The notes under the pieces: model-generated
What the model saw: the letters and a program-made list of their open reading frames with translations, nothing else
What the model was told of the DNA's origin: nothing
Database searches by the model: none
Shown here: positions 1 to 64,000 of the stretch, piece after piece
Layout of the letters: every line of letters starts with the position of its first letter
How positions within the stretch are numbered: position 1 is the stretch's first letter
NCBI GenBank assembly: GCA_049903315.1
Contig: JBNGBT010000007.1
Coordinates: 32,360-96,359, forward strand
Length of the DNA: 64,000 nt
Reading direction: 5' to 3'
Source: Candidatus Cloacimonadota bacterium
Lineage (GTDB): Bacteria; Cloacimonadota; Cloacimonadia; JGIOTU-2
Position numbers and translations under genes: made by a program

Positions 1-2
1 TC

Positions 3-176
3 AAGCAGAAAACGGAACGGCATCTTATAAAAGATAAAGACAGGATTATGAAAGAAGAGGGTAGGAATCTGAAATTTGCACTTGATAATCTGGCTAAATA
101 TTACGAAGGCAATCAATCTATGATTGACAGAATTGATTATTTGAGACAGTATTTTTTTGCTGAAAACAGTAATTAA
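3..176 (+). CDS. 3' end of a hypothetical protein truncated by the window edge
   Basis: Open frame from the window start (KQKTERHLIKDK...QYFFAENSN) ending in TAA at 174-176; not in the ORF track because it lacks a start. Confidence 0.55.
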   Translation, partial: KQKTERHLIKDKDRIMKEEGRNLKFALDNLAKYYEGNQSMIDRIDYLRQYFFAENSN

Positions 177-252
177 CGAAAAACTCTTTAATTTTCTTTA
201 CTATCCTAGAGGTGCCCTTTTTAAATAGGTATTTTTAAGGAACTTAGAGATA

Positions 253-1896
253 ATGCATAAAAAGAAATATGAAGATCTTGTAAAGAAGTTAAGAGAGAAA
301 TATCCTGAGCGCCAGAAAGAATTTATTACAGGCTCCTCAGAAGAAGTACAACGTCTATATACACCAGAAGATACAAAAGAAATAGATTATGACAGGGATA
401 TTGGATATCCCGGACTCTATCCTTTCACGCGCGGTGTCCAGCCAACAATGTACAGAGGAAGGTTGTGGACAATGCGCCAGTATGCTGGATTCGGTACAGC
501 AGAAGAATCGAACCAACGATATAAATTTCTCCTCTCACAAGGTCAGACCGGTTTATCCATTGCTTTTGACCTTTGTACACAAATTGGGTATGATTCTGAT
601 GATCCGATATGTGTTGGGGAAGTGGGGAAGGTAGGAGTGGCAATTGACTCTCTCGCAGATATGGAAATTCTTTTTGACGGTATCCCACTTGATAAAGTAT
701 CAACTTCTATGACCATCAACGCTCCTGCTGCGATCGTTCTTGCAATGTATATAGCTGTTGCAGAAAAACAAGGCGTCGCACTGGATCAATTAACAGGTAC
801 GATCCAGAATGATATTCTCAAAGAATACATCGCTCGTGGCACCTATATATTTCCTATAAAACCTTCAATGAGGCTCATCACGAATATTTTTGAGTATTGC
901 TCGAAACATGTGCCAAATTGGAACACGATCTCCGTATCTGGCTATCATATCAGAGAAGCTGGTTCAACTGCAGCAGAGGAAATTGCATTTACTCTTGCTG
1001 ATGGTATTGCATATGTACAGGCAGCTATAGATGCAGGATTGGAAGTTGATGACTTCGCTCCCCGAATCTCGTTCTTTTTCAATGCTCAGAACGATCTCTT
1101 TGAAGAGGTTGCTAAATTCCGTGCTGCAAGGCGGTTATGGGCGCAAATCATGAAAGACAGATTTCATTCGAATAATCCTAAATCTCAAATGTTACGCTTT
1201 CATACACAAACAGGCGGCTCTACGCTTACTGCTCAACAATCCGACAATAATATCGTAAGGATCACGATTCAAGCTCTTGCAGCGGTTCTTGGAGGCACAC
1301 AATCCCTTCATACAAACTCACGGGACGAAGCACTCGCGCTTCCTACTGAGGAATCTGTTCGGATCGCACTTCGGACACAGCAAATACTTGGATTTGAAAG
1401 TGGTGTTACAAATACTATCGATCCACTCGCGGGTTCATATTTTGTAGAAAAAATGACTGAAGAAATCGAAAAAAAAGCAAAAAAACACATTCGGCGAATT
1501 GATGAACTTGGTGGAATGGTTGAAGCTATTGAAAAGGGATATGTACAAAAACAAATCCAGGATAGCGCTTACAAGTATCAGAAGCAGATCGAGAAAAATG
1601 AACGAATAATTGTCGGAGTTAATAAATTTACTACTGAAAAGGAATCACCAAAAAACTTACTTCGAGTTGATGAAAAAGTTGAACAACTACAAGTTAAAAA
1701 ATTGCACAAGATAAAAGCTCAAAGAGATGAGAAAAAAGTGCATGAAAATCTAGAAAAAATACGTAAAATTTCTCGAACTGAAGAGAACCTCATTCCGTCA
1801 ATTCTCGAAGCTGTGAAGACCTATGCCACTCTTGGTGAAATTTGTAATGTGTTACGTGAGGAATTTGGTGAATATAGCGAACAAATTGTTTTTTAA
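253..1896 (+). CDS. Methylmalonyl-CoA mutase, substrate-binding (N-terminal) subunit, split type
   Basis: [49 protein letters not shown] and [15 protein letters not shown] motifs; Tyr in RQYAG and Arg in ARGTY indicate methylmalonyl-CoA rather than isobutyryl-CoA specificity. Confidence 0.93.
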
Positions 1897-1911
1897 GAGA
1901 ATCGTAATAAT

Positions 1912-2307
1912 ATGAAAAAAATAAAAATATTAATTGCAAAACCTGGCCTTGATGGACATGACAGGGGAGCGAAATTTGTTTCTCAAGTCCTCAGGAATGC
2001 CGGTTATGAAGTCATATATACAGGCATTCGTCAAACACCAGAACAAATAGTCACTTCTGCGATACAAGAGGACGTAGATTTTCTTGGAATGAGTATCCTG
2101 TCCGGTGCACATAATGTGCTCTTCAAAAAAGTTATGGATATCCTCCGAAATGAAAATACGGATGATATAATTGTGTTTGCCGGGGGCGTTATACCTGAGG
2201 ATGATATACCGTATTTGAAATCGCTGGGTATCAAAGAAATTTTCACGCCCGGAACCTCTTCGAAAAAAATAATTGAATTTATTGAAAACAATGCATCAAA
2301 AGAGTAA
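1912..2307 (+). CDS. Methylmalonyl-CoA mutase cobalamin-binding subunit
   Basis: KPGLDGHDRG (DxHxxG B12 motif), SILSGAH, GGVIP; directly follows the large subunit. Confidence 0.93.
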   Translation: MKKIKILIAKPGLDGHDRGAKFVSQVLRNAGYEVIYTGIRQTPEQIVTSAIQEDVDFLGMSILSGAHNVLFKKVMDILRNENTDDIIVFAGGVIPEDDIPYLKSLGIKEIFTPGTSSKKIIEFIENNASKE

Positions 2308-2325
2308 TAAATTATAGGAGATCTT

Positions 2326-3705
2326 ATGGTTAAATATCCTGTTGAACCGTTTAAAATAAAGATGGTCGAACCCATTAAAATATTGGATAGAGAACAAAGG
2401 ATCAAAAAGATCAAGCAGGCAAAATATAATCTTTTCAATCTAAAAGCTGAGGATATTTTTATCGATCTTCTTACCGACAGCGGAACTTCTGCTATGAGCG
2501 ACTCACAATGGGCTGGTATCATGCGGGGTGATGAATCCTATGCAGGAAGCAGGAGTTATTTGCATTTCGAGCGATCAGTCAAAAATATCTTCGGTTATGA
2601 AAATATCATTCCAACCCATCAGGGAAGAGCTGCAGAAGCAATTTTATTTTCGACTATTCTCAAGCCCGGTGATTATGTGCCAAGCAATATTCATTTTGAT
2701 ACCACTGAGGGAAACATACGCAATAATGGTGGAATTCCAGTGGCGTGTGTGATTGATGAAGGATTGGATCCAGCAAGTATTTATCCATTCAAAGGAAATA
2801 TCGATCTTAATAAATTACAAAAGCTGGTAGATGAAGTTGGCGTTGAGAATATCCCAATTGCTATGATCACAATTACCAATAACAGTGGGGGTGGTCAGCC
2901 GGTTTCGTTGGAAAATATCAAACAGGTTTATCATTTTTGGAAAAAACTGAACGTCCCGTTCTTTATTGATGCGTGCCGTTATGCAGAGAATGCGTATTTC
3001 ATAAAGATGAGAGAAAAGGAATACGAAAATTCATCAATTGAAGAAATTGCAAAAGAAATATTTGCGCACGCTGATGGTGCGACTATGTCAGCAAAAAAGG
3101 ATGCATTGGTGAATATTGGCGGCTTTATCACATTGAAAGACAGTGAGCTTGCTCAAAGACTCATAAGCAAACTCATTATCACAGAAGGTTTTAAAACCTA
3201 TGGAGGATTATCCGGACGCGATCTCGAGGCTGTTGCAATCGGTTTACAGGAAGGATTGAACGAAGATTACTTGAGATATAGGATCGAGCAAACTGCATAT
3301 CTCGGTGAAAGTCTATTGGAGAAGGGCATCCCAATTGTACGCCCTCCCGGGGGTCATGCGATTTATATCGACGCACTCTCTGTACTTCCAGATATCCCTC
3401 AGAAATATTTCCCTGCACAAGCCCTTGCTATAGCATTGTACATTGAAGGTGGAATACGCGGAGTTGAGATTGGCAGTATCATGTTTGCATATAATGATGA
3501 AAAAACTGGAGAAACCATCTATCCCAAACTAGAACTTGTGCGCCTTGCAATACCGCGCCGTGTATATACGAGAGCGCATCTCGATTGTGTTGTTAAAACT
3601 GTGAAGAAAGTCATGGATAACAGACATCACCTGAAGGGATTACGTATAACTTATCAACCAAAATTACTCAGACATTTTACTGTTGAGTTAGAAGAAATTT
3701 CATAG
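2326..3705 (+). CDS. tnaA: Tryptophanase (PLP beta-eliminating lyase)
   Basis: IDLLTDSGT, PTHQGRAAE, MSAKKD (PLP lysine). HFDTT, VEIGS and LRHFT are the tryptophanase-type residues; tyrosine phenol-lyase has FTTT, MERG and LRFFT. Confidence 0.88.
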   Translation: MVKYPVEPFKIKMVEPIKILDREQRIKKIKQAKYNLFNLKAEDIFIDLLTDSGTSAMSDSQWAGIMRGDESYAGSRSYLHFERSVKNIFGYENIIPTHQGRAAEAILFSTILKPGDYVPSNIHFDTTEGNIRNNGGIPVACVIDEGLDPASIYPFKGNIDLNKLQKLVDEVGVENIPIAMITITNNSGGGQPVSLENIKQVYHFWKKLNVPFFIDACRYAENAYFIKMREKEYENSSIEEIAKEIFAHADGATMSAKKDALVNIGGFITLKDSELAQRLISKLIITEGFKTYGGLSGRDLEAVAIGLQEGLNEDYLRYRIEQTAYLGESLLEKGIPIVRPPGGHAIYIDALSVLPDIPQKYFPAQALAIALYIEGGIRGVEIGSIMFAYNDEKTGETIYPKLELVRLAIPRRVYTRAHLDCVVKTVKKVMDNRHHLKGLRITYQPKLLRHFTVELEEIS

Positions 3706-3713
3706 GACAAAAA

Positions 3714-4943
3714 ATGGGTAAAACAATTGTAGAAAAAATAATTCAGCTCCATTCTGAAGAAGAAGCCGTAGCTGGTAAGATAGTATGGATGAAACTCGAT
3801 GTTCGTACTGCCCGTGATTTTGGCGGACCAAATGTGGTTAAAAATTTAGAAAAACACTATCCTGACGCAGAATTGCCGGACAAAGAAAACGTATTTTTTA
3901 CTTTCGATACTGTCGCACCTGCCAAAACAATTCCTTATGCAAATAATCAGCAAATTTGCCGTGAGTTTGCGAACAAGAACGGGCTCAAAGTTTATGATGT
4001 GGATGCAGGTATCGGCACACATATTCTTATGGAAAAAGGATTTGCACGACCCGGCAGAACTCTGGTCGGAACCGACAGCCATTTTAACATTCTTGGAGCA
4101 GTTAATGCTTTTGGACAAGGCATGGGTGATCAGGATATTGCATTCGGATTCAGTACAGGGAGAACATGGTTTGAAGTTCCGGAAACCATAAAAGTAAATC
4201 TTAAAGGCACATTCTCGTATCCTGCCACAGGGAAGGACCTTGTTCTCTACATTCTTAAAAGGATCGGCAGTAAAGGGGCACTTGGCAAATGTATTGAATA
4301 TTATGGTGAGTGCTTGCAGGATTTGACTTTTTCCGATTATATAACTTTGTGCAGCATGATGACTGAAATGGGTGGTATCGTTGCATTTCCCGAGCAAAAT
4401 GCTCAAGTCAGTCAATGGCTGAAAGAACGAACAGGCGAAAATCTTCAATTCATTATTGCTGATAATGATGCTCAATATACTGAAGAAATTGAAATCGATG
4501 TTTCGGGATTACAACCTCAAATCGCATGCCCGCCAAAACCGGATAATGTTAAAGATGTTTCTGAACTTAAAGGATTAAAAGTCGGCTCAATTTTTGTGGG
4601 CTCTTGTACGAATGGTCGTATTGAGGATATGCGTTATCTTGCCGATATTCTGAAAGATAATCATGTTGCAGAAGGTATAATGCTTCGAGTCGTTCCTGCC
4701 ACACGAGAGGTTTATGGGCAAATGCTCAAAGAAGGTCTGATAGATATTCTTTTCAACGCCGGTGCTATTGTATCGAATCCGGGATGTGGCGGCTGTGCAT
4801 CAGGACAGATTGGTATGACTGGTAAAGGTGAAGTTCAAATCTCTACATCAAATAGAAATTTCAAAGGCAAACAAGGTGATGGTGAAACCTATCTGGCAAG
4901 TCCTGTCACTGCAGCATTTGCCGCAATAAAAGGGGAGTTATAA
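3714..4943 (+). CDS. Aconitase-family dehydratase large subunit (LeuC/HacA-like, atypical active site)
   Basis: GTDSH, GSCTNGR, PGCGGC and STSNRNFKG [4Fe-4S] hydro-lyase motifs; YLASP at the C-terminus. Confidence 0.88.
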   Translation: MGKTIVEKIIQLHSEEEAVAGKIVWMKLDVRTARDFGGPNVVKNLEKHYPDAELPDKENVFFTFDTVAPAKTIPYANNQQICREFANKNGLKVYDVDAGIGTHILMEKGFARPGRTLVGTDSHFNILGAVNAFGQGMGDQDIAFGFSTGRTWFEVPETIKVNLKGTFSYPATGKDLVLYILKRIGSKGALGKCIEYYGECLQDLTFSDYITLCSMMTEMGGIVAFPEQNAQVSQWLKERTGENLQFIIADNDAQYTEEIEIDVSGLQPQIACPPKPDNVKDVSELKGLKVGSIFVGSCTNGRIEDMRYLADILKDNHVAEGIMLRVVPATREVYGQMLKEGLIDILFNAGAIVSNPGCGGCASGQIGMTGKGEVQISTSNRNFKGKQGDGETYLASPVTAAFAAIKGEL

Positions 4944-4951
4944 ATAAACAT

Positions 4952-6178
4952 ATGAAGAACCTGTTTTTATTACTGCCACTGGTCATCGTTTTGTTTTCGT
5001 GCACACACAAAGACCAGGTTACCGAAATTGAAACTCCAGATCCCTACGATCATGTGTATGGAAAACTCAAAACCGGTAAATCACTTTATTCTATCCTTCT
5101 TGATAATGATATCTCCTATCAGGATGCATACAAAATCACAAAAGAGTTAAATACCCTTTATGATTTGAGATATTCACATCCAAATGATAGTTTTCATCTG
5201 AAGATTGATAGTCTCGGAGTTGTACAAATCATTGAATATTCTCCAAATAAAATTGATAAATATATTGTTGCCCGGGATTCGACTGATGAATTTGACGTAT
5301 TTCAGGAGAAGCTTGTGCTTGAAAAAGATATCCTGTTACATACGACTATTCTGAAATCATCTCTCTATGAAACATTAGTTGATGGAGGATTAGATCCGCA
5401 ATTGGTTATGAAGTTCAGTGATATTTTTCAGTGGGATATTGATTTTTTTATTGATCCCCGCGAAGGTGACACCTGCTCTATAATATATGAAGCTTTCAGT
5501 CATGATGGGGAAATCCTGAAATATGGAAATATTTTGGGAGCATCTTACCAAGGTAAACTCTTTGATCTCACTGCTTATTACTATGATAACGGCGGGAAAG
5601 AGCACGGATATTACGCCCGTGATGGTGAATCCTTCCAAAAAGCATTCCTGCGATCTCCATTAAATTACTCATACATCAGCTCATATTTTGGAATGCGGCT
5701 TCATCCGATAACAAAACAGGTATGGTTACACAGCGGTGTAGATTATGCTGCACCTCTTGGAACTCCTGTTGTCAGTTCCGCAGATGGAACAGTAATTCAT
5801 AAAGGCTGGAAGGGTGGACATCCCACGCCAAAAGGAAACACCGGAGGTTATGGCAACACTGTGATGATCCGCCATACTAACGGTTTTAAAACACTCTATG
5901 GCCACTTGAATGCGTATGCCAGAAATCTCTACGTCGGCAAACGGGTGCTTCAGGGAGAAGTGATAGGGTATGTTGGCTCAACCGGTTGGTCCACAGGTCC
6001 ACACTTGCATTACACGATCTATCAGCATGATAGCCCAATTGATCCTCTCTCACTAAATAATGTTTCGGGTCCTCCCATCCCAAAAGAATATTTGGATGAA
6101 TTCATGGATTCTGTACATCATATTGACACACTCTTCAAAGAATCGAGAAAAACGTTTCTGCAATCAATTTTTGGATAA
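4952..6178 (+). CDS. M23 family peptidoglycan DD-endopeptidase (MepM-like lipoprotein)
   Basis: Lipobox LFSC, HSGVDY (HxxxD), YGHL, STGPHLHY (HxH). Confidence 0.9.
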   Translation: MKNLFLLLPLVIVLFSCTHKDQVTEIETPDPYDHVYGKLKTGKSLYSILLDNDISYQDAYKITKELNTLYDLRYSHPNDSFHLKIDSLGVVQIIEYSPNKIDKYIVARDSTDEFDVFQEKLVLEKDILLHTTILKSSLYETLVDGGLDPQLVMKFSDIFQWDIDFFIDPREGDTCSIIYEAFSHDGEILKYGNILGASYQGKLFDLTAYYYDNGGKEHGYYARDGESFQKAFLRSPLNYSYISSYFGMRLHPITKQVWLHSGVDYAAPLGTPVVSSADGTVIHKGWKGGHPTPKGNTGGYGNTVMIRHTNGFKTLYGHLNAYARNLYVGKRVLQGEVIGYVGSTGWSTGPHLHYTIYQHDSPIDPLSLNNVSGPPIPKEYLDEFMDSVHHIDTLFKESRKTFLQSIFG

Positions 6179-6267
6179 AATGAACATGTTTGGAAAAATA
6201 GAGCATCTTAGGGATTTAATAAGCAAAAAATTTGACAGTTTATCAAGAGGAGCACGTTTTATCTATA

Positions 6268-6783
6268 ATGCAAAAGAATTGTAAAATAACTGGTAAGATT
6301 TGGCTCATTATTGACTATCAAAATACTCTTATTAATGACATTGACACTGATATGATATTTCATAATCAGTATCTTGCAATCACGGATATCAATAAAATGG
6401 GGCAATATACTTTTGATAATCTCGATGGTTGGAAAGATTTTTCACATAAAGCTCAGAAAGGTGATATCGTTGTAGTTGGGAAAAATTTTGGTGCAGGATC
6501 CTCACGGCAGCAAGCTGTAGATTGCTTTGCATCTCTTGGTATTCAAGCCATTCTCGCAGAATCCTTTGGAGCAATCTATAAAAGGAATGCTATTAACTCA
6601 GGATTACCAATCTTAACTATTACAGATATTGATCTTTCAAAACTATCACAACGGGAAGAGATCACTATTGACCTTAAAAAGGGAACTGTTTCAAATCCAC
6701 ACATTCGGATTGAACCATTTTCTAAAGTACAACTTGATATTTATCAAGCAGGCAATTTGTTTGCTTTTGGCAAAAGAAATTAG
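6268..6783 (+). CDS. Aconitase-family dehydratase small subunit (LeuD/HacB-like)
   Basis: DIDTDMI, GKNFGAGSSRQQA, AESFGAIYKRNAINSGLP. ATG at 6268 is preferred over the TTG at 6232, which coincides with a TTGACA hexamer. Confidence 0.87.
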   Translation: MQKNCKITGKIWLIIDYQNTLINDIDTDMIFHNQYLAITDINKMGQYTFDNLDGWKDFSHKAQKGDIVVVGKNFGAGSSRQQAVDCFASLGIQAILAESFGAIYKRNAINSGLPILTITDIDLSKLSQREEITIDLKKGTVSNPHIRIEPFSKVQLDIYQAGNLFAFGKRN

Positions 6784-6818
6784 AGAAATAAAAAAACATA
6801 AAGAAAGGAGCAACAAAA

Positions 6819-9623
6819 GTGAAAGTTTGTAGTAAATTTGGACTATTACTTTTGATGTTCATGCTGCTACTGGTGAGTTCTGCATTTGGGATATTGCTTC
6901 CCAATAATGAACCTGTTGAAGGGCTGAGAGTTGAAGATGTTCCTCATGATGATGGTGGAGGGCTCATGCTGAGCTGGAAGCCTCTCCCAAAAGAAAAGCG
7001 CATCATTGAATACCGTATTTACCGCGGCTATACTCCCGATAGTTTATTCTATATCGGAAAGATCCCGGTAGATGCCAAAACAGGTGTTGCAGCTGATACA
7101 ATGAGATATATTGATCAGGGTTGGACATTTTTTGTCGATGCAACCTCACATGCCAAGCTGAAACATGAAAAGGGGCAGAAAAAAGGAACAATAGGAGCAG
7201 AAGTGCTCTTTCGTACCGTTCCTCGTGACATGAAAATCTATGGTCCTATGATGGATCATTATCGCATGCTTGCCGTTATCCCTGATAAAGAATATGTTTA
7301 TCACACGAAGATGAGAGAGTTCACTGATATTGATACAACTGAGGATGGCACTATTGATACGACATCTACGATTCTTGCAGGAATGAAACTTGAGCAGGTC
7401 AAGTATATTCTTACTAAACTGACAGTTGGTAAAGACTATTATTATGCAATTCAAGCACTCAATATGAACCGTAGTGCATCACCTCTTTCTGAAATAGCAA
7501 CTGGACAAACGGTCGATGATCCTCCAGAAAAATTAAAAGAATTCTATGCAGTTGCTGTGACCGATAAGGAGCAGCTTCAGTTCGAATGGTCGTTGCCAGT
7601 ATTTACTTCCGACCAAAAACAATTTAATATTTACCTTTATGATGAATTCGATGATCAGCATCTTATATTTACCCGTCCGGATGCATATCCATACACTCCC
7701 CAGACCAATGCTATTGTTCCTTTCGATTCTATCGCAGCACGTTTTGAAGCATTTAATTCCGCAAATATGAAGTGGTATAAATTCAATATCGGAGAACAGG
7801 ATAGACAGGATCAGGAAACCCTTGCAAAAGATGAACCTATCCCAGCTGAAATCATCACTTCTTCTATGCTGCCCAAACCTCCTATTCATTTCACCGTAAA
7901 AGATCAGCCAAATGATAAAGGTGATCAATTGCAGGTTTTCTTTGGATATCCATATTATGGTCTTTCAAAATTATCCTATAATGATGCTTTTACAAAACTG
8001 ACGGTTAATTATTTCATTACTGAAAATTCCATGTACGAAGTAGACCGACTTATCCTTTCAATCAATGGAATAACGAAAACTGAATATGTGCTTGATAATA
8101 AACTCGATTTCAAGGTCAATTGGGATTATAGTAAGCCAATGAAGATCACAGGAAGTTTTGTCTGTAAACATAAAGGACAAGCACCCTTACCGGAAGATTA
8201 TACAATAACTCATACCTTTATTTTTGATCAGGAAATGCAGGTGGTCCTCGTTGACACTCCTCCTAATGAGCAGATGAAGGAATTTGAAGATTATTACTTC
8301 CAAGTTTACAAGATAAATCATACAAGTGATGTGTATAGATATGCAAAACAGATGTCTTTTAGAGAGCGGGAATATATAGATAAAGTGTCATATGAAACCG
8401 TTCAATTTCGTGGAAGACCCCGTTTCTCTCTCGAAGAAAAGCGACTTTATTTCAGTACATATTTAAGCATTGAAAATTATAAAGATCAGTATCCCTTCTA
8501 CACTCAAGCGCTCTATCTCGATCAACTCAAACAACAGGATGAAGAAATTAAAGAAGAAATCGCAAAACTACAAGCAGAGTTAGAAACCGAAACTGATAAA
8601 GTAGAGATAGAGAAAATTGAAGATCGTATAGATCTTTTCACTGATTATCTTAATGAAAAACCAGCGATCGTCAAAGAAGCAAATCTCTTAAATACTGATA
8701 AAGAAAGAATGAAAATGCTCTATGATGTTCATTGCAAAAATATTCGTTCTTTCAAATATTATATCAGAAAGACTGACGGACGAGGGCACTTTATCGATAC
8801 TCCTGTATATACAGATCCTAATGGCGAACAGTATATCTCTCCCAAACAGAATTGGTTCAACACTGATGAAATAATCACTTTCATTGCAGTGCTTTTATTT
8901 GGAGCGCTCGTGTACTTTATGATCAAAGCAGCGCGCAAAGGAAAGAGGTTATATATCAGACCTATCGCAGGTATTCAGGAGATTGATAATGCGATTGGAC
9001 GAGCTACAGAAATGGGAAGACCAATCCTCTTCGTTCCAGGTTTAAGCGGCATCAGTGACGTGGCAACACTTGCAGGATTAGCGATTCTTAGCAAAGTTGC
9101 GAAGAAAGCTGCTGAATACGACACAAAAATACTCGTTCCATGCCGCGATTTCATCGTACTTCCTATTGCTCAGGAAACTGTAAAAGAAGCACACTATGAA
9201 GCTGGTCGTCCTGATACGTATGATAAAAACAGCGTATTCTTCATCACACAAGCACAGTTCGCTTTTGTAGCTGGTGTGAACGGCATAATGATTCGTGAAA
9301 AAACAGCAACGAACTTCTATATGGGAATGTTCTGGGCTGAATCTCTTCTTATGACAGAAACCGGAAGTATGACAGGTGCAATTCAGATTGCTGGAACTGA
9401 TGCAGTCAATCAGCTGCCTTTCTTCATCACAACATGTGACTATACTCTTATTGGCGAAGAACTCTATGCAGCAAGCGCTTATCTCTCAAATCAACCGCTG
9501 ATTCTTGGTACTCTCAAAGCTCAAGACTATATGAAACTGATTATTGTTCTTACCGTGATCCTTGGCACTATCCTCTCAACTGTTCACCTTACGTTCTTTA
9601 TGAACTGGTTCCCGACCAAATAG
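6819..9623 (+). CDS. Large membrane-anchored protein: signal peptide, Fn3-like extracytoplasmic repeats, coiled coil, C-terminal DUF6754-type domain
   Basis: AGGAG RBS and GTG start; hydrophobic N-terminus; repeated V.D.P.D.G..L motif; TM helix then IRPIAGIQEIDNAIGRATEMGRP...LPFFITTCDYTLIGEELYAASAYLS, recognised from memory as DUF6754. Confidence 0.7.
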   Translation: MKVCSKFGLLLLMFMLLLVSSAFGILLPNNEPVEGLRVEDVPHDDGGGLMLSWKPLPKEKRIIEYRIYRGYTPDSLFYIGKIPVDAKTGVAADTMRYIDQGWTFFVDATSHAKLKHEKGQKKGTIGAEVLFRTVPRDMKIYGPMMDHYRMLAVIPDKEYVYHTKMREFTDIDTTEDGTIDTTSTILAGMKLEQVKYILTKLTVGKDYYYAIQALNMNRSASPLSEIATGQTVDDPPEKLKEFYAVAVTDKEQLQFEWSLPVFTSDQKQFNIYLYDEFDDQHLIFTRPDAYPYTPQTNAIVPFDSIAARFEAFNSANMKWYKFNIGEQDRQDQETLAKDEPIPAEIITSSMLPKPPIHFTVKDQPNDKGDQLQVFFGYPYYGLSKLSYNDAFTKLTVNYFITENSMYEVDRLILSINGITKTEYVLDNKLDFKVNWDYSKPMKITGSFVCKHKGQAPLPEDYTITHTFIFDQEMQVVLVDTPPNEQMKEFEDYYFQVYKINHTSDVYRYAKQMSFREREYIDKVSYETVQFRGRPRFSLEEKRLYFSTYLSIENYKDQYPFYTQALYLDQLKQQDEEIKEEIAKLQAELETETDKVEIEKIEDRIDLFTDYLNEKPAIVKEANLLNTDKERMKMLYDVHCKNIRSFKYYIRKTDGRGHFIDTPVYTDPNGEQYISPKQNWFNTDEIITFIAVLLFGALVYFMIKAARKGKRLYIRPIAGIQEIDNAIGRATEMGRPILFVPGLSGISDVATLAGLAILSKVAKKAAEYDTKILVPCRDFIVLPIAQETVKEAHYEAGRPDTYDKNSVFFITQAQFAFVAGVNGIMIREKTATNFYMGMFWAESLLMTETGSMTGAIQIAGTDAVNQLPFFITTCDYTLIGEELYAASAYLSNQPLILGTLKAQDYMKLIIVLTVILGTILSTVHLTFFMNWFPTK

Positions 9624-9637
9624 AAAGGAGTATCATA

Positions 9638-10261
9638 ATGAAAAGACAAATACCTTTATTTATAGTTTTGATACTTGGTTTACTTTTCGTAGCTCATGTA
9701 TTTATTCCAAGCAAGCTCTCTTCTGACTACCTTGACTGGTTCATGAAATGGACGAAAGTCATTGGTCCTTTCGCAATCGTACTTGGTGTATTCAGTCTTG
9801 TACTTGTACACTATAATAAAATAAAACGTAAAGCTCCAAACTGGGGATATAGTATTGTGACACTTGCAGCGTTGGTGATAACAACATCGGTTGGCTTCAT
9901 CTGGGGTATCCAGGAGGGTACTCCATATATGTGGATTTTTGAAAACTTCAATGTTCCACTCGGGGCGACTATGTTCTCATTGCTGGCTTTTTATATAGCA
10001 TCTGCAGCATACAAAGCGTTCCGTGCTCGATCTGTCGAAGCAACTGTGCTGCTTATCGCAGCTATAATTGTCATGCTTGGTCGTGTTTCCATCGGACAGG
10101 CAATTACTCATTGGATTCCGGACATTACAGAATGGATCCTTAATGTTCCTAATCTCGCAGCTAAGCGCGGTATTGCGCTTGGTGTAGGACTTGGTATGAC
10201 TGCAACGTCCCTTAAGATCATGCTTGGGATTGAGCGATCATATCTTGGTGGAAGGGATTAA
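9638..10261 (+). CDS. Conserved hypothetical polytopic membrane protein (about 6 TM)
   Basis: AGGAG RBS; multiple hydrophobic helices; TMFSLLAFYIASAAYKAFRARSVEATVLL segment. Confidence 0.75.
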   Translation: MKRQIPLFIVLILGLLFVAHVFIPSKLSSDYLDWFMKWTKVIGPFAIVLGVFSLVLVHYNKIKRKAPNWGYSIVTLAALVITTSVGFIWGIQEGTPYMWIFENFNVPLGATMFSLLAFYIASAAYKAFRARSVEATVLLIAAIIVMLGRVSIGQAITHWIPDITEWILNVPNLAAKRGIALGVGLGMTATSLKIMLGIERSYLGGRD

Positions 10262-10270
10262 GGGGGTATA

Positions 10271-11224
10271 ATGAAATTCGCAGATAGTATTCAAAAAGTA
10301 GATAGAAGAATAATCTATGGAATCCTTGCCATTGCAGTCATTCTCCCTCTGGTTTTCCGTCTTGGATTAAAGACCTATACAACCACACCTGTTGAAGACT
10401 TATATCGTCACATTGACGCTGCTGCCGGTAAAGATGACATGGCAATCCTTATGGATTTCACACATGACCCGGGCGTCCTTCCAGAGTTATATCCTATGGA
10501 CCTGGCAATCCTCAGACATTGTTTTCAAAGGAATATCAAAGTATTCACGATCTCATTCCTTCCGCAGGGAGCAGCAATTATTCAATTGGCACTTTCTGAA
10601 GTAAAAGAAGACTACCCGAACATTGAAGCTAATGTTGATTATTGCAACTTCGGTTTTAAGCCATGGAGTTTGAAACTTCCTATTATGCTTGGTATGGGTG
10701 ATGATATTGCAGAAGCGGTTGAAACAAACAGTGAGGGACTCTCGCTTGAGAATCTTCCTATTATGCAGAATCTGAAAAATTATGATAACATACAAGTTGT
10801 TGTAGAGATTTCAGGTTCTTCAATGGGGCAGTTCTGGGTTACGTATGCACGCGCAAAATTTGGTGTTGATGTTGCAGTTGGTCTTACAGCGGTTATGGCT
10901 GCAGACGTGTATCCTTTCCTGCAGACTGGTCAATTTGTTGGTAGTCTTGGCGGGTTGAAAGGTGCCGCAGAGTATGAGCAGCTTGTAGATATCTTTGCGA
11001 TGAATGGTACTGAGTTCAGCAAGAAAAATGCACGTAATATGGCGTGGGTCGAAGCACAATATGAAGAGTTGCCGGAATTAGCAAAACTCTATAAGTATAA
11101 TAAAGCTCGTATCGGCATGGATGCACAGGCAATTGTTCACGTTCTTATCATTCTCTTCATTATTCTTGGTAATATTGGCTACTTTCTTGATCGACGTGCA
11201 CAGAAAAAAAAGTTTGGTAAATAA
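10271..11224 (+). CDS. Conserved hypothetical membrane protein (terminal TM helices, central soluble domain)
   Basis: DRRIIY plus TM at the N-terminus; GGLKGAAEYE; MDAQAIVHVLIILFIILGNIGY C-terminal TM. Confidence 0.75.
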   Translation: MKFADSIQKVDRRIIYGILAIAVILPLVFRLGLKTYTTTPVEDLYRHIDAAAGKDDMAILMDFTHDPGVLPELYPMDLAILRHCFQRNIKVFTISFLPQGAAIIQLALSEVKEDYPNIEANVDYCNFGFKPWSLKLPIMLGMGDDIAEAVETNSEGLSLENLPIMQNLKNYDNIQVVVEISGSSMGQFWVTYARAKFGVDVAVGLTAVMAADVYPFLQTGQFVGSLGGLKGAAEYEQLVDIFAMNGTEFSKKNARNMAWVEAQYEELPELAKLYKYNKARIGMDAQAIVHVLIILFIILGNIGYFLDRRAQKKKFGK

Positions 11225-11234
11225 GGAGTAAAAA

Positions 11235-11834
11235 ATGACTGAAACAATTGGAATCTGGATTGCTGCATTTTTGACACTCTGCATGTTTTCTTTCCTGTAC
11301 AAGGATAATCCTTTCTACAAATTTGCAGAGCATCTCTTCGTAGGCGTTTCGATGGGTTATTATATTCCTTATACATTTTATAATGCCTTCATACCGTACG
11401 CATACGAACCTTTGTTCCTAAAAAAGGAATACATTCTTATCATACCCTTTATCATTGGTATCATGTATTGGTTCAGGTTTTCTTCAAAATATAGCTGGAT
11501 CAGCCGCTATCCCATTGCGTTTGGCATGGGTATAGTTGGTATGGGTGTTCCAATGGGTATGCATGCAAATGTGCTGGTACAAATGAGGACTATGATGCTC
11601 CCCCTCAATAATATCAACATCATATTGATTTTTGTCGGAACGATCAGCATCTTATTGTATTTCTTCTTCTCCAAAGCCCATAAAGGGGTGTACGGAAAGT
11701 TCACGTCCATTGGTATCTGGTTCATGATGGTCGGATTCGGAGCATCCTTCGGTTACACTGTGATGGCTCGTATCTCGCTACTCATTGGACGAGTGCAATT
11801 CCTTCTTGGTGATTGGTTAGGATTGATAAAGTAA
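11235..11834 (+). CDS. Conserved hypothetical polytopic membrane protein (about 6 TM)
   Basis: AGGAG RBS; SFLYKDNPFYKFAEHLFVGVS and GFGASFGYTVMARISLLIGR segments. Confidence 0.75.
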   Translation: MTETIGIWIAAFLTLCMFSFLYKDNPFYKFAEHLFVGVSMGYYIPYTFYNAFIPYAYEPLFLKKEYILIIPFIIGIMYWFRFSSKYSWISRYPIAFGMGIVGMGVPMGMHANVLVQMRTMMLPLNNINIILIFVGTISILLYFFFSKAHKGVYGKFTSIGIWFMMVGFGASFGYTVMARISLLIGRVQFLLGDWLGLIK

Positions 11835-11849
11835 AAATTCTCATTATAT

Positions 11850-11894
11850 AAAAGCACAAAGATTATGATAGGATGTCATGGCTTTGTGCTTTTT
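11850..11894 (+). terminator. Intrinsic terminator ending the membrane-gene cluster
   Basis: AAAAGCACAAAG...CTTTGTGCTTTT inverted repeat with a G-U-containing inner stem, followed by a T-rich tail. Confidence 0.7.
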
Positions 11895-11905
11895 CTTCTT
11901 TGAAC

Positions 11906-12937
11906 ATGAAAAGAAAAATAATTCAAATCGGATTTCTCATAATACTTCTCGTCGTAATTTATGTGAGGATCTCACACGAGAAAAGCAAACCAATTAAGGA
12001 AACGCGTTTTGCACTCGGTACTTTTGTAACCATAGATATTCAAGAAAGAAATAGGCATAACAATGCAATTATTGATTCCGCATTTACGCTTATTCAAACC
12101 TTAGAAAAGCAGTTCTCACTTACGTATCTTAGAAGTGAGACCAACAAAATAAATATTTGTAAAGATTCAATACACATCTCAGAAGATATGCAGGACTTGC
12201 TGCAAATTGCACACCAGACAAGCAAGGAGACCGAAGGTGCATTTGATGTGACAGTAGGCAAGATAATATACATGTATGATTTTGTTGATGAAATCATGCC
12301 CACAGCCGAAGAGATAGATTCTGCTCTTTTTTTTGTTGGACATGAGAAAATTGTCTGTAACAATGATAATTTCATCAAGGATGATCCAGAAATTTTCATT
12401 GATCTCGGAGGAATAGCAAAGGGATTTATCGTTGATAAAGCTATTCGATATATAATAGAAAATGGCATAAATTATGCGGCAATAAATGCAGGGGGCGACC
12501 TCTTTGTGTTGAGTAATCCAGAGACAGAAACCTGGAAGATTGGCATTCAACATCCCCGAAATCAATCAGCATTATTTGGTTCGATCGAAGTCAAAGATAG
12601 GGCTGTAGTAACTTCCGGAGATTATGAACAATTTTTTATAAAAGAGGGAAAGCGTATTCATCACATTATCGATCCCAAGACCGGACTTCCTTCCTATAAT
12701 TCTGTGAGTGTTACTGTTATAGCACGAAATGCTACAATTGCAGATGCATTATGTACAGCACTTTTTGTGATAGGACCAAATCTGGGCATCAAACTTGTGG
12801 ATCAGAAAGTTGATATCGAAGCGCTTATTATTTTTGAACAAGATGGGGAACTTTGCTATGTTATTTCAGATAATTTTGACAAATTTAACTTCACTTTGTT
12901 AGACTCAACTGCACTTTTTATAAAGGATTTGCAATGA
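11906..12937 (+). CDS. apbE: FAD:protein FMN transferase
   Basis: GAFDVTVG, DLGGIAKG, INAGGD, VTSGDYE, HHIIDPKTG, ADALCTA. Start moved to MKRKII because the upstream extension overlaps the terminator. Confidence 0.92.
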   Translation: MKRKIIQIGFLIILLVVIYVRISHEKSKPIKETRFALGTFVTIDIQERNRHNNAIIDSAFTLIQTLEKQFSLTYLRSETNKINICKDSIHISEDMQDLLQIAHQTSKETEGAFDVTVGKIIYMYDFVDEIMPTAEEIDSALFFVGHEKIVCNNDNFIKDDPEIFIDLGGIAKGFIVDKAIRYIIENGINYAAINAGGDLFVLSNPETETWKIGIQHPRNQSALFGSIEVKDRAVVTSGDYEQFFIKEGKRIHHIIDPKTGLPSYNSVSVTVIARNATIADALCTALFVIGPNLGIKLVDQKVDIEALIIFEQDGELCYVISDNFDKFNFTLLDSTALFIKDLQ

Positions 12938-13704
12938 AATTGAATGATATTCAAAACCAGAAAGACACAAGAAAAATTCCGATTAATAAAGTTGGCGTCA
13001 AAGGACTCAAATATCCTGTAGTGCTTCAGGACAAATCAAATGGCACCCAGAATTCCGTTGCTGATATCAATATGTATGTTGAACTTCCTCACGATTTCCG
13101 TGGTACTCATATGAGCAGGTTTATAGAGATACTTCACCATTATCATCAGGAAACGATCATTGATAATCTTGAAAAGCTGCTTCAAGAGATGAAAACGAAA
13201 CTTGATGCTGATGTTGCATATCTCGAAATGGAATTTCCTTATTTTATAAAAAAAGCAGCACCTGTGACAAAAGCAGAATCTCTTTCATCTTATCAATGCG
13301 GCTTCAAAGCAAGTCTGGGCAAAAAATTTATTTTTGAAATGTATGCAAAAGTGCCGGTCCTTTCTTTATGCCCTTGTTCGAAAGAAATCAGCACGAATAG
13401 CGCTCATAATCAGAGAGCATATGTGACGGTGAGTATTTTATACAAAGATTTTGTGTGGCTTGAAGAACTTATAGAGCTCATCGAAAAATCCGCAAGCTGT
13501 GAAGTGTATTCATTGTTGAAAAGACCAGATGAGAAATATGTCACAGAGAAAAGCTATGATAATCCAAAATTTGTCGAAGATATAGCGCGGGATATAGCTC
13601 TTGCGCTTAAGAAGGATGTACGAATTTCCAATTTTACCGTTGAAGCTGAAAGCATTGAGTCAATCCATAATCATAATGCTTTTGCTATGATCACAAACTC
13701 ATAA
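12934..13704 (+). CDS. folE2: GTP cyclohydrolase IB
   Basis: RGTHMSRF, LCPCSKEIS, AHNQR, LLKRPDEKYVTE, NPKFVED, ESIHNHNA. Confidence 0.93.
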   Translation: MKLNDIQNQKDTRKIPINKVGVKGLKYPVVLQDKSNGTQNSVADINMYVELPHDFRGTHMSRFIEILHHYHQETIIDNLEKLLQEMKTKLDADVAYLEMEFPYFIKKAAPVTKAESLSSYQCGFKASLGKKFIFEMYAKVPVLSLCPCSKEISTNSAHNQRAYVTVSILYKDFVWLEELIELIEKSASCEVYSLLKRPDEKYVTEKSYDNPKFVEDIARDIALALKKDVRISNFTVEAESIESIHNHNAFAMITNS

Positions 13705-13713
13705 GGAAAAATT

Positions 13714-14478
13714 ATGATTAAAAGAGAAAAAATCGTAAAATTTTGTAATGAATATTTGAAGGTAGATACTTTTAAAGATTATTGTTATAATGGACTGCAG
13801 ATTGAGGGGAAAGAAGATATTTCTAAGATTGTGACCGGTGTGAGTCTTTCCAGACAGTTTATTGAAAAAGCAATTGAGGAAAAAGCTGATATGATAGTGG
13901 TCCATCACGGTTTATTTAAGAATCAGCTTGGCGATCCACCTCGAATAATCGGCATTTTTAAGAATAGAATTAAATTACTGATGCAACACGACATAAACCT
14001 CTGTGGCTATCATCTCCCCCTTGATGCGCATCCTGAAATAGGTAATAATATCAGTCTTGCGCGACTTTTAAAACTCATAAACCTCGAACATCTGATTTCC
14101 CCATATTATGGTGAGATTGGATATATTGGAGACATGAAGGTTGAAATGAAATTCATTGATTTTATCTCATATGTTAATAAAATGCTTCATACACAATCAT
14201 TTATCATTGCGGCAGGTCATGAATGGGTAAAAAAGGTTGGCATCATATCCGGTGGAAGTGCTATTGAATATTCTGAAGCATTTGCACAAGGCGCAGATAC
14301 ATTCATTACTGGAGAAATAAAAGAGAATATCGTGCGTGAAGTTGAAGAAACAGGAATGAATTTTATTAATGCAGGACACTATAATACCGAAAAACTCGGC
14401 ATACAAAACCTGGGGAAACTTGTGTCAGAGAAGTTCAACATTCAGATGAAATTCATTGATATTCCATGTGAGGTATAA
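13714..14478 (+). CDS. Nif3/DUF34 (YbgI-like) dinuclear metal protein
   Basis: DYCYNGLQIEG, VVHHG, YHLPLDAHPEIGNN, AGHYNTE. Confidence 0.9.
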   Translation: MIKREKIVKFCNEYLKVDTFKDYCYNGLQIEGKEDISKIVTGVSLSRQFIEKAIEEKADMIVVHHGLFKNQLGDPPRIIGIFKNRIKLLMQHDINLCGYHLPLDAHPEIGNNISLARLLKLINLEHLISPYYGEIGYIGDMKVEMKFIDFISYVNKMLHTQSFIIAAGHEWVKKVGIISGGSAIEYSEAFAQGADTFITGEIKENIVREVEETGMNFINAGHYNTEKLGIQNLGKLVSEKFNIQMKFIDIPCEV

Positions 14479-14547
14479 TTTTTGACACATTATTGACAGA
14501 AAAATTTTCTATTTATAAATGTTGATTATTCACATTTAGGAGATACA

Positions 14548-15819
14548 ATGATTGGCGGTCCTTCAAAGAAAAAGGTCATGGAAGAGCTCGAGCAGAAGAA
14601 TAAGCGTATTCGAGAACTCGAAATAATGGAGAGTAAATATCAACAAACACGTGAGAATTTGCTCCAAATTGCTCGAAATCTTAATCAAAGAATCAGTGAA
14701 GTCAAATGTCTTTATAATATAACAAGTCTCGTAGAAAAACCGAACATCACAATTGAAGGTGTTTTAAAGGGAACAATCGAACAAGTACCAAAAGCATGGC
14801 AATTTCCAGAAATAACTTGTGCAAAAGTTACTTGGGGTGAAAAGGAATTTCAAACCGAGAATTACCATACACCGATTTCTTATCTCAAAGCTGAAATTAA
14901 AGTTTACGGAGAATCCGTCGCAACAATCGAGGTTGGTTATCTTGAGAAGAAACCGACGAGTTTTGAAGGTCCCTTTACAAAAGATGAGAGGGAACTCCTC
15001 AACTCTATTGCAAAGCAGCTTGGTCGGATCATCGAACAAAAACAAGCCGAACAGGGTTTGATCAGATTGCAGAAAGCAATACAAACCATGCGCCTTGGAG
15101 TTACTATTACTGATCAGGATAGAAATATTGTCTATACGAATCCTGCAGATGCAAAGATGCATGGATATACTGTTGAGGAATTGATTGGAAAGGATGTGCG
15201 CCTTTTCTCTCCAAAGGAAAACATCTCTCCTGTAGATGAAATCGATAAGTGGAAAGGAATGACGCGGGAAAGCGTCAATTTACGTAAAGATGGTTCTTCT
15301 TTCCCGGTAAGGCTTGTCTCTGATGTAGTGAAAGATAATGAAGGTGAGACTGTTGGATTTGTAACAATCTCAGAAGATCTCACTGAGCGTATGAGTGCAG
15401 AACATGCAAAAAAAGCTTTCGAAACTATGCGCCTTGGTGTCACCCTTACAGATACCGACAGAAGAATTATATACACAAATCCCGCAGACGCACTTATGCA
15501 TGGATACGAAGTCGCTGAACTCCTTGGCAAGGACGTGCGGCTATTTTCCCCGCCTGATCTTCATAAATACACCACAAAGGGTGAAATCACTAAATGGAAG
15601 GGCAAAGTTCGTGAGAGTATAAATATCCGCAAGGATGGCACATTATTCGCAGTACGCCTTATTACTGATGTTGTGAAAAATATGCGGGGAGAAACCATTG
15701 CTTTTGTCACAATATCTGAAGATATTTCTGACAGGGTAACAATACACGAGGTTGATCCTGAATCTGAAAGTAAAGAAAAGATCGATTTCGGAGAAACAGG
15801 ACATCCATTAAAAAGTTAA
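14548..15819 (+). CDS. Sensory protein: coiled coil, GAF-like segment and two tandem PAS/PAC domains, no output domain
   Basis: Two near-duplicate units GVT.TD.DR.I.YTNPADA.MHGY...EL.GKDVRLFSP...RKDG..F.VRL; no H-box, GGDEF or HD-GYP motif. Confidence 0.8.
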   Translation: MIGGPSKKKVMEELEQKNKRIRELEIMESKYQQTRENLLQIARNLNQRISEVKCLYNITSLVEKPNITIEGVLKGTIEQVPKAWQFPEITCAKVTWGEKEFQTENYHTPISYLKAEIKVYGESVATIEVGYLEKKPTSFEGPFTKDERELLNSIAKQLGRIIEQKQAEQGLIRLQKAIQTMRLGVTITDQDRNIVYTNPADAKMHGYTVEELIGKDVRLFSPKENISPVDEIDKWKGMTRESVNLRKDGSSFPVRLVSDVVKDNEGETVGFVTISEDLTERMSAEHAKKAFETMRLGVTLTDTDRRIIYTNPADALMHGYEVAELLGKDVRLFSPPDLHKYTTKGEITKWKGKVRESINIRKDGTLFAVRLITDVVKNMRGETIAFVTISEDISDRVTIHEVDPESESKEKIDFGETGHPLKS

Positions 15820-15844
15820 AGATATTCCTATTTATATATTAAAT

Positions 15845-15875
15845 GAACCTCTCAGCCTGAGAGGTTCTTTTTTTT
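15845..15875. terminator. Intrinsic terminator between convergent genes
   Basis: Perfect 10-bp stem GAACCTCTCA-gcc-TGAGAGGTTC followed by a T run. Confidence 0.85.
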
Positions 15876-16671
15876 ATTCAATAATTTCTAAAAGGGAAGC
15901 TTTGTAGTGTAAATTTTCATCACCGGACAACCATTTATCCAACCCATGATACAATGCTTTTTTCCATGAACCATGCATCGGATTTGGTAAAATGATGAAT
16001 TTTCGTCCCCATTCTGTACGAAGTGAATCTGTAATATTTTTTCGTTCATCAATGGATTCATTATAATAATCACCAAGAAAATCAACACAATTATCACCTA
16101 TAAATAGAATGACAACATAATCTTCACTTACCTTGTCGCGTCTCTGTTGTTTAGTATCATCTGAGTCCCGCATAAGTAGGTGATTATTATCAGCTTGGGG
16201 AAGTTCCAGATCTACAATCTGCTGAAGTGTGATGTCAGTAGAATTATCCCTTCTGTTCGTTACATAGAAAATACTGTAACCTTCTTTATCAAGATACTCT
16301 AAGAACTCACCCGCTCCCGGAATGAGTGTTGCGTCACCGGACGCAATCCATTCATAGAATTCCTTAGGATATTCTTGCTCTCTTATCACACCGGTAGCAT
16401 TATATTTTGCATTGAATAAGACCGTCTCATCTAGATCAATAATGACAGCACGTGGTTTAGGCCATTCTTTCATCAGATCAATATGGATTCTGTCATATGC
16501 GACATTGAATGCCTGGTAACACAGCGCTCGGTATTCGGATGACGTTTGCTGCCACAATGCAGCAGTGAGACTTTCTTTCTCATTGAAACCATCATCTTCT
16601 GCAATGACAAATGAGGGAAATGAGCATAATATGATAAAAGTTATAATACCAAAAATTAAATATTTTTTCAT
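15874..16671 (-). CDS. Class C acid phosphatase / 5'-nucleotidase, e(P4) family (HAD)
   Basis: DLDETV, YVTNR, IGDN..DF, ILPNPMHGSW; signal peptide starting MKKYLIF. Confidence 0.88.
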   Translation of the reverse strand: MKKYLIFGIITFIILCSFPSFVIAEDDGFNEKESLTAALWQQTSSEYRALCYQAFNVAYDRIHIDLMKEWPKPRAVIIDLDETVLFNAKYNATGVIREQEYPKEFYEWIASGDATLIPGAGEFLEYLDKEGYSIFYVTNRRDNSTDITLQQIVDLELPQADNNHLLMRDSDDTKQQRRDKVSEDYVVILFIGDNCVDFLGDYYNESIDERKNITDSLRTEWGRKFIILPNPMHGSWKKALYHGLDKWLSGDENLHYKASLLEIIE

Positions 16672-16685
16672 GATTATCCTTATTT

Positions 16686-17630
16686 TTAAAACCATTTCCG
16701 TTTTATAAAAATTATCACACCCACCAATGCAAGCAATACCGATGCTACCATTAAGATCGCAAATGCGTGTGCAGATCGGGCAAAAGGAAGGGCAATATTC
16801 ATTCCATAAATGCTTGATATGAGAGTGGGAAGCATGAGTATAATTGTGACTGAAGTAAGGAACTTCATTACTTTATTCAGGTTATTGGAAATCATCGAAG
16901 CAAATGCATCCATGGTACTTCGCAGAATATTTGCATGGATCGAGGTCATTTCCAGCGCCTGCTTATTATCAATGATCATATCTTCGAGAAGATCAGCATC
17001 TTCTTCAAATTTGGTGAAAGTACCTACGCGTGACAGCTTCTCCATGACAGATTCGTTTGATCTTAAAGATGTGGCAAAATACACCAAACTTTTCTGCAAG
17101 TCCAGCAGATCCATGAGGCGTTCATTATTCATTGAATCCTCGAGTTGATCTTCAATAGCATTGGATATTTTGTTGATTCTTTTGAGATAGTTTAAATAAA
17201 CCGTTGCAGTTCGCGACAAGATCTGAAGTATCAAGCGGTTTCTCTTCGCAATGGAAAAATTTTTCACCCTTCCTTTGACAAAGTTTTGAAGTACATCATC
17301 ATCCTTTGAAGAAACTGTAATGATGCATTTTTCCGTGAGTATTATCCCTAAAGGAAAGGTAATAAATTGGATCGCAGCTTCTTCATCATCCTGGAAATAG
17401 GGGGTCTGGATAATAAGCAGTCTTTTTCCATCTTCAAGCTCCATACGGGGACTCTCATTTTCGTCGAGAGGATCTTCGATGAAATCTTTAGGAATATCAA
17501 AAGTTGTAGTTATCATCTCGATCTCTTCCTGTGTAGGGGAGACAAGATATACCCAGATATTTTCTTCGAGAAGATCGTACTGTTCTTTCTCAGTAAATTT
17601 TCCATCTACAGTTTTAAATACTTTTATCAT
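16686..17630 (-). CDS. corA: CorA family Mg2+/Co2+ transporter
   Basis: ISNNLNKVMKFLT, PTLISSIYGMN signature, two C-terminal TM helices. Confidence 0.9.
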   Translation of the reverse strand: MIKVFKTVDGKFTEKEQYDLLEENIWVYLVSPTQEEIEMITTTFDIPKDFIEDPLDENESPRMELEDGKRLLIIQTPYFQDDEEAAIQFITFPLGIILTEKCIITVSSKDDDVLQNFVKGRVKNFSIAKRNRLILQILSRTATVYLNYLKRINKISNAIEDQLEDSMNNERLMDLLDLQKSLVYFATSLRSNESVMEKLSRVGTFTKFEEDADLLEDMIIDNKQALEMTSIHANILRSTMDAFASMISNNLNKVMKFLTSVTIILMLPTLISSIYGMNIALPFARSAHAFAILMVASVLLALVGVIIFIKRKWF

Positions 17631-17736
17631 ATTGACCTACCAAAACCTAGGTTATGAAGAAATCAGAATGAGTGGTTTTCGTTGTCAAGGAAATGAAAGA
17701 TGGCACACCGTTAACTATTAATACTGAGCCAATTTA

Positions 17737-17768
17737 AACCACCGAGAACACAGAGAATCACAGAGAAA
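17737..17768 (+). repeat. Short ACAGAGAA-type intergenic repeat element, copy 1
   Basis: AACCACCGAGAACACAGAGAATCACAGAGAAA; a near-identical copy lies at 46546-46575. Confidence 0.55.
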
Positions 17769-17829
17769 GTCTAATGAAAAACATTTTCAATCCTCTTGCT
17801 TTCATTTCCTCTCCTTGCCAAAGAGAGGT

Positions 17830-20181
17830 TTATGGTGAGGTTAGTTTCACTATCTTCCTCACAACCGCAGTATCTTCAAACTCAAGTGAACAAAAATACA
17901 CTCCTGGTGCAGTGATGTTCCCATCCATATCCTTGCCATACCACACTATTTCATTTATTGCCCAGAAATGCTCATCTGGTCCGTAAAACCTTCGTACAAG
18001 CTGTCCTCGAGAATTGTAGATTGAAACCTGGTATTCTCTCACTCTGTCATAATCCAATGATGTAAAAGAAATTGTTGTTTGATCTTTGAAAGGATTTGGG
18101 GTGTTCTTAAAGAAATACAGGTTATTTACCACATTCGTATCTGGATCTACACTGTATCCCTGCCATTCCAGAGCTCCCATGTCGATTCTTCCTCCATAAA
18201 TACGAGGATTTCCTGCAACATCCACCCAGGGAAGATGCAATCCGGTTGTATCCGGTGTGCCTGCATCGATACAGGGAGAAGTGCTCGATAAATAATAAGG
18301 ATAATCTCCCGTACCTGTAAACTGTGGATAATCATCGATATTTCCGTCCAGCCAGTTTACGATATTAGCATTGTGCTCATTCCAAACACCATCTTCTCCA
18401 TTTTTAATATCATTGTATTGAAGATTGAGTGTTGATATGATCCCATAATTGGATAAATCCCACACAAATATCTCAGCAGGTGTATTGTCGTTCCACATAA
18501 TATTATTAGATATCTCGACATTTCCTCCTACAGTTAAAGCTGCTCTTTGTGCCTCATTCCCAGAAAAAGTATTATTGGTGATGAAAACATCTCCCATTGG
18601 ATCGGTCGATGAACACGACATAATAGACACCGACGGTGTTGAATTATTAGAAATAACTGAATTTCTTACTTCTAATGTAGGATTGCAGAATTGGTCATAA
18701 CTGAGTATAAACAAAGTAATATCTGCATTATTATTACTATTATTATCGAAAATACAATTTTTTATTTTTCCATATTCATGTGCATTTATCTTTAAGATAA
18801 ATGAAAAAACACCATGCGAATAGTTATTCGAAAAAACACAATTTTCTATCTTCGCATTATATTTCCAATGTAATATACTATTTACCCAATTGGTTTGAAT
18901 ATTATTAAACAACAAATTTTTATATAATACTGAATCAGAGTAATTTATATAAAAAATGCTTCCATTTTCGCATATTATATCATTAAACTTTAAATTCTCA
19001 AACTTATAATTTTTATTTTTTCCCTTTGAGGAATAAATTACATTATTGATAGTACATTCTGCCCAAAAAGTAAAATTTATAATACTTATATTTTTTTTCA
19101 TATTTGTAGAAAAGACCGTTGTCGAAAAAAAATCATCGTCATGTATAATCTTCGTATCGATATTCTCACCAATGAGTGATGTATTGCTTTTCATAGATAT
19201 CGGAAATAACTGGTCATTAATAATTTTTGAATAAATCCCTTCTGCCACATGAACCACCTTCGGACTTAAGCTGTCATTTGCAATTCGATAGGTCGCCAAT
19301 GCAATAGTTTTTAAAGGATCATCTGGTGACAATCCGCTGTTATTGTCATCACCGTCTGGGGCAACATACAAATCGTGGTTTATCTCTTCCATCCATACGT
19401 TTTGAATATCAAATAAAAATTCACCCGAATATCCATAATTACAAATGTATTCTGCAAAATATCCATCTGGATTAAATACAGTAAATGTATCTACAAAAAC
19501 ATGCACTTTACATGAATCATACGCATACATATCCTGTCCTAAACCAGCATGATTATTATAGAAATTGCATAAGTTATTAGGATCAAAAATAGGTTTAGCA
19601 GAAAAATCAAATATTCCCCCCCCAACGTTTGCATAATTTTGCCTCATTGTTACGCCAGATAAATAGATTGGAAATATGTTGTGAGGAACACCGCCAGCAA
19701 ATATCCCACCTCCTTCACATGCAATATTTTCTTTTATTATACAATTAATTACATTCAGTTCAGTATCATCCGCATACCAATTTGATACCAGTATACCCCC
19801 TCCTCTTGAGAAATATATTGGCCATACTGTTCCTTTACCATTAGTAATAGTAAATCCTTGTATTACTGCATTCTCATTGTTTAATACTGTTACACAACTC
19901 CCTGATCGGTCTCCATCGATTATTGTCGAATCAATAAATACCTTATTTCTAGTTGTGAGTTCTAAACTCGCTAATGTAATACTATGCCCGTTAAAATTTA
20001 CATTCTCGATATATCTCCCGGGATATACTAAAACAACATCTCCATCTACAGAATTGTCTATTCCATCCTGAATAGTTAAATAATCCCCTGTACCGTCAAT
20101 ATCGACGGTTATTGTATCTGAATATATATCTGAGAGTATAAGAATTATAAGTAATATTTGTAGTAATATTATTTTTTTCAT
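17830..20181 (-). CDS. Secreted right-handed beta-helix protein (DUF1565-like) with FlgD-Ig/T9SS-like C-terminal domain
   Basis: Signal peptide; GDYLTIQDGID, GGGI repeats, LYVAPDGDDNNSGLSPDDPLKTI, SPCIDAG, RIDMGALE; C-terminal PNPF...IYNSRGQLV...W.G...PGVYF. Confidence 0.8.
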   Translation of the reverse strand: MKKIILLQILLIILILSDIYSDTITVDIDGTGDYLTIQDGIDNSVDGDVVLVYPGRYIENVNFNGHSITLASLELTTRNKVFIDSTIIDGDRSGSCVTVLNNENAVIQGFTITNGKGTVWPIYFSRGGGILVSNWYADDTELNVINCIIKENIACEGGGIFAGGVPHNIFPIYLSGVTMRQNYANVGGGIFDFSAKPIFDPNNLCNFYNNHAGLGQDMYAYDSCKVHVFVDTFTVFNPDGYFAEYICNYGYSGEFLFDIQNVWMEEINHDLYVAPDGDDNNSGLSPDDPLKTIALATYRIANDSLSPKVVHVAEGIYSKIINDQLFPISMKSNTSLIGENIDTKIIHDDDFFSTTVFSTNMKKNISIINFTFWAECTINNVIYSSKGKNKNYKFENLKFNDIICENGSIFYINYSDSVLYKNLLFNNIQTNWVNSILHWKYNAKIENCVFSNNYSHGVFSFILKINAHEYGKIKNCIFDNNSNNNADITLFILSYDQFCNPTLEVRNSVISNNSTPSVSIMSCSSTDPMGDVFITNNTFSGNEAQRAALTVGGNVEISNNIMWNDNTPAEIFVWDLSNYGIISTLNLQYNDIKNGEDGVWNEHNANIVNWLDGNIDDYPQFTGTGDYPYYLSSTSPCIDAGTPDTTGLHLPWVDVAGNPRIYGGRIDMGALEWQGYSVDPDTNVVNNLYFFKNTPNPFKDQTTISFTSLDYDRVREYQVSIYNSRGQLVRRFYGPDEHFWAINEIVWYGKDMDGNITAPGVYFCSLEFEDTAVVRKIVKLTSP

Positions 20182-20199
20182 TACGATCCTTTTTTATAA

Positions 20200-20227
20200 A
20201 GGGTGCACCACACAAGTGATGCACCCT
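20200..20227 (-). terminator. Hairpin (terminator or processing site) between the two secreted-protein genes
   Basis: AGGGTGCACCAC-acaa-GTGATGCACCCT; only a short U tract on the minus strand. Confidence 0.6.
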
Positions 20228-20238
20228 CACTGTTTGTG

Positions 20239-22986
20239 CTATCTCATCAACAGCAGCTTTTTAACAATATCTTTTTCGGAAGTAGATAATTTGTAGAAAT
20301 ATACTCCATTTGGTACGAGTTTTCCCTGTTCGTCTGTTCCATTCCATGTAACTGAATGAATTCCGCTTGATTGCTCGCCATCCTTAAGTGAGGTAACGTA
20401 TTGACCTTTACAGTTATAGATCGATAGATTAATCTTGACCTGATCCGGTAATGAATACTTTATCGTAACGTTATTACATACGGGATTGGGAAAATTCATA
20501 ATTTTGTAATCAGGGGGAGTAAATGAATGTTCTCCATTTGTAAGAGAAACCATATAATAATCTTTTACTCCGTCTATATGAACAGTTCCTTGATGTAACT
20601 CCATTGAGACCGGATCGTAGGTGTAGTAATCCACTACTTTTATATTTCCTGCTTTACCACCATAATACATTTCGAATGTCATATCTCCTGAAGTGCCGTC
20701 ATTCATGTATGCACGGATATCCATCTCATCATTGGTTACAATTTCCGCTCCCTTGCATACATCATCTATATATACCGCTACTTCAAGAGGTAGCTCTTCA
20801 GGATCGAGTTCAACGTAGATGGGTATATAGTCCGCTTTCTCTTCAAAATCGAAATTCTGTGCTTTTCCTCTCTCTTCAGGAGGTTCGCCTCCACCCGTAT
20901 AACTCCATACAAAATCTTCATCTTCAAAGCATTTTACTACAACACAATCTCCATAATTCAGAACTCTTCTATCTTGAGGTCTCACCCAGGGGCTTTCCGG
21001 TTCAGGTTCTTCTCTCTGGTATGTCCAATTTTGCGTCTGTATGAAGTACATATTATCTATTGAGTTCTCAAAAGCGTCATTGACATCCTGTGTTTCGTCG
21101 ATGAAATACCCGATCCAATTTTCGAGATTGTCTGCCACTAAAGGTATTTCAGTATCAGGATCTGCCAGAAATCCGGGCACATCGATCGTGACTGGCTCTT
21201 CATTCAGCATCTTGAATTTGTAACCCTGTCTGCTGGTGAAAATATGTTCTTTATTTTCCCAATCTCCCTGATAATAATAAATCATATTTAAATCCTCAGG
21301 ATCTCCAACGGTTCGCCAAAAACAGGTATCAAGATTTGTTTGAGCAGGATTTATTATATCATACAATAAATATTGAGCCATATCCCCAACATAATCTTTT
21401 GCATCGGTCAGTGTGTCGAGTACAGGATAACACATCCACCGCCATTCATAGCCATATATTGGCAGATCCCAATCATTCCATTGGTGTGTAATTGCAGGAA
21501 GAGCGCCCATGTCAGAGGGGGTTCCATCGGTATCGTTGTATAAGGAATCAGGATTGCCGGTATCTATGCACGGAGAAAAACCGTTCACATCCCATTTCAA
21601 TGAATAGTCACTACTGTCTGGTTTGTTGAATTTAGGATTCACTTCTAGACATCCATCACCTTCAATAACTCCAGAATAGTTATTAGAATCATTTCCATGG
21701 GAATTACAATATATTACTTCAATTTGCGTTTCACTTACAATTCCCGTTTCATTATTAGCTACAATATTATTAAAGATAATATCATTATTATTCCCAGAAG
21801 TTGAGCAAATATAAATTCCAGATTCATTTTCATTATTCACTATTGTGTTGTTTATTACTTCAATATCAGTAACATTATAACCTAAACAAATAGCACCACC
21901 ATCATCTCCTGAACCATCCATAATAATATTATTACTAATTACTACTTCATCGCATTCTACTCCAATGGCACTTGCATAAGAAAAAGTAGATGATCCGGCT
22001 CCCATTGTATTACCAATAAATTCATTTCCTATTATTTCTGCTCCTTCATACCATCTAATTGTTACAGCTCCACCAGTTTCCGATGAGTTATCTTCAAATA
22101 GATTGCTGTGAATGTATCCACCATCTAATATTGCTCCGCTATAACCTCCCCAATCTATTTCATCATCTACTGCAGTAGATGAACATCGTCTTACTGTGTT
22201 ACACTCGATTGACGAACCACCGTATATTCCAGCACCTCCCCAACCTTCTGTTTCACAATCTTCTATAGTATTTTCATACACAATGGCTTGAACTGCATAT
22301 ATCCCCCCACCTTCATTGGCAGAACAATCAGAAATTGTATTATAGCTTATGGTCATATCCTCATGTGTAGCCCAAATACCGCCACCTTTCCCAAAGTAAT
22401 TATTTTGGGTTGATGTGCAATGCTCGATAGTGTTGTGTGAAATTAATCCGGGGGAATCGATTGATATACCTCCTCCATTGCGATATTGTTCAGTACAATA
22501 ACAACTATCAATATCATTATATGTGATAAGACAGTAATCGCAGTCATTGATAAATATACCGTGACTATTACAGTTTTTTATTACATTATTATAAATCAAT
22601 AAACCTGAACTTTCTGTACATAATATTCCAATATTAAAGTTATTTAAAGTAAAACCAATTATCTTATCCTGAGGATATTCAGTCTCAGCTTCATCTAGAT
22701 CAAAAGCAGTTTCGGTTCCGGTACCTTGTATTATACAACTATCAGCTCCATTCTGAGATGTAACTGTAATATTTTTCTCTGTTCCATCCCAGTATAGGTT
22801 TATGTTATTAGCACCAGTATATATTCCGTCCTTAACAAGAACGATGTCACCATCATCTGCTGCATTTATACCAGCTTGTATTGTGAGATAATCTCCACCG
22901 CCATTGCAATCTACTACTATTGTATCAGTAAATCCTAATGCTGATATTAACAGTATAAATACTGCTATCACAATTATTTTTTTCAT
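20239..22986 (-). CDS. Secreted right-handed beta-helix protein with FlgD-Ig/T9SS-like C-terminal domain
   Basis: AGGAG RBS before MKKIIVIAVF; GDYLTIQAGIN, many GGGI/GGAI repeats, SPCIDTGNP, SDMGAL; C-terminal NFPNP...IYNCKGQ...WNGTD..G...NGVYFYKL...KKLLLMR. Confidence 0.8.
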   Translation of the reverse strand: MKKIIVIAVFILLISALGFTDTIVVDCNGGGDYLTIQAGINAADDGDIVLVKDGIYTGANNINLYWDGTEKNITVTSQNGADSCIIQGTGTETAFDLDEAETEYPQDKIIGFTLNNFNIGILCTESSGLLIYNNVIKNCNSHGIFINDCDYCLITYNDIDSCYCTEQYRNGGGISIDSPGLISHNTIEHCTSTQNNYFGKGGGIWATHEDMTISYNTISDCSANEGGGIYAVQAIVYENTIEDCETEGWGGAGIYGGSSIECNTVRRCSSTAVDDEIDWGGYSGAILDGGYIHSNLFEDNSSETGGAVTIRWYEGAEIIGNEFIGNTMGAGSSTFSYASAIGVECDEVVISNNIIMDGSGDDGGAICLGYNVTDIEVINNTIVNNENESGIYICSTSGNNNDIIFNNIVANNETGIVSETQIEVIYCNSHGNDSNNYSGVIEGDGCLEVNPKFNKPDSSDYSLKWDVNGFSPCIDTGNPDSLYNDTDGTPSDMGALPAITHQWNDWDLPIYGYEWRWMCYPVLDTLTDAKDYVGDMAQYLLYDIINPAQTNLDTCFWRTVGDPEDLNMIYYYQGDWENKEHIFTSRQGYKFKMLNEEPVTIDVPGFLADPDTEIPLVADNLENWIGYFIDETQDVNDAFENSIDNMYFIQTQNWTYQREEPEPESPWVRPQDRRVLNYGDCVVVKCFEDEDFVWSYTGGGEPPEERGKAQNFDFEEKADYIPIYVELDPEELPLEVAVYIDDVCKGAEIVTNDEMDIRAYMNDGTSGDMTFEMYYGGKAGNIKVVDYYTYDPVSMELHQGTVHIDGVKDYYMVSLTNGEHSFTPPDYKIMNFPNPVCNNVTIKYSLPDQVKINLSIYNCKGQYVTSLKDGEQSSGIHSVTWNGTDEQGKLVPNGVYFYKLSTSEKDIVKKLLLMR

Positions 22987-23088
22987 TATTCTCCTTATTT
23001 TCTGTGAACACATTAACTCTCAAAAGAGAAGCCCATAATTATTATCCCTAACATCATAATCAGCCCAGTCTGCGAAAGCAACTCTCAT

Positions 23089-23137
23089 ATTCCGATAACC
23101 TCACTATTCCCGGGAAACGGAATAGTAAGGTAGGAAT
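23089..23137 (-). promoter_or_regulatory. Long imperfect hairpin in the 5' leader of the secreted-protein genes
   Basis: ATTCC..ACCTCACTATTCC-cgggaaac-GGAATAGTAAGGT.GGAAT. Confidence 0.5.
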
Positions 23138-23235
23138 TAAGGAATTTATTTTTCCCGAGAATTGATAATGTTGTATTTGTGTTGTATTTTGCCTTATTAA
23201 AATATGCCAAATTGTAGTAACTTGCATAATATATG

Positions 23236-23310
23236 TCAGTTACTAAATTCAAATGGGGGGGGGGTAAGTCCTCCCAAAATATTCTTCCAATTTTCTTTCG
23301 TTGCCATCAT
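23236..23310 (-). CDS. Putative leader peptide (24 aa) containing a C10 homopolymer
   Basis: AAAGGA RBS 6 nt before the ATG at 23310; MMATKENWKNILGGLTPPPFEFSN*; TTGACA on the minus strand at 23352-23357. Confidence 0.45.
   Translation of the reverse strand: MMATKENWKNILGGLTPPPFEFSN
23255..23264. repeat. G10 homopolymer tract (slipped-strand candidate)
   Basis: Ten consecutive G in an AT-rich intergenic region. Confidence 0.85.
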
Positions 23311-23351
23311 ATTTTTTCCTTTGGATTGAATTGTTGAAAATAATTTATAGG

Positions 23352-23397
23352 TGTCAAATTTTTTGGAAAAATTCACTTCTCATCAGTTTTCTTGACG
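23352..23397. promoter_or_regulatory. Divergent sigma70-type -35 elements
   Basis: TGTCAA (23352-23357, minus) and TTGACG (23392-23397, plus) between divergent units; -10 boxes are not clear. Confidence 0.45.
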
Positions 23398-23462
23398 AGT
23401 AAAAGGCTACTAAATTTTTAGTGAATATAGCGTTTTATGCTAATAATAGCTGCTGAGGATAC

Positions 23463-25685
23463 ATGAATCTGGAAATCACAGATAAACTCGTAAAAGAACA
23501 TGGTCTTTCAAAAGAAGAGCACACACGCATCCTATCGATTTTAGGACGAGATCCCACAATAACTGAACTCGGAATTTTCTCTGTTATGTGGTCTGAACAC
23601 GCCAGTTACAAGAATTCAATTCTACAACTGAAAACTCTTCCGCGATCCGGTGAGTGTCTTCTTAAAGATGCAGGTGAAGAGAATGCCGGTGTGGTCGATA
23701 TTGGAGACGGGCTTGCCGTTGCGTTCAAGATCGAGAGTCATAATCATCCTTCTGCACTGGAGCCATACCAGGGTGCAGCAACGGGAGTTGGAGGTATTCT
23801 CAGGGATGTTTTTACCATGGGTGCGCGTCCAATTGCATCGTTGAATTCACTTCGCTTCGGTTCGCTGGATAATCCTCATGTAAAGCATCTTCTCAAAGGT
23901 GTGGTAAAAGGTATTGCAGATTATGGCAACTGCATGGGCATTCCAACGGTTGCCGGAGAAATTTATTTCGACGACAGCTATGAAGGAAATCCGCTTGTAA
24001 ATGCGATGACAGTCGGGACTATCAAGCATGAACATATTGCGACAGCTGCTGCGTACGGTGTGGGAAATTACGTCCTGTATGTCGGATCATCAACAGGAAG
24101 AGACGGCATTCATGGCGCAACGTTTGCATCGGTCGAACTGACTGAGGAATCTGCAGAAAAGCGAACTTCCGTGCAGGTAGGGGATCCGTTCATGGAAAAA
24201 CTTCTCCTCGAAGCCACCCTCGATGTGATCAAGCAAAACCTCGTTGTGGGCATACAGGATATGGGAGCTGCCGGATTGACCTGTTCGTCATCGGAAATGG
24301 CTGCCAAAGCAGGAACCGGAGTGGATATCGATGTCTCACTCGTGCCCAAAAGAGAAAAGGGAATGACACCTTATGAGATCATGCTCTCGGAATCACAGGA
24401 GCGCATGCTGTTGGTTATCGAACCTCAAAACTTCAAGAAAGTTCAAGAAATATATGAGAAATGGGATCTGCATGTCGTGAAGATCGGCGAAGTGACTGAG
24501 AATGGAAATCTGCGTGTGCGCGAAAATGGCATTATTGTTGCTGATATACCAGCCCAAACACTTGTACTCGGTGGTGAAGCTCCGGTTTATAACCGAGAAG
24601 TGCAATATCCATCATATCTGGATTCTCTCCATTCCTTTGATCAAGCAAAAATCAAGGAACCATCGGATTATAACGAAGTTTTAAAACGACTTATTTCATC
24701 ACCGAATATTGCAAGCAAAAATTATGTTTACACACAGTACGATCATATGGTGAGGATAAATTCAGTGATCGAACCTGGTTCAGATGCGGCAGTTGTAAGA
24801 ATAAAAGTTACAAACAAAGCACTTGCAATGACCACAGATTGCAATGGAAAATATTGTTATCTCGATCCTTATGAAGGAACAAAGGGAGCTGTTGCAGAAG
24901 CAGCACGGAATATTGTATGCTCAGGTGGAAAACCTCTTGCCATTACGAATTGCCTGAATTTTGGAAACCCCTATAAAAAGGATGTTTATTGGTATTTTTC
25001 AGAATGTATCCGCGGCATGGGGGATGCATGCAGATTTTTCAAAACGCCGGTAACAGGTGGTAATGTCAGTTTCTACAATGAAACTGTGAAGAGCGCCGTG
25101 TATCCAACACCGGTTATTGGCATGATCGGACTTCTTGATGATGTAAAATACGCGACATCTCAATATTTTAAGGATACGGGAGATGTGATCTTTCTCTTGG
25201 GAAAATCCTGTGATATTATTAGCGGATCAGAATATCTGGAAGTTGAGCATCATATGATCGTCGGACATGCACCTAAAGTAGATTTCGAATTGGAACAAAA
25301 AATCCAGGATATTTGTTATGAAGCTATTCGAGAAGGAATCGTAAAATCTGCGCATGATTGTTCTGAAGGTGGACTTGCAGTTGCTTTAGCCGAATCCTGT
25401 TTTAATCCGGATGGATTACTTGGAGCTCATATCAATATGGAATTCGTGAATCGCACCGATTTCGGACTTTTTGGCGAATCTCACTCGCGAATTATCGTGT
25501 CTGTCGAAGAAAAAGATATTCCTTCCTTTGTTCGAATAATTAAAAAACATGATGCTCCTTATAAACTCCTAGGAAAAGTTACTGATAAGAAATTTCAAAT
25601 AAATGACCTTATATCGTCTGATACCAATGAGTTATATGAGCTATGGCACAATGCCATTCGACTAAAAATGGAGTCAGTTACATGA
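23463..25685 (+). CDS. purL: Phosphoribosylformylglycinamidine synthase subunit PurL
   Basis: [57 protein letters not shown]. Confidence 0.96.
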
Positions 25686-26521
25686 TACCTTTTCCGGAAA
25701 TAAATCCATCACTCGCAACCATTCCCGAATTCTCGGTTTGGTCTCTTACCATCGGACCTTTCGAAATACGATGGTATGCGCTTATGTACCTAATTTCATT
25801 TGCTATTGGCTATTTCCTTTTGAGAAAACTCTACAAGAAACGGGATATTCACATCAAAAGAACTGATTTTGAAAACCTTTTTTTCTACCTTATGCTCGGA
25901 GTCATTATTGGAGGCAGACTTGGTTATATGCTTTTCTACAATTTCCAGGAAATATTTCGACATCCTCTTGAAATCTTTGCTGTGTGGCATGGGGGGATGT
26001 CATTCCATGGAGGATTGATCGCAGCAATAATTTTCGGGTACTTATTTTGCAGAAAATATCATTATGATTTTTATAAATTAGCTGATCCAACCGTCGTAGT
26101 CGCACCGATCGGGCTTGCGCTTGGAAGACTTGGAAATTTCATCAATGGAGAGCTTTACGGAAGAGCGACCAGTCTTCCGTGGGGTATGCTTTTCCCCGGA
26201 GAAGAGGTTCCGCGACATCCTTCTCAACTCTATGAATTATCCCTTGAAGGCATTTTACTTTTCATCATATTATTTATATTGATTAAAAAGAATGTACGAA
26301 AAGGATTTGTATTCTGGAGCTTCATCTTTTTGTATGGATTATTTAGATTCCTGGTGGAATTTGTTCGCGAACCGGATGCACACCTCGGGCATCTCATTGG
26401 CTTCATGACAATGGGGCAGATTCTGAGTTCACTCATGATGATCGCGGGAATAATCGGCTATATCTCTATTTTTAGGAAAAAACAGGTGCCTGTTATACAA
26501 GAGGATCAAAACAATGAATAA
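25682..26521 (+). CDS. lgt: Prolipoprotein diacylglyceryl transferase
   Basis: [47 protein letters not shown] overlap with the purL stop. Confidence 0.95.
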
Positions 26522-27218
26522 AGTCATTACAGGAGTAGCTGTTATATTTTTTCTTGTTGGCTGCAGTTCCGTGAAATCAGGCAGATACAGCACATTTGAA
26601 ATTCAAAATAAGATCATTGAAAACCTGAATTATTTAAAGGAATGCAAAGCTGAAGGTTTAGCAAATATCAACTATGAGGGTTTTGAAATAAAGACAAATT
26701 TCCTATTGCGGAAAAAGGATTCAAATGTGAGAGTAGATGTCTTCTCAGGTGGTATTTTAGGTCTTTCACCAGCTCCCAAAGCCCAGATCGTTCTTCAGAA
26801 TAATTTCGTGAATGTGTTTATTCCTGACCAGAAACGGCTTACCATAACCCGCTTAATTCCAGTAGATTCGCTTCTTAATGTGCAAAGCATTGCTGCCAGT
26901 CATGATGTCGTTGAGAATTTCGGATATTACATGACCTCCCCTTTCAATGGAGTGTATTACATCTTTGATAAAAAATTTCATCTTGAAGTTGTGCAGATTC
27001 GTGAAATTCGTATCCAGTTCTCAAACTATAAAAAAAATCTTCCATATCACATCACAGTGCTTCAGGATAAAATCGAAATAATCTCGCTTGAGATTGATAA
27101 ATGGGATTTTTCTCATTATCCGGATAGCATCTTTGATTTCGAAGTGCCTAAAGATGTTCAGATCGAAGCAAATGAGATCGATCTGACTATACCGATAGAA
27201 GTAATAGAAGACGAATAG
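26514..27218 (+). CDS. Lipoprotein of unknown function (possibly LolB/DUF4292-like beta-rich fold)
   Basis: Lipobox FLVGC; beta-rich pattern; FDFEVPKDVQ tail resembling LolA/LolB-like proteins. Confidence 0.55.
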   Translation: MNKVITGVAVIFFLVGCSSVKSGRYSTFEIQNKIIENLNYLKECKAEGLANINYEGFEIKTNFLLRKKDSNVRVDVFSGGILGLSPAPKAQIVLQNNFVNVFIPDQKRLTITRLIPVDSLLNVQSIAASHDVVENFGYYMTSPFNGVYYIFDKKFHLEVVQIREIRIQFSNYKKNLPYHITVLQDKIEIISLEIDKWDFSHYPDSIFDFEVPKDVQIEANEIDLTIPIEVIEDE

Positions 27219-27225
27219 AGGATCT

Positions 27226-28521
27226 ATGATTTCACGATATACATTACCGGAAATGACTCAATTGTGGAGTCTTGAAAACAAGTTTCAAACCTGGCTGAAT
27301 GTCGAGATCGCAGCTGCTGAAGCCATGAACAAACTGGGATTAGTTCCCGAAACTGATCTGAAAAACATTCAACAGAAAGCACGGTTCAAGGTTTCTGAAA
27401 TTAACGAAATTGAGAATGAAGTTCATCATGATGTCATTGCCTTTCTGACAAATGTGGCTGAGTATGTAGGTCCTTCCGCACGCTATATTCATCTTGGCAT
27501 GACATCTTCAGACGTAATCGATACAGCAAATTCACTCTTGATGAAACAAGCAGGAGAAATAATACTGGCCTCAATCAAATCTTGTATGAATGTGCTCAAA
27601 CAGAGCGCTTATAAGTATAAAGATACCCTCTGCATAGGGCGTTCACACGGCATCCATGCTGAGCCAACAACTTTCGGACTGAAATTTGCACTGTGGTATG
27701 ATGAAATGCACAGAAATCTGATTCGCTGGGAAAGAGCAATTGAAACAATTTCAGTTGGGCAAATTTCGGGTGCTGTTGGTAATTATGCCCACCTTTCTAT
27801 GGAAGTGGAAACGTATGTATGTAAAAAACTTGGACTGAAACCGGTAAATATTTCCACACAAGTCATACAAAGAGACCGTTATTCTGAATATTTGTCATCT
27901 ATAGCAATCATAGGAAGCACACTCGAGAAGATCGCACTTGAAATACGGCATCTCCAGCGTACTGAGGTGCATGAAGTAGAGGAAAATTTCTCAAAAGGAC
28001 AAAAAGGTTCTTCTGCAATGCCGCATAAGAAAAATCCGATAATTGCTGAACGTATCTGCGGTCTTGCACGTATTCTGCGAAGTAATGCAATGACGGCTTT
28101 CGAGAATAATGCACTCTGGCATGAACGTGATATCAGCCATTCCTCTGCTGAAAGAATAATAATTCCTGACTCAACTTCGCTGATTCATTACTTACTATTT
28201 AAAACAATTGCGCTTATTGAAAATCTTGTAGTGTTTCCCGAAAAGATGGCTGAAAATATAGAACTCACACATGGATTGATTTATAGTCAGTCGGTGCTCC
28301 TTGCACTTGCTCAAAAAGGTATCTCGCGAGAAAAAGCTTATGAAATCGTGCAGAAAGCTGCAATGGAATGCTGGAAGACAAATGAAGATTTTAAAGATAT
28401 TTTGATGAGAAATAATGAATTTAACTCCTCTATGAGCAAAGATGAGATTAACTCAATATTCAGTATGGATAAATTTTCCGATAATGTCGATGCGATATTT
28501 TCCAGAGTATTTGATATGTAG
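27226..28521 (+). CDS. purB: Adenylosuccinate lyase
   Basis: MISRY, HHDVIAF, GRSHGIHAEPTTFG, GSSAMPHKKNP signature. Confidence 0.96.
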   Translation: MISRYTLPEMTQLWSLENKFQTWLNVEIAAAEAMNKLGLVPETDLKNIQQKARFKVSEINEIENEVHHDVIAFLTNVAEYVGPSARYIHLGMTSSDVIDTANSLLMKQAGEIILASIKSCMNVLKQSAYKYKDTLCIGRSHGIHAEPTTFGLKFALWYDEMHRNLIRWERAIETISVGQISGAVGNYAHLSMEVETYVCKKLGLKPVNISTQVIQRDRYSEYLSSIAIIGSTLEKIALEIRHLQRTEVHEVEENFSKGQKGSSAMPHKKNPIIAERICGLARILRSNAMTAFENNALWHERDISHSSAERIIIPDSTSLIHYLLFKTIALIENLVVFPEKMAENIELTHGLIYSQSVLLALAQKGISREKAYEIVQKAAMECWKTNEDFKDILMRNNEFNSSMSKDEINSIFSMDKFSDNVDAIFSRVFDM

Positions 28522-28570
28522 GAGAAATATTATGAATTATGAAATAAATAAAAAATTAATAAATCCAATT

Positions 28571-28631
28571 TTCCGAGATTTTCGCCTGCCTCGGCGTAAT
28601 GCAATGGAGACGGGTGTTTTTCGTGGTTAAA
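28571..28631. repeat. Nested REP-like relic: GC-rich hairpin inside an AACCACGAAA-type element
   Basis: Minus strand reads TTTAACCACGAAAAACAC[CCGTCTCCATTGCATTACGCCGAGGCAGGC]GAAAATCTCGGAA. Confidence 0.4.
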
Positions 28632-28654
28632 TTTATTAATATGTAGGAGTAAAT

Positions 28655-28903
28655 GTGCGAAAAGCAACCATATATGTCACACTAAAACCGGAAGTGCTCG
28701 ATCCGCAGGGTAAGGTTATTATGAATGCCCTGCATACACTTGGATATAATAATGTTACTGAAGTTCGTGCAAGTAAAATGTTCGAATTGACAGTAAAAAC
28801 TAAAAAAGGTGCTGACATCGCAAAAGAAATTGATGAGATCTGCGATAAAGTCCTGGCAAATCCAAATATTGAGACTTATCGATACGATATACATGACGAA
28901 TAA
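28655..28903 (+). CDS. purS: Phosphoribosylformylglycinamidine synthase subunit PurS
   Basis: LKPEVLDPQG, LANPNIETY; AGGAG RBS and GTG start. Confidence 0.94.
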   Translation: MRKATIYVTLKPEVLDPQGKVIMNALHTLGYNNVTEVRASKMFELTVKTKKGADIAKEIDEICDKVLANPNIETYRYDIHDE

Positions 28904-28940
28904 TGTAACTCAATCGAAATCGGCAATTTAGAGTTAAAAT

Positions 28941-29633
28941 ATGAAGTATAATATAATTATTTTCCCCGGCTCAAACTGCGACTATGATGCATATTTTGTG
29001 ACGAAAAATCTTATGAGCGATGAAGTGGAATATGTCTGGCATAAGAACACAGCCCTCAAAAATCCGGACTGCATAATCATACCCGGTGGATTTTCTTATG
29101 GAGATTATCTTCGCGCCGGTGCCATTGCAAAGTTCAGTCCTATTATGAAAGAAGTTATATCCTTTGCAAAAAAAGGTGGTTTGGTTATCGGTATTTGTAA
29201 TGGATTCCAAGTTTTAACAGAGACGCAACTACTACCGGGAGCACTCCTACAAAACAAATCACTTCTTTTTATTTGTAAACATCAATTTGTACAAGTAATG
29301 AATACCTCAACACCTTTTACGAATGCAATGAAAGTAGATACCATTCTGGATATTCCCATTGCTCATAATGAAGGAAATTATTTTATTGATCCAGACGGGC
29401 TGAAATCATTGCAGGATAACCAGCAAATCGTGTTCCAGTACTGCAACAAAAAAGGTGATGTAAATGATACTTCAAATCCCAATGGTTCTCTTCTTAATAT
29501 TGCAGGCATAGTGAATAGGAAAGGCAATGTCCTCGGTATGATGCCGCATCCCGAACGCACCTCCGATCCGATTTGCGGTGTTACAGATGGTCAGCAGATT
29601 TTCCTCTCTATTAAGAAATTTATTGAGAAATGA
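28941..29633 (+). CDS. purQ: Phosphoribosylformylglycinamidine synthase subunit PurQ
   Basis: FPGSNCD, PGGFSYGDYLRAGA, GICNGFQ, GMMPHPER. Confidence 0.96.
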   Translation: MKYNIIIFPGSNCDYDAYFVTKNLMSDEVEYVWHKNTALKNPDCIIIPGGFSYGDYLRAGAIAKFSPIMKEVISFAKKGGLVIGICNGFQVLTETQLLPGALLQNKSLLFICKHQFVQVMNTSTPFTNAMKVDTILDIPIAHNEGNYFIDPDGLKSLQDNQQIVFQYCNKKGDVNDTSNPNGSLLNIAGIVNRKGNVLGMMPHPERTSDPICGVTDGQQIFLSIKKFIEK

Positions 29634-30325
29634 ACATACTGAACTCTCTATCCAATCTTTTCTTTCCCAATCAATGTTTTTCCTGTAATAAACGAATCGA
29701 GAATTCATCTTTGCTCTGCGAACAATGCCTGGAAGATCTCATTCAGATGCCAAATAACACATGCACTTTCTGTAATAATGATACAATACATAGTCTCATT
29801 TGCGAAGAATGCAAAAAGGAATATCCTTTTGATGAAGTGGTGTGTGCGTATACATTTAACCTGCCTATCCAACGAATGATACATCATTTCAAATATAATG
29901 AATTCAAAAAGATTGGAGCGTATCTTGGAGCTGAGCTTGCCGAACTTATTTCATCTTATTCATTCATAACTGAGACGGATTATATCATCCCTGTTCCACT
30001 TCATAAAACAAAGAGAAGATTCCGCGGATTCAATCAAGCTGAAATAATAGCAAAAGCATTATCTGTGAAATTGGATATCCCTATTTTAAAAAATGTGCTG
30101 AGTAGAAAAAAATTTACACAAACACAAACACAATTAAAAAAACATGAACGTGAGAAAAATGTTGCGAACGCATTTCATGTAAAAAATATTGGCACTATTA
30201 AAAATAAATCTCTTTTATTAGTTGACGATGTTTTGACAACTGGATCAACTATGAAATCAATCGCACTTTTATTAAAGAAAAATTTTGCGAAGCATATTTA
30301 CGTATGCACATTAGCGAGAGCGTAA
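29630..30325 (+). CDS. comF: ComF family protein (double zinc ribbon plus PRT domain)
   Basis: Four CxxC pairs, PVPLH...RGFNQ, LLVDDVLTTGST. Confidence 0.9.
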   Translation: MNILNSLSNLFFPNQCFSCNKRIENSSLLCEQCLEDLIQMPNNTCTFCNNDTIHSLICEECKKEYPFDEVVCAYTFNLPIQRMIHHFKYNEFKKIGAYLGAELAELISSYSFITETDYIIPVPLHKTKRRFRGFNQAEIIAKALSVKLDIPILKNVLSRKKFTQTQTQLKKHEREKNVANAFHVKNIGTIKNKSLLLVDDVLTTGSTMKSIALLLKKNFAKHIYVCTLARA

Positions 30326-30328
30326 AGC

Positions 30329-30691
30329 ATGGCAGATGTTATAGTAGAAGTTTCAAAAGATGATGCCCATGAATTAATGGACAGAACGGCAAAATTCATT
30401 GCTGAAAGACGCATGGGTTCTGCTGCGATTTTATTAATAGAATCACTAAAGCCGTTGAATTTTATTGCGAGCCAGATCCTCTATATGATCGCTCCTTTTG
30501 CAGAGCTCATATTTAAGCCGGAAGAATATCAAAAATTTGCATGTTCCCTTGAAAATAGAGATAATGTAAAATATCTTATCAATAAGATTGACGAAGAGGA
30601 TGCAAATTTCCATAGAGAGTTGAAAGCTGAAAAGAAAAAAGCAAAAGAATTGAAAAAGAAGAAAAAATTATTAAAAAATAAAGTGAAATAA
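30329..30691 (+). CDS. Conserved hypothetical protein with Lys-rich tail
   Basis: AILLIESLKPLNFIASQ segment; tightly packed between comF and the GlmL-like gene. Confidence 0.7.
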   Translation: MADVIVEVSKDDAHELMDRTAKFIAERRMGSAAILLIESLKPLNFIASQILYMIAPFAELIFKPEEYQKFACSLENRDNVKYLINKIDEEDANFHRELKAEKKKAKELKKKKKLLKNKVK

Positions 30692-30703
30692 ATCGGAGGA
30701 AAT

Positions 30704-32602
30704 ATGGCAAAAGAGCTACGTTCAATATTGGCTACCGACTGTGGTAGCACAACAACGAAAGCCATATTAATTAAGAAAATCGATGATGTATATCGTTTGA
30801 TCGTACGAGGTGAAGCACCAACAACAGTGGAAGCTCCCTTTGATGATGTGACAAAAGGTGTTCTGAATGCGGTCGAAGAAGTTCAGGACCTCGTTCATAT
30901 TCGAGGAGAAAAAGATAGGTCTATCATCAAAGATGAAACAATAGAAGTACCTCAGGATGGCGATAAAGGTGTTGATGCATATGTGTCTACGAGCAGCGCC
31001 GGTGGGGGACTTCAAATGATGGTTGCCGGCGTCGTAAAAAGCATGACTGGTGAAAGTGCAGAACGTGCAGCACTCGGTGCAGGAGCTATTGTTATGGATG
31101 TGCTTGCAAGCAATGACAAGCGCCTTCCTCACCAAAGGATCGAAAGAATACGGCATCTGCGTCCCGATATGATACTTCTGTCAGGAGGTATCGATGGGGG
31201 AACGACCAAGCATGTGGTCGAACTCGCAGAGATTATTGCTGCTGCAGATCCCAAACCCCGTCTTGGATCAGAATACAAATTACCAGTCATCTATGCGGGA
31301 AACAAGGACGCTCGTGATGCAGTGAAAGAGACACTGGGGAGCAAGGTCGATCTTATCATAACAGATAATATCCGACCTGTGCTTGAAAGAGAAAATCTCG
31401 GACCTGCGCGTGATAAAATACACGATCTTTTTATGGAGCATGTGATGGCTCAAGCGCCAGGATACAAAAAGCTTATGGCTTGGGCGAGGGCAGAAACAGA
31501 AAACGGAAAAATCGAAGAAGTGCCTATCATGCCTACACCTGGAGCTGTCGGAAACATCATGCAGACAATTGCGCGGCTGGAAAACATCGAGGTCGTGGGT
31601 GTGGATATCGGCGGAGCTACAACTGATGTCTTTTCGGTGTTCTCTGAGGATAAAGTATTCAACAGAACAGTAAGTGCAAACCTGGGAATGAGTTATAGTA
31701 TTTCAAACGTGCTCGCTTCGACAGGTATAAAAAATATTTTACGCTGGGTGCCTTTCGATATTCCGGAAACTCAACTGCGTAATATGATCAAAAATAAAAT
31801 GATCAGGCCTACCACGATTCCTTTCCTTGCAGAAGAACTTATGCTGGAACAGGCAATCGCAAAAGAAGCGCTTCGTCTTGCTTTTGAACAGCATAAAGAA
31901 TTTGCCGTTACTCTGAAAGGCACACAGAGAGAAAGAGAAATTTCTGAAGCATTCTCGCAATCAACATCAGGTGAAACAATTGTAAATATGATGACTCTTG
32001 ATATATTGGTTGGCAGCGGTGGTGTACTTTCTCACGCACCTCGAAGAAACCAGTCTGCGATGATGATGATCGATGCATTTCTTCCCGAAGGCATCACACG
32101 CCTTGCGGTTGATAGTATATTCATGATGCCGCAGCTTGGTGTACTGTCAACGATCAGTGAAAAGGCAGCACAAGAAGTATTTGAAAGAGATTGTCTTATC
32201 CATCTAGGAACCTGCATCGCGCCAAAAGGTAAGTATAAACAAGGTAAAACAGCGCTTAATGCGAGGATCGAACTGCCAAATGGAGAGATCTACGAAGAGA
32301 GTATCCCGTTTGGAGAGATCGTCAGATTGAATCTTGGTGTTGGTGAAAATGCAAAAGCAATTTTAAAACCATCAAGTGGATGCGATCTTGGTACAGGGAA
32401 GAATACTGAAGTTGAAACTACGATTTCTGGTGGTGTTGTTGGTATTATTATTGATACTCGCGGAAGAGAATTGTATTTTGATGAAAAGCTGAACAAAGAA
32501 ACAATGAGCGCTCATATTCCATCGGATAATGCAGCACGAGTCGAATCGTTGAAAAAGTGGATGAAAGCTCTCGAAGTCTATCCCCAAGAATGGTTATCAT
32601 AG
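30704..32602 (+). CDS. GlmL/MutL (glutamate mutase accessory) family actin-like ATPase
   Basis: Phosphate-1 loop DCGSTTTKA, TSSAGGGL, LSGGIDGG, YAGN, MPTPGAV, phosphate-2 loop VDIGGATTDVFS, RTVSANLG, GSGGVLSH. Confidence 0.85.
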   Translation: MAKELRSILATDCGSTTTKAILIKKIDDVYRLIVRGEAPTTVEAPFDDVTKGVLNAVEEVQDLVHIRGEKDRSIIKDETIEVPQDGDKGVDAYVSTSSAGGGLQMMVAGVVKSMTGESAERAALGAGAIVMDVLASNDKRLPHQRIERIRHLRPDMILLSGGIDGGTTKHVVELAEIIAAADPKPRLGSEYKLPVIYAGNKDARDAVKETLGSKVDLIITDNIRPVLERENLGPARDKIHDLFMEHVMAQAPGYKKLMAWARAETENGKIEEVPIMPTPGAVGNIMQTIARLENIEVVGVDIGGATTDVFSVFSEDKVFNRTVSANLGMSYSISNVLASTGIKNILRWVPFDIPETQLRNMIKNKMIRPTTIPFLAEELMLEQAIAKEALRLAFEQHKEFAVTLKGTQREREISEAFSQSTSGETIVNMMTLDILVGSGGVLSHAPRRNQSAMMMIDAFLPEGITRLAVDSIFMMPQLGVLSTISEKAAQEVFERDCLIHLGTCIAPKGKYKQGKTALNARIELPNGEIYEESIPFGEIVRLNLGVGENAKAILKPSSGCDLGTGKNTEVETTISGGVVGIIIDTRGRELYFDEKLNKETMSAHIPSDNAARVESLKKWMKALEVYPQEWLS

Positions 32603-32611
32603 GAGGTTCAC

Positions 32612-33736
32612 ATGGCACAAGCATATACTCCCGGATTGACAATAACAAAAAGTATTATTCTGAGAAAAGATAGAATCCTTCCTCTCAAAGGTGAAGTTGT
32701 GGTAAAAGTAGGGGACAAGGTCACTGCAGATGACAATGTCGCAAAAACCGATTTACCAGGTGACGTTATCGCAATCAATATCGGCAATAAACTCGGAGTC
32801 CCGCCCTCTGATGTTTTGTCAAAAATGCAGAAAAAAGAAGGTGAAAAAATAAAAAAAGATGAACCTCTCGCAATGAGCCAGAGTATGTTCGGTCTTTTTA
32901 AATCTATTGTGAAATCACCGATTACCGGCACAGTCGAGAATATTTCGAGTATCACAGGACAAGTTCTTCTTCGAGAACCTCCGGTCCCAATAACCGTGAA
33001 AGCATTTATTGATGGCGTCGTCAGCAAGGTTTATGAAAATGAAGGCGTCCAGATAGAGAATAAATCTGCCTATATACAGGGAATCTTCGGCATTGGTGGT
33101 GAGATTACTGGTGAAATCAAAGTTCTTGTTGATGGACCAGATGCCGAACTCCTGCCTGAACAGATTGATAATTCATGTAAGGATAAGATCATAGTGGGCG
33201 GTTCTATGGTGCGCCTGCCGGCTATTAAGAAAGCAATTCAAGTTAATGCAAAAGGCATTGTTATAGGCGGTATTGATGACCAGGATCTTAAAGACCTGCT
33301 TGGCTATGATATCGGTGTTGCAATAACCGGACATGAGGAGATTGGGTTGACTCTCGTTCTCACAGAAGGTTTTGGCCCAATTAAAATGGCTGCAAAAACG
33401 TATGAAATATTAAAAGAATTCGAGGGTTATAAGACTTCCATGCACGGCAAAACCCAGATCAGAGCCGGTGTGATGAGACCAGAGATAATTATTCCAATTC
33501 CATTTAAAGAAGAAGAGTTGAAAGCCAAAGAGAAAGAAATCTCAGGACTGAAAATTGGTAGTATAATTCGAATTATCCGAGAACCTCATTTCGGAGAGAT
33601 CTGTGAAGTGACGGCACTTCCCGAAGAACTTGTTGTAGTTGAATCTGAAACAAAAGTGCGTGTACTCAAGGCAAAAATGGACGATGGCATTGAAGTTACA
33701 GTTCCACGTGCAAATGTTGAAGCTATTGAAGATTAA
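32612..33736 (+). CDS. Hypothetical protein: barrel-sandwich-hybrid repeats, alpha/beta core, C-terminal KOW/SH3-like domain
   Basis: VKVGDKV..DD.VA, KKEGEKIKKDEPLA and KSPITGTV (RnfC/lipoyl-like hairpins); KGIVIGG; TEGFG; TQIRAGVMRPEIIIP; LKIGSIIRIIREPHFG. Confidence 0.7.
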   Translation: MAQAYTPGLTITKSIILRKDRILPLKGEVVVKVGDKVTADDNVAKTDLPGDVIAINIGNKLGVPPSDVLSKMQKKEGEKIKKDEPLAMSQSMFGLFKSIVKSPITGTVENISSITGQVLLREPPVPITVKAFIDGVVSKVYENEGVQIENKSAYIQGIFGIGGEITGEIKVLVDGPDAELLPEQIDNSCKDKIIVGGSMVRLPAIKKAIQVNAKGIVIGGIDDQDLKDLLGYDIGVAITGHEEIGLTLVLTEGFGPIKMAAKTYEILKEFEGYKTSMHGKTQIRAGVMRPEIIIPIPFKEEELKAKEKEISGLKIGSIIRIIREPHFGEICEVTALPEELVVVESETKVRVLKAKMDDGIEVTVPRANVEAIED

Positions 33737-33757
33737 TTGATATTAGTATAAAATATT

Positions 33758-33784
33758 AAAGGGCACCGTCGAGTGCCCTTTTTT
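33758..33784. terminator. Bidirectional intrinsic terminator
   Basis: AAAGGGCAC-cgtcga-GTGCCCTTTTTT between convergent genes. Confidence 0.85.
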
Positions 33785-33803
33785 ATTACTTGAAATTGTT
33801 TAA

Positions 33804-35147
33804 CTAAAACTCTGTTCCGCTTGAGAAATTAAAATTACTGATTTTCATTGCAGGAACAAGGAAACCACCGCCAAAGAAAGCACCTGCGATCTCAGCAGTA
33901 TCTCCAATCTCTTCTATATTTGAGAAAATATTAATAACACTATCCGTAAAACGCATGTTCTTCAGAGGTTTAGTTATCTTGCCATTCTCTACCATAAAGA
34001 ATCCGTCTCGCGTCATACCAGTTACTAACAATGCAATAGGATCGATAATATTTGAATAGTGGAAATGAGTGACCAGCACACCTTTTTCGGTATTCTTGAT
34101 CATTTTTTCGACCGAACTCTTTCCTGTTTCAAACCTCATTGCAAAAGGATATGCTGCTTGTGTGGGTAGTGGGATTGCATGTCCGTTATTCTCGACACCT
34201 GTCTCTTTTGCAATCCACCTATTCGTTGCAAAACCTTTAGGAATACCTTTGTGAATGAGCGTCATTGGCTTCACGGGCATTCCCTCAAAATCAAAGGGCT
34301 GCGAGCCGATAATAGGACTATAGGGATCTTCAAAAACATTGAGTTTTTCTGAAAACACTTTTTTATTCAATCCATCTTTGAGGAAAGATGTTCCTTCGAT
34401 ATAGTCCATGCCGTTGAATCCTCTCCACAGAAGGAAAAGAACAAATTCAGCTACTGCTGCCGGCTCCATTATGACAGTATATTTTCCGGGCTTCAAATTC
34501 TCAGGATATTTGCTCTTCAGCGCTTTTTCGACCGCTATATTTCCCGCTTTTTCCACATCGATCTGACGAACATCCTTTTTGATGATCTCATGCCAACCGG
34601 AAGCAGCGCCATCCATTGCGGTAATACTAAATTCTGCGTTCGTAGAGATATCATAAGCAAAAAGTCCTTTGCTGTTTGCAAGTGCAATCTCAGAGGTTGA
34701 GTTTGAAAATATTCCTGCTCCCTCAAGATTGTTTTTCTTGCATATATTGACTGCTTTTGTAATACTTTCTGCACGCTGCTGTGGTGAAAATTCATCAGTA
34801 GATTTGCAGAAATTATCAACCTTTTGATATTTCTGCTGTTTCGGAAGTGGAAGAAGTTTATCATTATCTCTTTGCATTCTTGTCGCATCAATAGCCGCTT
34901 GAAGTGTTTGTTTAAGGGAATCATCATCTAATTTATTCGTGGTCGCAGTTGCAGTTTTTTTACCTATGATCGTTCGTATCCTGATATGATAGGATGTATC
35001 GCTTACATTTTGATGTATATAATTATCAGCATATCTTGTAAGCGCACTTTTATTTTTAAAGATCATGACCTCAGTTTCAACTTCTCGGGAAAGAGAACAA
35101 ATTTTCTGGGCTAATTCCCGCATCTCTGCGATATTATTCTGTCTCAT
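33804..35147 (-). CDS. TldD/PmbA family protein (PmbA/TldE-like)
   Basis: TRYADNYIHQNV, PGKYTVIMEPAAV, PFDFEG, TGMTRDG.F.VENGKI..P..NMRF; no HExxGH catalytic motif. Confidence 0.85.
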   Translation of the reverse strand: MRQNNIAEMRELAQKICSLSREVETEVMIFKNKSALTRYADNYIHQNVSDTSYHIRIRTIIGKKTATATTNKLDDDSLKQTLQAAIDATRMQRDNDKLLPLPKQQKYQKVDNFCKSTDEFSPQQRAESITKAVNICKKNNLEGAGIFSNSTSEIALANSKGLFAYDISTNAEFSITAMDGAASGWHEIIKKDVRQIDVEKAGNIAVEKALKSKYPENLKPGKYTVIMEPAAVAEFVLFLLWRGFNGMDYIEGTSFLKDGLNKKVFSEKLNVFEDPYSPIIGSQPFDFEGMPVKPMTLIHKGIPKGFATNRWIAKETGVENNGHAIPLPTQAAYPFAMRFETGKSSVEKMIKNTEKGVLVTHFHYSNIIDPIALLVTGMTRDGFFMVENGKITKPLKNMRFTDSVINIFSNIEEIGDTAEIAGAFFGGGFLVPAMKISNFNFSSGTEF

Positions 35148-35199
35148 ATGAACTCCTGAATTTATTAATCGAATGTTTTTTCATCGCAGCTTATGTTTG

Positions 35200-35237
35200 T
35201 GTCAAGACTTTCATGTCTCACCACGATTTTGTTGACA
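35200..35237. promoter_or_regulatory. Divergent -35 hexamers for the pmbA-like gene and purA
   Basis: TGTCAA at 35200-35205 and TTGACA at 35232-35237. Confidence 0.45.
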
Positions 35238-35290
35238 CAGAGTGATGTGCCTATGATAAATATTCAAGAATATTTAAAAAGAGGTTTCAA

Positions 35291-36559
35291 ATGCCAGTAA
35301 CTGTCGTCCTGGGGGCAATATGGGGAGATGAGGCAAAGGCAAAGATAGTCGATGCGCTTGCAGAAAACATGGATGCAATTGTGCGCTTCCAGGGTGGATG
35401 CAATGCAGGTCATACAGTCGTTCACGGCGATATAACATATAAATTTCACATAATCCCCGTTGGTATCCTTGATCCGGATATGATATGTATTATTGGAAAT
35501 GGCGTTGTGATAAATCTTGAAAGATTATTAGAAGAAATTCAGAATATTGAGTCAAAAGGGATTCATCTTGCTGAAAGATTTTTCATAAGTTCGCAGGCGC
35601 ACCTCACACTCCCTGTTCAGACCTATCTCGATGAGCTGGGTGAAAAACTGAGCGGAAAACAAGCAATCGGAACGACGAAATCAGGTATTGGACCAACCTA
35701 TTCTGATAAAGCTGCACGGCTTGGACTGCGCATGAGTGATTTGCTCGACAAGGAATACCTTGCCTACAGATTATCAAATCTTATCAATAATAAAAGAGAC
35801 ATACTCGGTTCATGGCTCGAGAATATCAGCTTGGAAGATTCTGTTGATATGCTATATGAGGTTGGAATTCAGCTCAAACCTTATATCAGCAACACTCCGT
35901 ATATGATCAACAATATGATCAAAGAAAATAAAAATATTCTTTTCGAGGGTGCTCAGGGAACACTCCTTGATATTGATTTCGGGACATATCCATTCGTCAC
36001 ATCTTCAAACTCAACCATTGGCGGAGCTTTGACTGGTGCCGGTATTAATCCAAGAAGTATTAATAAAATAATTGGCGTTATGAAGGCATATTTTACCCGT
36101 GTAGGAAACGGACCTTTCCCAACTGAACTGCATGATAAGATTGGGGAATACATTCGTGAAAAAGGGCATGAATACGGCACGACGACCGGGCGTCCGCGCA
36201 GATGCGGGTGGTTTGATGCAGTTGCCGCAAGTTTCTCTGTAATGCTCAATGGTTTTGACGAAATTGCACTTACTTTACTTGATGTCTATTCCGGCTTAGA
36301 TACGATCGAGATCTGCACAAGTTATACATTAGATGGTCTCAAGCTCGAGGAATATCCCGTTGAAACACGGCTATTACAAAAGGTTCAACCCACATATATT
36401 TCTCTTCCAGGGTGGAAAGAAGATATTTCATCAGTGAAAATATTTGAAGAACTACCTGAAAATGCCCGGAATTTTGTCCAGACTATAGAAGAACTGCTCG
36501 GTATTCCAATTAAGATCATTTCTGTTGGTGCAAAACGCAGCCAGACAATCTTTAGATAA
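35291..36559 (+). CDS. purA: Adenylosuccinate synthetase
   Basis: WGDEAKAK, GGCNAGHT, GIGPTYSDK, EGAQG, GTYPFVTSS, GTTTGRPRRCGWFD. Confidence 0.96.
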   Translation: MPVTVVLGAIWGDEAKAKIVDALAENMDAIVRFQGGCNAGHTVVHGDITYKFHIIPVGILDPDMICIIGNGVVINLERLLEEIQNIESKGIHLAERFFISSQAHLTLPVQTYLDELGEKLSGKQAIGTTKSGIGPTYSDKAARLGLRMSDLLDKEYLAYRLSNLINNKRDILGSWLENISLEDSVDMLYEVGIQLKPYISNTPYMINNMIKENKNILFEGAQGTLLDIDFGTYPFVTSSNSTIGGALTGAGINPRSINKIIGVMKAYFTRVGNGPFPTELHDKIGEYIREKGHEYGTTTGRPRRCGWFDAVAASFSVMLNGFDEIALTLLDVYSGLDTIEICTSYTLDGLKLEEYPVETRLLQKVQPTYISLPGWKEDISSVKIFEELPENARNFVQTIEELLGIPIKIISVGAKRSQTIFR

Positions 36560-36567
36560 AACAGTGC

Positions 36568-37209
36568 ATGAGTATCATCTGTCAAAACCTCACCTTTAGT
36601 TACTCAAAGAAAACATCCAATCCTCGACTTATTGAAAATTTCGATTTAGAGTTGAAAAAACAAGATACACTATGTCTTTACGGCGGAACCGGTTCAGGAA
36701 AAACAACTCTATTCAATTTATTCTTTAGAATATTAGAACCAGTAAAAGGAAAAATTCTCATTGATACTATGTCATTGCATAAAGAAAAAAAACTATCCGA
36801 CAAAGTTGCATTTCTGTTTCAGGATTCGGAAAGACAATTTGTTTTCCCGTCGATAAAAGATGAATATGATTTTTTAACAAATCAAAATGAGAATATAAAT
36901 ATCACACAAAATATCAGAGAGTTATGCGAAATATTCAATGTAAAAATTGGAGATCTTTTTAATAATGATATATATGAACTCTCTATGGGTGAACTCCGAT
37001 TGCTTCAGATCATTTTTTCCTTTTCTGCGAATACAGAATATTTGATTGTTGATGAACCTGGAGATCATCTCGAGGATAAACTTCGCAATAAATTATTCGA
37101 TCTCATAAAATCAACCAACAATAAAGGAATACTGATCCTTACCAAATATCCGGATTTGTATGATGCTGTTGCTAATACGAGTATTCCTATTAATTCAAGA
37201 CATACATGA
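36568..37209 (+). CDS. Divergent ABC ATP-binding protein (EcfA/CbiO-like)
   Basis: Walker A GGTGSGKTT, FQDSERQF Q-loop, LSMGE signature, LIVDEP Walker B; switch His absent. Confidence 0.7.
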   Translation: MSIICQNLTFSYSKKTSNPRLIENFDLELKKQDTLCLYGGTGSGKTTLFNLFFRILEPVKGKILIDTMSLHKEKKLSDKVAFLFQDSERQFVFPSIKDEYDFLTNQNENINITQNIRELCEIFNVKIGDLFNNDIYELSMGELRLLQIIFSFSANTEYLIVDEPGDHLEDKLRNKLFDLIKSTNNKGILILTKYPDLYDAVANTSIPINSRHT

Positions 37210-37217
37210 GGTTTGTT

Positions 37218-40200
37218 ATGAAAAAACTACTTATATTATTAATGATACTTTTTTTGAGTTCAGTGCTTAATGCAGGTGTACAGGAAGAATTTGATTTCGC
37301 AAAAAAGATGTATGATGATACTCTTTACGAAGAAGCAATAGGAAAATTCCAGAATATTATTCAGAAATATCCGGCTTCAACTCTTGCAGAGGAAGCTCAA
37401 TTTTATTTAGGTAATTCCTATATGGAGCTCGAGCAATATGTGAATGCATCCTTTACTTATAAACGTCTTCTGGATGATTATCCTGAGACAACACTCTACC
37501 CACAAACTGTTTTCAAGCTCGCAGAAAGTCTTTTTGAAAGTAAAAATTATTTTGAAGCAGCACAGTATTACCAGGACCTGATTTATAACTATCCTCAAAG
37601 TCCTTTTGCACTGCAATCTCTTAACAAGATCATTACTGCATTGAAAAATGCCGGTATGTATAATGAAGCGATTCTCATATCAATGGATATCGTAGAAAGC
37701 TTTACAGGCAAAGCCCAGATCCCGACTATCTTGCTCTCACTCGCATCTGTGTATCAACTCCATAATATGCCGGTCGAATATGAACAAACCCTTCTGGAAA
37801 TTGTTGAAATGTATCCTCAATCTGATGAAAAATGGGAAGCAATACAGGAATTATCACAGTATTATTACAATAATGAAATGCCCGATCAAGCCCTACAATT
37901 ACTCAAAAATGGGCTTACTGATACTATTCCTCGAGAATTTGAACAATCGCTGCTATTACTCTATGCAGAACTCCTTGAGCGGAGCGGGGAAAAGCATAAA
38001 TCTCTGGAACAATATATGGAATTTTATCGAAAATTCGACACATACCCACAACGGAATAAAATCGCTTATAAGATTGCTTCTCTCCAATTTGCACTTGAAG
38101 AATATAAGAATACAATCCTCACCTGCAATGAATTTGAGCAAAATTTCCCTATGGACGAGGTTACTCCGCAAATCCAATACCTGCTTGCATTTGCACAATA
38201 TCACCTTATAGATTATACTCGAGCATTATCAATTCTAAATAATATTGATCTCAAAAAAGCTTCACTCGAAATTCAAAAAGACATTCATCAGTTACATGCT
38301 CAAATCTTTATAAAACAAAAGGAGTACGAACCAGCGATCTCCTCTTATCTTGGCATTATAAAAAACTATTCTCACATTTCTGCAGTTGATTCCGTTTATT
38401 ATGAAATTGGTCAGCTCTACCAGAATTATCTGCAAAATTTCTCTGCTGCAATAAATTACTACAGTATTATTGTCACGACCTATCCGGAGAGTGAACTTCG
38501 TGGGCAGACATATTTGAATATGGCATTTTGCAGTGAACAACTCGGTCAATATCAGAGTGCTTTGGAGTATTACAAACAAGCGCTTTCTTCACGTTCTCTC
38601 ACCATAGAAGAACGAAATAACATTTCCGGCAAATTGGAATATATAGAACAATTTATGGAGAAAAATGAGAGTCGAGCGCTTGAGGATCTGGTTCAGACTT
38701 TTGCCCATTTTGTGCGAAATAATGATTATATTGCAACGATATATTCCCTAGCAAAGATCTATACAGATGATCTTAAGGAATTTAATAAAGCACTGCAACT
38801 TCTTGAGAGTGATCCTTTATCCGGCAGTGAACCAAGACTCTTATTATTGAAGGGAGAAATTTTTCTCAAACTTGCACAAAAAGCAATGATTGAAGAAGAT
38901 ACTGCTGTTGAAACATATTATACTAATGCACAACAAATTTTCGAATCTATTGTAACCGATTATTCTGACATTCCAGAGAAAGCATATGCAGAATTCTATC
39001 TTATCACCTTAAAAACTAGAATCTACGAGCCGGGAAGCGAGCTTTACATCACGAGCTTGCGACAACTCACACTCTCCTTCATCGATACCTATACTACATT
39101 TCCTTATATCGGTAAAATATATTTTAGTCTGGGAAAAGCACTTTTACAATATGATAAATCTGATGAGCAGACAATCACGTATCTCCAGAAAGCTGCCACA
39201 CTTACACAGGATGCAGAGATCAGAAATGAAGCATATCGCTACCTTGGTGATCTTTACTTTGAAAATGAAGGATACATTGCAGCCAGAAATCAATATCTGA
39301 AAATTGATGAAACAAAAATTTATGATGATCCTGAACTGCTCTATAATGTAGGAAATGTATATTACCAACTCAAATCATATTCTCAGAGTGTCGTTTATTT
39401 CGAGTATTATGTCCAAAATTACACAGCTCAAGAAAATTATATCGACGTACTCAACCTCCTCGCTTCTATCTATCTATCTATGAATGAGCCGCTTAAGGCA
39501 ATGAAATATTATGCAGTTCTCGCAGAAAAAGCACCGAACGACAGGCTCCTCCGCACACTTCGGAATCTTTATATTGACGAGGGTCAGTTTGAAGAAGCGA
39601 TTGAAATTTCCATGAAAATTGAAGCACTTACAAGTAAGGACAGGCGTATCCTTGCAGGCATCTATGAAGCTCAGGGTAATCTGAGTTATGCGATCCTGCA
39701 ATATGGACGGATTATCAGTCAGGTGACCGCAGAAGACACAATGCTCATAGATACTCAGCATCTTGCAGGCCTTCATATGCTGGTGGGAGATGTAACCAGT
39801 GCACTTGCTAACTATGCAAAAATCTACAATCTTACCGAGAGTTATAAAGATCCTTTTGAGAGTTTTCCATACTTAAATTGGTCGGAGATCGCGGAGAACA
39901 CCATCGTTGCTCAATATAAACTTAAAAACCGCACAAAAGCTGAACTTTACGAGAAATATTATAAATCCGTTATTAAAGATAAGATAGATGTCGAAGCTCA
40001 CATTGCACTTGAAAGAGGTATCTACTATGCCCAACTCGACCAAAAGAAAGCCCGAAAATTATTTGAAGAAGTGATTAAGGATTACAGCACCTCAGAGTAC
40101 GCTGACGATGCGTATCTTGAACTGGCGATCATGGCGCTGGAGAATAAGGAATTTGAAGAAGCGGAAACATATCTAACAACTTTGCTTGATAAATTTCCTG

Positions 40201-40811
40201 ATTCCGATCTGACCAACAATGTGTATCTTAAGTTGGGTTCTATGAACTTCAGTGAAGGAAATTTTCAGGAAGCGCTGGAGTATTATCAGAAAGTAATTCA
40301 GCGTGACACAGAAGGCACTTATGCGATGCAGGCGATCGAGAATTTTGCTTTGACCTGCAAATCCATGGGTGAATGGATGCTTGCGATCGAAGCATACCAG
40401 ATGCTGATCGACCGGTTTGGTTCACCGGAAATGACCCCCCAGACAATTTTTGAGATTTCATATTGCTATTATATGGATAAAGAATACAGAAAAGCCATAC
40501 AACTTTTCAAATCAATTCAGGATAAATTCACAGACAGCGAGGTAAAAGCTGAGATAATCTACTGGATAGGGGAATCATATTATGGACTTAAGGAATATGA
40601 CCAGGCAATAGAAACACTTCTCAAAATTGTGTATGACTATAGTTATCTGGATCAGTGGTATGTGAATGCAAATATCAAAATCGCAATCGCATACGAAAAG
40701 CTTCAGAAATTCGACAAAGCCCGTTTATTCTACAAAAATGTCATTGAACGCTACGGCACAAACTCCAATTGGGGGGCTGAGGCAAAAAAATTGCTGGACG
40801 CACTTCCCTGA
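37218..40811 (+). CDS. Exported tetratricopeptide-repeat protein (about 1200 aa; BamD/CpoB-like repeats)
   Basis: Signal peptide MKKLLILLM...NA; many A..F..L...YP.S....A.F.LG repeats throughout. Confidence 0.85.
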   Translation: MKKLLILLMILFLSSVLNAGVQEEFDFAKKMYDDTLYEEAIGKFQNIIQKYPASTLAEEAQFYLGNSYMELEQYVNASFTYKRLLDDYPETTLYPQTVFKLAESLFESKNYFEAAQYYQDLIYNYPQSPFALQSLNKIITALKNAGMYNEAILISMDIVESFTGKAQIPTILLSLASVYQLHNMPVEYEQTLLEIVEMYPQSDEKWEAIQELSQYYYNNEMPDQALQLLKNGLTDTIPREFEQSLLLLYAELLERSGEKHKSLEQYMEFYRKFDTYPQRNKIAYKIASLQFALEEYKNTILTCNEFEQNFPMDEVTPQIQYLLAFAQYHLIDYTRALSILNNIDLKKASLEIQKDIHQLHAQIFIKQKEYEPAISSYLGIIKNYSHISAVDSVYYEIGQLYQNYLQNFSAAINYYSIIVTTYPESELRGQTYLNMAFCSEQLGQYQSALEYYKQALSSRSLTIEERNNISGKLEYIEQFMEKNESRALEDLVQTFAHFVRNNDYIATIYSLAKIYTDDLKEFNKALQLLESDPLSGSEPRLLLLKGEIFLKLAQKAMIEEDTAVETYYTNAQQIFESIVTDYSDIPEKAYAEFYLITLKTRIYEPGSELYITSLRQLTLSFIDTYTTFPYIGKIYFSLGKALLQYDKSDEQTITYLQKAATLTQDAEIRNEAYRYLGDLYFENEGYIAARNQYLKIDETKIYDDPELLYNVGNVYYQLKSYSQSVVYFEYYVQNYTAQENYIDVLNLLASIYLSMNEPLKAMKYYAVLAEKAPNDRLLRTLRNLYIDEGQFEEAIEISMKIEALTSKDRRILAGIYEAQGNLSYAILQYGRIISQVTAEDTMLIDTQHLAGLHMLVGDVTSALANYAKIYNLTESYKDPFESFPYLNWSEIAENTIVAQYKLKNRTKAELYEKYYKSVIKDKIDVEAHIALERGIYYAQLDQKKARKLFEEVIKDYSTSEYADDAYLELAIMALENKEFEEAETYLTTLLDKFPDSDLTNNVYLKLGSMNFSEGNFQEALEYYQKVIQRDTEGTYAMQAIENFALTCKSMGEWMLAIEAYQMLIDRFGSPEMTPQTIFEISYCYYMDKEYRKAIQLFKSIQDKFTDSEVKAEIIYWIGESYYGLKEYDQAIETLLKIVYDYSYLDQWYVNANIKIAIAYEKLQKFDKARLFYKNVIERYGTNSNWGAEAKKLLDALP

Positions 40812-40837
40812 TCTTCCTCAAAAATGCATCTTAAACT

Positions 40838-42583
40838 ATGAAAAATCTCAAGCTGATAATCTCATATCTTAAGCAATATAAGAAAAGCATTGCTGTTGGA
40901 GTATTGTGTCTGATCTTAGTTGATGCCATCCAGATGGTCGTGCCAAAGATTATCCAGCATGTGATCGACTATCTCCACAAACCCGACTTCACTATGAATA
41001 CAATCCTCATGTTTTCAGGGATAATTTTCGGGCTTGCGATCCTTATGGCTGTTCTGCGCTACCTCTGGAGAATATTTCTAATCACAAATTCTTTTAAAAT
41101 AGAAAAGAAAATCCGCAATGATTATTATGAACATCTGCAAAAGCTTTCACCGCGCTTCTTTCAGGATCATAATACCGGTGATCTCATGGCGTATGCCACT
41201 AATGATCTGAATGCAGTGCGTATGCTTTTTGGCATTGGTGTAGTCCTCATTTTCGATGTAGTTTTTGTGACGATTGCTTCATTACTTCTTATGGGTAACA
41301 TCAACGTTAAAATGACACTTTTTGTCATAATTCCGCTTCCTATTGTGACTTTTGTCATGATCTATTTCGGGAAAAAAGTACATCGACTCTTCAAGAGAGT
41401 TCAAACGACTTTTGCGCATCTTTCGGACAGGGTTCAGGAAACGATTTCCGGCGTTCGTATAATCAAATCTTTTGTACGCGAAAAAGCATACGAGGACCGT
41501 ATCGGAAGTGTTGCAGAAGATCTTGTTGGTCAAAATATCAAACTGGTAAAAATATGGGGTATGTTTTTCCCTTTGATGTTCGCTATTATAGGAATCAGTA
41601 TGCTCTTAACCCTCTATATTGGAGGTACAAAGACGATCCTCCGGGAGATCACGATCGGAGAGTTCGTGGCATTCAACAGCTATCTTCACCTCATCATCTG
41701 GCCAGTGATCGCCGTGGGCTGGATTGTAAATCTGTATCAGCGAGGAACAGCATCACTCAACAGAATTCAGGATATTATGAACCAGAAGCCGGAGATCATC
41801 GATGAGCCGTGCGTAGATAATGCAATAACTTCTTTAGAAGGAAACATCAGTTTCAAACATCTCAGCTATGCCTATCCCGAGACAGACCTGCAAGTACTCA
41901 GTGATATCACTGTCGACATTAAAGCAGGCGAAACTCTTGCAATCGTCGGAAGAACAGGCGAAGGTAAAAGCACGATCGTCAAACTTCTTACTCGTATGTT
42001 CAATCCGGCTAGAAATGAAATATATATCGATGATCATGAAATTTATCAAATTCCCCTGAAAACACTCCGTCAGTCAATCGCTGTTGTCACTCAGGACATC
42101 TTTCTTTTTGCATCATCAGTACAGGAGAACATACAGTTCGGAAACGAAAATGTAACAAAGGATGATGTCATAGAAATCGCGCAGATATCACAATTTTATA
42201 ACGATGTAAAAGATTTTGAGATGGAATTTGATTCCATAGTCGGAGAAAGAGGAGTGTCGCTTTCAGGAGGTCAGAAGCAACGCCTCGCACTTTCCCGAGC
42301 TCTTATCAAGAATGCCCCGATCCTGATCCTCGATGATGCATTTTCTTCAGTAGATACTGAAACTGAGGAGATCATACTCAAGAATATTCGAATTAGCCAG
42401 AAAAGTAAAACCGTTCTCATGATCGCACACAGAATTTCTACCATGCAGCATGCAGATAAGATCATCGTGCTGTCTGACGGAAAAGTGGCAGAGCACGGAA
42501 CCCATGAATCGCTTCTCAAGCTCAATGGCATTTATACAGACATCTATAATCGTCAAAAGCTAAGAGAAGAACTGGAAATGTAA
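40838..42583 (+). CDS. ABC exporter fused TMD-NBD, heterodimer subunit 1 (MdlA/YheI-like)
   Basis: Six-TM domain, GRTGEGKST, LSGGQKQR, degenerate Walker B ILDDAFS. Confidence 0.9.
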   Translation: MKNLKLIISYLKQYKKSIAVGVLCLILVDAIQMVVPKIIQHVIDYLHKPDFTMNTILMFSGIIFGLAILMAVLRYLWRIFLITNSFKIEKKIRNDYYEHLQKLSPRFFQDHNTGDLMAYATNDLNAVRMLFGIGVVLIFDVVFVTIASLLLMGNINVKMTLFVIIPLPIVTFVMIYFGKKVHRLFKRVQTTFAHLSDRVQETISGVRIIKSFVREKAYEDRIGSVAEDLVGQNIKLVKIWGMFFPLMFAIIGISMLLTLYIGGTKTILREITIGEFVAFNSYLHLIIWPVIAVGWIVNLYQRGTASLNRIQDIMNQKPEIIDEPCVDNAITSLEGNISFKHLSYAYPETDLQVLSDITVDIKAGETLAIVGRTGEGKSTIVKLLTRMFNPARNEIYIDDHEIYQIPLKTLRQSIAVVTQDIFLFASSVQENIQFGNENVTKDDVIEIAQISQFYNDVKDFEMEFDSIVGERGVSLSGGQKQRLALSRALIKNAPILILDDAFSSVDTETEEIILKNIRISQKSKTVLMIAHRISTMQHADKIIVLSDGKVAEHGTHESLLKLNGIYTDIYNRQKLREELEM

Positions 42584-42584
42584 T

Positions 42585-44696
42585 ATGCGGAAATTCTCAT
42601 CAGCATTCGAAGAAGAAAAAGACAGCGGCAAGGTACTCGACTCCAAGCTGATGAAGCGCTTGCTGAAATACCTCATACCCTATAAGATATATTTCATTAT
42701 CTCATTCTTCCTACTCATTACTATCGCATTTTTCGCTATAGCAATTCCTTACTTAACAAAATATGCTATTGATGAATATATCAATCCGTCTTTGAAGATC
42801 CTCACAGTGAAAGATCATCCTGAAATCCAGGAACACTTCAGCACACGATATAAAAAATATGTGGTCAGCCAGCAGGACGGCAAGATACTTATTCACAGCT
42901 ATAATATTGATAAATTGATACCAAAGCATTTTCACATGCTTGTTTCCAATGAGCTGATCAGCAAAGACATTTATGCATCCTATCCTATTAATGAAAAAAA
43001 CACGAGCATTGCCGAGAAATATCCCCAATTCATTACACGCTTTGGAAACTTCTATATCATTCCACAAAAAAACCTGCCTGAACTCAGTGTCGATGATACT
43101 AAAATCCTGCGGTCACGGGACATTAGCGGACTAAAAACACTTGCGGTCATATTTTTTGTTTTCCTGGTACTGCGCTTCGTATTCAGCTACGTGCAGATAT
43201 TCCTGACCCAGTACGCCGCCATGCATTCAATGTATGATTTGCGCATGAAACTCTTTAATCACCTTCAAAAACTGCCCATGTCTTTTTTCGACAAAAATCC
43301 CATTGGACGGTTGGTGACGAGAGTCACAAATGATGTGAATGCTCTTTCGGAAATGCTCGGCGAAGGTTTGATTACCCTCATACAGGATATTTTTATGATG
43401 GCGGCAATACTTGTAGTCATGTTGCTGATCAACTGGAAACTGGCACTCATCACATTTGTAGTCCTTCCTTTAGTGGTTTTCTTCATGCTGAAATTTAAGG
43501 CTGATATTCGCAAGGTATATCGAATGGTGCGTATACGTCTCGCGAAGATTAATGTCAGCTTAAGTGAGAACATATCAGGCATTCAGACCATCCAGCTTTT
43601 CCATCAGGAGAAGAAAAAACAGGCAGAATTCGAAACCGTAACCCAGGAATATTTTGAAGCTGAGAAAAAACAGATGCATGTCTTCGCAGTGTTCAGACCA
43701 CTTATCGATGTCATGGTCCATCTCGCGATTGCACTTATTCTCTGGTTTGGAGGTGGGAGTATTATTCAGAACAAGATGTCCCTTGGTGTATTGGTTGTAT
43801 TCATCAGCTATGTCCACCGCTTTTTCGACCCGCTACATGACCTGAGTCAGAAATATAATGTGTTGCAATCTGCAATGGCTGCTTTGGAGCGCATTTTCAA
43901 GCTGATGGATGAGAAAGAAGAGGACTATCCTGCATTGCATTCATATCCCGAACGATTACAAGGAGAGATCGAATTTAAAAATGTGTGGATGGCATATAAG
44001 AACGAAGATTGGGTCCTCAAGGATATTAATCTTAAAATAGCAAAAGGTGAAAAAGTTGCACTTGTGGGCTCTACAGGTGGAGGTAAGACCACGCTTGTAA
44101 AATTGATCAGTTCGTTCTACCCCTTCCAGAAAGGGGATATTATCATTGATGGAAAATCTATTAAGAATTATAATCTCGAAGAATTGCGGTACAATATCGG
44201 CGTAGTGCATCAGGATGTCTTTATTTTTTCAGGCAAAATAAGTGATAATATTTCTTTATTCAGGAAGAATATATCCAAAGAGCAAATCGTGCAGGCAGCA
44301 AAATATGTGAATGCGGACAGGTTCATTTCACGGCTTCCAAAGGGCTATGATGATGATGCAAAAGAGCGTGGTTCAGTGCTTTCTGCCGGTCAGCGTCAGC
44401 TCCTTGCCTTTGCCCGTGTATTGGTAGGGGATCCGAGCATTTTTGTTCTTGATGAAGCAACCTCGAATATCGATACGGAAACTGAAATGCTTATCCAGGA
44501 TGCTCTGAAAAAGATCATGGAGAATCGCACCTCGATCATTATTGCACACCGGCTCTCGACCATTCAGAATGTTGACCGCATTGTTGTTATTCATAAAGGT
44601 AAAATTGCGGAAGAAGGCTCACACAATGAGCTACTCAAACTTCGAGGGATTTACTACAAATTGTATGAACTTCAGTATAAAGGCATGGAAAAGTGA
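42585..44696 (+). CDS. ABC exporter fused TMD-NBD, heterodimer subunit 2 (MdlB/YheH-like) with large extracytoplasmic insert
   Basis: GSTGGGKTT, LSAGQRQ, VLDEATS, IAHRLSTI; long hydrophilic loop between TM1 and TM2. Confidence 0.9.
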   Translation: MRKFSSAFEEEKDSGKVLDSKLMKRLLKYLIPYKIYFIISFFLLITIAFFAIAIPYLTKYAIDEYINPSLKILTVKDHPEIQEHFSTRYKKYVVSQQDGKILIHSYNIDKLIPKHFHMLVSNELISKDIYASYPINEKNTSIAEKYPQFITRFGNFYIIPQKNLPELSVDDTKILRSRDISGLKTLAVIFFVFLVLRFVFSYVQIFLTQYAAMHSMYDLRMKLFNHLQKLPMSFFDKNPIGRLVTRVTNDVNALSEMLGEGLITLIQDIFMMAAILVVMLLINWKLALITFVVLPLVVFFMLKFKADIRKVYRMVRIRLAKINVSLSENISGIQTIQLFHQEKKKQAEFETVTQEYFEAEKKQMHVFAVFRPLIDVMVHLAIALILWFGGGSIIQNKMSLGVLVVFISYVHRFFDPLHDLSQKYNVLQSAMAALERIFKLMDEKEEDYPALHSYPERLQGEIEFKNVWMAYKNEDWVLKDINLKIAKGEKVALVGSTGGGKTTLVKLISSFYPFQKGDIIIDGKSIKNYNLEELRYNIGVVHQDVFIFSGKISDNISLFRKNISKEQIVQAAKYVNADRFISRLPKGYDDDAKERGSVLSAGQRQLLAFARVLVGDPSIFVLDEATSNIDTETEMLIQDALKKIMENRTSIIIAHRLSTIQNVDRIVVIHKGKIAEEGSHNELLKLRGIYYKLYELQYKGMEK

Positions 44697-44704
44697 GGAA
44701 AATT

Positions 44705-44732
44705 TCTAAATCCTAATGTCTAATGCCTAATA
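44705..44732 (+). repeat. Degenerate 7-bp tandem repeat (x4)
   Basis: TCTAAAT CCTAATG TCTAATG CCTAATA. Confidence 0.6.
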
Positions 44733-44745
44733 AAAGTTAATAAAT

Positions 44746-44777
44746 TTGACATAAAACGATTACCAAATAAATTTGGT
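44746..44777 (+). promoter_or_regulatory. hicAB promoter with palindromic operator
   Basis: TTGACA at 44746-44751; inverted repeat ACCAAAT-aa-ATTTGGT (44762-44777) over the expected -10. Confidence 0.6.
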
Positions 44778-44789
44778 GAGGAGTTGTCC

Positions 44790-44972
44790 ATGCCAATAAG
44801 CGGTAAAGAGTTGCTCACGAGATATCTAAAAGCAGGCTGGATAAAATTGAAACAAAAAGGTAGTCATGTGAAAGTTGGAAAAGATGATTTGAGACAAACA
44901 ATTTCCATGCAAAAGGAATTGAAAAAAGGTCTTGAAAGAAAATTATTAAAATTTTTAGAGGAGCATAAATAA
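44790..44972 (+). CDS. hicA: HicA family toxin
   Basis: SGKELL..L.KAGW....QKGSH and KELKKG motifs; GAGGAG RBS before the ATG at 44790. Confidence 0.8.
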   Translation: MPISGKELLTRYLKAGWIKLKQKGSHVKVGKDDLRQTISMQKELKKGLERKLLKFLEEHK

Positions 44973-45397
44973 TGCGTTTTCATTTTAAGATACACAAAGA
45001 AAATAAGGGTTTCTGGGCAGAATGTATCGAGCTTGAAGGATGCAACACTCAGGCAGATACACTGCAACGGCTTGAAAAGAATATGTCTGAAGTGCTTAAC
45101 CTTTACCTCTCCGAACCTGAAGATTCAACAGTTGTCTTTCCAATTCCTGATGAGACAATTAAGGAAGCAAAGGATATTGTGAGTGTTAAAGTCGATCCTC
45201 ACGTAGCTTTTGCTTTTTTACTTCGAAGATATAGGTTAGTCAATAAACTTTCGCAACAGGACGTTGCAAAAAAAATGGGCTGGAAAAACATCTGGAGTTA
45301 CCAGCGATTTGAAAAAACTGCGAATCCAACCCTCGATAAGCTGTCCAAATTCAATGAAGCTTTCCCGGATCTTAATATTCCGCTTGTGTTTTCCTAA
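44972..45397 (+). CDS. hicB: HicB family antitoxin with C-terminal HTH
   Basis: FWAECIELEGCNTQADT..L..N..EVL..YL; LSQQDVAKKMG...YQRFE..ANPTL XRE-type HTH. Confidence 0.85.
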   Translation: MRFHFKIHKENKGFWAECIELEGCNTQADTLQRLEKNMSEVLNLYLSEPEDSTVVFPIPDETIKEAKDIVSVKVDPHVAFAFLLRRYRLVNKLSQQDVAKKMGWKNIWSYQRFEKTANPTLDKLSKFNEAFPDLNIPLVFS

Positions 45398-45437
45398 TTA
45401 AGTATATATAATTAAGATTTAACACAGGAGATAATTT

Positions 45438-45779
45438 ATGATTAATAATCCAGTAAATCAATGGGAAGAAAAAGATTTACAAGAACTTATTGAACGAAAT
45501 TTGGGTGAATCGATTTTTAGAGAATATAAAGAACAGATCAACATTTCTTCAAAAGGAGAAAAAAAAGAGATTTGCAAAGATGTTTCTGCAATTGCTAATT
45601 CCTATGGTGGTCAAATAATTTTTGGAATAGAAGAAGTAAAAGAAAGAAACAGTGGTAGTATTCCGAAAAAGCTTAAACCAATAAAAGATTTTTCACAAAA
45701 AGAAATTATGCAGCAAATACTCGCAGATGGAATCTTGCCACGTGTTGAATTCCAAATATTTTCCATAAAAATTGTATAA
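45438..45779 (+). pseudogene. Schlafen/AlbA_2-domain protein, apparently truncated
   Basis: ESIFREYKE, EICKDVSAIANSYGGQIIFGIEE; stops at 113 aa near the end of the domain, with a REP-like element just downstream. Confidence 0.6.
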
Positions 45780-45817
45780 AATTATTGAATAATATGAATG
45801 ATTGTGAAAAAAAGAGA

Positions 45818-45863
45818 AAACCCCGTCCACCGGCTGGCGGACACTCCTCTGAGAGAGGGGAAT
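45818..45863. repeat. REP-like double hairpin
   Basis: AAACCCC-GTCCACC-ggct-GGCGGAC-aCTCCTCT-gag-AGAGGGG-AAT; a GC-rich island in AT-rich DNA. Confidence 0.55.
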
Positions 45864-45975
45864 AAAACCATGAACGAAAAATTTATAAATTTCAGGTATG
45901 AGCAAAGAAGAAATGATCATACTTAGTGAGATAACAACACACGACAAGGATGATGAACTCAAGATTTCGAATAAT

Positions 45976-46527
45976 ATGAAAAAAATTCTCCCAGATATAG
46001 GTCAGATCTATTTCGAATACAGCTCTCGCGCTATGCGTATCAGTATTTCCGTGAAAGTGGAGAGAGTCCGAGTCTCTGTGCCGGTAGGTGTTTCCATGAA
46101 AAAAGCACAGAAATTTGTAGAGTCAAAAAGTGATTGGATATATAAACATGTGCAAAGACTCAAGGAGCTTCAAAAGAACTATCAAGCACCTATAGCTCCA
46201 CAGAATATTAATCGCACACATACAAAAGCTGTACTCATACACAAGTTGGAAACCCTCGCACAGAAGCATGGATTTACCTACAATCGTGCGTTCATAAAAA
46301 ACCAGAAAACGCTGTGGGGAAGCTGTTCACACAAAAATAATATCAATCTCAATATAAAGCTTATACTTCTACCCGAGCCACTTCGAGAGTATATAATTCT
46401 GCACGAGCTTGTTCATCTCAAGGTGAAAAATCATAGTAAAACTTTCTGGCAGGAACTGGCGCATTATTGCCCGGATTACATGGAGCGCAGAAAGGAATTG
46501 AGAGTGTATCGGCTGGAATTCATGTAA
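45976..46527 (+). CDS. YgjP/DUF45 (SprT-like) zinc metallohydrolase
   Basis: QKTLWGSCS, YIILHELVHL..NHSKTFW; start at MKKILP is tentative. Confidence 0.85.
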   Translation: MKKILPDIGQIYFEYSSRAMRISISVKVERVRVSVPVGVSMKKAQKFVESKSDWIYKHVQRLKELQKNYQAPIAPQNINRTHTKAVLIHKLETLAQKHGFTYNRAFIKNQKTLWGSCSHKNNINLNIKLILLPEPLREYIILHELVHLKVKNHSKTFWQELAHYCPDYMERRKELRVYRLEFM

Positions 46528-46545
46528 TCTAACTATTGTGTATTC

Positions 46546-46575
46546 TACCAAAGAGAATACAGAGATCACAGAGAA
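46546..46575 (+). repeat. Short ACAGAGAA-type intergenic repeat element, copy 2
   Basis: TACCAAAGAGAATACAGAGATCACAGAGAA, aligns with 17737-17768. Confidence 0.55.
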
Positions 46576-46750
46576 TTATTAGTAAAATATTGCTAGCTTG
46601 CGGATTGGGCTGTGTAGTAACAAAAAGCACTTTAACTCACGATCACTCGTCTCCTAGATTATTATAGGAGTATGAACAATTAAATAAATATTTTGACAGA
46701 AATTTACCATCTTCATAACTCTCTTTAAGAAATCTTCGAAAAGGTCTGCC

Positions 46751-47884
46751 ATGTATAAAAAATATAAGATCATATTATTAATATTTTTCTTCAGTTTCTT
46801 ATTTTTAGGTGCTGATGAAAATGAAAGTGAATATTCTTTGGACGGCATTGATGGACCATACATTTTCAGTGCAGGGGATTCCGTGCTTGTATATGAAATA
46901 AATGAGGATAATGAACTTAGTTCTTATAATGCAACTCGTTCAGATACCTTCAAAGTCGTTGTACCTAACGAAACAAATGACACCTTTTATTTTACCCTTC
47001 AGGAAAGATTGAAAATCTATCCGGCATGTTATCCGAATATCGAAAGGATATTTGCCGTTTCGGATATCGAAGGAAATTTTAATGCACTTGTGAGTCTTCT
47101 CCAAGAAAATGGAATTATTGATAAAAATTTTAACTGGGCTTTTAGTGATGGACATCTCGTGGTGAATGGAGATCTGGTTGATAGGGGAGAATTCGTCACA
47201 CCAATTCTCTGGCTTATCTACAAACTCGAACAAGAGGCGCAGGCACAAAATGGGATGGTGCACGTTATTCTGGGAAATCATGAGAACATGGATATCAAAG
47301 GACGAACAGACTATGCACAGAATAAGTACATCGCAGCTGCACAGAGAATCTGTCATAATGAGGATCCATCTGAATCACTTAAGTTTTTATTTTCAAAAGA
47401 TTCCGAACTCGGAGCATGGCTTAGGACTAAGAATTCTATTGAAAAAATAGGGAATATCATTTTTGTTCACGCTGGTTTGAGTCCGGAACTTATTGAGTAC
47501 GATTTTACTTTTCAACAGATCAATGATTCAATTCGGAAATATCTCGATTATCAAACAGGAGATATAGAAAATGAGGATAGTCAGTTTCTCTTCCGTAGTT
47601 TTGGTCCTCTCTGGTTTAGAGGAATGATCATGGATTATAAAGATTATTATACTAAAATAACAGAGGTGCAAGTCGATTCGCTTCTTGCGCAGTACGATGC
47701 AAATACTGTGGTCATAGGGCACACAATTGTGGATAGTGTCAGTGCGGATTATAATGGAAAAATCATAAGAATTGATGTTCATCAACCTGAAGAAAAGCAT
47801 ACAGGAAATGCTCAAGCACTTCTTATAGAGAATAATCATTTTTACAAAGTAAACGATCTTGGAGAAAAAGTAAAACTGAAATAA
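46751..47884 (+). CDS. Exported metallophosphoesterase (Shewanella-like phosphatase family)
   Basis: Signal peptide; SDIEG, GDLVDRG, GNHE, FVHAG, GPLWFRG, IGHT. Confidence 0.88.
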   Translation: MYKKYKIILLIFFFSFLFLGADENESEYSLDGIDGPYIFSAGDSVLVYEINEDNELSSYNATRSDTFKVVVPNETNDTFYFTLQERLKIYPACYPNIERIFAVSDIEGNFNALVSLLQENGIIDKNFNWAFSDGHLVVNGDLVDRGEFVTPILWLIYKLEQEAQAQNGMVHVILGNHENMDIKGRTDYAQNKYIAAAQRICHNEDPSESLKFLFSKDSELGAWLRTKNSIEKIGNIIFVHAGLSPELIEYDFTFQQINDSIRKYLDYQTGDIENEDSQFLFRSFGPLWFRGMIMDYKDYYTKITEVQVDSLLAQYDANTVVIGHTIVDSVSADYNGKIIRIDVHQPEEKHTGNAQALLIENNHFYKVNDLGEKVKLK

Positions 47885-47912
47885 TCAACTGTTCATAGCG
47901 TAAGATTCCAAC

Positions 47913-47939
47913 CTTTCAAACCGTTGAAAAGTTTGAAAG
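47913..47939. repeat. Palindrome (REP-like or terminator) between convergent genes
   Basis: Perfect 9-bp stem CTTTCAAAC-n9-GTTTGAAAG, followed by a second AAACCGTT unit. Confidence 0.55.
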
Positions 47940-47959
47940 AAACCGTTTGCAATGTTTTA

Positions 47960-48190
47960 TTATAATTCCAACCCTTTCAGATCTTCGACATTTATACTCA
48001 ACTGTGACATACAATCCTCGATTCCTTTATTATAAAACTCCTTTGCCAGGTTTTCTGTGAAGAAATCCAGTAGGAGGATCGCAGCGAGTTCTCCAATCTC
48101 TTCATCTCGTTCATTCAGGAAGAATATCTTTATCTTCTCAATCATTTTATCCTTTACTTCCTTTGAAAGTTCCACGCTTCTTTTTTTCAT
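47960..48190 (-). CDS. DUF2164 family protein
   Basis: K..MI.KIK.FF..ERDEEIGELAA.LLLDFF.E.L...FYNKGIED pattern. Confidence 0.8.
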   Translation of the reverse strand: MKKRSVELSKEVKDKMIEKIKIFFLNERDEEIGELAAILLLDFFTENLAKEFYNKGIEDCMSQLSINVEDLKGLEL

Positions 48191-48300
48191 AAGCTTTTGC
48201 TCTCCGGTTTTATGAGTAATTTTTTGATAGTGTATGATTTGTCAAAGCATTTACATTTTATTTCTTGACACGAGAAATGTTAAAGTAATAAGAAATTACT

Positions 48301-48849
48301 ATGAAAAAACAATGTCCTACTTTTATAAATAAAGGAACATATCTTTTAATCACAATACCCGTTATCCTTTTATACATAGCGATTGGTTATTATCTCTGGA
48401 ATTTTGCCAATATCTTCTTCTGGATATATCTTGCTTTGTTCATCCTCACTAATATGTTTCAGAGTTACTGCTGTGCCTATCAACACTGCCCTTATATGCA
48501 TGGATTCTGTTCCGGAATAGGCGGCTTTATTGTACCAGCCAGTCGAATAGCGCGATTATTTAAGAGTAAAGCGACCTCAAAATCCCTTTTCAATTTATCA
48601 ACAGTAATTGCATCAATATCAGCGTTGGGAATTATCATTTTACCTTTATTCTTCCTTCAAGCTCTGGGCATACTCTTTACACTCCTCTATTGTTTGATAT
48701 TTATTGCTTATGGAGAGTTATTCTTGAATATTATATGTCCCGATTGTGTAACAAAAAAGACCTGTCCTGCAGGATCCCTGTCTTCGAAAATTATTGTGGA
48801 GACTAGTACATCCGATATTTCTTCAGATCCTGATAATAAGCTGGAGTAA
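48301..48849 (+). CDS. Hypothetical 4-TM membrane protein with two Cys clusters
   Basis: YCCAYQHCPYMHGFC after TM2 and ICPDCVTKKTCP after TM4; TTGACA at 48265-48270. Confidence 0.6.
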   Translation: MKKQCPTFINKGTYLLITIPVILLYIAIGYYLWNFANIFFWIYLALFILTNMFQSYCCAYQHCPYMHGFCSGIGGFIVPASRIARLFKSKATSKSLFNLSTVIASISALGIIILPLFFLQALGILFTLLYCLIFIAYGELFLNIICPDCVTKKTCPAGSLSSKIIVETSTSDISSDPDNKLE

Positions 48850-50944
48850 TACTTACAGCTGCACCGCCACCTTCAACTAAAGGGAGCTTGAGAATTGTCT
48901 TGTTACTAACGATCACATTTTCAATTCTATAAGACATTGGATTATCCTTCCAGTGAGCATCCAAATCATCCATGTAAAGAGTGGCAATATACCGTTGATT
49001 AGGTGTGAGGAAATGAAGGGAAATCTCTGATGTTCTTGCTTGTTCATCAGTTATTGCGCCAATATACCATTCATCTTTTTCTTTTGCTTTCCGAGCAATC
49101 GTAATATAATCTCCCGGTTCAGCTTCGATAATTTTCATATCATCCCAGTCGACCGGAACATCTTCTATGAATCGAAATGCATCGAGGAATCGCTTATAAT
49201 TTTCAGGAAGGTCAGCAGCCATTTGCAGGGGACTGTACATTGTGACATATAGTGCCAGCTGCTTAGCAAGCGTCGTGTGAACCTGTTCCCTTTTCTTAGG
49301 ATTGTAATAATCCAATTTTATCTGGAAAATTCCCGGAGTATAATCCATGGGACCACCCATCAAACGTGTGAAAGGAAGTATTGTTTCATGTTCGGGAGCA
49401 TTGCCAGAACTCCATGCATTGTACTCATTCCCCCGTGCAGATTCGCAGGCAAGCCAGTTGGGATAGGTTCGATGAAGTCCGGTCGGACGGCAGGATTCAT
49501 GGGAGTTGACCATAATATTATTTTCCGCTGTTTGCTGCGCGACGTGCACATAATGATTCACCATCCACTGTCCGTCATGATACTCGCCCCGCGGAATGAT
49601 CCTGCCTACATAGCCTGTTTTGACCGTATCGTAGCCATGCTTTTTCATGAACTCATAGGCATCGTGCATTCTGCGTTCGTAATTTGTGACAGAGCTCGAA
49701 GTCTCATGATGCATAATGAGTTTTACACCTTTTTCTTCTGCATAATGCTGCAATTCTTCAACATCGAAATCTGGGTAGGGTGTTACAAAATCGAAAACTT
49801 CTTCTTTCCATTTACCATACCAGTCCTCCCATCCAATATCCCATCCTTCGACCAGTACACCATCAAAACCATGTTCTTCAGCAAAATCTATATATCGTTT
49901 TGTATTTTCAGTTGTAGCGCCATGCCTCCCATTGGGAGTGAGTGATTGCCAATCCGTTCCCTCTAATTTTACATTTCCTACATCAGCATAGTTCCATGAG
50001 TTTTTTCCCACATGTAGGCACCACCAGATCCCGATGTATTTCTGAGGATGAATCCAGCTTGTGTCTTCGAGTTTGCATGGTTCATTCACATTCAATATCA
50101 GATTTGATGCAAGTATATCCTCTGCTTTATCGCTTATGATAATGGTTCTCCATGGCGTTTTGAATGGAGTTTGAATATAGGCTAAATTTCCCACTGCATC
50201 AGGAACGAGTTCGGCTGAAAGAATGCTGTTATACCTATCTATGAGAAGATGCATAACAGGATAATTTACCAATTCTGCTTCGTGGATATTGATGTATAAT
50301 CCGTTATCTGTTTTCATCATAAGAGGAGTCTGCACTGCATTATCTGCTATAATAGTTCGTGTGCCGATCTCGCTTGCAGTCAGTCCTTTTTGTGCATGGA
50401 CTTCACTTAATTTTGAGGTTGTATATGCGTACTCATTCGTATCATAATCCCCTGAAATCCAGAAAGCTTTATGATCACCTGCAAGATTGAATTGAGTTTT
50501 TTCTTTTTGAATAATGAAATAGGACAGATTTTTTTGCTCGGGAAATTCATAGCGAAATGCAACTCCGTCATTGTATGCTCGGAAATAGATCTTCAATGTC
50601 CTGTTGCTCAATTTTTTCTGCTCAAGAATAACTGTAAGTCCGTTATAATGATCTCGTATTGATTTGTATTCTCCCCAAACCGGCTCCCAGGTTTCATCAT
50701 ACGAGCAAGTGTCTGTAGATATAATACTAAATTGCGAATCCATTGCAGGAGAGTTCTTGATCTCGAAACCAAGAATGCTCGGTTCGATAACAGGTTTACC
50801 TTTGTAATAAACACTATATAGGGGAATTCCATTCACGTCGAGGGTGAAGTTAAGTTCGATGTTTTTATCTGGTGAAAAGAGTGTTGTTGCATGGATATTC
50901 ATCGTCATCAGTACCCCGAAAAGTAATAATATAATATTTTTCAT
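48803..50944 (-). CDS. Glycoside hydrolase family 97 (SusB-like alpha-glucosidase)
   Basis: YNDGVAFRY, TPWRTI, YIDFA, MHHETS, KTGYVG, HE..RPTG..RTYPN, GPMDYTPG, SPLQMAADLP; signal peptide from MKNIILLL. Confidence 0.93.
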   Translation of the reverse strand: MKNIILLLFGVLMTMNIHATTLFSPDKNIELNFTLDVNGIPLYSVYYKGKPVIEPSILGFEIKNSPAMDSQFSIISTDTCSYDETWEPVWGEYKSIRDHYNGLTVILEQKKLSNRTLKIYFRAYNDGVAFRYEFPEQKNLSYFIIQKEKTQFNLAGDHKAFWISGDYDTNEYAYTTSKLSEVHAQKGLTASEIGTRTIIADNAVQTPLMMKTDNGLYINIHEAELVNYPVMHLLIDRYNSILSAELVPDAVGNLAYIQTPFKTPWRTIIISDKAEDILASNLILNVNEPCKLEDTSWIHPQKYIGIWWCLHVGKNSWNYADVGNVKLEGTDWQSLTPNGRHGATTENTKRYIDFAEEHGFDGVLVEGWDIGWEDWYGKWKEEVFDFVTPYPDFDVEELQHYAEEKGVKLIMHHETSSSVTNYERRMHDAYEFMKKHGYDTVKTGYVGRIIPRGEYHDGQWMVNHYVHVAQQTAENNIMVNSHESCRPTGLHRTYPNWLACESARGNEYNAWSSGNAPEHETILPFTRLMGGPMDYTPGIFQIKLDYYNPKKREQVHTTLAKQLALYVTMYSPLQMAADLPENYKRFLDAFRFIEDVPVDWDDMKIIEAEPGDYITIARKAKEKDEWYIGAITDEQARTSEISLHFLTPNQRYIATLYMDDLDAHWKDNPMSYRIENVIVSNKTILKLPLVEGGGAAVSITPAYYQDLKKYRMY

Positions 50945-51081
50945 AATTTTAAAATCCGTCATTGAATCTTTACTTACTATTGAAAAACTGAATTTCAATT
51001 TATTTTGTCAACTTGAACGATACCTAAATGTACAGATGCAATTTTCATTTGGGTGTTTATACAAAATAAATAATAAATAAT

Positions 51082-51116
51082 TTGACAAATTCGACCATTC
51101 AACCAAATTAGTCGAA
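51082..51116 (+). promoter_or_regulatory. Promoter with probable TetR operator
   Basis: TTGACA at 51082-51087 followed by the inverted repeat TTCGAC-n15-GTCGAA (51090-51116). Confidence 0.55.
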
Positions 51117-51135
51117 AAATATAAATGGGGCGTGG

Positions 51136-51708
51136 ATGAATAATAAAGAAGAGTTGATAATTGATTCTGCCGAAGAAGTTTTTGCCCGTTTTGGTTACAA
51201 AAAATCAACAATGGAAGACATCGCAGCACAAGCACATATTGGAAAAGCAACACTGTATTATTATTTTCCAAGTAAAGAAGTTATATTTGGTGAAGTGATC
51301 CGCAAAGATTCGGAGCAGTTCAGGTCAAAGCTTAATGAAGCTGCTGCAACAGCCGATACACCGGAAGCGAAGATCCGTGCATACGTGGCTGCCCGAATGA
51401 TCCATCTTGAGGATATGAGTAAATTTTATCCAACTCTCACACAGGAATACCTGGATCACTATTTCTTTGTTGAGAAAATCCGCAAAGAGTTTTATGATTA
51501 CGAAAATACAATACTGAGCACTCTTCTTCAGGATGGAATTGATCAAAATTCATTTTTTGTTGATGATGTCGAATGCACAGCCCGAATGCTCGCTATCGCA
51601 ATTAAAGGTCTCGAATATCCAATGCTGCAAAATAAAGAGAACTATGATATCATTGGAGAGAGTACAAAAATGCTCGATATCATCTTTAATGGAATTAAAA
51701 GGAGATAA
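51136..51708 (+). CDS. TetR/AcrR family transcriptional regulator
   Basis: FARFGYKKSTMEDIA..AHIGKATLYYYFPSKE HTH. Confidence 0.93.
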   Translation: MNNKEELIIDSAEEVFARFGYKKSTMEDIAAQAHIGKATLYYYFPSKEVIFGEVIRKDSEQFRSKLNEAAATADTPEAKIRAYVAARMIHLEDMSKFYPTLTQEYLDHYFFVEKIRKEFYDYENTILSTLLQDGIDQNSFFVDDVECTARMLAIAIKGLEYPMLQNKENYDIIGESTKMLDIIFNGIKRR

Positions 51709-51753
51709 GGTGAATATGTTAAGCAATCAATTTATTACAAAAGGAATCAAAAA

Positions 51754-52911
51754 ATGTTGAAACAATATTTATCATCAGAGTTACCTGAATTAAAAATTGA
51801 TGATCTGGTTATCAAAAATTCAATAATTCAGGGAGGGATGGGAGTTGGAATTTCCATGTCGGGTCTTGCTTCTGCAGTCGCGGACGAAGGATGCATAGGG
51901 GTCATGTCATCTGTAGGACTTGGATTGCTGCAGGATAAAAATTTAGATAATTACAGGCAGGGAAACCTTGTAGCGCTCAGAGAAGAAATACGTAAAGCAA
52001 AGCAAATGTCCAAAGGCGTTATTGGATTGAATGTTATGGTTGCAGTGTCGGACTATGATGATCTTGTTACTACTGCAATTGAAGAAGAGATCGATATATT
52101 ATTTTTGGGTGCCGGCTTGCCACTTAAATTACCTCAAAAAGTTTCAATCGAACAGTTGCGTTCTATAAAAACCAAGATATTCCCAATCGTTTCTTCTGCT
52201 CGGGCTGCAAAACTTATCTTTCAAACATGGGATAAAAAATTTGATCATGTGCCGGATGGCGTAGTGGTTGAAGGTCCAAAAGCAGGGGGACATCTCGGTT
52301 TCAAAACAGAGCAGATAGACGATGTGGAATTTGAACTTGAAAAGATTGTTCCTCAAGTTGTAGAGCAAATAATCCCTTTCAGAGAAAAATATGGAAAAGA
52401 TCTGCCCGTCATTGCTGCAGGTGGAATATTCACAGGTGAAGATATCTTGCGTTTTCTCCAGCTTGGTGCATCCGGAGTTCAGATGGGAACAAGATTTGTC
52501 GCCACAAATGAATGCGATGCAGATATTAAATTCAAGGAGCAGTACATCTATTGCAAAAAAGAAGACATTGTCATCATAAAAAGCCCGGTTGGACTGCCCG
52601 GGAGAGCAATAATCAATAATTTCCTGCGCGATGTAAGTGCCGGCATAAAAAAACCCTTCAAATGTCCGTGGAAGTGCTTAAAAACCTGTGATTTTAAAAC
52701 ATCCTTATATTGTATTGCAAAAGCTCTAATGAATGCCAAGATCGGTGATTTGACGCACGGATTCAGCTTTGCAGGTTCAAATGCATACAGGATTGAGAAT
52801 ATAATTTCCGTAAAGGAATTGATAGAATCTCTGAAAAGAGAATTCGAGAATGCATGCATACAATTCAATCAATTGCTTGAACCAGCCTTGATTCCAGTGG
52901 TAATCAGATAA
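51754..52911 (+). CDS. Nitronate monooxygenase/FabK-family flavoenzyme with C-terminal Cys cluster (FabX-like)
   Basis: IIQGGMGVGIS, GAGLP, EGPKAGGHLG, AAGGI, GVQMGTRF, SPVGLPGRA, CPWKCLKTC...YCI. Confidence 0.85.
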   Translation: MLKQYLSSELPELKIDDLVIKNSIIQGGMGVGISMSGLASAVADEGCIGVMSSVGLGLLQDKNLDNYRQGNLVALREEIRKAKQMSKGVIGLNVMVAVSDYDDLVTTAIEEEIDILFLGAGLPLKLPQKVSIEQLRSIKTKIFPIVSSARAAKLIFQTWDKKFDHVPDGVVVEGPKAGGHLGFKTEQIDDVEFELEKIVPQVVEQIIPFREKYGKDLPVIAAGGIFTGEDILRFLQLGASGVQMGTRFVATNECDADIKFKEQYIYCKKEDIVIIKSPVGLPGRAIINNFLRDVSAGIKKPFKCPWKCLKTCDFKTSLYCIAKALMNAKIGDLTHGFSFAGSNAYRIENIISVKELIESLKREFENACIQFNQLLEPALIPVVIR

Positions 52912-52969
52912 TAAAATTTTAAGAAAGCAATCAAAATATTTATTTATAAAACTTGACCTCAAATCAACC

Positions 52970-52988
52970 TGTAATACATTTTATTACA
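52970..52988. promoter_or_regulatory. Palindromic operator of the RHH-PIN toxin-antitoxin pair
   Basis: TGTAATA-cattt-TATTACA downstream of TTGACC (52953-52958). Confidence 0.6.
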
Positions 52989-53007
52989 AATTATTATTGG
53001 AGTCAGC

Positions 53008-53226
53008 ATGAGAGAAATTTTAACAATAAGTATTGATAAAGATTTAAAAAAATCAATTGCTCAGAAAGCGATAGAACTCAATACAACACAGAGTGAACTT
53101 GTAAAAAGAGCGATACAAAAATATATCATTCATCAAGAATTTCAAGAGCTCAGAGACATGCTCATTCCGTATGCCGAGAAAGCTGGTTATTATACCGACG
53201 AAGATGTGTTCAAAGAAATATCATGA
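53008..53226 (+). CDS. Ribbon-helix-helix (CopG-like) antitoxin
   Basis: LTISID..L...I...A......SELVKRAI; PYAEKAGYYTDEDVF tail; ATGA overlap with the PIN gene. Confidence 0.8.
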   Translation: MREILTISIDKDLKKSIAQKAIELNTTQSELVKRAIQKYIIHQEFQELRDMLIPYAEKAGYYTDEDVFKEIS

Positions 53227-53624
53227 AAGTTGTTCTGGATTCAAATGTAATCATTTCTGCACTCATTACTCAAGGTCTTTCATCCAGATTATTTGATATT
53301 TGTATTGATAAACATGTCATTTTTATTTCTGCATGGATTCTTGATGAAGTAACGCGCATCTTACGCACAAAATTTATAGTTGAGCATGAAAAAATAACAC
53401 GAACTAAAAATTTCCTGTTATCAACTTGTGTGTTCATTAAACCTGAGGGAAATATACCGACGCAATTTAGAGATCAAGATGATAATAATATTCTCCATAT
53501 TGCAGAGACAGTAAAAGCAGAGATAATTATTACCGGTGATGAAGATCTACTTATCCTAAAAGAGCATCTTTCAACAAAAATAATTTCACCCAGAATTTTC
53601 ATGGAAAAGTTCAATACTAATTAA
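53223..53624 (+). CDS. PIN-domain toxin (VapC-like)
   Basis: KVVLDSNVIISA, RDQDDN.IL..A, IITGDEDLL. Confidence 0.88.
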   Translation: MKVVLDSNVIISALITQGLSSRLFDICIDKHVIFISAWILDEVTRILRTKFIVEHEKITRTKNFLLSTCVFIKPEGNIPTQFRDQDDNNILHIAETVKAEIIITGDEDLLILKEHLSTKIISPRIFMEKFNTN

Positions 53625-53705
53625 GAAGTAAATTCAATTTTCTTTGACAATTCAATCAACTTGTAAAAATTTAATAAATTATAAAAAAAGACTAAAGAGG
53701 TATTA

Positions 53706-54758
53706 ATGAAAAAACATATTATATTAATTCTGGTTATTATAATCATTAGCTTTTCTATGGCTCACGCTGAACAAGCAAAAAGATATGCACTCAAATCAGC
53801 TCATATCGTGTATGAACTTACTGGAAATATAACCGGTGAAAAAGAGGTCTGGTTTGATGATTATGGCATGAAATACTTCGAGGAAACAAACGAGACTACA
53901 ACCATCAAAATAATGGGCATTACAAGCGAACAAAATGAACACACTCTCGTTATCCATGACGGGCAGACTATATATGATATAGATATGCTCACAAAGACCG
54001 GTTACAAAGGCACAATGCCAAGCATGGATGAAATGATGGATTTATCGAAAAATATGAACGAAGCAGAACAAAAACAACTGGCTGATGATATCATGGAATC
54101 CTTAGAAGGTCAGAAATTAGGCACGGAAACCTTTCTTGGTAAAACCTGTGAAGTCATAGAAATTATGGGTGTGAAATCATGGATTTATAACGGGATTACT
54201 CTGAAAACCGAAGCGAATATGATGGGCATGGTTGCAAATGAGACCGCAACAAAATTTGAAGAGAATGTTAAAATACCCGCAACAAAATTTGAACCTCTAC
54301 AAGGCATCACATATGAAGACATGCCCAGCTATGGTGATATGTTTAGCGATGAAGATGATGAAGACACATATTATGAGGATGAAGAAGAAGCAGATCTGCC
54401 GGTTCCCATTACTTATGATGAATTCAAGAACGGCTTGAATGGTTTAGGAAGCGCTGGCTATACTCAAACAATGGTCATGCAGGAAGATGGGCAGTATATG
54501 GCAATGTATATGAGTGGTATGGGCTCAATGCTCATGATCATAGGTTCTGGATATTCATCTGAAGATCTTGATGCTGGTTTTGAGTCATTTACTCACAAGG
54601 GGAAGAGCATGAAATATGGCAACATTGCTGAAGGTGGGAATTCGATCTCCATACTTGTCGTGCTTTATCCTACACAAAATTTGATGATCACCATCAATTC
54701 GATGTCCGGGATGGCAAAAGATGATTTGATTGGCATCGCTGATAAACTGAAATTCTAA
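53706..54758 (+). CDS. Exported hypothetical protein with acidic linker and Met-rich C-terminal domain
   Basis: Signal peptide ending AHA; DEDDEDTYYEDEEE linker. Confidence 0.7.
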   Translation: MKKHIILILVIIIISFSMAHAEQAKRYALKSAHIVYELTGNITGEKEVWFDDYGMKYFEETNETTTIKIMGITSEQNEHTLVIHDGQTIYDIDMLTKTGYKGTMPSMDEMMDLSKNMNEAEQKQLADDIMESLEGQKLGTETFLGKTCEVIEIMGVKSWIYNGITLKTEANMMGMVANETATKFEENVKIPATKFEPLQGITYEDMPSYGDMFSDEDDEDTYYEDEEEADLPVPITYDEFKNGLNGLGSAGYTQTMVMQEDGQYMAMYMSGMGSMLMIIGSGYSSEDLDAGFESFTHKGKSMKYGNIAEGGNSISILVVLYPTQNLMITINSMSGMAKDDLIGIADKLKF

Positions 54759-54782
54759 TACTAAATTAAAATAAGGAATTTT

Positions 54783-55271
54783 ATGAAACACAAAATAATA
54801 GAAAGAAAAGGGATCAAACTTGTTGGTCCTCTTTATCATACGAAGATGCAAACTGCTGAAGGAATTCCCGGCTTGTGGGATAACGAATTTCTTCCACGGG
54901 CACGTGAGATCAAACATGTGGTGAACCAGAATTGCTATGGACTTGAACTCTATCCTGATAATTTCATGGATACAAAGCAATTCTCCTACATGGCTGCATT
55001 TGAAGTTTCGAAAATCGAGGATGTGCCTTTCAATATGTTCGGTGTAACATTGCCGGCAAGTACGTATGCAGTTTTTACTATAATTGGCAAACTTGATCCC
55101 AAAAAGATCATGGAGACCTTCCAGAAAATCTATCATGAATGGCTTCCTTCTTCCGGGTAAGAAATGCTGTATCCGTATGATTTCGAATTCTATGATGGTG
55201 AGAAGAAACTCTTTAAGCCGGATCAGGATGATTCTGAACTTGATATTTATTTACCGGTGATTGAAAAATAG
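54783..55271 (+). pseudogene. GyrI-like (AraC effector-binding) domain protein with in-frame nonsense codon
   Basis: IPGLWD..F, LPASTYAVFT, IYHEWLPSSG*; the same frame continues EMLYPYDFEFYD...DSELDIYLPVIEK* to TAG at 55269-55271. Confidence 0.8.
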
Positions 55272-55298
55272 ATGATGTGTTAATTTTCTCAACAACTT

Positions 55299-55328
55299 CT
55301 CGTTCCACAAGTTGAACTTGGGAACGAG
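55299..55328. repeat. REP-like palindrome
   Basis: CTCGTTCC(A)CAAGTT-g-AACTTG-GGAACGAG; 14-bp arms with a single bulged A. Confidence 0.7.
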
Positions 55329-55475
55329 TTCTAAATGAGGAACAAAAAATGAGGAAATGAAGGTAAGGTTATTACAAACCATTATCATATGAAAATAAAT
55401 TTGACAAAAACAAAACACATTTATTCTTTTGTAAGCACGTAATTTTTATCGTTGGGAAAATTAAAAGGAGTTGTC

Positions 55476-55889
55476 ATGAGAAAGATAAGTTTTTTTATCT
55501 TGATCTCAGCCATAGCATTGCTATTTGTACAATGCACAAATAATCAAACCTCGAATTCCGACTATATTATTACCCTCGAAGAAGCTGAACAGATACTCTT
55601 TACAGAAGTATTTCAAGACTCAATCCCATTTGATGTAAAAGTATATGAACTAACTGAACCACTGGAAAGATTTACCACGATAAAAAGTGCGCTAAACCAA
55701 TACACGATTAATAGAAAGAGTTGGTTTTTCTTTATCAATGATTGTCCTATGGCAAATTGGTCTCATCCTTGCAGATATGTACTTATCAATTATTATGATT
55801 CTTTGACGAGAAACTATTGCATCATAGATGAAGATTGGCCACCTGACTGTGTTGAGGAGATGGTCGAGGTTGAATTACAATCTAAATAA
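55476..55889 (+). CDS. Small lipoprotein with WFFFIND.P.ANWSHPCRY motif
   Basis: AGGAG RBS; hydrophobic leader ending FVQC. Confidence 0.65.
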   Translation: MRKISFFILISAIALLFVQCTNNQTSNSDYIITLEEAEQILFTEVFQDSIPFDVKVYELTEPLERFTTIKSALNQYTINRKSWFFFINDCPMANWSHPCRYVLINYYDSLTRNYCIIDEDWPPDCVEEMVEVELQSK

Positions 55890-55901
55890 AAGGAGTATGT
55901 C

Positions 55902-56660
55902 ATGAAAAAAGTAATATTTATTATTTTAATAGTATTACCAGTTCTTTTACATGCTGATTATGACAATGAATATTCTGTTGTGTATGATAGTGTAAAATAC
56001 TATATGGCAACGGATAAATGTACGTACATCCCTGGAGATTCTGTTCATATGTGTTACAGTGTTACTAATTACAAGTCTTCACCGATTTTATTAACTTTTC
56101 CCTCAACACAAGAATTTGATTTTTATGTAGTAAGGGATACAATCGGTATATGGTTATGGTCCTGGGGAAAACCTTTTTTTTGTATTGTAATACTTGTTGA
56201 TTTAGATCCTGAAGAATCGTTTGAAGCAGTTTATTCATGGAATATGACAAATAATTATGGAAACCAAATTCTTTATGGAGATTATGAAGTTACAGGATTT
56301 TTGGCAACGTATAATAATCTTCCACTTTCCGTAGATATTGAATATGCACCAACCGGAACGAACGAACCGTCTATACAAACCGATAATTCAAATATTGTAA
56401 GTTCACCAAATCCTTTCACATCTTCGACCAACATTTTCTTTTCAGTTTCGGATAATGGTACTGTCGACTTTTCTATTTATAATCTAAAAGGACAGAAGAT
56501 TACAACAATTACGCATCAGAAATATGCAAAAGGTGAATATACAATATTCTGGGATGGACGAGATGAGAATGGAGAAAAGGTAAGCCCAGGTGTTTATTTC
56601 TACAAAATGGAATGCGATGGAGAAATTGTTGCCGTTGAGAAGTGTGTGATAATAAGATAA
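55902..56660 (+). CDS. Secreted protein: BsuPI-like proteinase inhibitor domain plus FlgD-Ig/T9SS-like C-terminal domain
   Basis: VTN....I.LTFPSTQEFDF.V......WLWS.GKPF........LDPEES; PNPF...IYNLKGQ...WDGRDENG...PGVYFY. Confidence 0.7.
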   Translation: MKKVIFIILIVLPVLLHADYDNEYSVVYDSVKYYMATDKCTYIPGDSVHMCYSVTNYKSSPILLTFPSTQEFDFYVVRDTIGIWLWSWGKPFFCIVILVDLDPEESFEAVYSWNMTNNYGNQILYGDYEVTGFLATYNNLPLSVDIEYAPTGTNEPSIQTDNSNIVSSPNPFTSSTNIFFSVSDNGTVDFSIYNLKGQKITTITHQKYAKGEYTIFWDGRDENGEKVSPGVYFYKMECDGEIVAVEKCVIIR

Positions 56661-56669
56661 AGAAAAGCA

Positions 56670-57890
56670 TTGAATAATAAATCTCCGTACTGTAAATCTT
56701 ATATATCAGGTAAACCTAACCTTATTCTACTTTTTATATTTATATCTCTTCTCCCAAACCTTCACTCTCTTGATTTATCATACGGTATTCTCGATGAGAG
56801 TCCATATATTGATAAAAACGCAAGAAATTATATTTTCTTGCATTTAAAAGAAGAAATACCTGAGTGCTTCCCAGAAGATTTTCCGCGAGATGATGGTTTC
56901 CTCTACGGTGAAATTCCTATCGGTAATGAAAGATTGATCATAGCAAGGAATATAACGAATGGTGAAGATGAGATATATGTGTACAATAGCTTTAACGACA
57001 GTACGCAACATATAATAGCTGAAGAAATAACAAGTATAAAAGATCCATTATTAGTAAATTGTTATATTTCATTACTTCAGAAAAATACTCATTTTAAAAA
57101 TTCGGCACTCAAACTGTTCGGGTTGAGTGCTAAAACTATGCTTTTTAGCTCTGCAGATTTCCGGTATGGCTTTTTAGAAATCGACAGTAATGAATATTTT
57201 TTCGGATTAGCTAATAACACTTTCGATTATAGTGATTTGGAGAATACCGTTCTTTACATAGATCTCAATAATAATGGGTATGTTTCTGATAAAGATTCGA
57301 TAGATGTGCATGGAAATTCCACAAAAGAAACATTACATGCAATCGATTCATTCATAATTGACCACCAGGCATATAAAGTAGATTCTATTTCCGTCAATGG
57401 ATATACTGTAGAAATATCAAAATTCGATTCGGAAAGCAAATTTGCCGCTGGATTTATGATGCCATCATTTAGTTATTACGATTCGGAAACAGGATTGTAT
57501 GATGCCTACAAAAATACTGGTGATGTAACATTGATTTTCTATTGGTCACCCGGATGTGGTGGTGCGCAAATGCATATTCCAATAATGAGTAAATTATATG
57601 AAAATTATGACTATATCGATGGTTTCCGGTTTATTTCATTCGTGCCGGAATTTGTAACTGATCAGGACATAAAAGAATTGGATATTCGATTTCCTTTTTA
57701 TGATGGGAATCCAAAACTCATGGACGTTTTTGGACCTTCGTTTCCAAAGATTGTTATCATAGATTCTGATGGAATTATAAAAACGTTTATGGAAAGTAAT
57801 TTTACGACATTGTCTGATCCGAAAGACATCAAAAATGATGAGAATTATAAAAAGATTGATAGGTATTTGGAAGCATTGTTAGAGAAGTAA
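56670..57890 (+). CDS. Exported protein with C-terminal TlpA/thioredoxin-like domain (CxxA)
   Basis: G..MPSFS, TLIFYWSPGCGGA....P.M.KLY, FP..VIIDSDGII; TTG start uncertain. Confidence 0.65.
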   Translation: MNNKSPYCKSYISGKPNLILLFIFISLLPNLHSLDLSYGILDESPYIDKNARNYIFLHLKEEIPECFPEDFPRDDGFLYGEIPIGNERLIIARNITNGEDEIYVYNSFNDSTQHIIAEEITSIKDPLLVNCYISLLQKNTHFKNSALKLFGLSAKTMLFSSADFRYGFLEIDSNEYFFGLANNTFDYSDLENTVLYIDLNNNGYVSDKDSIDVHGNSTKETLHAIDSFIIDHQAYKVDSISVNGYTVEISKFDSESKFAAGFMMPSFSYYDSETGLYDAYKNTGDVTLIFYWSPGCGGAQMHIPIMSKLYENYDYIDGFRFISFVPEFVTDQDIKELDIRFPFYDGNPKLMDVFGPSFPKIVIIDSDGIIKTFMESNFTTLSDPKDIKNDENYKKIDRYLEALLEK

Positions 57891-57917
57891 AATGTAGATG
57901 GGTTAATAAATCATGAA

Positions 57918-58045
57918 AACTTCTGATTGTTCGCCATCCGGTGAACATCCGAATGTCTTCAAAGAATGAAATAAATGAATATAAACTCTCAGATGTTAGA
58001 GATCTTCTCAACACTCGGAAGTTCGCAAGCGAACATTCAGAGGTT
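57918..58045. repeat. Inverted pair of REP-like palindromes
   Basis: AACTTCTGATTGTTCGC..GTGAACATCCGAATGT (57918-57956) matches the reverse complement of AACACTCGGAAGTTCGC-aa-GCGAACATTCAGAGGTT (58010-58045). Confidence 0.65.
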
Positions 58046-58067
58046 AAGACATATTGAAGGTATTATT

Positions 58068-58871
58068 ATGAAAGTAATAAAAGTATTTATCGTAATTTTA
58101 ATCATCAGCTCTCTTTATTCATCCCTCAATGCGATCGACATTGATGACAAAGGGATTACATTTGGGCTGAACTATACAAAATTATATGGTAATGTGAAGG
58201 AAAGCTCTGATTTTACTCCGGGATTCACGATTGGTGGTTTCGTGAATAAAAGGATCAATAATTACCTTGTTATTCAGCCCGAGCTGCACCTGACCTCTAA
58301 AATTGTCTATAAAGACGGGAAAGAAAGATTGATGCTCGATAATGATTTGGATGGCTTGTTCAACGAAGATGAATATGACCTTATTGATAATGATGGAGAC
58401 GGATTGGTGGATGAGGACAGACAGGAACTCGAATTCGAAGCAAATGGGCATTATCAATTATTTTATCTGGAAATCCCGATTCTCCTTAAAGCAAATTTCA
58501 TTATTAATTCACCACAAAATTTTAATTTCATTTTCGGTCCTTCATTCGACTTTCTATTATGGGGAGATTACCAGTTCACTCAAGCGGGTGAGAGTTTTGA
58601 AAGTAATGACTTGTCTGGCATCAGTGATTTCAGTATAGAGATTGTCTGCGGAATAGAATATGATTTTGGAAAATACGGAATTAAACTTCTTATTAATCAG
58701 GAAATTATTGAGAATGAATATAAATCTGCCGGAGAGGTCATTATGCAGACATTCAAAGAAAATGGGGGAAGTGTCTGGCCAGGCATCGATAATTACACTG
58801 AATATTGTAAATTCCAGAAAGTCAGCGGATACGGGACAACGGTGACAGTAATGCTGAGTATAAACTTATAA
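58068..58871 (+). CDS. Outer-membrane beta-barrel (porin/PorT-like family) with inserted DxDxDG acidic repeats
   Basis: Signal peptide MKVIKVF after GAAGG; GITFGLN, GFTIGGF, IQPEL, YLEIPILLK, FGPSF; DNDLDGLFNED and DNDGDGLVDED. Confidence 0.7.
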   Translation: MKVIKVFIVILIISSLYSSLNAIDIDDKGITFGLNYTKLYGNVKESSDFTPGFTIGGFVNKRINNYLVIQPELHLTSKIVYKDGKERLMLDNDLDGLFNEDEYDLIDNDGDGLVDEDRQELEFEANGHYQLFYLEIPILLKANFIINSPQNFNFIFGPSFDFLLWGDYQFTQAGESFESNDLSGISDFSIEIVCGIEYDFGKYGIKLLINQEIIENEYKSAGEVIMQTFKENGGSVWPGIDNYTEYCKFQKVSGYGTTVTVMLSINL

Positions 58872-58930
58872 AATAAATTATATGAGAATGGACTTCATAC
58901 AACCAAGTTGAATGGATTTCAGTCGTAAAA

Positions 58931-59872
58931 CTATTCTTTTACAAACTCCTCGATCTGTGCACAAATCTTCTTCGCTGATAATCCGAAAGCATCGAGCAAT
59001 ACATCCGGCTTTCCGGACTCACCAAATCTATCATAAATCGCCAGCATTTTCATTTTTGTAGGATAATTCTCCGCAAGCACTTCTGCAATGGCAGAGCCCA
59101 ATCCGCCTGCCTGCAAATGCTCTTCGATGGTCATGAGTTTCCCAAATTTCTTTGCATATTTTATCATACATTCTTTATCAATTGGCTTTATCGTGTGCAT
59201 GTTTATGATAGTTGGAAAAATTCCTTTTTTATGGAGTAACTCAACTGCTTTCATTACTTCCACTCCAATTGTCCCCGCAAAGAAAACCGCACAATCATTA
59301 CCTTCAACAAGAATTTGTGCTTTCCCAATTTTAAAATCCGATTTCTCGTCAGTAAGTGCAGCAGTTGCTTCTCGCGCTAATCGGAGGAATGCGGGTCCTT
59401 GTAACTCTGAAATTTTCATGGTTGCTTTGTATGCCTGAAAATGATCACAGGGAACGACCACAGTCATGTGGGGGAGTATCCTCATCAATGCAATATCCTC
59501 GATTGCCTGGTGGCTGCCACCGTCAGGTCCAACTGAAATTCCTCCGTGTGAACCGACAACCTTTACATTGAGTTGAGAATAACAAACTGTATTTCGAAGC
59601 TGGTCAAAGGCACGTCCGCAGACAAAAACGCCATAGGTGGTTACAAAAGGAATCTTTCCTTCCAAGCTTAATCCTGCTGCAATACCTACCATGTTTTGCT
59701 CTGCAATTCCCACATCGATAAAGCGTTCCGGGAATTTCTCTGCAAACCAGTTCGTTCTCGTTGATGTTGAAAGATCAGCATCGAGTACAAGCACATTAGG
59801 ATTCGTTTTGCCAAGTTCTATCAACGCATTTCCATAGCCGTCACGTATCGGTCGAATATCTTTTATACTCAT
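58931..59872 (-). CDS. Transketolase, C-terminal (pyrimidine-binding) subunit
   Basis: LDADLSTST, FIDVGIAEQN, GPDGGSHQAIED, EEH...GGLGSA. Confidence 0.93.
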   Translation of the reverse strand: MSIKDIRPIRDGYGNALIELGKTNPNVLVLDADLSTSTRTNWFAEKFPERFIDVGIAEQNMVGIAAGLSLEGKIPFVTTYGVFVCGRAFDQLRNTVCYSQLNVKVVGSHGGISVGPDGGSHQAIEDIALMRILPHMTVVVPCDHFQAYKATMKISELQGPAFLRLAREATAALTDEKSDFKIGKAQILVEGNDCAVFFAGTIGVEVMKAVELLHKKGIFPTIINMHTIKPIDKECMIKYAKKFGKLMTIEEHLQAGGLGSAIAEVLAENYPTKMKMLAIYDRFGESGKPDVLLDAFGLSAKKICAQIEEFVKE

Positions 59873-60705
59873 GCATCCATCCTTTCTTTTATCTCTTTCA
59901 GTGCCAGTGCTAGCTCTTCTTTATTCGGTGCTTTGCCATGCCATCCGGCTTTGTTTTCCATAAATGAAACACCTTTGCCTTTGATCGTTTTTGCATGAAT
60001 CACGGTTGGTTTATCTTTTACAATATGGAATTCTTTGAAAGCATGTAATATCTCAGAAATATTATGACCATCAATAAGTAATGTGTGCCAACCAAAAGCA
60101 TCCCATTTTGCTCTCAGTGGCTCGAGCGCCATGACTTTTTCTGTATCGCCATCTATCTGCAATCTGTTTCTGTCCACAATCGCGCAGAGATTATCCAGCT
60201 TTTTATGAGCCGCAAACATTGCTGCTTCCCAGACTTGCCCTTCATTGAGTTCTCCGTCTCCAAGCAAAGTATACACTCGAAAATCTTTTTTATCCATTTT
60301 TCCTGCCAGGGCAATGCCACATGAGATCGAAAGTCCCTGACCAAGAGAACCGGTAGATACTTCTACTCCCGGAAGCATATATGAAGCAGGATGTCCCTGC
60401 AACCTGGATTTATATTTTCTGAGTGTTTTCAATTCGCATTTATTAAAATAACCGGCATTGGCAAGCAGTGCATAGAGCAGGGGAGCAGCATGACCTTTTG
60501 AGAGAATAAATCTGTCCCTGTTTTGCCATTTTGGATTTTGAGGATCATATTTCATTTCGTTGAAAAACAAAACTGATCCTAAATCTGCACCGGAAAGTGA
60601 ACCTCCGGGATGACCTGAGCCAGCTTCAGCAATCATACTCACAATATCGAGCCGAATCTCTTCTGCCTTTTTTCTAAGTTGATCAACTTCAATAATTCTT
60701 TCCAT
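59869..60705 (-). CDS. Transketolase, N-terminal (TPP-binding) subunit
   Basis: SGHPGGSLS, DRFILSKGH, LQGHP, STGSLGQG, GDGELNEG..WEA, WHGKAP. Confidence 0.93.
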   Translation of the reverse strand: MERIIEVDQLRKKAEEIRLDIVSMIAEAGSGHPGGSLSGADLGSVLFFNEMKYDPQNPKWQNRDRFILSKGHAAPLLYALLANAGYFNKCELKTLRKYKSRLQGHPASYMLPGVEVSTGSLGQGLSISCGIALAGKMDKKDFRVYTLLGDGELNEGQVWEAAMFAAHKKLDNLCAIVDRNRLQIDGDTEKVMALEPLRAKWDAFGWHTLLIDGHNISEILHAFKEFHIVKDKPTVIHAKTIKGKGVSFMENKAGWHGKAPNKEELALALKEIKERMDA

Positions 60706-60896
60706 GATTTCCTTAAAATATTTACTTTTTTATATCACATTTGAGCTAACTCAAAGTAATGAGATATGCATAAATTTTTCATGGCTTGAGCAATAAATCG
60801 TGTCAATAAAAAAAGTTATTAACTACCTTTATATATAAAATTTAATAGGTTTCTTGACAGAATTATAAATTATCTCATTTATTTTAATCACGTATT

Positions 60897-62162
60897 ATGA
60901 TACATCAAAAGCTCGAAGGTTTGCAAATTATTGGTTTCTATGAAAACAGTCAACTCCTCGAAAGTGGTGTCGAGGTCGGGGACTGGCTCATAGAATATAA
61001 TGGCGAGTTGATACAAAGCAAAGAACAACTCACTGAACTGAAATTGCGCTTTCAGGGAATCACGAACATCATAATACGAATCAAACGTAACGATAATGAT
61101 GAGTACTTCCAGATATGGCCCGGTGAACTGGGTGTGTATCTTGCTGAAGTTGAGAAAAGTCCGGTAATAAAAAAAGACGCAGTCCGTATTGACAGCATCA
61201 AGCGTATGGAAAAGAAAACAGGGCTTGAGAACACTTTCTTTACTTCAGTGAAGGAAATTTTTAATCATTATGAGATCGATATAGACTACCATGTGCTCCT
61301 CTGTCTTTCCGGTTACCCCTTCAGATTACAATTCCGGGAAGATTTTTCTCTGGAAACCTTTGATCCAACCGAAGGATATGACTGTGCTTCGTTCCTCTTC
61401 AAAAATCTTGGTCTTAAATGGGAAACTCATAAAAATGAGACAGAGAAAAAAATAAAAAAAATTATTTTTAAAAGCATCGATAGTGGCATCCCGGTTCTCG
61501 CACGAAATCTGTATGGAAAAGATGAATGGGGGATCATTACTGGTTATCAAAATAATGGTGAGGAACTTTTCTGCAGAAGTTTCAGCGATAAAACCCTGGA
61601 TTATTCCATTGCCCCGAACATTCCTTCAAAAGTAATAATATTTAAAGAAGCACCCTCTTTACCTGGTGACTCAGGAGATATTAAAGATCTCACGGACCAG
61701 ATCGTAGCAGCGCTGCATGTAGCTGAAGAACTTCTCAACACTGACGACGCAAATGGTTATTTTCTCGGGAACATGGCTCTTCAGAAATGGCAGGAAGCTT
61801 TGGACAATCATGATTTCTTTGATAAACTCTCAAATCATGAATATGATGTCATCTGCAAGATCAACTGCCAGCTTTTTGACCGATACAGCTACAATTGTCA
61901 GCTTGCTTCAGAATTGTTTGCAGATATAATCAGCATTTTTGAAGAATCCAAAGAACATCTGAAGCGACTGAGCAAATTCTATAAAGCAGAATCAAAAGTA
62001 CTGGGAGATTGTCAGAGATTCATACCAAAAACTTCAGAAGAAAATCTTAAGCATTACTGGAATAAAAAATCCCGTACTAATGAGATCGTTGCTCTTATAA
62101 AAATTCAAAAAAAGAACCGCGAGATCATGTCAATAATGGAGAAACTCCCACTCTTTAAATAA
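60897..62162 (+). CDS. Hypothetical protein: N-terminal PDZ-like domain plus BtrH/papain-like core
   Basis: S.L.ESGVEVGDWLIEYNG (PDZ); SIDSGIPVL......EWGIITGY; TTGACA at 60854-60859. Confidence 0.55.
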   Translation: MIHQKLEGLQIIGFYENSQLLESGVEVGDWLIEYNGELIQSKEQLTELKLRFQGITNIIIRIKRNDNDEYFQIWPGELGVYLAEVEKSPVIKKDAVRIDSIKRMEKKTGLENTFFTSVKEIFNHYEIDIDYHVLLCLSGYPFRLQFREDFSLETFDPTEGYDCASFLFKNLGLKWETHKNETEKKIKKIIFKSIDSGIPVLARNLYGKDEWGIITGYQNNGEELFCRSFSDKTLDYSIAPNIPSKVIIFKEAPSLPGDSGDIKDLTDQIVAALHVAEELLNTDDANGYFLGNMALQKWQEALDNHDFFDKLSNHEYDVICKINCQLFDRYSYNCQLASELFADIISIFEESKEHLKRLSKFYKAESKVLGDCQRFIPKTSEENLKHYWNKKSRTNEIVALIKIQKKNREIMSIMEKLPLFK

Positions 62163-62245
62163 TTGTAATATAGTTTGACAGCGCAAAGTCAATTTCAAGA
62201 TTTTAACCAATAAATAAACAAGAAATCATAATTAAAGGAGAACAC

Positions 62246-62569
62246 ATGTTCACATCTTTATTATATGCCCAGGAAGCGACTGAAGGAGCAGCACAGCAGA
62301 CTGCACAGGGTGGCGGCATAATGGGATTTTTACCCATTATTATCATGTTCGTCATTCTCTATTTCCTTCTTATAAGACCTCAGCAGAAAAAGCAAAAAGA
62401 CATGGTCAAGATGCGTGATGAACTTCAGAAAAATGAAAAAGTCATCACAAGCGGCGGCATAATCGGCACTATTTACAGCATCAAAGGTGATGTTGTGGTG
62501 CTTAAAGTCGACGAAAATGTCAAAATCGAAATCACTAAGAGTGCAATTGCCACAAAATTCACTAATTAG
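62246..62569 (+). CDS. yajC: Preprotein translocase subunit YajC
   Basis: YFLLIRPQQKKQK, VITSGGIIG. Confidence 0.93.
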   Translation: MFTSLLYAQEATEGAAQQTAQGGGIMGFLPIIIMFVILYFLLIRPQQKKQKDMVKMRDELQKNEKVITSGGIIGTIYSIKGDVVVLKVDENVKIEITKSAIATKFTN

Positions 62570-62571
62570 TT

Positions 62572-63102
62572 ATGATACAAAAAATTCGTTTATTCGGGGA
62601 TGAGGTTCTGCGAAAAACAGCAGAACCGATCTCCCCTGAAGATCAGAAAGCAGCGCAAGTCGTTCAGGATTTGATAGACACACTTGGTGCCAACGAAGAA
62701 TTTGCATTAGCTGCACCACAGGTTGGACACTCTTTCCGCATTTTTGTGATAAATCCTATCTGGATCGAAGATGTGGAAAAGCGCCGTCCAATGATATTTA
62801 TTAATCCTGAATTGTTGGAATTTGAAGGAGATCAATTCGTACCTGAAGGGTGTTTGAGTGTGCCCGAAATCTATGAGAAAGTCAAACGGGCACAAACTGT
62901 AAAACTCCGTGCTCAAGACCTTTCAGGTAAATGGAAAAAATATACAGGACAAGAGCTTTTTGCCAGAGCAGTGCAGCATGAAAACGATCATCTGGATGGT
63001 ATTCTATTTATAGATAAGATCTCTCCAATCAGAAGGAGATTGTTACATGGAAAACTTAAAACTATGGCATCAACAACCAAAAACGGAGTTAATGTTGGGT
63101 GA
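62572..63102 (+). CDS. def: Peptide deformylase
   Basis: LAAPQVG, EGCLSVP, QHENDHLDG. Confidence 0.94.
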   Translation: MIQKIRLFGDEVLRKTAEPISPEDQKAAQVVQDLIDTLGANEEFALAAPQVGHSFRIFVINPIWIEDVEKRRPMIFINPELLEFEGDQFVPEGCLSVPEIYEKVKRAQTVKLRAQDLSGKWKKYTGQELFARAVQHENDHLDGILFIDKISPIRRRLLHGKLKTMASTTKNGVNVG

Positions 63103-64000
63103 GACGGATTGAAAAAATAATCTTTATGGGAACTCCGGAATTTGCAGTTCCCACACTCAAAAAACTTATACAAGAACACAGAACACCACAATTAGTTATA
63201 ACTCAGCCGGACAGGAAAAGGGGAAGAGGACAAAAGCTGACATACTCTCCAGTTAAAGAAATTGCACTTGAACATAATTTGGAAGTATATCAACCTCAAT
63301 CTGTAAACATTCCGTCATCCATCGAAAAAATACAAGCATATAAACCGGATCTGATCATCACTGCTGCGTTCGGGAAGATCTTGAAAAACAAACTACTGAA
63401 TATCCCCAAATTCGGCTGCATCAATCTTCATCCATCTCTCTTACCAAAGTATAGGGGACCTTCTCCTATCACATGGGCACTTCTCCACGGAGATACGGTC
63501 ACAGGCACTTCAATCTTCTATATGATCAGTAAAATGGATGCAGGTGATATCATTGTTCAAAGCAGATTGACCATTCAACATGATGATAACTTCAGCACAC
63601 TCTCTAAAAAATTAAGTGAAAAGGGTGCAAATGACTTGTTAAAAGCGATTTCTCTCATTGAGCAGGGAAAGGACTCACCAGTTCCTCAAAACGACCGGTA
63701 TGCAACCTATTCGCATCTGATAACCCGTGAAAACCGCCAAATCAACTGGCATCAAACTGCTGATGAGATAAATAATCAGATACGGAGTCTCGCACCACAA
63801 CCGGGAGCATTCAGTTATCTCAAAGGAAAAGAGATAAAAATTTTGAAAGCAACGCCAACGTACAGAGAGCATTCATCTTTTGGGAAGATAGTAGAAATTG
63901 AGAAACTCGAAGGATTTCTTGTGTCCACAGGATACAGACTACTTCTTGTGAGAGAAATAAAACCTCAGGGAAAACCTGCAATGTCCGCATATGCATACAG
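63099..64000 (+). CDS. fmt: Methionyl-tRNA formyltransferase (runs off the window end)
   Basis: Not in the ORF track. GTG at 63099 overlaps the def stop; translates MRRIEKIIFMGTPEFAVPTL...TQPDRKRGRG...INLHPSLLPKYRGPSP...MDAGD. Confidence 0.93.
   Translation, partial: MRRIEKIIFMGTPEFAVPTLKKLIQEHRTPQLVITQPDRKRGRGQKLTYSPVKEIALEHNLEVYQPQSVNIPSSIEKIQAYKPDLIITAAFGKILKNKLLNIPKFGCINLHPSLLPKYRGPSPITWALLHGDTVTGTSIFYMISKMDAGDIIVQSRLTIQHDDNFSTLSKKLSEKGANDLLKAISLIEQGKDSPVPQNDRYATYSHLITRENRQINWHQTADEINNQIRSLAPQPGAFSYLKGKEIKILKATPTYREHSSFGKIVEIEKLEGFLVSTGYRLLLVREIKPQGKPAMSAYAY

Follow-up and report, generated by a model that had tools for sequence, protein, structure and literature searches.

The ATP-driven transporters known so far are powered by ABC, P-type, rotary or secretion ATPases, and ATPases of the actin fold (ASKHA) are defined by their phosphate-1 (DxGxT) and phosphate-2 (DxGG) motifs. 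Several described systems have parts in common with the locus considered here. Group II ECF and ABC importers serve scattered membrane modules from one energising set, and Pfam holds a family of membrane proteins without function, DUF6754 (PF20539). The glycerol and diol dehydratase reactivases are described (PMC7674605) as combining an Hsp70-like ATPase domain with a swivelling domain, which exchanges a partner subunit. The window, i.e. the whole 64,000-nucleotide stretch of DNA analysed, contains a four-gene membrane module (A–D) and, about 19 kb away at 30329-33736, a three-gene ATPase module (S–G–H; Table 1). With a probability of roughly 40%, we propose that the seven proteins form a pseudo-symmetric ATP-driven importer, with swappable A receptors and a shared ATPase.

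Table 1. Features of the membrane and ATPase modules, in window coordinates.
Feature	Position	Strand	Description
Gene A	6819-9623	+	934 aa, GTG start; signal peptide, ~660-aa exported region, then DUF6754
DUF6754 domain of A	8841-9611	+	residues 675-931; Pfam PF20539
Gene B	9638-10261	+	207 aa; six predicted membrane helices; N-terminus predicted inside
Gene C	10271-11224	+	317 aa; membrane helix, Rossmann-like domain predicted outside, membrane helix
Gene D	11235-11834	+	199 aa; five to six predicted membrane helices; N-terminus predicted outside
Hairpin and U-rich tail	11851-11900	+	probable intrinsic terminator; 19-pair hairpin (11851-11892), -19.5 kcal/mol
Gene S	30329-30691	+	120 aa; small, without family; opens seven-gene operon in other phyla
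Gene G	30704-32602	+	632 aa; long GlmL/MutL-like actin-fold ATPase; PF13941, E 1.5e-125
Gene H	32612-33736	+	374 aa; partner protein of G, with a barrel-sandwich hybrid, a probable swivelling domain and a KOW-like tail

A belongs fully to DUF6754, which spans its tail only; B, C, D, H and S lack a dedicated family. Although the arrangement resembles that of group II importers, the seven genes include no P-loop ATPase, EcfT, S-component, permease or binding-protein family in Pfam or NCBIfam, and the membrane subunits have no family match to TRAP, TTT, MFS or PTS systems. RnfA/RnfE and NqrD/NqrE are likewise pairs of six-helix proteins of ~200 aa in opposite orientation, as predicted for B and D, and an RnfC_N/NqrA_N-like barrel is present in 33 of 43 members of the H family. 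However, B and D match no family, Cys is absent from their invariant and near-invariant columns (77 rows for B, 58 for D), no flavin or Fe-S subunits recur beside A–D, and ApbE occurs in none of 147 loci. An initial sequence-only reading of this DNA had inferred a receptor, two channel subunits and a coupling subunit, as an undescribed transporter or ion-translocating enzyme complex; redox-linked ion pumping finds no support.

The A–D membrane module

That reading had described four genes with strong ribosome-binding sites and gaps of 9-14 nt. Indeed, A–D are four ORFs on one strand, separated by 14, 9 and 10 nt and each preceded by AGGAG or AGGGGG, and the charged segments then singled out (DNPFYKFAEH, MARISLLIGR, KAFRARSVEA, GAAEYE and IGEELYA) all occur in the translations. 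The strong terminator proposed after D probably corresponds to the stable hairpin and its U-rich tail, but the hairpin is absent from the output of a consensus terminator scan. The upstream gene ends a mere 35 nt before A, and this gap, in which no promoter or terminator stands out, does not define a 5' end for the transcript.

A matched PF20539 along the whole model (positions 1-257 of 257; E 2.8e-120; 400.7 bits against a cut-off of 27), and this domain, modelled by AlphaFold with a pLDDT of 89.8, is the most conserved portion of the membrane module. It is predicted to consist of a membrane helix, a cytoplasmic Rossmann-like domain and another membrane helix at the C-terminus (residues 907-925). 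The original description of A as an exported domain, a helix and a soluble domain was therefore correct overall but missed this second helix. In the exported region we found the starts of two FN3-like domains and a coiled stretch, and three pieces of it gave no Pfam match. For B, C and D we found no family in Pfam, NCBIfam or the PDB. When profiles of A, B, C, D, G, H and S were compared with PDB sequences, no match reached E < 0.05, and the ESM Atlas gave only unnamed clusters for C and no usable named match for B.

In AlphaFold models, the A tail and C (the latter represented by a homologue) have the same order of helices and strands, and 14 of their top 50 fold matches are in common. The two are predicted to share a Rossmann-like layout on opposite faces of the membrane. 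Charge bias and the positions of inserts make B and D look like six-helix proteins in opposite orientations, although D was modelled at low confidence (block pLDDT 42-85). The inner faces of A, B and D are more conserved than the outer ones. In one locus (L115) a PKD domain lies behind the second helix of A, which fits an outside C-terminus. C and D are fused in P0272 and P0275, and the P0275 fusion includes an additional membrane helix, consistent with the predicted orientations; P0272 and P0273 are weak evidence of fusion, since the first has an apparent lost stop codon and the second an apparent frameshift. Because hhalign detected no homology between A and C or between B and D (probability about 1%), the case for pseudo-symmetry is built on predicted layout and on rules of topology; no internal repeat was significant. 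As C is predicted to face outward, the cytoplasmic coupling domain would be the DUF6754 domain of A itself, not a separate coupling subunit as first inferred.

The Rossmann-like matches are generic (best Z 10). Foldseek gave no match at E 0.001 for the A tail or a C/D model, and the VIA fold lists, which barely covered D, contained generic Rossmann folds only and no transporter fold. The two soluble domains, as single-chain models, matched no characterised complex among PDB folds, so the original observation that no known system is matched stands for these folds as well as for PDB sequences, NCBIfam and, beyond DUF6754, Pfam. RCK, TrkA and KtrA domains were among the top matches of both (Z 8.3-9.5); Trk, Ktr and MthK, like transhydrogenase with its domain III, have membrane-tied Rossmann-like domains. 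Together with conserved Arg, Glu, Ser and Thr at or within the helices of B and D, this would fit an ion pump or gated channel, with the Rossmann-like domains acting like RCK gating domains and G providing ATP control. However, these matches are no better than those to unrelated Rossmann folds, tying with kinases, sirtuins and dehydrogenases, and one of the domains, that of C, is predicted to lie outside the cell. Neither B nor D matches TrkH, KtrB, a K+ channel pore or any other pore family, conserved metal ligands are lacking, and the existence of several modules that differ in their large outer regions is hard to reconcile with a single ion. We therefore consider a channel quite unlikely.

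The S–G–H ATPase module

The motifs D12-G14-S-T-T-T-K and D301-I-G-G-A-T-T-D of G are invariant in 28 of 28 aligned sequences. Judged by its sequence, G is an actin-fold (ASKHA) ATPase with both phosphate-binding motifs intact, and hydrolysis is predicted. It shares its fold family and both ATP-binding motifs with GlmL/MutL and Or-4, but the models of these proteins are ~450 aa long, much shorter than G, and G falls below all three NCBIfam cut-offs (214, 200 and 164 bits against 475 for NF040745, 600 for NF040744 and 204 for TIGR01319).

Membership of PF13941 might nevertheless suggest a GlmL-like role for G, as an ordinary helper of B12 mutases, with A–D as unrelated neighbours. The window contains a gene that we take to encode methylmalonyl-CoA mutase (253-2307), and such a mutase is present in 4 of 5 other tested genomes. 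Yet glutamate mutase E (PF06368) was found neither in this genome (G000, 96% complete) nor in five others, nor beside G in 80 loci, and a genome with G, H and A (G381) matches none of three mutase families. Ornithine/lysine aminomutase (PF09043), one of these three, was missing from all 5 genomes searched, a weak blank given that all 14 control genomes lack it too. Unlike GlmL, G is always found with H and usually with A–D, and a helper would leave both the shared operon and the joint presence unexplained. This alternative is highly improbable and already largely refuted.

H gave weak matches to RraA (E 0.06) and KOW, below significance. G and H would have the same two parts as GdrA/DdrA, but those reactivases have no membrane module, neither G nor H matches them by sequence in the PDB, and the swivelling domain of H is a weak RraA match only. 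Such a pairing of ATPase and swivelling domain, as in the chaperone-like glycerol dehydratase reactivase (PMC7674605), could also belong to a receptor system, in which A and C detect a ligand outside the cell, B and D relay the signal and G–H act as an ATP-dependent switch on an intracellular target. The variable outer domains of A on a constant core and the KOW and RraA-like matches of H would be in keeping with this. Apart from the low significance of those matches, no regulator, kinase or sigma factor recurs among the neighbours, and twelve oppositely oriented membrane helices would exceed the need of signalling. We regard a receptor system as unlikely, though it ranks above a channel.

G also weakly matches Hydantoinase_A (E 7e-5) and Hydant_A_N (E 2.5e-4), and many polar residues are invariant in the inner domain of A. 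A vectorial enzyme could account for both, the cargo being chemically altered on entry and G acting as a kinase or as an ATP-dependent hydrolase like its hydantoinase/oxoprolinase relatives. However, H lacks both an invariant His, as a phosphorelay would need, and an invariant Lys at the lipoyl/biotin position, and no metabolic or pathway genes recur nearby, a point that weighs against the importer too. We place this explanation below the channel, as improbable. Elsewhere in this genome a G homologue is fused to H, and a divergent G–H class had no A–D alongside in 7 of 7 loci.

Gene order and joint presence

Among loci with room for all four genes, the order A-B-C-D is kept in 68 of 68 from genomes and 49 of 50 from metagenomes, and a second copy in the same order is present elsewhere in this genome. 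With 117 of 118 other loci in agreement, the arrangement is beyond chance. H lies immediately upstream of A in 53 of 69 loci with room, and 47 of 80 loci from other phyla carry a complete S-G-H-A-B-C-D operon. Three planctomycetes have a split operon, in which H and A are still adjacent and B is elsewhere. Across 534 genomes of four phyla, which represent far fewer gains and losses since kin are not independent, A and H were concordant in 529 (both present in 211, both absent in 318). The five discordant genomes, possibly assembly gaps, comprise two with G and H and no A or B (G069, G414), two with A and neither G nor H (G328, G404), and one in which H alone is missing (G374). Since the order of A–D is kept across phyla and the two modules are found in nearly the same genomes, they are likely to be one machine. 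Thus, HMM and neighbourhood searches confirm that the four genes belong together in many phyla, but the self-contained four-gene complex of the sequence-only reading gives way to a module that travels with S–G–H.

DUF6754 comprises 2207 clusters at 50% identity and thousands of proteins. The system was missing from all 14 well-known control genomes, and so has been overlooked; no archaea are among the 80 named loci, and plasmids and phages gave no DUF6754 match. Its supposed occurrence in diverse anaerobes is right as to diversity, but "anaerobic" is too narrow, because Nitrospira, which are aerobic nitrifiers, carry the full operon. Nitrifying and anammox autotrophs carry the system; they fit organic uptake less well. 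Three metatranscriptome assemblies have contigs of relatives, mostly <90% alike, over most of the operon; with a share of words of 0.06-0.07, these inform on neither expression level nor a single transcript.

Several scattered A–D modules accompany one S–G–H set. Modules of the same type are more alike than those of the other type, both in B and D (59-70% against 40-49%) and in C (43-56% against 31-32%). In relatives, 4 of 5 loci with a long module have a second long A after D. Across 150 representatives the length of the outer region of A varies between 42 and 1083 aa. Propeller, FN3 or other domains occur in it, and in 1 of 79 representatives half a TctC domain, possibly a chimera, is fused to DUF6754.

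In this phylum the system is near-universal (144 of 151 genomes), and S–G–H has a fixed position after the same genes, presumably for purine synthesis and a comF-like protein (7 of 7 loci). Such housekeeping placement, and the presence in autotrophs, could point to a machine for export or for assembly of the envelope. It would move or anchor a surface polymer, a lipid-linked unit or a protein, and the outer region of A would be its scaffold. FN3, PKD and propeller domains are often structural, and actin-fold ATPases, PilM and FtsA among them, serve envelope machines. However, genes for a glycosyltransferase, pilin, secretin or substrate do not recur next to the module, and some copies have almost no outer region (A of 258 aa). 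An envelope machine is the foremost of the alternatives, albeit an unlikely one.

In this genome D is followed by ApbE. Links to ApbE (see above), to peptide ABC parts (weak; 15 of 160 loci, mostly one phylum) and to the upstream lyase/aconitase-like genes (absent beside 8 modules of relatives) were rejected. A MEMO1-like gene lies 3' of D in 22 loci and represents lineage synteny, as all 22 are labelled Nitrospirota. No riboswitches were found in 17 sources.

A possible seven-protein importer

In the importer that we propose, A–D would be the membrane part and S, G and H the cytoplasmic part. A with B and C with D would make up two halves in opposite orientation, with one predicted Rossmann-like domain per half, at opposite faces of the membrane. 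Cargo, which we guess to be a peptide or other polymer fragment, would be captured by the outer domain of C together with A's variable outer region, and B and D would line its path. G–H would dock on the highly conserved inner domain of A, and ATP would switch the halves between outward- and inward-open states. One S–G–H set would serve several A–D modules and several A subunits.

More tentatively, we suggest that this may be a new class of primary active transporter, in which an ATPase of the actin/Hsp70 fold, rather than of the ABC or P-type, powers an inverted membrane core of four subunits whose receptor subunits are swappable, and which is common to at least fifteen bacterial groups, mostly uncultured but with nitrifiers and anammox bacteria included. 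Among the open-access articles that a literature search listed, none describes the system; proteomics supplements on Nitrospira and anammox bacteria may list these genes.

If correct, a membrane machine with an actin-fold ATPase would represent a new coupling of ATP to transport or transmembrane signalling, and even under the rival explanations the machine would be an undescribed one. DUF6754 and GlmL-like proteins would gain a common, testable context, and in Nitrospira-type genomes the system is one compact seven-gene operon.

Integrity and spread of the A-B-C-D module

The four membrane-protein genes, their lengths, their ribosome-binding sites and gaps of 14, 9 and 10 nt were confirmed in the sequence, and all of the motif-like segments quoted in the sequence-only reading are present. 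The strong terminator noted there stands in part: past D comes a 19-pair hairpin and then a U-rich tail, but the pair is absent from the list of a simple terminator scan. That the genes match no known system agrees with the lack of any Pfam match above the cut-off, or any NCBIfam match, for B, C and D; homologues of C are annotated as Cloacimonadota hypothetical proteins, and C has 4163 matching proteins in all. Aconitase-family subunit genes, with an M23 peptidase gene between them, lie directly upstream of A. Past the terminator is an ApbE flavin transferase gene, which probably begins with the ATG at 11906 because the start of the longer ORF falls within the hairpin; we rejected it as a functional partner and regard it as a chance neighbour.

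The DUF6754 family comprises 2207 clusters at 50% identity and occurs in 144 of the 151 genomes from the phylum of the source genome versus 0 of 14 control genomes. Among the best 80 of 620 genome-collection loci, titles span about fourteen further groups, including Nitrospirota, Planctomycetota (with Scalindua and Brocadiaceae), Latescibacterota, WOR-3, Sumerlaeota, Zixiibacteriota and Binatia, with no archaea among them. The gene-neighbourhood check proposed earlier placed B, C and D downstream of A in all 68 of these 80 loci with enough flanking sequence to show neighbours, over-long ORF starts making two letters swap in a few, and in metagenomes in 49 of 50 such loci (80 examined). A second module in the source genome is 57, 45, 32 and 47% identical to A, B, C and D, and its A is short. 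Since the similarity of B, C and D tracks module type and not genome, the modules are old and their subunits have been kept together.

Association with the S-G-H genes

The four genes do not appear to stand alone. S-G-H, encoding a small protein, a GlmL-like actin-fold ATPase and its partner, joins them in the complete order S-G-H-A-B-C-D in 47 of the best 80 of 620 loci; in the same set, H immediately precedes A in 53 of the 69 loci with room (other phyla). The order S-A-B-C-D-G-H also exists. A and H are both found in 144/151 genomes of the phylum itself (in four of them H is matched only weakly, at E 4e-36 to 3e-5, perhaps through the divergent class alone), and in 45/151, 21/131 and 1/101 genomes of the phyla of a Scalindua, a Nitrospira and a Binatia genome, the 21 being the same for both genes and all adjacent. 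Across the four phyla 318 genomes have neither gene and five are discordant: G and H without A and B (G069, G414), A without G and H (G328, G404), and G at a contig edge (G374). The six own-phylum genomes lacking both belong to one genus, and thus reflect one loss. As judged from sequence, A-D and S-G-H very probably form one system. In three planctomycetes G-H-A lie close together with B elsewhere, a hint that it is A that G-H contact.

Complete genomes carry one to three A genes alongside one canonical S-G-H. PF13941 has two matches in the source genome, G and a divergent G-H fusion (37% to G); no A-D adjoins this class in 7 of 7 loci (L126-L132). Broken frames in G, B, C and D at one locus, and in C at another, reflect decay or sequencing error. 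A PmbA/TldD-family peptidase gene converges on H, and a gene that by eye we take to be similar lies near A in one other locus.

Table. Coordinates of the module, its partners and neighbouring features (window positions unless a contig, C, of the source genome G000 or a collected locus, L, is named)
Feature	Position	Strand	Remarks
A	6819-11834 (A-D)	+	934 aa; residues 675-931 match Pfam DUF6754 (E 2.8e-120)
B		+	207 aa
C		+	317 aa
D		+	199 aa
Second A-B-C-D	G000:C33:204364-207724	-	383, 231, 280, 213 aa
Aconitase-family large and small subunits, M23 peptidase	3714-6783
ApbE	11873-12937
S-G-H	30329-33736	+	S 120 aa, H 374 aa
G	30704-32602	+
G-H fusion	G000:C69:15210-18116 (L027)	-	968 aa
PmbA/TldD peptidase	33804-35147	-
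PmbA/TldD-similar gene	L099:7552-8898
Broken G, B, C, D	L091:6565-13371
Broken C	L116:6762-8138
Anchored protein	L108:13390-15417; L109:13034-16564; L111:3201-5774; L112:9081-12899		675-1272 aa
Two-helix protein	G000:C69:131850-132278	-	140-170 aa
Two-helix protein	L028:3864-4301; L034:5892-6317; L108:12868-13371		140-170 aa
Peptide ABC genes	L062:4041-5882; L097:4083-8396
MEMO1-like gene	L096:11964-13214
RT-14 RNA	L141:11668-11809

Predicted folds, topology and variable parts

The tail of A was modelled (pLDDT 89.8, pTM 0.82) as a membrane helix, a six-stranded Rossmann-like domain and a membrane helix. In the model of P0272, a C-D fusion that occurs naturally in another phylum (pLDDT 74.9, pTM 0.58; 39 alignment rows, with 16 of the available C sequences and 20 of those of D), the C part has the same element order plus two inserts and the D part, at lower confidence, three short-long helix pairs. 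The A and C domains gave generic Rossmann-fold matches only (best Z 10.0; 14 of 50 entries common to both), among them phosphoglycerate kinase and sirtuins for A, and MT0777 and TrkA (9.3) for C. Foldseek with both models returned no match at E 0.001, and no sequence homology was detected between A and C or B and D.

Charge bias predicts the domain of A inside (signal peptide, helix, then KAARKGK) and that of C outside (RR ahead of helix 1 and RR-KKK following helix 2), with the N-termini of B inside and of D outside. Large inserts agree with this topology, occurring at residues 89-97 of B (147-390 aa, three cases) and residue 125 of D (233-331 aa, two cases), with none in A's inner domain in 130 sequences; one A that ends in a PKD domain, and the fusion P0275, in which an additional helix separates C from D, also fit. 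The last 22 residues of D are conserved like inner loops, which leaves the topology of its C-terminus uncertain. Column conservation averages 0.73/0.40 (inside/outside) in A, 0.66/0.43 in B and 0.64/0.39 in D, and 0.53 in C's predicted outer domain. In one D homologue (P0274) the predicted outer loop accommodates a ComEA-like helix-hairpin-helix together with a CheB-like piece.

The outer region of A varies from 42 to 1083 aa in 150 representatives. The motif D-x-P-x-D-x-G is present in 82 of these (in shuffles, 0.6%) and occurs twice in the A of the window. Among 79 scanned, nine have a BamB-like propeller, three FN3 and one half a TctC domain. A second long A, without its own B-C-D, follows D in 4 of 5 long-module loci of relatives. 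Where A is 258 aa and has no outer region, a membrane-anchored protein without Pfam match is encoded before the operon and could be a separate receptor. A two-helix membrane protein without family, encoded just before S in 27 loci and seven more, may be an eighth subunit; in the source genome its gene lies between what we take, by eye, to be yicC-like and RNase R-like genes.

The ATPase, its partner and a possible importer

Both actin-fold phosphate motifs of G are invariant in 28/28 sequences, and it scores under the GlmL, Or-4 and TIGR01319 cut-offs. Searches of the source genome and five others gave no glutamate mutase E; methylmalonyl-CoA mutase is present in four of the five others tested. 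Of 43 H members, 33 have a barrel-sandwich hybrid and seven a KOW-like tail, and H has a weak match to an RraA-type swivelling domain. As a lead, G and H, whose parts are assigned from sequence, would share the ATPase-plus-swivelling architecture of glycerol dehydratase reactivase, an enzyme reported to exchange a partner subunit at the expense of ATP (PMC7674605).

Peptide-ABC genes occur in 15/160 loci, most from one phylum; in two loci, both Latescibacterota, they separate G from H. Searches of 17 sources found no riboswitch, and no pathway genes recur among the neighbours. A MEMO1-like gene with an N-terminal extension lies directly 3' of D in the tabulated locus and 21 other Nitrospirota loci. 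Close to one module, a reverse-transcriptase-like gene has an Rfam RT-14 RNA next to it, which is unrelated to the system.

Inverted halves are typical of alternating-access transporters. The predicted inverted membrane halves, outer domains that vary over a constant inner one, and an ATPase dedicated to them would together make an ATP-driven importer. This reading accounts for the largest share of the evidence, and we give it a probability of roughly 40%. That the same seven genes build an export or envelope-assembly machine seems unlikely, and that they form a signalling system slightly more so. The earlier proposal of an undescribed transporter or ion-translocating complex survives as a conserved unit without a fitting label, the importer being its tentative form and an ion pump or channel improbable; a vectorial enzyme is more doubtful still. 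Family labels exist for A and G alone, and the function of neither label suits the system. A literature search, with most subscription papers and supplements outside its reach, found no description of it.
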